Below are positions 1-54,715 of a DNA stretch of 54,715 nucleotides, one piece after another; position 1 is the stretch's first letter, and each line of letters opens with the position of its first letter. Source of the stretch: Catajapyx aquilonaris (lineage: Eukaryota); the NCBI GenBank assembly GCA_000934665.2, contig JYFJ02002563.1, positions 1-54,715 on the forward strand. The letters are read 5' to 3'. The position numbers were made by a program, and so were the translations under genes. Below the pieces are notes generated by a model. That model made no database searches. It was not told the origin of the DNA and saw only the letters and a program-made list of their open reading frames with translations.

Positions 1-189
1 ACAGTTCAGTGTTCGTGCAGTGTCGGAACATGAGCGGAAATCATGGCACGGCGGACATGAACCGTCTCCAAGGTTACAAGCCAAAGGAAGGCTTTTCAAG
101 TGGGAATTTGAGTGGGGCACGTGGGACGTTGTGGAAGGATGAAACGTGGGCCGGAAAAAAATAAAAAATAAAGTAGAACCAGACCTTAC

Positions 190-3100
190 CTTGCCGACCT
201 CGTTCTCAATGATCTCAGGTGTAAAGTTCTCTATCCTGTCTCGTACAGACACCGACAATAATTCCTAAAAGCCCAACGACATCGGATCGATCCCTTTCCG
301 CTTCCCCAACAAATTCCTTCCTTCCTTTTGGCTCCTAAGCCACGGCTCTCTCTCATATTTCCATCCTGCTGGCAATATTCATCCTGAGACGCTTCTTTTT
401 TGGGGGGGTGGGAGGAGGGTGATAGGGGAAGGAGAAAATGGAAATAATGCGAAAAAATCAATTCCTCTTATGTGGAAGTAAATTCTTTTGTGATGTGGCT
501 TGGGAGTGATAGATTTGTTACGAGTTTTCAGCATACGGTGCGCAAAAAGGAATTTCAGTCCTATGCGCTTTTAAGTAATTTAAAGGGATCAGCAGGTTCA
601 TCGCCTAATTTTGAACAATGATGATAGAGTGACTGTGCGGGTTTTTATCGAGCACACTGATTGCTGGGACTCACGAAGAGTTGGTTTAGACGCCCTTGAA
701 ATTAGGCAGCGGTAATCAATTACTCAGGGAGTAACGTCTGAAAATTGGAAAGAAAAATGGCGAGTCCTCTTCAGTATAGGGATGAGAAAAGGTATCCATA
801 ATAGATCATAGGACTCTCGCAGAGTTAGAATTGTTGGACTTGTTGACAGTTGGCTAATCCGCAGTAAATTATTGAGCTCCTTATTCCTTATTTAAACATC
901 GCGGAGAGATTATAAATCCCATTATTTTGCATACTGCTGTTCATTAGTGCGTTAATTACCTAATATGCCCAATAATTTCCATTGTGTCAACTTTCACAAT
1001 AGTGCCCCAATAATAATTAACCAAAAATTAATTAACCGTTAATGTCAGAGTGCGTAATTGTTCCATCATTACCAATGCTTGAATTGTGTATTCGTAGTCA
1101 AAATATTTCGCCAAGGTACATTTTGGGATATATTTTTCATAATATTCCCGTGTCAATTTTCAACATTCCCACGACGGACGTGTGTGTGCTCATTGCGGCG
1201 ACTGGTCGCAATTCAGTTCAAACACGTTAATGATTCCGAATAAGCCCCATGACATAGCGGTACCTCTAATCTTCCAGGCTATAACGTTAACGGGGTTTGA
1301 TCTGTATTCGCATTAAGATAAAGACCCCCAACATTTGGTCGGATATACGGGGAGCATGCTTGAGTGGATTAACCCAGATGCGTCCCCTTTTCCAGACCAC
1401 TCGACTGGATGCTCAGCGAAAAAGATCGATCCATTTCCAATTAACGGAATCGGTAGGGAACCACGAATCATCTTCTATATATCCCACCCTTTTTATTGCA
1501 GCTCCGATTCGCCTTTTGGGAGGATTACTTCTCTCGCTGTTTTTTCGCCCCAAAATCCCCGCAGTAATCAAGCGTCAGCCTCGGGAGGGGGGGAGGGGGT
1601 AAATATCATGGATATATCCAGGGCTTGTCGTGTTGCAGCAATTTATGCCAACTCACTGTTAGTTGACCATCTAATTAGTCACCCTTTGCTGGTGTCCGAA
1701 AAAAGGGCAGAGCAATTACGAAAACCTGCCCAATGAAAATTGCGAATCTGTGGTGCTGCATGGGGAAGGTCTCCCCACGGGGCTTTCCTAACTGGACAAA
1801 CCTCTCTCATATTTCAGGATATACGTCCACCTCTATATGTCTGTTGGATGAATCTAGCGGGGACTGTGGCTATAGACTCATGCTGGAACAAAAGAGAGCA
1901 CTTGACCTGCTTCAACAAACTTGCCAACTTTTAGTCACCTTCTAATCTTGGGTCTCGCTTCCTGGAGCCAAAACTCGCGGTTTTTGTCTGAGGTGCACAG
2001 CATACAGGCGCACAAAGACATGTGTGCCTCAGCCGGGAAGGAATGCGACATTCCTGCACATTGTTGTGGAGAGGAACAGACGGCGACGACGTTTGTGCAT
2101 AGTTGTGGTACCAAGCATCCCAGTCACGAGGCATCAATTATCTCAATTGCGAAAATTCTAGTAAACTCGCTGCCAATTTTTTTCTCGTCCATCGAATGAT
2201 AGTACAGCGCTGGAGGCCGATTTACCACTTAATACTATCATTCACGCATAGATGGCACACCCTTCCTTTGCACGTTCCTGCCACTCCCAAGTCGTGCGGA
2301 TAATAGTGGAACTATCAGGTCGGACAAACATCCGACGACGAGAATAAGCGGATTAGAAGAATAATTTTTTTGGAGGTCCATTTCCGTGCACTTAGACCTG
2401 AAACTCTAGGAGAAAACACCACTCTAAATCCACCTCGATGAGTCTGCAGGTGCGAAGATGCCTGCAGCGGTGTTTAAAACCCAGAGAAAGTGTTGGCAAA
2501 GTGATTTGGGATTCCCTGCAGCCAAAACCTGGCTCCTTTTCATTCTCCCTAGAGAGGCTGTGCCGAAAGGGGAGAGAAAGAGAGAAAAAAAAAAAAGTTC
2601 GTCAAAAAAAAACTAAGAAGGAAGGTTGTGGGTAGAGTGTGCAAGAGATGAGAAAAATGGGATGATGCAGCATCCACTTTTGCGTGTGGACAGAAGATAG
2701 TGTCGGAAACACCTGCTGAATCCCTAAGTTTCTTTCCTCCTCCAGACTCCCAGAACTCTAACTCGATTCTTTTCCAGCCAGAAACACACAAGTTCCCTAA
2801 CCTGCCTCAAGGACCTGAACTCGACACTTCGGCGACAATTTAGGGAACAATTGGACCGTTTCGTGACGTTCGGGCCTGCCAGTTGCGACAATGGAGGGGC
2901 CCCCAGAGTCGACAATGGTCCGAAATTATTGTGGAAAACTGTCTTGCGACTTGCCCGTAATTAAACTGGCTTTCAACCGGTTTAAATGAATTAATAGGAC
3001 GCCCCGTCGAGAGGGGGGTTTTACATTGTGTAATCCCTCGCAGCATTGTCAGGCTGGAGATGCACGAGGCTTGCAATTGTCAGCCCCATGATTTTGGTTG

Positions 3101-6100
3101 GGACATGTCCTGATATTTCTCTGAAAGCAATTTCTCACCCGAGTGTCTGTACACCTGAGAGACAGCCCATGTCTTTAAGAAGTTGGTTCAATACCTTGTT
3201 AAATATACCTCGAAAGGTAGTAATTATAAATGGTTGGACATCTAATCTTCATCAAACATGGCGTGCACCATATCAAAACAAATTAAACTTAGTGGTCCAC
3301 GCCTCGCTACCCATTTCCCACCGTATCCTAAAGTCTAGATTTTTTTTTTTGATGGCAGGCTGATTGCGAATCCAGGGCATGCAAATCCTACTCCTTGCGA
3401 ATGCAAATGATCACTGGTGGGATCCATACTAAGCGGTCTTAGATATTTTTAATGATTATTGCGAATCTCTGCAGTGAAACCTGTCTATATATATAGCGCA
3501 GTATTTTCCATTTGAAAATATGGACGCACGTGCGTTGATCACTGGCAATATATTTGGCACGCGAATATCCGAAAAACATGGGCGAGTCAAAGTGTTAATT
3601 GCAATAATGAATGTACGTGGGAAATTCTCCCACGCCTTTTCCATAATGAAAGGAGCGACCGGGACAGGATGTGATGAGCCATTGAACCGGGATCTTTTCA
3701 CAAAAATTGACAGCGACGTCCTGAAAAGAGCACGGCGCCCCTGCTATAATTCAATAGACGTTGCATTAGCGGAATTTACGAGAAGTTTGAAAGCGCTCAC
3801 CTGAGTGTCACACGCTGCAGATTTTCCCAAAAAAGCGCACGAAAAACACTTATTTCCACCGATTCGCAAAAATTTGCGGTTTAATGCCCCAAAAACAATA
3901 CACACTGTGCACTAACACTCGCACTCACATCCACTGTGTTTTCCAATAATGCCCCGATTTTTTTTATCAACAAATCCAAAAGCATGAGTTGAGAGAATAT
4001 TGAGGAGACACCTAATGGGAACATGCCCCGAAGGCTGCCTCCATCGCACTGAAGCTGAGCCGACAAACGGAGCTTCTCTCTACCCCCCCCCCCCNNNNNN
4101 AACCTCCGATCCACCCCTCCACCCTCCTCTTCCCCCCCCCCTCTCCCCACCCACTGGGGAGGACCTCACTTTCCCACACACACTCCCCTTCTAGTATAAA
4201 CCACTCTACCAACCTCAATGCGCATATCATTTCCTAAAAATATGACCAAAAATGGGGGTTAATACGACCTGTTATTTTTTTCCCCCATGAGACAAACAAG
4301 GCCGCAAAACCGCACTCATTTTTTTAATGAAAATACATGAGAAATAATCACACTGTTATAAAAATTAATGCATATAAATAGGCCTATTATTACGTATTTA
4401 CTATTTATTCACGCACAGATGGCGCGCCCTTCCCTTGAACACTCCTGCCACTCTCAAGTCGTACGGGAGATAGTGGTACTATCAGGTCGGACAAACATCC
4501 GACGGAGAGAATAAGCTGATTAGCACATGTGTTAGCACCTGATTTGAACGAAACTTTGTGCCCATAACTTTTAGAAGCAATAGACGCTCTCGTGTTGGTA
4601 ATGTGGGTGCAGATTAATATCGTGGGGAAAATGTTGACAATCCAGATATGGCTCCATGCAGGATTAATAATTACTTTTGCAAAAAAAAAAAAAAACAATG
4701 AATATTACCACACTTGTTCCTGCCTTCCGTGGATATTGCATGATCGGCCTTGGCTTTTTTAATGTTCTGAGCTATACACAGCACATACTGTGTACTTGCT
4801 GAGAAAATGTCTGGAAGTACCGCACAACTTATATAATATAATCAGCATATATTTCAGCATAAGTTACATTGCTTGAACAGTGTAACCATCATACAAGTGT
4901 AACCTCTCCAATAAGCTGAGTTGGGTGTGGCCAGAATTGGACAGATCTATTCAATTATATAGGACACACGGCAGTGGATGTGAGTCAAGGGAAACTCCGT
5001 CCATTTCCCTCCCCTGCCAGAAATAAAGTTCTACTCCCGAGGAAGCCACAGTAAATTCCTTACACGCCATTAGGGAAATCGCCTTCTGGAAGGAAAAATG
5101 TGCCGACCTCCCCCAGTCCTGTATAACAGATAACCTTTCCTATAAACTGTATGTCNCCCCCCCCCCATCCTTCCCCTTCTCTCTATCTCAAGAGAGAAGA
5201 AGATATCCCTTGCACAGTAAGAGAGAATCTCCTTTTACAAACACCCTGTACATCTGAGTTCGAGATTGAACGCGTCATTTGGCATTCATGAAGCTCAACT
5301 TTTAATCTTCTTTCGAATTTGGAGGAATGAAGGAACTGGAGGGACCTTCTTCAGATAAGCAGTTCTTTCATTAGAAAACTGATTTTTTTCCCCCCCTCCA
5401 GTCCTGATCATTCGGAATCAAGAGAGGATTATTTGAGTTGGGGGAGAAAATAAATGAGAGATGTTGGAACAAAATATGTCGCGTCATTCTCAAGGTGAGC
5501 TCCCATCGCATCATGAGCTGATGGGAACAGTAAATATTGTCCGGGTAATATTAATAATTCTGGGCTTATTTTATGGGGAAGTGTGCGATGATCATATGTC
5601 CTTGGCTCTTGGATGATGAATTTGTAGGAAAGGAAAACACTACGGTACGTTATCATCATGACAATATTTGTCACTTACTGCGAAAATAATCGCAAAAATA
5701 TGAGAGCAAAATGTGCATATCAATCAATATTATCCACCATGAATGGGTTTAAATAAATAAATACAGATCAATCAATGAGCTGATATGTTGAATTCAACAT
5801 ATGACCAGACAATGTTACAATATTATACAAGTAAGAAGGTCTTCAACTACAGTACCGTTATTAAAAGCAGGCTTGTCAAAGCATACCGCACACTGTACAC
5901 GATCAAAGATAAGTTTAACTGCATACGCAACGCAAAAAGCTCTTTTGGATCCATATCAAAGCTGACAGCAAGTTTTTTGCAAAATCAGCTTTGATGCCAA
6001 TCTTGAGAATAAGGGTTGTGCTCAAGTGTATAAATAAATCGTTCATCACGATTTGCATAGAATAACAGCAAGAGTAATATGGGCAGAGTTAATATAATTC

Positions 6101-9100
6101 ACTAATTTTCTGCCATTATGCTATGTATGAGGTGTAATTAGCACAGTATGAATTTGAACACTATTTTTTTATATAGAAAATAATATTTCACTGCCTACTG
6201 CTGCTAGTGTGGATGTGGTTGCCATCTGTGGAGCACTAGACACATCCCTGGGTCTATATGACGCAGGCAGAGGGCGCCTCCATCTCTTTCTCTCTAATTC
6301 TCTCTGCTTAGCGTTGGAGATCGTACGATAATTTAGGGACCTTTTTTGACTTTAGGGACGATGATTTCTAAATTGAAAGTCAGATTTCCAATGTTGTCCC
6401 ATGTTGGTGAAATCGACACATATAGAGTTGGATGAGCTGAATCAAATGCGCTATGGGACAATATTTTCTCTGACAAACCATTTGGTCGTTGTAGTTAGTT
6501 ACAGAGCTGTATAGGTTTGCAGCAATATAAATTGATCTACAATACCTCGACATAAAAGTGTATCGCATCAGGCTATACATGCAAAATAATGGTCCTTATT
6601 GGGTACCCTGATAGTCGATGAATACATGAACCATGGAGCCCAACATATTTCACTGCAAGTCACACAGTGTTCAATTATTCAAAAGTGCATGGCAGGTCCA
6701 GAAAAAAATACAGCATGAAATAAAAATGAAATGATTAATACTGAAAGGGACTTGCCATTCCACTAGTAGAGGTGCTCCTCTGCAGCAGCATCATCTGGCT
6801 CGAAGGAATCTTCAATTGATGTCCGGCGCCTGGCCCAGCAGGTACCACAACACGCTGGCTACATGTACGAAGCATCCCAACGTCCTCGCACCAGATTTGC
6901 ACTGGCAGTACCACCAGTGTGAGAGGTCGAGATGGATTGGTGAAAGGCCACGTCACCGCCAGCGACAAGGCTCCAACTCATGGTGCCGGACGCTTTCCCC
7001 GCTTTTTTATTCTTTACTCAAAAACCAAAGTAATGTAAACAATAATTATTGAACGAAATTTTGGAATGTTGGCCTAAAGTGAAGTTACTTAGCAGGAAAC
7101 ATGCCGTGCCATCCAGCCCCTCGAGGGACATATAGCACGCTAACTACACAACAATGCAAAATCGCAAACAAGTTTCAATAATTATGTCATAATGGATGCA
7201 GTACTTGCCCAGAAAATACCTGAGTTTCCTGCGTCTCCTGTTAGTTCATAGATATTAAAGGCTGGCCTTTAATATTCCATGACCTAGTTCAAATGGGTGT
7301 AGCATGTTCTTCTGGTACCTTTGTAGTGCCATTATGGGAGTACGATAATGTAACGGCGGAAGGGGGACAGAGTAGGTCACAAACAGCACTGATGTACTAC
7401 AAACCGGCATCGTAGTATATCACATGCCATAACACTAAATAATCATATCAAAGATACCAACACATAACCATATTTAGTACCACATCACTGTTTACCTTAA
7501 AACAATGCAATACAGTGGGGGATGCTACAAAGTACAGAGCAAAACATTTTGTTCAACGATTATGCCTCATTGTTGAGCCATATAAATTATCAGTGCAAAG
7601 GGCTGGTGGTACGTTACCCTGCGGATTGGTATAAGGTTCCGACCATAGATATTAATATCTATGGTTCCGACGTACTCCCACTTATAAATGGCCGGTACCT
7701 CTTCTGCCGAATGACTCTAAAAAGGCCCAATAAATTACACACTGCGAGATGAAAATGGCCTTATGCCCACACCGACGGGGGTGACCTGACAGGTCCAATG
7801 GGCAAGCAAACGGTGACTCTAAGAGGTCAGTTGTATTTACGCAGTGACCTCGGACCACTGAGCTATCCATACCAGTACATATTGGACGGGCCAACAGGTG
7901 ACCGTCCGTTCGTCCGACATCCGTCTGTGTGGGCATCACGACCACGATTGGGCCCACAAAGTGACGGAAGAGACGGACAGAATAATAATTCTCAGTTGAT
8001 TGCAGACACCTACCCTGAAGAAAGAGAAAACGCTCCTGTACATATATGACCTGACTTAGCCTGATCTACAGTATGAAAAAGATTTAACCTCAGGTGGTGC
8101 TGAAAGGTGGTGCTCAGCCTGCTCTCTACAAAATAATCGGATTTCGATCAGACGCGTATATTCTGCTTCATCTACGCGTCTATATGGCTTCTCAGCGACG
8201 CAAAGAGAGCCACATCCGGCATACCACAACCCAAAACAATACGACAAACATGTAGGCTGAAAAGAAAACATGCCTGTAAAAAAAACGACGTAGACAGTTC
8301 AGACTATATCTGAACGGGTCATATGAAATTACCATGAGTGATGTTCATCATACAGTATTACCCATGGAAGCTTTCCACATACTGCACCATACACGATACA
8401 CCATACTTTTTGAACAGTCACTACATGATTACCAAGACCGTGATCATCATATACCCGTGGAATAAGCTTTCCACATAATTATATTATACACTGCCAGTGA
8501 CTTGCACCATTCATTTGGCGACGGGCAACTAACATTCGCACTGCTCGAAAAATTACCTTCATGTTGCCCTGGCCAGTTACATAAAAATTATAATTACACT
8601 CTCACACCTCTTATTGCACTGTGCTCAATTTCCCGCTCATTATGCGCTGTACTTGGCCATTTTTCTAAAAGCTGAATATTCGGCGCGATAGTGACAAAAT
8701 AACTTTTTTTTTGCACCCCCTATACCTCTCCATGAGATAGGTTACACGCTCTAAATAAAGGATGAGAATTATCTTGGAAAATCGCTTGCACATTATGAAA
8801 TCAAGAGTGAATATCTGTGCAAATATTTTGAAACTACTTATTTTTATCACAATCACACCGTGTAATAGGGCACTTGAGCACATGAATATTCTTACCAACC
8901 AATAATGTATGACGTACCTGAATGTTGAACTGGAATTAAACAAGATTAAAACACACGCAATGAAATGTATACACTTGCGCAATAGACCTGAAATTCATCC
9001 AGGTCACGCGCCTCTCTCTACAACATTGCCTACTCTTTCTTGCCAACTTGAAAGATATTATGATTTTTCATAATAATATTTCTCAGTTTCGAGTATGTGA

Positions 9101-11415
9101 ATGCTGCAAAAATGTTGGCTAGTTACATCCAACGTATAATGTTTTTGATGGGATTCCTAATTATATCCAATATTATATAGTGAAAGTCCCTGTGAGCTGT
9201 GACTATTGACATCTACGCGAATGTTTCAAGTCCGTCCGATTTTCTTTGCCTCGCAGTAGCAGTTAGTAAGAGTCTGACGGCGCACAAATAACAGGCCTAA
9301 CTATTGCAGTTATCGCGGTTATTGCTTTTCGATATCGTCGGTAGAATAAGCTCAAGTGGTCCACAAAGTTCGGGTTGAAAAAGACAACCTGGGCAACAAT
9401 GTTCGGGGTCATCGTACAGCACCTTTGAATCCACCCTCGCACTGCCACCGTATATCCGGATGCTTATTCAGGGCCCTTCTCACACAAAAATATTAGGACC
9501 GTACTAATCCTAACACTAACGAGCATAATTATCTTCTCAGCTTCCGCCGACGGTTATTTCTGCAACAATCAGACTTATTGTATTAGTGGTGGCGCGATAC
9601 TAAATTGACATTATAAGAACAGAAATGTATATGATTAACTACTGGAGCTATTAGAGTCAGCACAAATGCAAAACACGTGCAATGTTTCAGTATAACAAGC
9701 GCCTCTGAGTTTAGGTTGGCATGTGCCAGTCAGATGTCGATTGACGTGCGTCCCAAGAATGAAATTCAAAAGTCTGAGATAGTGTCGTAGTTAATCTTTT
9801 AAAAAAAATTGGCATAACATGGGACATGTAAGTTGCATAATATGAGTGCTAAATGTGCACTACAACTCGAATCATTAGACACCAGGACAACGACCGCGGC
9901 CTTGAATCCCCCTCCACATTTTCCCGATTTTAAAATGTGCTGGCTTAGGTTTGAGAGGACAGCAAGTTTCAACCTAACTCGATTTCGTATCCCATCTTTT
10001 TTTTATCCCATTTTCCAGCCTCTTATCCAGTGCAATACACCAAGGTCAAATAGCCAGAAACCATTCCCACCTGCACATCTCTTTGAAGCCCTTTCGCATG
10101 CCATTGGACATTACATTGGTAAAAGGTGTTAATTATTGGGTTCAAACCAGACTTAGGTCAATTTCATAAATAAAATCTTGCACATCTCGTCGGGCCCTGG
10201 TCCATCTGAAATGGCAAAAATGGTAGAACTTACTGTTAAGGTAACTACCGGTCTGTGATGACCTGTTGACCCCGACGTGGGGCGCACTGCAACACTGATC
10301 AACCAAGCACTCTCGTAAAAATATGTGGTGCACTTCGTTTTTGAAGTCGAGTGTACCATGCGTTTCACAAATGAGATCGGGCTGTTCTGCGTCACATTGG
10401 TAGACTACAGTCTTTCAACCTTGATTTCAACCCTATTAATAACCCCAAATTTCAGTTGGTCAGAAGGACCTTATTCATCTCTTCCTACTTCACTTTGTTT
10501 AGGGCGCCACCGAAAGCAGTGGTAGCGGAGGGGATATGGTATCCGACTGCTAATCGGGAGGTCCTGGGTTCGAATCCCGGGGGCCGCCGATCCTGACCGC
10601 GTGGTTTTCTGTGGTTTCCCATGGTCTCACCAGGAAAATTCCGGGGTCGTGTCCGTAATTATAGGCCACAGCCGCTTCCTTCCGTCCCTATCCCATCCCC
10701 ATATAAGAGAAGTAAAAACGAAAGTAAGAGTTCCAGAAGAAGAAAAAATATGGTGGTATTCCACCCCCTTAAGAGGGCCCATGGCTCTAGCACGGGGTAC
10801 AAATTATTGCTTAGGGCGCCAACAACTTTTGCCAATGCGTGAGCTAAGTTATGAAACACACGCTAAAAGCTCGTCTAATGCGACGGACTACCCTCGGACT
10901 ACCCGGGGGCTGGACTACCGGGATTACATCCTGGACTACCCTCAGACAGTCAGACTACCTATCTGCTACGAAGGACTACCCTTACTCGGGGCCATGCCTC
11001 CATCTTGTAATTCGGAATCAAGATGGCGTCCTTTTTCTAGCCTCCTCCCCACTTCAATGCCGTCATCTTTTGTGTGTGTGTGTGTGATGCGAGGCTAGCC
11101 TCGCACACGAGCCCATATCGTACTTGCCCTCGCACACCAGCCCCCACCATTATTAACACCTGCCATGGACATACTTTTCAAACAAGTCAATTCTTGCCCT
11201 CAGCTCAGCCCCGAACTCTAGCCTCTAAACCCCATGTCCGCGCTCAGTTGAGACAAAGCCGCGGGTGCGAATAAAAAGGTTGACCTACTTACTTTGAATG
11301 GCCCAGGGTTCTGCCCAATGTCACAGGAGGTGTCTGCCCCTCTGTCCGTCATCGACCCCGGGTTCATTGGCCCCGGCGGCGCTAGCAGGGGGGGTGACTG
11401 ACCGCTACTCTGCAT
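190..11415 (-). CDS. 5' part of an unidentified protein-coding gene that runs off the left edge of the window
   Basis: Exon 264-190 (TTTTAG|...AAG|GTAAGG, 75 nt, phase 0/0) reads ELLSVSVRDRIENFTPEIIENEVGK. Two upstream ATG-bearing exons end in strong phase-0 donors: 11415-11293 (MQSSGQ...GPFK, AAA|GTAAGT) and 11003-10986 (MEAWPR, CGA|GTAAGG). Family not recognised, and the linkage of the exons is inferred. Confidence 0.5.
2245..2356 (+). repeat. Dispersed repeat, copy 1 (probably from a non-autonomous TE)
   Basis: Similar to 4411-4523: AGATGGC...CCCTTCC...CCTGCCACT...ACTATCAGGTCGGACAAACATCCGACG..GAGAATAAGC.GATTAG. A partial third copy lies at ~48250-48288. Confidence 0.75.
4411..4523 (+). 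repeat. Dispersed repeat, copy 2
   Basis: Direct similarity to 2245-2356. Confidence 0.75.
6212..6289 (+). repeat. Dispersed ~78-bp repeat fragment
   Basis: GAT(G/A)TGGTTGCCATCTGTGGAG..CTAGACACATCCCTGGGTC.ATATGA.GCAGGCAGAGGGCGCCTCCATCTCTTT recurs at 12251-12328. Confidence 0.85.
6813..6960 (-). mobile_element. Decayed DNA-transposon fragment (SWIM-type zinc finger)
   Basis: The minus frame reads WWYCQCKSGARTLGCFVHVASVLWYLLG, a CxC...CxH SWIM-like motif of the kind found in insect Harbinger/ISL2EU-related transposon proteins. It is flanked by stops and one Cys is replaced by Phe. Confidence 0.7.
7764..7935. mobile_element. MITE, PIF/Harbinger-like
   Basis: 15-bp terminal inverted repeats TGCCCACACCGACGG (7764-7778) and CCGTCTGTGTGGGCA (7921-7935) with 1 mismatch. 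Flanks TTA/TCA resemble a 3-bp TSD. Confidence 0.6.
10510..10806 (+). mobile_element. tRNA-derived SINE
   Basis: tRNA-like head with A box (TAGCGGAGGGG) and B box (GGTTCGAATCC). The body GGTTTTCTGTGGTTTCCC...CCAGGAAAATTCCGGG...TAGGCCACAGCCGCTTCCTTCC resembles conserved insect SINE cores. 15-bp flanking direct repeat TTG(T/C)TTAGGGCGCCA at 10495-10509 and 10807-10821. Confidence 0.85.
10885..10981. repeat. Short irregular array of GGACTACC(C) units
   Basis: Exact GGACTACC at 10885, 10896, 10912, 10933 and 10973; variants at 10921 and 10952. Confidence 0.85.
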
Positions 11416-11530
11416 GGCGCGCCTCAGGACCGCAGAGGCGAAAGCGGGGGGTGAACTGTGGTGCTTCCCCGCCAGTTCTTAGCAGCCGCTTCCTAGACGC
11501 TCATTGGCCTACGTCATGGTCATGGACCTA
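11416..11530. promoter_or_regulatory. Putative CpG-rich promoter between the divergent unknown gene and spermine synthase
   Basis: GC/CpG-rich patch with reverse CCAAT (CATTGG), a CRE-like TACGTCA and GGCGCGCC. A YY1-like AAGATGGCG lies nearby at ~11020. Confidence 0.45.
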
Positions 11531-11534
11531 TTTC

Positions 11535-11940
11535 TTCATAGGCATATTTTTTTTGCGGAGTATTTTTTTTGTGCTCCTCTAATGGTCAAAATAGTTAAAA
11601 ATAATTTGTTTCACAATTTTTTTTTGGTAACTTGAGCAAGTCACACTTATTGATTGCCCTTTTTTTTTTAGCACAAGTGATTTTCTGTCAGTGTCGGGTT
11701 TTTTTGCTCTGGTTTGTTGACCTCATATTTATGCTTTAGGCCTAGCTATAAAATTTGTATAGCTTATTAAATTTTTTTGTAACATTATGCCCGCAAAATT
11801 TTAATTTTTTGGTGCTTTTTCCAGGTTTTTTCATACGTGCTTTTTTCATGGTTAATATTTTTCGTGCCTATATTTCAGGGGGGTTTTCGTGCCTAATTAT
11901 TCAAGGGTACACTTTTCGTGCCTAAAAATCCGGACTCTAA
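11535..11940. mobile_element. T-rich MITE-like relic
   Basis: Three TTTTCGTGCCTA subterminal repeats ending in AAAAATCCGGACTCTA, with an inverted TAGGCA at the left end. The left terminus is degenerate. Confidence 0.35.
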
Positions 11941-12250
11941 TTATCCTGAGGTTGTAAAGTGTTCTTGTGCAAATCATCAGCTCACATACCGTCTGTTATG
12001 AAATATTCTTTATTAATAATTGGCATCTCCATACTTCAATGTACAGTACACATCAATGTACAGTACATATGATGGTAATAATCAAGTGATGGACGATATC
12101 AAGTGACTGACGATACCAAGTAGTAGAATCAAAAGTAGTCGATACTATAGTCTGTGGATATCATCAAAAGAGGAAAAAAAGCATGACCTCAAAAAAATTA
12201 TTAAAATTATTTAAAATATTTATTTTGATTATAGCCACATTATTTGCTAG

Positions 12251-12328
12251 GATATGGTTGCCATCTGTGGAGTGCTAGACACATCCCTGGGTCCATATGA
12301 AGCAGGCAGAGGGCGCCTCCATCTCTTT
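12251..12328 (+). repeat. Second copy of the 6212-6289 repeat, just upstream of spermine synthase
   Basis: Direct sequence similarity to 6212-6289. Confidence 0.85.
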
Positions 12329-12580
12329 GGCAAGGCTTCCTTCCCCCTTCCTTGTCTCTCTTTGCAGCCAGCCACAGGGTCCACCAGAAGCTCCTCCTGG
12401 GATATATACCCCCCCACCACAAAGTCTGGCTGTTGCATGAAGGCCTGTTGGATGAGCAGCAACAAGTACCACCCAGGTTCCTCACTCTGCGTCAGGTAAT
12501 GTCATACAGTCCGCAATAGTGCCGCTGAAACATAAATGTTTTGTTACGCAGCTGCAAGCCCTGCATTTGACAGTTCCAAG

Positions 12581-15352
12581 ATGACGGCCAACACTATCCT
12601 ACTGGACTTCTCTATCGACCCTGCCGTTGTCTCCAATCCAGGCAGGTTAACTCGACGACTGTATCGTTGGCCCCGGATGCTACTTTTTATAATATTTTGC
12701 AGTGGAGCGTAAGACGATGCAGCAGGATGTGGAGGCGACGTTGAAGGACCACCTTCCGCCTGAAACGGTGCGGCGGCACCAGGACATAGAGCTTGCCGAT
12801 GGATTCCTGACCGTCATGCTGGGTCCTCGTAACAGCTTCATGACCCTGCGTGTCTTCTCGCACGGACTGGTCACGCTCAACATCGAGTATTACAAGAACG
12901 AAGGGGACGAACCCCTTCTTACCCTTGAGGTATTCGCATTACTAGCGTCCTGGAAGAGACATGGTCAAGACCACACTTTTACAAATGCAATGTTATGTCA
13001 TCCCAGCTGATAATTATGCTTGTTAAAGATATGGCATTGACTCAATCTCTTCCATTCATACGTAAGCTGCTTCTATTTACAGGAGATAAAAATGTAGCGT
13101 ATTGCATGCCATTTTTCTTGTATCGACTATCCTCAAGCAACTCCCGATAGTTCCCCCGCCTTTTTAAAAAAAAGAGAGAGAAGAGACCAATATGCAGTAT
13201 TGTTGCAGCAAATTCGTTCCTTGGAAATCGCGGTGAAAAACCTGTTCTTAGGCAGGCGCAGCAAGTTCTTCCCGCCCATCAGGCGCGGGGCTGATATTGA
13301 CGTGTATCTGACCACTTCAGGTGGGTAAGTCCCCCTCCGACCCCCCATCCGTACCCTGCCCATCCAAAAAGAAATGCCCTGCTAACCCTCCTTCTTCGGT
13401 TTATCTGACCAACCCGACAACCGAGTTTCGCCCCCAAAAAAAACTCTGCATGACTGGTAAACCGGTACTGTCTTTTTTTTATTTTCCGTAGTTTAGAGCA
13501 TGGCTTACACCTCTTTATTTTGTGACAAATCTGCCCTGCGACACCCTCCCTACCCTTTTTGTTCTTTACCTGTTTTTGCAGTCTTCCGGTAGACTTGAAG
13601 ATGCCCTAGGTGCCAAGTTCATTCCCAGTAAAACCAGGACTATGCCTGCCATCATACGTGGTTACACAAAAAATCATTACTTCAGAACTTCAGGTGAGGA
13701 AATAACCCTGCTTAACAACCATACTCTTTTCAAAACCTACGCAAAAGCATATGAGCGAATGGTGCAGACTTTCAAGTACATCGTAACGACATGATTACAC
13801 ATTAATTTCTGTTTCAAAATTCTGCACTACATTAGTAGCTGTCATATTTGAACGGTTGCACTGCTTTTCAACCGCAGCAGCTAGTTAACATTAAATGTTC
13901 AATCGACAACGTACTTTTCAGCAGTGCAGCCCAGCTAGTAACATGTAAAATGTCAGAACTAATGATCAGTAGATAGCTTGAAAATCTGTTGCATCTTGTA
14001 TTCGTACCGAAGCATTAACACACAATACTTAACATACGTGAAATTGTCATGATCTGCAGTTGTGTATGTATTTCACGCTGGATTATTATTGATATGGCAG
14101 TAACTGGTACAAATTTTACGTGACTCTGACTAACAGCTCTTCCCCAACCCTTTCCGACTCCCAAAGGGATGATCAAGGTATGATTTGCGTTAATGTTGCA
14201 TGACATGACACTGCACGTTTTCCCCCCCTTTCGTTTTCTAACACTCCTCCTCGTTAACTCATGTGTTGCCACCTAACATGTCCTGTCCACTTGAATGATT
14301 GTTATTATACTTATCAAGGGTAATGTACTGATTAAAGGTGGTTTTTCCAGATGAGCGAATCCTGGAATATGACATCAAGAAGGTCCTGTATGATGAACGA
14401 TCCCCATACCAGAAGATACAAGTGTTTAAAACCGCAAACTGTGGGAACATGCTGGTGTTGGATGACCTCCAAAGTGGGTTCGACTCCAACTCTTTTTTTA
14501 AGTGTAGCCGTCAACTGCTTTGAATTAAGCGATCATTTTCACCCTGTAGATTTGGCCGAGAGCGACTTAATCTACACTGAGACTCTGATGCAGCGTGGGA
14601 AGGAGAACTTTGAAGGAAAGGAAATCCTGATTTTGGGAGGCGGAGATGGAGCCCTTCTCTGGGAGCTACTCAAGGAAAAGCCGAAGTTCGTCACCATGAT
14701 TGAGGTATGGTTGTTCGAAAAGGATCTGCAGCCACAGTTTAACATCCCAAATTTTCCGTACAGATTGACGAGATGGTGATGGAAGCATGCAGGAAATATT
14801 TACGCAGCTGTTGTGGCGACTGCCTTGACAACTACAAGGGGAAGAACTATGAGGTAGTGTGCAGGGTCGTCTTCATCGTAATAATGGAAAAATTTTCACA
14901 TTGTTCTTCAATCACAGATCATTGTGGATGATTGCGTGAAGCACATGAAAAAGTACCAGGACGAGGGCAAGTCCTTTGACTACATCTTCGCTGACCTGAC
15001 TGACATACCGCTGTCTTCAACTCCTCAGGGAGAGATGTGGGATTTCATCCGCCTTATCCTCCAGCTGTCTTTCGCTATACTGAAGCCAACAGGCAAATAC
15101 ATGACACATGTGAGTTAATTCTCCGTACGCCTACGTCATTAAGTTCAGAAGACTCAAACAGAGTGTCGACAGGACATGAAGCTTGTCTCATTACAGGGCA
15201 ACGGAGTGTCCTCAGTTCAGTCTCTGGCCATGTTCGAAGATGTGATCACTTCCCTTGGCGCAGAGTTCACCAAGTGCGATGCCTTTGTTCCTTCCTTCAT
15301 GGAGCTCTGGGTGTTCTACCAGGTGACCAAGAAGATGGCGGAGGGTCACTAA
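12581..15352 (+). CDS. SMS: Spermine synthase (371 aa)
   Basis: Exons 12581-12641 (GC donor), 12703-12929, [13209-13320 or 13582-13693], 14351-14473, 14550-14704, 14764-14853, 14918-15109, 15197-15352; 1116 nt in frame. Motifs [59 protein letters not shown] (dcSAM binding), [25 protein letters not shown]. Confidence 0.95.
13209..13320 (+). CDS. SMS: Spermine synthase mutually exclusive exon 3a
   Basis: TTGCAG|...CAG|GTGGGT, 112 nt, phase 0/1, [37 protein letters not shown]. Confidence 0.9.
13582..13693 (+). CDS. SMS: Spermine synthase mutually exclusive exon 3b
   Basis: TTTGCAG|...CAG|GTGAGG, 112 nt, phase 0/1, [37 protein letters not shown]; homologous to exon 3a. Confidence 0.9.
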
Positions 15353-17413
15353 AAGTCACTTTCTAGGTGCAAGTGTACAAGCCTGAAATAGGAGCAGTCA
15401 AAGATAATCAATGCATTAATATTGCCCCTCGTTTTCTCCAGGATTCATATGGGTAGAAGTTTTTTCCTCTCTCGATATATCCCCCCGCCAAACCCAGATT
15501 ATACTCCTCCCCCGTGTTTACTGTTAACCACGTTTTGTCCTGTTACATTTTTGATCGTTGTTGTTGCTAGTCGCTAATTGAGTCAAGCCCGTTGTTCCTG
15601 TTGTTGAGAATAGAATTCCATGATGCAAAGAAAGATGCCGTTTTATTTGATTCCGTATCACACGTCGTGGCATTGTTTAGAGAAATAACAAAGCGAATGA
15701 AGTTTTAAAATATGAATTTTTTTATTGCAGGAAGTGAGTGGAAAATAATTATAAAGAGGGGGCAACCTTTTTGGGAAGTTTTTTTTTGGTTTCTTCTTCC
15801 AACACTGTGCTAACACCTAATTCTCGACAACACTGAGATTCAACAGAGCTACCCATTCGTTTGTTTTCACATACTTGCCCTCCTTTGTAGTTGGCAAAAA
15901 AGAAAAAGGGATGGAATGTTTTGCTTAAAGACTAGCCTAAGAGTTGAGTAATACCTCAGGAGATTTTTTTTTTCGCGCACAACCAAAAGAAGCTGCTTTC
16001 CTTTGAAATGGATAATACAACCAGAAAACGTACTTGCTTTGGCAGTACGTACACTAAAACCAGAAATCACAAAAATAGTGTTGCCACAAGAGTTCCCTTT
16101 TTTTTTCAACTCTTCCGTTACTTTAGTAATAATCTTTCCCTCACCCATCGACATATCATGAAATCTACTCCTAACATGTATATGGCCGGATAGCAGTCTC
16201 CTTGATTTCGCATCAACAACAAAAAATAGTGACCCTCATGTGTTGACACAGAAAAATACAGATTTGATTATAGTTAGTGTTTCAAAAAAGAGTTTTACAT
16301 CCACTGAGATTCGGGAAGAGAGAAAAAACACAACCTGAACACGGGGATCCAAAAAAAATCATGTACATGATCTATATCGTAATGCGCCTATTGCACCCTA
16401 GAAAAATTCCATTGCTTTCACACTGGTCTCAAAAACTGATGCAAACTGAGCAACAAAAAAGAAAGAACAATCTGGACTTCATCCCACAACCTAGAAAGTG
16501 AGATTCTTTTTTTTCTCTAAACCTATGGACCTAGATTCATTTTAACCTCAGATCTTTTTTTATATACCAATGGGAGTTCCTAGCATTTGATCCTGTGGGA
16601 ACGAAATTTACATATCACAGTTACCACGACGAACCGCGGCCCAATCGAACGTTGCCCACCCAACAAACCAAACTTCTGGCAATGAAAGAATAACAACAAC
16701 ATTAACGTCAGGAAAAACCTGACTTTTGTGGTTGTTCCTCGTCTAAATGAGCTTCACTTGGAGATTCATAATATAAAAAAAAGGGTTACCTAGACTCACC
16801 TCCTGTGATTTAAAAAACAAAAACCTGAATAAAAAATATCGCAACACGGCCTTGCAAACACAAACTGCTTCTCCATATCAATAAGACACACAACAATGAC
16901 TAATCTCACAACATTTGAACAGCAAATAAAATTAAAATAAATTCCTCCAATTATCAACCTTTTCCACTTGGCAGTTGACCGACTAAGGCAACTTATGTGT
17001 TGAGGTGTGACATATGAAAAGTTTTCCTCTATTATTTTTTTTTCGTGTCCAAACTGAGAGCGGCAATGCAGAAAGTTGGCTTGCATTACTTTGAGAAGTT
17101 GAAAAAAATAATAATAAACATCTGCCAACCTAAATATCAATAAGGCCTGTTTCACTAAAAGGGGACGAAAAATGCTTTGAGATAGCGAGTCGTTGCCTTC
17201 TTGGTGACCTCTCTCATGTGACCCCCTTTCCCCCCTTGTAACCATGACTTCACCACCAAGGCAACAAAAAGCCCACGTAAATTAATCTCATGATTGAGCC
17301 TCTGCGTTATCTTACACCTGCTTTTTTTTTTCTCTCCCCTTTGGACTGCAGTAAAAAATAAAATAAAATTAAGGTAACAGAAAATCGCAGACAGAGATTC
17401 TCCCACATGAGTT

Positions 17414-20400
17414 TTACAGGGTGTGATAATTCCTCTCGGTCCTTGACTTGTAGAACTTCCAGGCCACGACCCCAACAGCCATTCCTGCGACCGCGACTGC
17501 CATGCCGCCTGGAAATAAATTACAATTGATCAGTAACGAATGCACTGCATCCTGAAGCACCGTAATGCTTTTGCGTTTCAACTGTAAGCCACCTTTTCCC
17601 ACCGCAACTGTTGATTTTAATCAAATTCAAGAATTATGCAGTAGGCTTTCATCAGAAACTGTCATGTGCACTGTAAAAGGTTCTCCAAATTATTTCAAGA
17701 TCATGCAAGGCCAGCTTTAGGGACAATGCCCTGCAGATGACTGTTCGCTGTATATTTAGAGGTAGTCTCAACAGCAGCATCAATGGCGATGGGCAAGTCA
17801 TGGTTTCATTGTCTCAGTACGATACATATTCATTGCAGCATGGAAAAATAAACTTCACATTAATAAATCATACAGGCACAGCAGCTTTCATTAACCTTCC
17901 ACACCTCCTGTAGTGAAAGTGAGGGTTGCAATTAGCTGTACTATTACGAGTGTACTGCTTATTTCACTTACGGAAAAGAGTCTCAAGAAAAATTTGTACT
18001 ATGAGAATGAGTGTAAGTGCCTTCATGACATTATCTGACTCCTACACAGTCGACAACTCCAAAATCCTACTGACACGTCATACTGAAAATTCACACCACT
18101 GTTTGAGTAACTTTAATTATTTGGCCATGTACGGTGCTTTTCTAACACGCCAAGAAGCAACAAGATGCTCTCATGCAGCTCACAACGTTGTACCGCAAAC
18201 TGCGTGAGTCAAAGTAAACATTGCTTACCGAAGAAACTTCCCACATGGACTTCATAGTTAGAAGATGAAGGAGCAGTAGGTGCTGCAGTTGGTGTTGCCT
18301 TTGTTGTGTTAGGACTTGGCTGTGGAGCCGGGGTGGTTGTTGGCGGGGTTGTAGTTGTTGTTGTTGATGTGGTCGTGTTTGGTGCAGGTGTAGTGGCTGA
18401 AATGTTAAAATTGTAGTTTACATCACAGTTGACCATCATTAATAACCACACGCATGCACATGTCATGCTCTGAATGATTCTATACATGCGATTCTTTTCA
18501 GTTCGGACTGATGTCACCTCTGTTGCCACTGTTACTTGCTTGTGACACAAGCGGTGACGTCAATCTAAAAGAATCACTGTATAGGCGAAACCCTCTCTTC
18601 ACAGGTAGAGCCACACCTGATGATTCCTGCTCAACACAAAACGGTATGAATGTACAAAAAAAATATAAGCACAAGTATGCACAAGCATTCATTCAATACC
18701 TGTAGGCCATTGACGTAAATTAGATATTTACATAAATTAACCAGACTTTTTATTCTGCATTGTCCTGTCTCCAGAGCTTTGACCTACACATCACCTTGAC
18801 AAGTTTTAAAGTCATGCCCCTTCACCAGAAAGACATGAAATTCTGTTAGCATAATGCAAACACATGTAGTGACCACGTTCTTTCCCATACCAAGACCTTG
18901 GAAAAGTTTGTTTGGAGGGTACGACAGGAGCAAAATCAATTGATCAATAACAAGGGAAATGGCACTCCAAAACCTCCCTCCGTGACCGATACACGTGCAT
19001 AATTCAGGGTCGCATGTCCGAAGAATTATCGCAATGAGGGGATAGGAAGGGGATGATTTTCAGAAAAGTGTGCAATCAAGTCAATAGGATAATCGCACTC
19101 AACTAGTCTAGGCATGCTGCCAGCCAACTTAATTCACGGGTAGTAGGGTTTGCAATTATTATTTGCACTTAATTGCATCTCTGACTGCCCGCAACTTCAT
19201 TCAGTCAATAAGAACTGTAACCATACCGAGTTACGCAATACACTTTTCTCGACGGGCGAACTAATGGTTTCCACTTGAATGACTCAAGTGGGCAAAATGG
19301 CTCGTAAAATCAATGCCCCGCAAGGAGCACATGCAAATGGAGCAAATGTACTTACTCGTCTTCTCTGTTGTTGTGGGCGGGGTCGTGGTGTCGTTGAAAA
19401 TATCAGGAGGGTTGGTATGGCCATGATCTGTAGGAATTAATGAGAAGCTTAATTCAGGCTCACTTCTCTACATGACGAAACAATCAGAAACTGAAGACAC
19501 AGGTATTATCGACAAACTCACACTTGCATTTCCATGATGGTGAAATACATTATTTTCCTCTATGCATCAAATTTATACATATTCCTTGTGACATACGGGT
19601 ACTTCCCATCACACAGTAACTAAATTTATACACAAGCATAACTGTCAGTTCTGTCCCGAGTATCTGATGATAATACATGATGTATATGAAGTCCTACAGT
19701 TACGTAAGCACAGTTCAATGATATTTACATTAATTCACTCAAAGTAAAACAGCAATAATCTTAACAACAAACGAATTGTCCTAATTATTTCCTGTTCATC
19801 ATCCAACCAGATTAAGAAAGCACATCAAGGTCATGTAAAGAAAAGGTGGTAACATGCATGATACATCCTTTACATGTCAGGTTACTTCCAGGAAAAAAGA
19901 CATCACATGCAATAAACATTATAGCTGCATTGTTTTCGTGGCCTTGGTATGATACAATTTGACATAAAAATGGAAATAAAGTATGCCAAATGTGACATAA
20001 CTATGTCTATTACTGTTTCAGCATACAGTATGCACATAGAATAGTAACGTACACTTTCCACCTCGCCTGAAACAGATGTCACAATTCCGGTAATTGAATG
20101 CAACGGCAGGCAAAGTTTAATTGTAGGGAAGCTGGGAAAACTTTGTATAATCAATACAGAAGGATAAGGGACGCACTTGGATCGTGAAGCTTTCTGTTTA
20201 CAGCTTGACGATGCAGAAACATGTCTCAACAATTTATTGCGTTATGGCCCAATATCCTGCCGAGGTTGATCACGTCACTGCCCAAAATCAGTGGATCAGC
20301 TAACTTGTCATGCTATGTTTTGAGATAAACTTTCGCATCCATGCTTAAATTATGAGTTAGCCCCGCAAGCACCGAGAGATTCATTAATCCAGCCTAGAGG

Positions 20401-21639
20401 GATGTGCTAATCCAAGAATACATTCACACTTACCTACGCCAGGAGGTATGTATGCTAATGAAAGGAAAACCTCCAATTACGTATCATAATTACGATGTGT
20501 AACCATACATTACCCCTAATTTGCCTTAATATCTTTTATACATTCCATACAACAGCTAGTATTCAATGCAACGAAGGGAATGTCCCTCCTCGCACACGAT
20601 GAACTGTATACAATCTGCATTGTACTATTAACCTCAAATGTAATGTCGCACTGTTATGTGATGGCTTCTACGACTTGTTGTTTAGTATGTGTTGTGGATT
20701 CCGGAATATTGCCAAATTAACATCCATAATAACTCGACAACACCCATGCTAAACAACAACATAACAACATAACGGTGTGACATTACTATTGCGGTTAATA
20801 GTACTGTGTCAGAGTTACAGCGACCAAGCCATAAAGGCTCCACGCCAATGGTGCTGCAAATGCCTATCACGCTGGGCACATTAAATATGACAGGCATGGG
20901 CATCAAAAAGGCACTAACTATCACACTAAACAATGAACAACAACACGCCATATCATGAAAAACATGCCCATTATCCATAGGGGGAAAAAAAGGTCCAGTT
21001 ACGTAGTGACCAAGACTGCTCAATTTCTCACTAATTAAACTAAGATTGTACCAACATTTTAAGATGCATGCTAGTACGCAAGGCAATACCTTCGAGGGTG
21101 GAATGTTCCACTGCTAGTTACCGTTAGCAGCAGGTAGCAGTGGGACGTGAATTCCACCCTTTTGGTCAGAGTTTGAACGAGGTACGCCGTTTTGAACTCA
21201 CCGCACTCGTCTTTGCTCCTGTACACGTCGCTGCCCTCATCCACATTCTCATCCTTGATCTCGCTGCACGCCCCCTTCTCCATCGGCATGTCCTGCTCCA
21301 GCACGAACATGCATCCTTCCACCGCCACGCACGTATCGCAAACGTTGGTCGTCGGGCAAGTCGGCGAAGTCACATTGGCTTTGGGCAACTCAGCTGCAAA
21401 AAAAGGAGCATACCGCATTGCCCATATTCCAAAAATACGCCATTACATAAAAGGCGGATAAGTGCACAATAAAAATGGGCAAGGTTATAATAGGTGGGAA
21501 AAAAAGAAGGGGGGGATTTACTTGTCCCCTCAGGTTCTGTGGTCGTAGCATTGAGATCGATTTCGGTGACGTTGTTGTCCTGCGGCGACGACGACAGTAC
21601 AGCCCCGACCAGCACCAGCGTCAACGCCAGGACCTTCAT
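17414..21639 (-). CDS. CD164: CD164/endolyn (visgun-like) sialomucin, ~214 aa
   Basis: Exons 21639-21522, 21393-21202, 19427-19356, 18396-18229, 17508-17414; all introns phase 1. Signal peptide, Cys-rich module (CPTTNVCDTCVAVEGC), Thr/Pro mucin region, GSFFGG plus TM helix, and the family C-terminus KFYKSRTERNYHTL with a YxxL lysosomal sorting signal. Confidence 0.92.
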
Positions 21640-21719
21640 CGTCGTTGTTGTGGTCGTCGGCGTCGAATTGCGTCGGAATCAAAAAAGACGACGTCCGTTC
21701 GATTCCAGGGTCGGGAACG

Positions 21720-21980
21720 TTCTAACGATTACGTCACTAGAATGGCGAAACAGACGGACCAATCAGGAAGCAGCGAGCGGGTATGCAGCGACACACAGCG
21801 GCTAAAATATAAAGCTTGGCGGCCATCTTGCTACTCCAGCAAATGGGCGCCATCTTGCTACTCCGGATGCCCCGCTAACTTAAAAAAATTAATATTAAAA
21901 TTTCATAATTAAAATCATTATGCTGTTAACTATCCCCGCTTATTAATATATTAAACTATTACAGAATGCGCGCGCATAGA
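21720..21980. promoter_or_regulatory. Bidirectional promoter for CD164-like and ZC4H2
   Basis: ATGs ~550 bp apart, head to head. CRE-like TTACGTCA, CCAAT, an exact 16-bp direct repeat GCCATCTTGCTACTCC (21822-21837, 21849-21864) containing YY1/Pho cores, and an NRF1/EWG-like TGCGCGCGCA. Confidence 0.6.
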
Positions 21981-22185
21981 TAGCCGGTGCTCAAACAAAA
22001 CCCCGAACAAAAGATCGGCATCTTGTCAACCTTCCCCTCGATTGACAGTTCCCCCGATAATTTTTAACCCGGAATTTTTATTTCCAGTTGTTTTTGGACC
22101 CCAAAGAGGCCCAAATTTTTTGCTTCCGAGTTTTCCCAAAAACAGCCTAACCATTTTTCCCTTCAAGGACTACTTCCCCAAGGCG

Positions 22186-23231
<1,046 letters not shown>

Positions 23232-23670
23232 AAATATGGAAAAGCATCTTTTGGACCATCCTTTTTGTGCCAAAAAAAAGAGAGAGAGAGATGAGTATTT
23301 ATTACCTCTGACTGTGTAGAATGCACAGGTAGTCCCCGACTTACATACCCTCAGCTTAAGTAGATCCAGACCGTACATTGAATAGATTTCGTTTTGCGCT
23401 AAAAATGGTGTGGAATTTACGGCACAAACTGCAGGTGCCGAACGATCAATTTATTATGTCGGGAACTGCCTGCAATAAACTTTTTTTTACATCTGCATGT
23501 ATTTGGTAGTGATGTGAAAGTTTTAAATGAGTAAGTGCACTGTGAAGAAATAAATAAAATGTGGAATGCCAATGTAATCTTGAAATTATTCTGGTCACGG
23601 AGTACATAGTCTGTTGCAACATTAAATTCACTCGTCAAACGTGGGATGCAGCACAATAATCGTGGTATTA

Positions 23671-25401
<1,731 letters not shown>

Positions 25402-25655
25402 ACTGCAATGTCGCATTTACTATGAGCACAAGTGCACACAATACGGCAAGCCAGGTGCGTTATCAAGGTTATCTGTCGGAAAGCATTCTAATCAGGAAAA
25501 CCCTGCATGTGATAACTAGTCACTATGCCATGTGTTTTTCACTGGATATTCAGGTTGGAACTAGAAATCAAAGGTCAGCATGTGACCACATCTGGCATCT
25601 GTACAGGGAGAGGCCAAATGTTTGTGGTCCAGTCTGGATGAGATTGCCTTCGCTT

Positions 25656-25663
25656 TATAAAAG
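25656..25663 (+). promoter_or_regulatory. TATA box of cathepsin L-like B
   Basis: TATAAAAG about 40 nt upstream of ATG 25697. Confidence 0.6.
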
Positions 25664-25687
25664 GATGAGGTTCAGGAGCACGGCTAG

Positions 25688-27172
<1,485 letters not shown>

Positions 27173-27380
27173 ATGTACTGGATAAATCTGTTTTGGGTTA
27201 ATAAAGTTAATTACTGTACTTCAATCCTTTGGGAACTTGTGATCGGAAGGTAAAAAACGGAAGTGCGTGAAAATGGGCAATCCAGATGCAAAATTGCGCA
27301 CCGGTATCTGAAAAGCAATTTTGAGTTTTGAACGACCAACGTATTAGTAATTCAGAATCTTTATTTCCACACTCTTTGGT

Positions 27381-28707
<1,327 letters not shown>

Positions 28708-29072
28708 TTCCAGCAAGACTCGCAAGATTTGCTACTGTCACTTCAAAGCTCAAACTCTGAATAGTTCCAAATTGTGAAGTGGGCCCAAAATATATAGTCC
28801 TCATGAATCACCATGCAATGACAGTTGAACATGAATCAGGCGAAGGATTAAATCAGGCAAATGACTAGTGACAATCATGTGGACATTATTAACACTGGTA
28901 ATAATTTTATTTCGTGCATTTAAAACAATCATCCAAAAAAAAATATACAAATTTATACAGCAAGTAAATTTCATAAAAGCACCGGCATTATCTACAACCC
29001 TGTACAAAATTCTACAATTATTATTTTTTAAATTCCGAAGATGATCTCGTTTTATAATATTATAAAAGTTGC

Positions 29073-30118
29073 CTATTTTTTCTTTGGTTCCTCCTTGGGC
29101 TTGTCTCCTTCTGGATGCGCAGACCTATACCTGAAATATGTTGATGTAATATTAGCATCATCAATATGCACAATTTTGTAATTGCTTTAAATTTACCATA
29201 TTTGATGGCATATACGAAGCACCCTCATTTAAGCAGATCATTTTTTTGAGCCATTTTTTGGGGAAAACATGTGCCGTCAAATATGGTAATTTCTGGTTTA
29301 ACATAGTGCGTTATAATGAATAGCAATAGTACTTGAGAGCTCGAACAGTCTGGTAAAGTCCGGTGGCTCCGACAAAAACATTGACGCTGAAGAGACTCCA
29401 GTTCTTGGGAATTATGACCAACGAATATCTGGACCATATAATTCCAGTGGCCGCTAACGAAGCCGACTGTGGTGCGCTTAAGGCCTCGGCGGGTCGAGCC
29501 AGGTCACCTATCCCAGCAATCACAAGTCCCTGCACACATAAAAAGGGCCAATCAAATCCAATCGCCATTCAAGGACAACTCAATTCAAACCGTTGCTTAC
29601 CCATTTGAATATCGGTGCCCAGAAGAACACAGTTTTTGGACCTGAAATTTGCAATTTTATTTAAAAAATAAATTTAAACAAGGCATGAACCCAACACATG
29701 TGAACCGCGCGGCTCTGATAAGACGTTAGATAATGTTGCATGCACAGACTTACGCAACTGATAAAATTTACTGTGGAAAACATACTGTAAACTACCATTT
29801 ATTATTGTTGTCTTTAAAAAATGGATATAAAATTAGTAAGCAAATTAAATTACCGGCCGACGACTAACGCGACCAGCCAGTACTTTACGTACCGGTACCG
29901 GTACACCAAATTTATGCTCCTACGAATCTCATGCATATATCATATATCCAGTTGTGCATCTGGCTTTACATGTGTGTACAGAGCATTACATAACTACATA
30001 TCATTTTTTTGTACATGGTGAGTTATATACCTGCAGGATGCTCCCAGAGAGGCTGCATTTTCTTGGGCACGTACCGTCCCAGATACGCCATAGATTTGAG
30101 GTACAGTTGAGACCCCAT
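29073..30118 (-). CDS. MPC2: Mitochondrial pyruvate carrier 2 (127 aa)
   Basis: Exons 30118-30031, 29641-29601, 29529-29333, 29130-29073. Signature PLWEHPAGPKTVFFWAPIFKWGLVIAGIGDLARPAEALS...IWSRYSLVIIPKNWSLFSVNVFVG. Confidence 0.96.
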
Positions 30119-31656
30119 ACTTGCCTGGTGCTCACAAAAAATTTAGATCCTAACTTAGACTTGAATTTAACCTTTTAAAAAGCGGCCTGATTTGATCGAC
30201 CTTCGTCTGTTGTTATGAGATGAAACTTTTCGAGTCGGGCGCGTCCAGAACTTCCTCGTGCTGGTTCAGTGACGTCATCACGTGTAATTTTTGCATCTAA
30301 TGGAAGGTGGGGCTCTCTAGAGGGGAAGTTTCGAACGAGGAAATTAACCCGGGCGATTCAATCTATGTTTTTTTAAATATATAATAAATAGGTTTAAAAA
30401 TAAATAGTGCAAACTCTTTTATTAGTCAGGTTTGTTAGCTTCGGGAATAATATTATCTGCTCTTCAATGGGGTCTTCCTTTGCATGTTATTAATTGGGGG
30501 GAATAAAGGGATCGATGATCCGATAAATCACAGAAAGGACCAGTGTACCGGAGTTATTAATCGATGGAAGGGGTTATTAAATTACATTGACCTTCTCTCA
30601 AGCAAGATGCGTGTTCAAAGAATAGGTTGCTGAATGTTTACACCAGCAACCAGCTTTAACAGCAACAATAATTTGAAGTGAACATGACGCTGATTTTTTT
30701 TTAACGGATGACTCTACTGGGGCAGACAATCCACAAATTTATTCTACAAAAATAATTTCGAAAATATGCTACTACACTTCCGACTGATTTTATAAAAATT
30801 AATTAATTAAGAGTACGGAAAATGTGCCCGTGTGTTTATGTAAAACAGAAGCACGTGCTATATAATTGCATAATTATGACTTGCAATATTATCGTGAGTT
30901 ACCCCCATGACGAATCGTGCAGTGTTTGCGGACTATTTTTAACTCCTTTTTGGTGACAAATATAGCTTGGTTTGAAACAATAACTCCTTCTGATTCATAG
31001 CCAGTAGGTATATGACTCTTATGCGTACTAGCGTACAAGAGTACGTGATATGTGATAAAGCTGGTGACTCACTACCAGTGAATTTTTTGGTGACTTTACC
31101 ATTCCATCAAAGTTAGTAGGCCAACAGTTGACACGCGAAAACTTCCGTCACGAACCTACAATTTTGCCAAATATTTTTTTCCCATCGAATTCCTAGTTGT
31201 CGCCAGTTTCTCAGAAAATCTGTTTTAATAACTAAACTCAGCAAACCCAAGCCCGTCCCTTTTTTTTTAAAAAAAAAAAAAAGAAACGAAGCAAAAGTGT
31301 TGGAATTAAGGTCTCTCTCCGATCAATTTATTTCACCCCCTACAATTCACCCTCCTGTGCAAAGTGCAAGAAAATTGAACCCTTTTCTGGGCATCCAACA
31401 TTCGGCGCAGTTTCTACAGCACACGATGCAGTTTCTGTCGCCTGCATTACACTGACTTCACCAGGGGAGAATGTGCGCGCAGAAAGAAAAAAAAATGTGC
31501 CAATCTTAGTTTCGCGTGCCTAATGATTCTGCCCGGTCGTATCGAATTGGTGACGTAAGGCGCACGCAAGTGGCTTTTGCGAAGGTGGAACTACAAAGAA
31601 AACAAAAAAAAAGAGGAAACAAAAGCCCCTCCCCCCCTCCAAGCCCCTACCTTTTC

Positions 31657-31793
31657 ATGGATCTTTCTTCTGGACCACGAGGTAACCCACTGAGTCTTTT
31701 CGCTGTGACAGGTCGGAGAGTTGAAGTCGATTACTTCGCCAGGTCTCAGGAGGTCACAGAAAAGCCCAAGTTGGTACAGCTCAAGAAGAGACC
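31657..31793 (+). CDS. Candidate alternative first coding exon of the uncharacterised gene at 34918-38049
   Basis: ATG...AGA CC|GTGAGT (phase 2), MDLSSGPRGNPLSLFAVTGRRVEVDYFARSQEVTEKPKLVQLKKRP; in frame if spliced to the phase-2 acceptor at 35078. Confidence 0.5.
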
Positions 31794-34700
31794 GTGAGTT
31801 GACATTACGTTTCATTTATTAACACGTGTGGACTTTGGTGCAAAAGGTGGCCAGTTCTAACAGCAAGAACTAAGCAAAAAAATGTCAAGTTATTCGCAGT
31901 ATAGGATACGTAATAATTTCTTCACGACATTGTGTTGATACAACGTGCCATTAATTTTGAAAAATTTATGTAATATCATCTTTGAATTATTATGTTATTG
32001 ACGAGTGGTATTGTCCACAGGTTACGTAAAGTGATACTTGACCGTGCCAGTCAGAGCCAGCTTGTGTCTATTCAGTAATAGACTGCAGGTTTGTGAGTCT
32101 ATGGAGTGACGAATTCTATCCGCGAGGTGGTGACGTGTGTTTGTGACTATTATTGCACTGGTGAGTCCGTTATAGTCCTTAAGTCACTGGTTCAAAATGC
32201 AACAATCGCCACACGTTGGTGTATATATACAGTAGTATGACTTTTAAAGTTCCAAAGGTGCTGCCATTGTGATTTGCTTAGTATAGTGACCACATAGCGA
32301 CAATAACGGTGACGTCATTTGAAATAGAAATAGTGCTAATGTTTAGCAGAAGTTAATTATTAAGCTGACAGTATATAATAGACTGTTTCTGTTAACAAGA
32401 AGAATAATTTCTGCCATCACGTGACTCGTGATTTATATATAATTTGTTGAAATTATTGTTCATTTTTGAAACAATTGATGTGCTTGTTATTGGGTCAGTC
32501 GGTATTGACTGCGAAGGTCCTCAAAGTGCGCCATGGGTGTTGTCGTTTCATAAAATATTACTCTATAAGGCCATTCCTGACTAGGCCTATCAAATCAATA
32601 TCGTCTGGCCATCGTTTTATTCCGATCAGAAAGTCCCATCACCATAAAGGTATGTTCATTCTACCTTGCTTTACACACTGTTTTTCACCAATTTAATCCT
32701 ATAGTTGTTATAAAACCAATCAATTCGAAATTTTGCCAGATGTTTCTGGGCCTGCTTCTTGAGTACTGTAGGCCAGTACTGCATGGCATTTATGAGCCCC
32801 TTCCCTAGTTAACTGCGTGTAGGCAAATCATTAAAATATTACCATAAAATCGCCATTAAAAATCAGAGAAAGAAAGGTCACCATATCATGTGCTCACGTT
32901 ATGCTCATCACTGTAATTATTAGGACATTATCTCTTTATGTCCTGCTATTAATTTGTAATGTTTATATACGTGTTCAGGATCGGTTTAAAAGTCCAAGCG
33001 ACGCGACGTCCCCATTGTTGTCATTTCTGAAGTTGTAATAAATGCGACTGCCGGTCACTGTTTCTTTCATTTTCTGATCGAATGAAACAGTTAACTATCA
33101 GTACCGGTAATCACTTTTTCAATTACACTCGTCCTGTATTACAGCTTGCAATGCTGTAGGCCTATTTGAAGCTATGAGGTTATTGAATTATACTCCATTT
33201 TGCTGGATAGCCCAGCACAGCACAAGTAGCGTGTTTGGTCACTGGATTTTGAGACAAATTGCTTCCAATTTTGACAATAATTTATATTAACTTATAAAGG
33301 TCGACCGTATTCTGTCTGTTATCCCAACATAATGACACACTTTTGCCATTTGTCATTGCTGTGTACTCTGCGAAAATTGCGGTTTATTCGCCATATTTCT
33401 GCCAGAGTCTCGACAGTTTGATTGAGTCTATTTGGTTGGAACTGAAATTGCAAGCCCCCCCCAAAGTAGGGCATTGGCCTGTAGCTTTTTGCCCAGGTGA
33501 TAAAATAGGTCGGACATAGTTTTGGGTTGTGGTGGGTGGCACAAACAGGCAAACAACAGTCTGGCAGGGGTGGTGGTGGGGGAAAATAGAGGAAGGTAGA
33601 GGGGGGGCATAAAAATGTTCCCTGCCCGTTGCATGTCCACCCTACATCTCTTTTGCCGGATTTCCGATCGTGCCCAGCTTGAGGTCGATCGATCATGGAA
33701 TTCACGAATTCGGACCTCAGAAGCACGCCCTCTTGGTGCTTTAATTCCTCAGGACATTTTTTTTGGTCGTCCCCACCATTTATCGCCCTAGTTTTCAGGA
33801 AGTGCTTGTGACGCAACTGCTTAAAAAATTATTTTATTAATCGCATAATTGTGGCCACTATAATATTTTATCCCACTCGAAAAAGGGGGGTGAAAAATGG
33901 GTAGCTTTTCTGACCTGATTTAAACAGCAGTGGCCTTTGACACGCACGGTTGCATGGAAGTCCTCTATCAAATGCTAGTCTGCATGACCCTCAAAAAAAC
34001 TAGGGGGGAGACTTATGCCTTATTTCGCACCCTCCACCTTTGTGCTCGGGAATTGCCAGGGACTCACTTATACTCCTAAGAATAAACTTCTTCCGTGCCA
34101 AGCAGTTCTCGCGACCATCACTTGCTATTGGTAAGTGAATACCTGTCGAGTATCAGGACAAAATCTTTATTTACTTTTTCAACATTCAACAAGCTTGTTT
34201 CCAATAATTTATTGAGGTGTCCGTCAGAGTTAGCAAATTTTTGAACTATTCTTTGGAGGAACGACTTGTTGTTGTTGTTAGTTCATAGTCCACGGAGGCT
34301 GGAAGGTTCAATCAGAATAACTCACAGATAATGCAACTACTTGATAATGCTGACCACTTGAGTTGACTGATAACTAGCAGTTTACTTTGAAAGAGGTGTG
34401 CTTTGGGTGGTGTGTTTTTGGGTGCTTTGGGCTTGGCATTTGATGACCCAGATCGCACATGGTGGCTTAAAATTTTCCCTTGCCGTCATCATTTTCCAGG
34501 GATCGCAAACCCTGCATGACAGCTGAGCGGGAGGTCTTTTCACATGAAGGAGATTGCGCACGCGAGAAGGATCTGGCCGCTCTTGGACGTAAACGGCCAG
34601 GTTGGTGCACCACCTATACATTATTATAACACTGAATTTTGGAGAGAGAAAAAACATGCACCGAGAAAATACTTGAACCCAAACTAAATAATATTGCGTT

Positions 34701-34917
34701 TAAAATAATGTGCCCTTTAAGCTGCTATAAAGTCTGTTTAGTAAATTATTCTTGAAAATACTTGAAAATGCCTACTTGGGGCGTTGTTGGGCAACATAAG
34801 ATTTTGTTAGTATTATTTGTCATGCTGTCGGCTCAAATCCGATCAATTTTGGAATTTTTGAAACGATTATTGAATTTAAGTGATTGTAAATTTGCCTTCC
34901 TTTGCTACATCTCAGGA

Positions 34918-37900
34918 ATGTCTGCTGCGGGGACACAGCTTCTTTTGCAAGACCGAAGTTCCAGGTGGAAGCAGGATGAAAACTTCAAACCCTTGTATGT
35001 GTCCTATTATTATTTCTGTTGTCTATATTTGCAAGGTCGTGTTGATTGTTACCGTTTTTTATTCGTCTATTCAAAAGCACGTTTTCAAACGAGCCAATCA
35101 AGCGGTCGTCCAGTGCTGGCAAACTGCTGCCATTACTTCCAAGGCTGCCCAACCCTGAGCTGCTGCCTCTGCCTTTCAATCAAGACATAAATGGAAACCG
35201 CAGGTCGTTCGAGACACGTGGAACCGAAATCACAGCCAGTCTGGAAAATTTATTCCGAGATCAAAAGGTCAGTAGTGCGTCAAACATGATCGCCATATCC
35301 ACGACCTAAAGTGCGGTAATTACTCGTGTAATTAATTCCAGGTTCGAAGCAGTAAGAGCGACATGATGGTTCAGGCAGACCGATTGTCGTCTCCTGGTAA
35401 CGAACTTCAACGACGACATTCTGAAGCCTTTTTCGTTCCGGTTGTGCCGTCGCAGGAAGTTCTTCCTCAAGGTCCGAGTTGGATAGAGAGGCAGATGCTG
35501 AAGCAGAAGTTCAGAGGAACTCACGTGGCATACAGCGAGCATTTGATGATGATGGCAGCATCGGAGGAGTCCAAAGTTGGTCTCCAGCAGCAGGTGAGCA
35601 CCACGGACACTTCTGGTGGCGGAACTTCGTCGAAACCTAGCAGCGCAGACAGCCTGGAGTCCACTACCGACACCAACAAGAGGGCATCGTCGGCCTCAAA
35701 CCTGACAGACAGTCTGGAAGGGCACAGGATGGACGAGGAGGACATGTTGGTCATCAGGTGAGGTTTTGCCGGTAAAAAATAGGAAAAATATCATTTTTCA
35801 TAAGTTGCCTTCACAGATGCTCGACCACTGGTGTGGCCTACGACGTCCCAATGGACTGTTGCTCCAAGGACAGCCTGGACGACGGCGTGTCCGAGGATTC
35901 GCTCAACAATTATTCTGCTGGAAGGAACCCTTGGCAGCAGCAGATATCCGAAGATGACTCTGGAGGTGAGCCCACCACTGGTCAGCTGGTCAGCCCCACG
36001 AAGGAGGACAGCCGTCTGGTCAGAGGCGAAGTGGCGCTGTCCACGGAGGAGCAGATCAAGAGTCCTCGGAGGTCAAAGGGCTATGTGTCCTTCTTCATAC
36101 CGATAAAGCCGAAGCAGGCGGAAGAGAAGCGTCCCGATCCCGATCCTCAAGCAGTGTCCCCAAACTGGCTGCCCAGATCGCTAGAGAAAAGGATCGAACG
36201 ACGCCAGCAGATGATAGCCATGAGGCGAGAGGAGCGACGTCGATGCGGCGTCGAAGGCGTCGAGACACGTCATCAGCACCGCGATCTGATCAGTTGCCAC
36301 AGGCCTAGAAGCGACGGCGACTCCTCCAGGAAGAAGAAGTCGCCGATGGACGAGCTGGCTCTGTACCAGGCCATGTCCATCATCGAACGAGAGCTGATGC
36401 GCGACCAGCAGAGGAAGAGGCAGCGAGAGCAGTCGTACACTCAGGAGGAACCCGTTGTGGTGTCTCGAAGAACCAGCTCCCATTTGCTGAGCACCCAACT
36501 CAGCGCCATACGTGAGGACACAGAGCGTGAGGGTAGTGGACACTCGACAGGAGAGGACAACAAGCCTAAGACAACGCCACTGGCCGCCAAGAGACAACGC
36601 CCGTCGAGGATACCGGTACGGGTGAACCGCAGCTCCCAGATCCGGAGCCAGCACAACCATTCCAACCAGAGGCCCACCAGACGCCTCCTGGCCAAGAGAG
36701 CCAGCTCCCAGGAGTTCAACCGTCATCCCAGGAACCAGAACGACCGTCTGGAACAGCTTCTGAAGCCGGACCATGTCTTCGAGGACCTGAGGAAGTTCCA
36801 GTCCCTCCGAAGCCGGTTCCTCTACCACCAGAACGTCAACTCGGTTGTGGACGCCAACGGCACCTGCACCACCCAGACGTTCGTTCTGGACCAGAAGCCA
36901 CTTGGCGACAACCACAGGGCATCGTACGACAGCGAAAGCAGCAGCAGCGAGTCGGCGACTCTGGTTTCGTCGTCGCCCACGAACAACCGGACCAGAATCC
37001 CGCAGCCAACCAGCCCTGGTCCGATGTCCAACCCTAGAAGTCCGCGTTACTCCAAGTGGGACAGATCGAGGACCCCGGAAGGAATCCTTCCGGACATCTA
37101 CAAGCGACCCCCTCCGTTTTACGCACCCTCCGAACAGTCGTTGTCCCCGCAGAACAACAACTCGCAGCATCACCTGTGCGATATGGTGTACGACGGGTCC
37201 AGCTGGGTGCTGACCATGGCAGGGTCGGCGCATTCCAGCAGTAGAGTCGAGTCCAGGATGAAGATGAAGCTGAGCTTCTCACCTGGGACCACTCCGGTTG
37301 TGGTCACCAACAGCTCAGGGTCGTCACTCAAGAGGCGTCGCCAGCAGCACCATCAGCGTCGGAGCAGCGACGTCAGCAGGAGCGAAGACGACGACCAGAT
37401 GACTTATGGCAGCAGCAATGAGACATCTCCTCAAGGTACGCAGGAATAAGTAAATGATGCACCTGTGAGGGGTCTGAGATTTTTTTTAAACCCATCAAAG
37501 TCCACTTGAATAAACAAGATTGGTATAAATCACGTGAGCGTGATTCGAGTAGACCTTTTCTCACTGGGCAGTTGACCGAAAGTGGACCATGTAACCTACT
37601 TTGGTAACGCTGAATCCGAATCCGAAAACTGTTTGTCGCTGTCTCTTGCAGTTTAGGCCCTGATAGGCTGATACCTGTCCACAGACGGACGGACAGAGCC
37701 GTTCTATAAGACTTTTTCCGGCGAGAAAAAGTCTGAAACTGGTCGTATAAAATGAGCAAAAACTGATTACTTTCACTGTTACATATTCTTGAAACCTTTT
37801 ACGTCCATATGTTGCCATTAATAACCAATGGCATTAAAATGTATAATAAATTGCGACACGTATTTGTACCCCCCCCCCCCCCAACTGGACTTGGTTTTTT

Positions 37901-38049
37901 TTAAATCTTATTGTCAGACCCCTCAAATAAATAAGAAAATAAACAACAACAAATAAGTGAGAATAAAGCTGATAATATTTTACTTTTTGTTTGTCTCTTC
38001 AGGATCTGGCGAGACGGACAGAACTTTGAAGGACGATGCATGTTTTTAA
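34918..38049 (+). CDS. Uncharacterised Ser/Arg/Gln-rich, probably disordered protein (~782 aa)
   Basis: Exons 34918-34994, 35078-35267, 35342-35757, 35817-37435, 38003-38049 join in frame (2349 nt). GC-rich coding-type composition; no recognised domain. Confidence 0.8.
37513..37737 (-). mobile_element. DINE-1-like / Helentron-associated non-autonomous element in an intron
   Basis: AACAAG terminus; hairpin AATCACG-TGAG-CGTGATT (37528-37545); subterminal inverted repeats AGACCTTTTCTC (37551-37562) and GAGAAAAAGTCT (37723-37734), the latter also pairing locally with AGACTTTTTC (37709-37718); ACAGACGGACGGACAGA microsatellite. Confidence 0.7.
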
Positions 38050-39019
38050 AATAAAATGTTGTAAAGAGTGGGCATTTTTTGTAGTTTTTCTATTCCGCAC
38101 GAATAATTTGTATGTTATTCTGTGACGATGAGTAGACAAAATGAGTAAAAGGGTTGTTGAAGCTAAAATTAAAGCCGACGGACAGGGTGTTTTTCTTCTT
38201 CTTCATGTCGTTCATGTGGAGGTGGATATTTCAATCCATATTTTAAAGAACCTGCTGTAATGTACTTTATACTGTGTCGTGCAATAAAAAAAATAATTAA
38301 GTATTAAGCTTGTAGCTTGGATTTGTTTTTTTCGCCTTATTATTAGGTCTACCCATACAACACTGGTAAGTTCACTGTACAGTGTATACCCTACACAAAC
38401 TATAGCCCACCTGCTGTATATTATAATTTCCTTCCTTGTAAACCACTGTATAAATGATAATATCAGAGTTGCCCAATTTGAATTCCTGTAGCTTATGAAG
38501 TTTGAATCAACCGGGCTCACATCAAGCCCAGCCAATCATCCGCCGCTCCGATCACGTGACATTTAAATTAACTCCAATTGTACATCAATACAAATAAGCA
38601 CTACAAACATATTACGAATTTATATTAATGGATTTTATTTCAGTTTAATTTATAAACAAATTTGCGATTAATCCCAGTTGAATGTTGAGAGCTGACCGAC
38701 CCGCCACCTTCCGAGCAGGTCGCGAACCCGGATCGAACGTGAAAGCCAGCCGAACGTAAAGAGAAAGAGATAAAAACAAGGTGGGCGAGTTTTAGGGGGG
38801 CCAGGATTCCCATGTTTGGAACGAGCCAAGGACGGAGCTGCTGAAAAACTGCGCCTCACAAAACTGACAAGGAAACCAACAAAAGGACAACACACAGCTG
38901 ATGCTCCGTTGGATGGTGAAAGAGAAGCAATCGACCTGGAGTAAGAACACTTCCTTCTCGAATAGGCCTGACTAATTGCTTATTAATTAATTAATTGCCC
39001 CCCTGCCCACTGTAGAATA

Positions 39020-42917
<3,898 letters not shown>

Positions 42918-44767
42918 ATTGAAAAAAATTATGCGAATCTACAGTGTTGTTTGTTCACTGCCTTACGGACATGCTGCTCTCGACCAAAGTGACCTATGTC
43001 TATAGTCAAGATTGCGTTTGATAAAAATGTGGCCCAGCATGAAACTATCTTGACTATTGCCATTAGTGATTCACACTCTGTTGGACAAACCTGAGTTGAA
43101 ATGTTTTCAGGCAGTATCGTTGCAAGTGCATGATTTGATTTAATTAAGCATGAGAAAATTTAAAGTGGCTGTTAATCGATTTTATTTTTAACATAGCCAG
43201 ATCATATTTTGTGAGAAAATTTAGGTCGAAGAAATGTGGTCGGAATGTGTGTGCAAATGTTGACCAGGTCGAGGAATTTTGTAGCTGGTTGAAGAAATTC
43301 TTATGTTTAAATATTAAAGAATTTTATAATGTTCTGGGAGTGCAAAACCTTCCTGATTTGGCAAGCGGAATTAATTGAGGGTAAAATAAGCGTTTTATTA
43401 AAAAATTGAATCGTGGAATTGTGACTGACAAACTTTTCGATGGGCCTTTTGATACCGGTAGTACAATAACTTTATAATGTCATGTTGGTGATGACTATTG
43501 TTTCCTTCAGTTAATATTTAAGGCAGGATTGCACCTTCGCTCTAAATGCAAGGTTTACTATTGTTATTAATTTATTATTAACAATCGTAAACCTGGGATT
43601 TTGAGCGATGGTGCAATCAGACTTAAAAATTGCTGAAGTACATTAGAGAATTGTTTCTAAATTTGTGTATAGTTTTTTTTGGCGATTATTTAACATTAGA
43701 GACATTTTAAAAATCAGTTCAACTAATGAGTTAACTGCAATAGTGTCGACAGATCTTATTAACTGTTTCCTGGTGGCCTTTCCTCCTGCCTAGATCTGAC
43801 AAAACACATGTTTACATCATTAAAACACACTTTTGAATCTGCTTTAACATGTTAACAGTCTGACAACATCAGTAACAGGTCAGGGAATTTTTTGCCTACT
43901 TTGTTTGTATTACAGGTTTAATCTTATACGTTGTGATGAGGGTTTCTTAACTGTGATTAAAACGCACCTTTGCCAAGGTCGCTCGTGTAAATATCGTAAC
44001 GGCAGATGTGTACATATTTTTTTAACATTTTTACCGCAGTTACGAGTCATTATTGCACTTAGAGGGCGGGGTGGCTGGTCCTTGTTTTTAGTTGGTACCT
44101 ATTATGTTATCGGACGATGTTAATATTATACTTTTTTTTTTAAGTTGAATAAAAAGCAAATGTTCTTACGTACAGTAATTTTATTACTATTCCAGGCTTG
44201 CTATATATCCATAGTTACGCATTTAATGAATCACGTTTAAAAATTAACACAACCTGCAATTAGAATGAATGCATTTGCAATTCATAAAATATTGTGCAAT
44301 TAATTTAATTGAGGTTTACTAAAATATGGCAAATATAATTAGCATTCGAAGGATTAAATTGTCTTCAATCCTTTGCACCTGTTGCACAGAAGACGATTGT
44401 TGTAAGGGAACTTTGAACTGTACAGATCAATTTTCTCTCTATAAGGTCAATAGCTTGACCCTTTGACCCTGCCCACCCCCNCCCCCCCCCCCTGCATTGT
44501 TGCGCCCAGCTGGTTGCTGCGTTTCGCACAATGTTTCGCAGTTGGCGCGACTGTTGTTGGTCGGCCATATTGCGGATCGATGACGTAATTTCGCTGGTTA
44601 GAGGTTGTGCCTACCCTTCCCGGATCTTGCTGGACGACGACGAACCAGCACACAAAAAGGAAGGGATTTTTACACCGGAGTCTGACCCCGGATTGACCCC
44701 ATCAAGTGGTCAGCCCACTCTTCCACAGACAGACAGAGAAAAATCGAAAAACACACACAGAAACCAA

Positions 44768-44820
44768 ATGGCTTTCTTCAGCTCTTTCATGAAACAATTC
44801 CTGGACGATCCGTTCTTCCG
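44768..44820 (+). CDS. Orphan first coding exon MAFFSSFMKQFLDDPFFR (myeloid leukemia factor-like N-terminus)
   Basis: AAA-ATG-G start context and TTC CG|GTGAGC donor (phase 2). Preceded by a CpG-rich promoter-like patch with TGACGTAA at ~44581. Downstream partner exon uncertain. Confidence 0.6.
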
Positions 44821-45341
44821 GTGAGCTTATCCGCTTGTTTATTATATTTTAGTGCAATATTATTTACCATAAATATTATTATTTATTCGCATGATCTTTT
44901 GACCTCCAGCTGCCACGTCTCCTGCAGCTCGACCAAATTTTGTGTGCGAATCGATTTTTGCGGATTACAAAGGGGGACTGTATAGGGTCACACACAAAAA
45001 GTTGATTCCGTGACTTTTGACAGTTTGCGAAAAACCTCCGCCTTGAAGAGGTTTTAACATGCTCGCAGATTATTGCAATTCCTGCCCTTAAAACGGCATG
45101 GATTGGTGCAACAATGCAGCGAATTACGACCGAGTGCAAAAAAAGGGGGGCATCGCGGAACCACGCCTAAATAATCAGTTTCAGCAGTTGCAAAAACCTG
45201 CAATTAACGCCCCAAGTTTGCCAATTTGCTGTTAGTGGCTTATTTATGCACAGCTCAAATCCATATTCCACAGACGATGCTACGAATGGTTTACTCCAGC
45301 AACCAACAATAATAGTAACCAGCAATGGTACTGGTATACAT

Positions 45342-45410
45342 AATTCCGGGGTTGTTTCCGTATAATAGGCCACAGCCGCCTCCTTCCTTCCCTATCCTTG
45401 GCCCCATCCA
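45342..45410 (+). mobile_element. 5'-truncated copy of the SINE at 10510-10806
   Basis: AATTCCGGGGTTGTTTCCGTATAATAGGCCACAGCCGCCTCCTTCCTTCCCTATCC matches ~10637-10692. Confidence 0.8.
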
Positions 45411-47982
45411 ATGGTGGTACTTACATCAAGTACCACTGTGACATTGCGTTCATTCCAGTACTGCTGCTGCAATAATTTTTTTTTTGTCCTGATTCCAGGA
45501 GCGATGACTCTTGAGGGTTCAGGCTTCCAGAAACGGTTGACATAAACGCACAGTTACCCAGAAGTGGTTTTCAAATCGATATGTTGCTGAGGGGGTTTTT
45601 GTGGGGTTGGAGGTATGTGGTGGAAGGGGGACACTCGTCCCACACGCGCACTTTTTACGCACTCACGCATGCCACAAAGTGTTTGACCGCGTCTATATAC
45701 AAGAGGTTAAATTGAATTATTGAAAGTACAAAGGGCGAAGTCTAAGGTGTGCAATACTAGTTCAATACTATCGTAAAACAATAGGTTAAATTTTTAATAC
45801 CGACAGCATTACGTTCGTTTGTTCACAAGCAAACAGGTGACAACTTATTGAAAATATGCTTCTAAAGCTTGCTTAGGAAAGAAAAAAAAGTGAGTGTGTG
45901 AATGGGTCATTGTTCCTGTCGGCTTCATTCAATTATTAACGGCGTCTCTTCTTCCTCGGCAATTATAAACGCATTTCCGGTTGCGTCTCCTGGTTACGGC
46001 CTCGATATGGATTGGAGTCGATACTATTTCAGGCCTCGCGGGCCATTGCACTTTTACACGCACTTTAAAAGGGTGGAAAGGTGGGGGTTGCCCTCTACAC
46101 AAATAATAAACGCGGAAAACTGAATCACCCCCTCCGGTTCAATGAATCCCCGATCGATTTGGGAAAGGTGTATATAGTAGAGGCTATAGTAGTGCTGCAC
46201 CCCCTTTCGAACGGCTCTCCTTTGCAATTTTTCTCCATTGGTTTTAGTCCTGGTATGTCAGGTGTTGCAACCGGTCATCTCTGGAGGAGTGCGTTGAACC
46301 CAGGTAATAATTAGTGAGACATTACCCGCCCCCCTTTTTTCGATGGGAGCATTTCACACCCATTCTTAGTAGGGTGATACCGACTGGCACCAGATAATAT
46401 GCATGGGGGGTTGTACTATAAGGTTCATCAATGGCCTATAGGACTCTAGATAGGTGACTGCCCCCTAGGTTTTTGGTTGTGTCTGGGAAGTAGGCTGATC
46501 GATTCTCTCCACCCCCACCACCCACCACCCAACATTTCTGTCTTGAGGGTTGGGGGACCCCTCTGCATGCAACATATAGACTGACACGAGTCGGTTCACT
46601 TCTGGTTACAAAGACACGTGTGCCTTTGGTTTGCTGCTGTTTTTTTATAGTGACCGGGTTTTTTAATTGGGAGGAGAGTTATGGCCTGATTGGCTTCCAT
46701 TGAAGTCGAGGATTGCGCTGTGTTGGTAGCAGTGTCATGTAAGAGATGGTTTCAAAAATATTAATAGGGAGTTCAATTACACGGTAGAATGTACCAGGAA
46801 AATAATTTGCCAATCACTCGTTTTTCTTCCGATTATTGTTGTCCATTCGAATTGAATTAATTAATCATGTCACCAGCAGGTTATGTCGCCAAGTATAAGC
46901 TGCACACTTGTACATGCATTTCATAGTTTCGTGTACATATTTAATTTAAAGTACCAGTACCGAGAAATTTAGGAGTCAGCACTTTAATACCTGGAAATTT
47001 AGCAGGCAACGTTGAGAAGTGGCATGCAGTAGATGGCATGGAATTTGTCGTTTCCAGTGCAGGTCGATACACTGCCATATCCTGGCACTGTACTTTATTG
47101 AAGTGCAGTATTAAAATTATTAGGCGCTAATTGAGCGGGTCTATTTTTGGATGCGTGCAGTACTAATACGTTAATTGCAACTGGGGAGGAAGGAAAAATT
47201 GAAAGGAAGGATATCTGCACATTTTAAAAACCAGCTCACCTAATAAATAATTGTAACTGTGTAGTTGTAATAGTAAATTGTAATTTCAATGAGGATCAGA
47301 AATTCTTAGTACAGACTGCATAGGATTCGCTGATTTATATCGTGTGACCAGCCAATGCTAAGGAAAAATGTCGTGACCTGTGTGCATAATGTTTCTGAGT
47401 AATCAAATGGCGTTTTACCCGGAGAAACAGTAAGCGATTTAGCGAGTATGAGCAATGGCGAAAACTATCGCAAAGTGGTTTTCCAAACTACCTATTTGGC
47501 TCACCCCAGGTTGCATAAGAGGTGCCAAAGCCCGGCGATATATATCGCATGGCTCTTGTAGCAAGCCAAGATGATCGCGTGCCGACATGATCGAGTGACC
47601 TCATAAGGCAAACCCTTCTTAAAATTTTTCGTCGTAAACATTATAAGTGTGCTTTGGGTGGCAGGGGAATTCCCATGCGTCTCGCACACTCGGACATATT
47701 TCGTCTGAGCACGCCGAAAAGATCACATGCGCCGATTTTTGCTCGGGGAAAAAGAGGTCTCCGCAAATGGGGTAAACCTTGGCCCCCTTGCCAAAAGCTA
47801 ATTTGCCCAGGTCCGTATAATGACTACTCGTATCTTGAGATTGGCGGGGGTAGCCTCCAGTTGGCTCTTGATTTATATCGGGTTGGTGGGAGGGTTTTTG
47901 CGAAAATTGAGGCCGACGCACGGTTGAGTGACGTTGAGACTATAGAAAGGGTATCACAGCACAGCTCGATCCTCGGAAGGCA

Positions 47983-48179
47983 ATGAGCGTGTGCCTGAGA
48001 GAAGTGTCGGCTGCTGCACCGGTCGACGCCTTGGAGCTCAAGTTCTCCGCGAGGTACATTCGGAGCCTGTGTCCTAATCGTCCGGTGCTGCATCTTCCGG
48101 AGATACCAGAGAACGGAAGCATGGCGCCCAGTGTTTCGGTCAGGTTGCCTCCGATCATGGAGTCCTCCTCAAGCACCAG
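47983..48179 (+). CDS. Candidate alternative first exon of katanin p60-like 1
   Basis: MSVCLREVS...ESSSSTR ending ACC AG|GTGAGT (consensus donor, phase 2); in frame with acceptor 50655. Confidence 0.6.
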
Positions 48180-49822
48180 GTGAGTCTGACGGATCAGTCG
48201 CCCAAATCAACGAAATTTCAGGTCCAAACTATATACCTATGAGTCAACACGGACATATAAGCAGACGGAGAGAATAAGGCGATTAGCAGTACGATTTTCA
48301 GATGTCATTTGGACGTTGAAAAGTGTGTATCCGACCACGGAATTGTTGCCGCGCAAGAGAGTCCCAATGACCCCATATACAGGAAGGAGTGTAACGATTT
48401 TTGTCTGAATATTTTGCTGGTCAATAAGTCGAGGTTCCCGGAAGATATTTTCTTTTATGCGATGCAGAACAGGAAAAGGGGGAGCCATTAAAAAGTTTGA
48501 GGATCGAGGGGGGGGAAATAGCGTTGATGCAGCAACCTGTATCCGAACCGATAAGAAACCGATAAGGTCTGTGGCCACACGAGCCTGAGAAATTTACGGT
48601 CTAAACCACGGTCTAAACACAGCAACGATGTGTTTCATGAAGTTCAGCTCAAGTTACTATGTTTTTTAAGCGCCTGATTCACCGGATTATGCATGGGCTT
48701 CAAGGCAAAGGAAAGGCCCTAAGAGAATTCTCCCAACGTCTTGATGAATAAATAATATATTGCATCATGCGATGCAATACAATCCACTTCCAATGATTTA
48801 GTTGAGCCAGCCCCTATTTAATTTTCTCTGCGAGAATTTGCTGTAAAATGCTCTAAAAAATTCGCATCAAACACTTTCCACGATTGAATGTTTCGTTCTG
48901 AGTTGCAAATAATTCTGGAAGTGGCTTGCGTATACATATTTAGGGCGCTCCATATCGCGTGCTCTCTACTATATAGTACATGACATGTCGTGGCAACGAT
49001 TGCTTTCGCTTGTAATCTGCGCCCTGTGCAAATGCACCCCGATTTCGCCGGCAATGATTTTCCCTTGTACCTTTGCATTATCGCAACCCAAATCAGCAAG
49101 ATTGTCCGCTTTAAATGCAAGGTGAAAATAAAAATTGTTATCAGTGTTTCCTGAATGTTCGTGTCAGGCTTAATACAAAAACTGGTAATCTTATTGTGCC
49201 TAATTCTTGTTACATTTAATGAATCTGAATTGTCCTATATGGTCCGACTCGGCTGTAATAAACAATGAAAGGGTCGAGTTACTGCTAACTTAGCAGTACC
49301 ATTGCCAACACTGGTACTGCTAAGTTAGCAGTAACTATAGCAGTGGGACGAAAATCCCACCCATATAAATACTGATGGGAAAATAATTGTCAATACTTTG
49401 AAGGCCTCTATTTGGACGGTTTCCACGATGATATTGCACATCCATTTTTTTACATTGCTTACAGTATATTGGTCACGCACATTTCTGCGCGCCAAATCGA
49501 TCGAATATGCATAGATTCGCCTAACATTTTTCCAGAGTCGATTCCCCCCAAAAACATTTTGTGCGTCTTGGTCTTGGACGATGGACTCTGGGGTTTCCCC
49601 CAACTTCCTTCCAAGCGTCGTTGTTATGCACGACTGGTATGTTGTGGGGGGGATCAATTGCGACACAGGTGTAATACGTCTGCCACACGCAGCAGTGAGG
49701 CGTCCTTGCAAAATTAATACAGTTATTGGCTTTTTTCCTCCCCCACCAACTCCACCAAGTTGGTCGAATCGGTGTTGAGTGAGTCAAGGTTGCAAGCTCA
49801 GTAGTTTGCTGGATATGCAACA

Positions 49823-51988
<2,166 letters not shown>

Positions 51989-52728
51989 CTGCTTAACGAA
52001 ATAATGCTGTTATTGCTTCCCATGGAGGCCCCGTCATAAATCAACTAGTCGAAGGAAATCAGTCTTTTGGGTATTTATTAGGTAACGTACAGTGGGAGAC
52101 ATGAGGAAGTCACATGCTTCTTTTTTTTGGAATGGAAGAGGGAAAGGGTGTATAAATTATTACATAAGCACTCTTGTAATAAGTACATCCAAGTCTCTTT
52201 TTTTTCTTTTTTGGAAGGGGGACCAAAGTTGGTGAGCAAAGTCCCTCTCGAGGAAAAAAAAAAGAGGCAACAAAATTCACAAAAAAAAGGCAAACAATCC
52301 TAGTCTCAAATCTGAACTGTCCTAAGCTGTAGAGCAAACCAAGTCAAGTGACATGCTGCCAAATAATCGCAAGGGGTTTGGCAGTGCAAATTGTTTGGTC
52401 CTCATAACTCTTTGCAGAAAAAAAAAGTCCAACTGAACACCCAAAAAATGTGAATAAAATCATCTCTATAATATCTAGGTCTCTTTCAACCTGCTTTAAA
52501 TTCTTTTTATTTTCAGCTATAATTTTACTCTTTTTCCCAAAATACGTTGTCTCAGCCTAACATTACCAAAAATACATATCATGCCGCCACATCGGGGCAG
52601 CCATAACAACAACAATTTCGCTCCTTTTTTGGCTGTCGCTCCTTGGAAAAGGAGGGGAGAGCTTGCGACTCTTTCTTGAGTTTTTTAAAAAAAAAAAAAA
52701 AGACAAACAGTGCTGGAAAGGCGTTGGA

Positions 52729-54438
52729 TCACTGAGCCTTTTTCGCTCCCCGAGCTTGCCAAGCCACCATCAAGTTGCGGGCGAAGTAGAGAGAGAAGAG
52801 GTGGACTTGTATGGCCACTGTTATGAAAGCGTACCAAAGGACTGCAATTGGGTAACCCTGAAATGTTTAAAGTCTTGGTAGTGAGAGTTGTATGGACAAC
52901 AATTTCAAAACAACGGCACAATACAGATTCATCGCTCAGCAAATAATTGGCATGGAATGTACACAAATCTCGTGCTAAATAACATACCTTACTCCAGGAA
53001 GAAACTAGCATCTGTTACGGCCATGTCTAGTGGATACTGATTTGCCAAATTTTATCTTCCGAGTTACAATGTGAACTGGACAATAATATCATGGAATATT
53101 ATTAGACAGTTACGCCTACACAAACCGAAACACGGCTTGCTAAGAGAGATAAAAATGTACGTGACATACAAAATGAACAGGTCATACTAATCTTGCACTT
53201 TCAGATTCCAAAGTTTTATAAGGTAATTCGTTAAATTTAATACAAAAATAGGACAACCAAATTGTTTCCAAAGTGTGCAGCGAGTGTTTCAGAACCAAGT
53301 TCCCATCCATAACGATGTCGCAGACGGTCATTTCCACTGTCTCATATGACATATTCATATCATATTGCATTGCTTTGCATATGTACAATACATTCAGTCT
53401 TGAAGTTAACTTTAGAGGAGCAAATGTCCGTTTATACCAATACGGATGCGAGCTACATTCTGAAACACACAGTGTATTTTACACGACACACAATAATGCC
53501 ATTTCTAACCTGCCAGACTTCCACATTGTCAAGGGAAGTGGTAGTGATGTATTCCCAGAAGTCGGAGAAGTAGTAGACAGCAGCAAAAAGGACTGGCAGG
53601 ATGCCAACTGCCACAGTGCCCCCTATGTAGTTGCGGATCGACTTGATCCGGTTCCTCCTTATGGCGGACAAGCCCACGAAGGTGAAGGCAACGCTCAGGC
53701 ACCAAGTGTACTCCCACAATAACGGCTGGCGGTGAACATGTCGTCTCTTTTTTTAAACCCATCTTTCTTTTTTTTGATAACACAAATATTGCAAGCGGGC
53801 CTTTCTTGGTGCACACAAAATTATAGTCATAGTCATTTATTTATCTCCATGTCTCATTATCACAGGGAGATTTACAAAATTATTCAGCTAAATTATGCAA
53901 AATAATTTGGCTCGCTCGTGACACCCAAGAAAGGCTCCTACTTCCCAATGCTGTTTAACGTACCTTGGGGACTTCAAGCTCTTCGACTTCCATAATAAAA
54001 ATGTCCAGTCTGTCGAGTATGTCCGAGGCCAGTTTGGCCAGGAGCGCAAAGAAGAGGAGGTAGTGGAAGAAAATGCAGTATTTCAGACGGTTCTTGTTCA
54101 GGGCACTGAAACGATAATTATTTATTTTTGTTGTTTTACCATCAATAAATTATTCATCATGCAATTTCAATGTGTATTAAAACGTGCGTTGTTTGCATTT
54201 TAATTTGGTGTGATTGTGCCGGTGGTTGATTGGAATGTCCAGGCTTATTTTTAGCAGGCTAGTACATGACAGTACATATACTGAGAGTACTGGTTGTGTA
54301 ATAAAATGTTACATGACTCTTGTGGTTACTTCATTTTTTTTTTTTAGGTTACCTCTGGTGGTACTGGGCTGCTACCCTCTGCCTGTGGACAAAGTCTGTT
54401 CCGTCCGTGCCCGTCACCATCGCCCCTTTGGACGCCAT
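52729..54438 (-). CDS. jagn: Protein jagunal (ER membrane protein, 190 aa)
   Basis: Exons 54438-54353, 54105-53964, 53725-53510, 52857-52729. MASKGAMVTGTDGTDFVHRQRVAAQY...ALNKNRLKYCIFFH...EELEVPKPLLWEY...GYPIAVLWYAF...QVH; C-terminal KKAQ is a KKxx ER-retrieval motif. Confidence 0.96.
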
Positions 54439-54519
54439 CCTCTCCTCCCTGTCCTTGTTGTTTGTTTCTTTTTCTAAAAGAAAAAGATCTTCTCTCCACA
54501 GCAAGAAGCACACTTCTTG

Positions 54520-54715
54520 TCTTTTTCACAACATGGCAGGATCCAGGCGACGGTGCTGCCCTCACTCGGCCACAGAGGGGAGGCTGGTGGGAGCTCGATA
54601 TTTTTGGGGCCAGCCAGGACAATCGTCTGGCCAGAGGAACATGGCTCTTCTATCCGGCCAATCACAGACGGGCGCTCCCCCGCGCCACAGGAGAAGTGTG
54701 GCATGCGCTTGTACT
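54520..54715. promoter_or_regulatory. Putative jagunal promoter region
   Basis: GC-rich, upstream of the jagunal ATG; GCCAATC CCAAT box, GCATGCGC NRF1/EWG-like site, AACATGGC YY1-like sites. Confidence 0.4.

Follow-up and report, generated by a model that had tools for sequence, protein, structure and literature searches.

Canonical katanin p60 proteins, among them KATNA1/KATNAL1 and Drosophila Kat60, combine an AAA plus Vps4_C module with an N-terminal MIT domain. The accessible part of one study describes the MIT domain and the linker of canonical p60 as binding p80 and microtubules, and states that Drosophila Kat60 has the MIT domain (PMC4401518); a second Drosophila p60, Kat-60L1, is described in the accessible parts of two others (PMC4858946, PMC4890891). 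For the N-terminus of the MIT-less katanin clade treated here, we found no description in the literature searched. The other family that bears on the locus is MLF (MLF1, MLF2, and Drosophila MLF), whose MLF homology domain is, in the accessible part of the source, the only conserved MLF domain and lies centrally, at residues 96-202 of the fly protein (PMC5549762). HAX1, in the part of the source available, is a family related to MLF that occurs in insects too (PMC2914655).

The window analyzed here is a stretch of 54,715 nucleotides from Catajapyx aquilonaris, contig JYFJ02002563.1. A short exon at 44768-44820 of this window encodes a peptide that we take to resemble the N-terminal start of MLF proteins. 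The first intron of MLF genes presumably falls right after DDPFF, and the likeness to the MLF family and to HAX1 would be limited to a short N-terminal stretch with DPFF at its end and an intron behind it. A first-pass annotation of the window had accordingly offered two readings, both of which it considered unusual: an MLF gene whose first intron, of at least 10 kb, contains a same-strand katanin-like gene and an antisense jagunal gene, or an exon that splices directly to the katanin-like exon at 50655 and so places an MLF-type N-terminus on a severing ATPase. Comparison with orthologous proteins points instead to what is most likely an ordinary conserved gene structure.

The exon at 44768-44820 and its upstream flank

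The exon lies on the + strand and opens with an ATG at 44768-44770 in the context aaaccaaATGG (A at -3, G at +4), which is the sole ATG within 44600-44770. Its 17 codons, MAFFSSFMKQFLDDPFF, are followed by a leftover CG that ends at 44820, ahead of the phase-2 donor GTGAGC at 44821-44826. The codon score of the exon is +0.30 bit per codon, in its own frame alone. Upstream lies a promoter-like stretch with the presumed 5′ UTR (44480-44767, +), whose promoter role is judged from sequence and which contains the CRE TGACGTAA at 44581-44588 and ATCGAT at 44576-44581; the region 44450-44767 has a GC content of 0.54 and a CpG o/e of 0.79. The ATG exon, the phase-2 donor, and the CpG/CRE promoter-like flank that the first-pass annotation had described are thus all present as letters in the DNA. 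A single N at 44481 sits within a poly-C run, ∼290 bases 5′ of the start codon, and the exact length of that run is uncertain because the N is inside it. The N runs of the window begin at 44481, 4095, and 5156, with 8 N altogether.

General searches with the exon 1 peptide were uninformative as to family. No Pfam family matched it at E up to 10, a word-indexed protein search (40 residues) gave no candidate with three common words, exhaustive phmmer (30 residues) gave no protein at E up to 0.001, and the protein atlas held no usable match either for the peptide or for residues 1-70 of the katydid protein P0016 introduced below.

Orthologous N-termini

Among the 216 katanins that were fetched, 19 carry an ARMMDSL-type motif within their first 150 residues, and the MIT-type motif GNY[DE], which occurs in 147 of the 216, is found in none of these 19. 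An M-x-F-F...F-x-x-DPFF start is present in six of the 19 fetched clade members and stands at residue 1 in five of them; the carriers are katanin p60-like proteins of springtails, a katydid, a termite, a stink bug, and a whitefly. The DPFF itself lies no more than 40 residues from the start in five of the 19, and in the sixth (P0041), a longer model, it lies at residue 53. The gene models of the other 13 clade members have no DPFF start, and show a second N-terminus type or are truncated.

The six models are P0006 (Allacma fusca), P0007 (Folsomia candida), P0016 (Anabrus simplex), P0063 (Cryptotermes secundus), P0023 (Halyomorpha halys), and P0041 (Bemisia tabaci), all of them bearing the database name “katanin p60 ATPase-containing subunit A-like 1” or A1. 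Their N-termini are MAFFGSMMKEFMEDPFF in the katydid (P0016), MAFFSSMMREFVEDPFF in the termite (P0063), MALFRSILKDFFTDPFF in the first springtail (P0006), and MNFFGSIIREFMSDPFF in the second (P0007), and in these four the start is followed by the ARMMDSL-type motif and then by a W-x-A-S-L-R-K/R-R-D-P-E motif. All six are like the predicted window protein in having the DPFF start, the ARMMDSL-type and WxASLR(K/R)RDPE motifs, and AAA plus Vps4_C, and they are of comparable length (483-586 aa, versus 551 aa for the window protein). The window protein differs from them in the His-rich and Ser/Gln-rich filling between its motifs. This is a comparison of proteins; the exon structure and the 5-kb first intron are taken from this window alone.

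When aligned, the exon 1 peptide stands column for column with the first residues of P0016, P0063, P0006, P0007, P0023, and P0041, and 12 of its 17 residues (71%) are identical to those of the katydid protein. In the same alignment, the sequence of exon 2 (see below) falls under the ARMMDSL-type and WxASLR(K/R)RDPE motifs. Two profiles were then searched against all 2,972 six-frame ORFs of at least 10 aa in the window. The N-terminal profile, made from five orthologue DPFF-type starts and 18 positions long, has as its sole match the ORF 44459-44821, which ends in exon 1 (E 8.5e-06; next best 0.94). The next-region profile, made from 18 clade members and 109 positions long, likewise has a sole match, the ORF 49805-50455 (E 1e-19; next best 7.5). 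Judged by these profiles, exon 1 exceeds chance, being the sole significant match to the orthologous start among the 2,972 ORFs.

Because the springtail and insect versions of the katanin-like protein begin with the same short peptide, we assign exon 1 to the katanin-like gene downstream; with a probability of roughly 0.9, it would be the first coding exon of this same-strand katanin p60-like gene, spliced over a five-exon model. The DPFF start is found on the six katanin p60-like proteins named above, which makes it the family's own conserved start rather than the mark of an MLF-katanin chimera, and a start that belongs to the family leaves nothing unusual in the gene structure.

Five-exon gene model

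The model gives a CDS of 1,656 bases with no internal stop, encoding 551 aa, with all four introns GT-AG, and the predicted protein aligns colinearly with eight orthologues over its full length, residue 1 included. Coding exon 1 (44768-44820, +) of this MIT-less katanin p60-like gene is followed by intron 1 (44821-49902, +), of 5,082 bases, which runs from GTGAGC to tcttcttgtatgtcggcag. The predicted join of 44820 to 49903 (tcttcttgtatgtcggcag|C) is in frame, with CG + C giving Arg. Coding exon 2 (49903-50379, +) is 477 bases long, has phase 2 at both ends, and encodes the ARMMDSL-type and W-x-A-S-L-R-K/R-R-D-P-E motifs; its donor, AAG|GTACAG in phase 2, fits the acceptor at 50655 across intron 2 (50380-50654, +; 275 bases, GTACAG...TTGCAG), both this donor and this acceptor being weak by eye. 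Coding exon 3 (50655-50938, +) would encode the linker together with the first part of the AAA module, and is followed by intron 3 (50939-51025, +), which is 87 bases long, in frame, and contains a stop. The AAA ATPase domain is encoded by coding exon 4 (51026-51668, +), and after intron 4 (51669-51789, +; 121 bases) coding exon 5 (51790-51988, +) supplies a Vps4_C-type C-terminus and the stop TAA at 51986-51988. The position and phase of intron 4 are common to the canonical katanin gene upstream. Exon 2 has a codon score of +0.21 bit per codon, and the scores of exons 3-5 lie between +0.32 and +0.37.

At 5.1 kb, intron 1 greatly exceeds the other introns that we mapped, whose lengths run from 60 to ∼1,600 bases. 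It contains almost no sequence repeated within the window, and has no Pfam, Rfam, or tRNA match, hence no snoRNA or tRNA was found in it. The 31 other ORFs of at least 60 codons inside it have codon scores of -0.26 to +0.21. Phase-2 acceptors with a pyrimidine tract, leading into an ORF of at least 35 codons, were scanned over 44860-54700; a clearly positive codon score appears at the acceptors of this katanin-like gene alone, and within intron 1 no phase-2 acceptor leads into a positively scored ORF. A 60-base palindrome, 90% self-complementary, occupies 49277-49336 in the intron, ∼570 bases before exon 2, and lies just 5′ of a GC-rich stretch that is a possible internal promoter. The end of intron 1 was also considered as a copy of the end of exon 1, and this similarity was rejected as not significant, given that 223 of 622 control windows score equally high.

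Katanin clade and the paralogue pair

The window contains a second katanin gene, the canonical katanin p60 at 39044-42911 (+), which has both MIT (E 1.5e-34) and AAA matches in Pfam and whose exons were mapped by tblastn. The two genes (39044-42911 and 44768-51988, both +) stand in tandem, with 1.9 kb from the stop codon of one to the start codon of the next. For their placement, we ran a quick IQ-TREE search with 41 of the 216 fetched katanins, hand-picked across taxa, and both window copies. The downstream copy falls in a clade of nine rows (SH-aLRT 100), where it is sister to two springtail proteins (93), and the upstream copy falls among MIT-bearing katanins, near mayflies. These placements assign the downstream gene to an old hexapod clade of katanin p60 paralogues that lack the MIT domain. 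The upstream katanin is 80-88% identical to arthropod katanins, and the best matches of its MIT exon are mayfly, cockroach, and termite proteins at 70-63% identity, which by themselves point to an arthropod, probably an early-branching hexapod, as the source of the window. The downstream katanin finds its best matches in the database among katanin p60 proteins, and its identity to the 120 database katanins compared does not exceed 66.5%.

The AAA plus Vps4_C module of the downstream gene is also that of the canonical proteins, the window copy included: in the first AAA block, the upstream and downstream copies are identical at 112 of 126 residues. The MIT domain of the canonical proteins is what the downstream gene does not have. 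Pfam gives no match to the katanin MIT domain PF21126 in 44768-54715, and when the MIT exon of the upstream gene was run by tblastn against 43000-50700, no MIT remnant for the downstream gene appeared (best E 0.18).

DNA similarity between the two window katanins is limited to three coding blocks (78, 69, and 65%). A recent tandem duplicate was considered and rejected, the similarity being confined to coding blocks, dS being 1.63, and the two genes belonging to different old clades. Since tandem katanins in different ancient clades are not expected from a recent duplication, retained linkage or an old tandem pair accounts for their arrangement. In a comparison of 50939-51025 with 41769-42409, the last intron position is the only one that the paralogues have in common. 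The 87-base in-frame intron 50939-51025 of the MIT-less gene, inside ...IAG|LQEAK..., is absent from the canonical gene, and at least three introns in the linker and AAA region of the canonical gene have no counterpart in the MIT-less one.

We can relate this clade to Drosophila with the aid of the dipteran proteins. An ARMMDSL-type motif occurs in four of them (Teleopsis, Episyrphus, Culicoides, and Bradysia), and the two that were put in the tree, those of Teleopsis and Culicoides, fall in the clade. The dipteran models fetched have an MRGEE/MKRDD-type N-terminus, not the DPFF type. Given that Drosophila Kat60 bears the MIT domain, that a second p60 exists in flies, and that dipterans occur in the clade, the MIT-less clade is probably, by elimination from the papers, the group of Drosophila Kat-60L1.

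Protein product and proposed working

In the + read-through frames of 44768-54715, Pfam finds AAA (PF00004, E 4.1e-39) and Vps4_C (PF09336, E 5.2e-09), and the translation of the downstream katanin-like gene has Walker A GPPGTGKT and Walker B FIDEID; pore-loop, sensor, and arginine-finger stretches also appear to be kept, on our reading of the translation. The catalytic part is under purifying selection, with a dN/dS of 0.098 between the two window katanins over 185 codons (dN 0.16, dS 1.63). From the Walker A and B motifs, the Vps4_C helix, and this selection, the downstream product would be expected to be an active hexameric severing ATPase.

We propose that the transcript would start behind the CRE-bearing promoter, at ∼44.6-44.7 kb, and would be spliced from 44820 to 49903 over the 5,082-base intron and then at 50655, 51026, and 51790. 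The product, an AAA ATPase of 551 residues, would keep the katanin-type catalytic module intact but have no MIT domain. In the place of that domain, it would have ∼180 mostly disordered-looking residues that include three short conserved motifs; exon 1 would encode the first of these. The three motifs may be short linear binding sites through which the enzyme is targeted or regulated independently of p80. An AlphaFold2 model of P0016 (20 rows) is poor, with a mean pLDDT of 53 and values mostly <50 over the N-terminal 200 residues, and can give at most a hint: it has short helices at residues 5-12 and 27-34, and renders the conserved motifs as short helices in an otherwise unstructured N-terminus.

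A bolder reading, which we regard as doubtful, is that the DPFF start and the helix-like ARMMDSL-type motif form a portable linear module common to MIT-less katanins and MLF/HAX1, replacing the MIT domain for a partner (e.g. a chaperone or adaptor) in place of p80.

Possible alternative start near 49.7 kb and the CpG pattern

Exon 2 has an in-frame 5′ extension (49823-49902, +) with its own ATG at 49823, a possible alternative start; its ORF is open from 49805, following a stop at 49802-49804. The surrounding 49.6-50.4 kb have a GC content of 0.59-0.63 and a CpG o/e of 0.76-0.82. Because a GC- and CpG-rich stretch with an in-frame ATG thus precedes exon 2, an internal promoter is possible there, as the main or an additional start. 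CpG o/e is 0.88 over 44821-49600, like that of intergenic sequence (0.84), 0.76 over 49600-50379, and 0.26 in intron 2; it is 0.54 in the rest of the MIT-less gene and 0.53 in the body of the upstream katanin, with depletion beginning near 50.2 kb. These values are at odds with a long methylated transcription unit from 44.7 kb.

These figures bear on a reading in which exon 1 is little used or a relic, with transcription mainly from an internal promoter at ∼49.7 kb and translation from the ATG at 49823. It would account for the sharp fall of CpG o/e to 0.26-0.54 past 49.6-50.4 kb while 44.8-49.6 kb stays at 0.88, it makes use of an ATG that is in frame after the stop, and a second N-terminus type does exist in the models of other species. 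Yet the CpG depletion weighs little because it is uneven among the genes of this window; exon 1 keeps its ATG, its frame, its donor, and 12 of 17 residues of the katydid protein, which is unexpected of a relic; and the 27-codon extension has no detectable homologue. In particular, a seven-protein profile of the second N-terminus type finds none in the window (best E 0.78, to unrelated ORFs). We therefore hold the relic reading to be improbable, and the starts at ∼44.6-44.7 kb and ∼49.7 kb may simply be alternatives.

As a separate observation, CpG o/e is 0.3-0.6 in both katanin bodies (40000-42900 and 50200-52700) and ∼0.9-1.0 between them (43000-50200). The pattern suggests gene-body methylation in Catajapyx aquilonaris, with a sharp boundary near 50.2 kb.

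Proposed direct joining to 50655

The first-pass annotation was right in connecting exon 1 with the katanin-like gene, and in stating that the acceptor at 50655 is in frame with it (CG|A = Arg), which we confirm. It most likely erred in taking 50655 as the acceptor of exon 1, having missed the exon at 49903-50379, and was wrong in treating the result as a chimera and as unusual. The frame is what speaks for a main product spliced directly from 44820 to 50655. Against it, skipping 49903-50379 would delete two motifs, the ARMMDSL-type one and W-x-A-S-L-R-R-R-D-P-E, that all 18 aligned orthologues conserve almost without variation, and the ORF 49805-50455 that would be passed over both matches the orthologue profile at E 1e-19 and scores as coding. 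The direct join, very improbable as the main product, may occur as a minor isoform.

Search for MLF homology in the window

The statement of the first-pass annotation that the window has no MLF-like second exon holds: there is no match to Mlf1IP, and exon 1 holds the single occurrence of the D[DE]P[FM]F pattern in the six frames of the whole window. Neither the three + frames of 44768-54715, searched with an E threshold of 1, nor 150 of the 151 ORFs of at least 75 aa that precede 44000, searched with a threshold of 0.001, match Mlf1IP (PF10248). MLF core motifs gave four scattered single matches only. No second exon, of MLF type or any other, was found over 44.8-49.8 kb by Pfam, by the core motifs, or by the scan of acceptors and codon scores. 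Nor is Mlf1IP among the Pfam matches listed for five DPFF-start orthologues (the complete matches for P0006 and P0007, the best 25 for each of the other three). The accessible portions of the literature searched gave no position for the first MLF1 intron.

For an MLF host, exon 1 would have to open an MLF/HAX1 gene of which the rest lies beyond 54715, with the katanin-like gene and jagunal nested in an intron of at least 9.9 kb. The presumed likeness of the N-terminal pattern to the MLF start would be consistent with this, as would the end of the window ∼200-300 bases past the region of the jagunal start codon. The MLF homology domain that would identify such a gene is absent from the window, with no Mlf1IP in 44768-54715, in the peptide, or in the Pfam matches listed for the five orthologues with the same start; the conserved start of the katanin-like orthologues already explains the peptide, and the part conserved next in those proteins is found in frame 5 kb further along the same strand. 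Because exon 1 is explained as the katanin-like gene's own start, no MLF host gene is needed, and the proposal of one with an intron of at least 10 kb, left without support, is very improbable.

Other genes in the window

A Pfam map of 150 of the 151 ORFs of at least 75 aa before 44000 identifies spermine synthase, ZC4H2, and a mitochondrial pyruvate carrier in addition to the canonical katanin p60. Three cathepsin-L-like genes (Peptidase_C1 with the I29 propeptide) lie at 23674-28318 on alternating strands. A 557-codon open frame at 35776-37446 (+) has a GC content of 0.59 and a codon score of +0.28 bit per codon in one frame only; it matches no Pfam family and is probably a large exon of a low-complexity protein. 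The jagunal gene (52750-54440, −; identified by Pfam) lies tail to tail with the katanin-like gene. Its Pfam matches overlap in the profile, with profile positions 66-177 at ∼53429-53761 and 113-186 at ∼52750-52974, which suggests that the last jagunal exon is duplicated or alternative.

Implications

The main value of these results is one of correction, in that an apparent fusion or nested-gene host becomes a normal five-exon gene. They provide a complete predicted gene model for the MIT-less katanin of Catajapyx aquilonaris, a gene that a gene finder confined to a few kb would truncate, its first exon being 5 kb upstream. If the portable-module reading were true, it would mean an ancient exchange of a targeting module in one katanin branch. 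For the family as a whole, the point of curiosity is that a clade of severing enzymes has a conserved, uncharacterized N-terminus in the place of the MIT domain.
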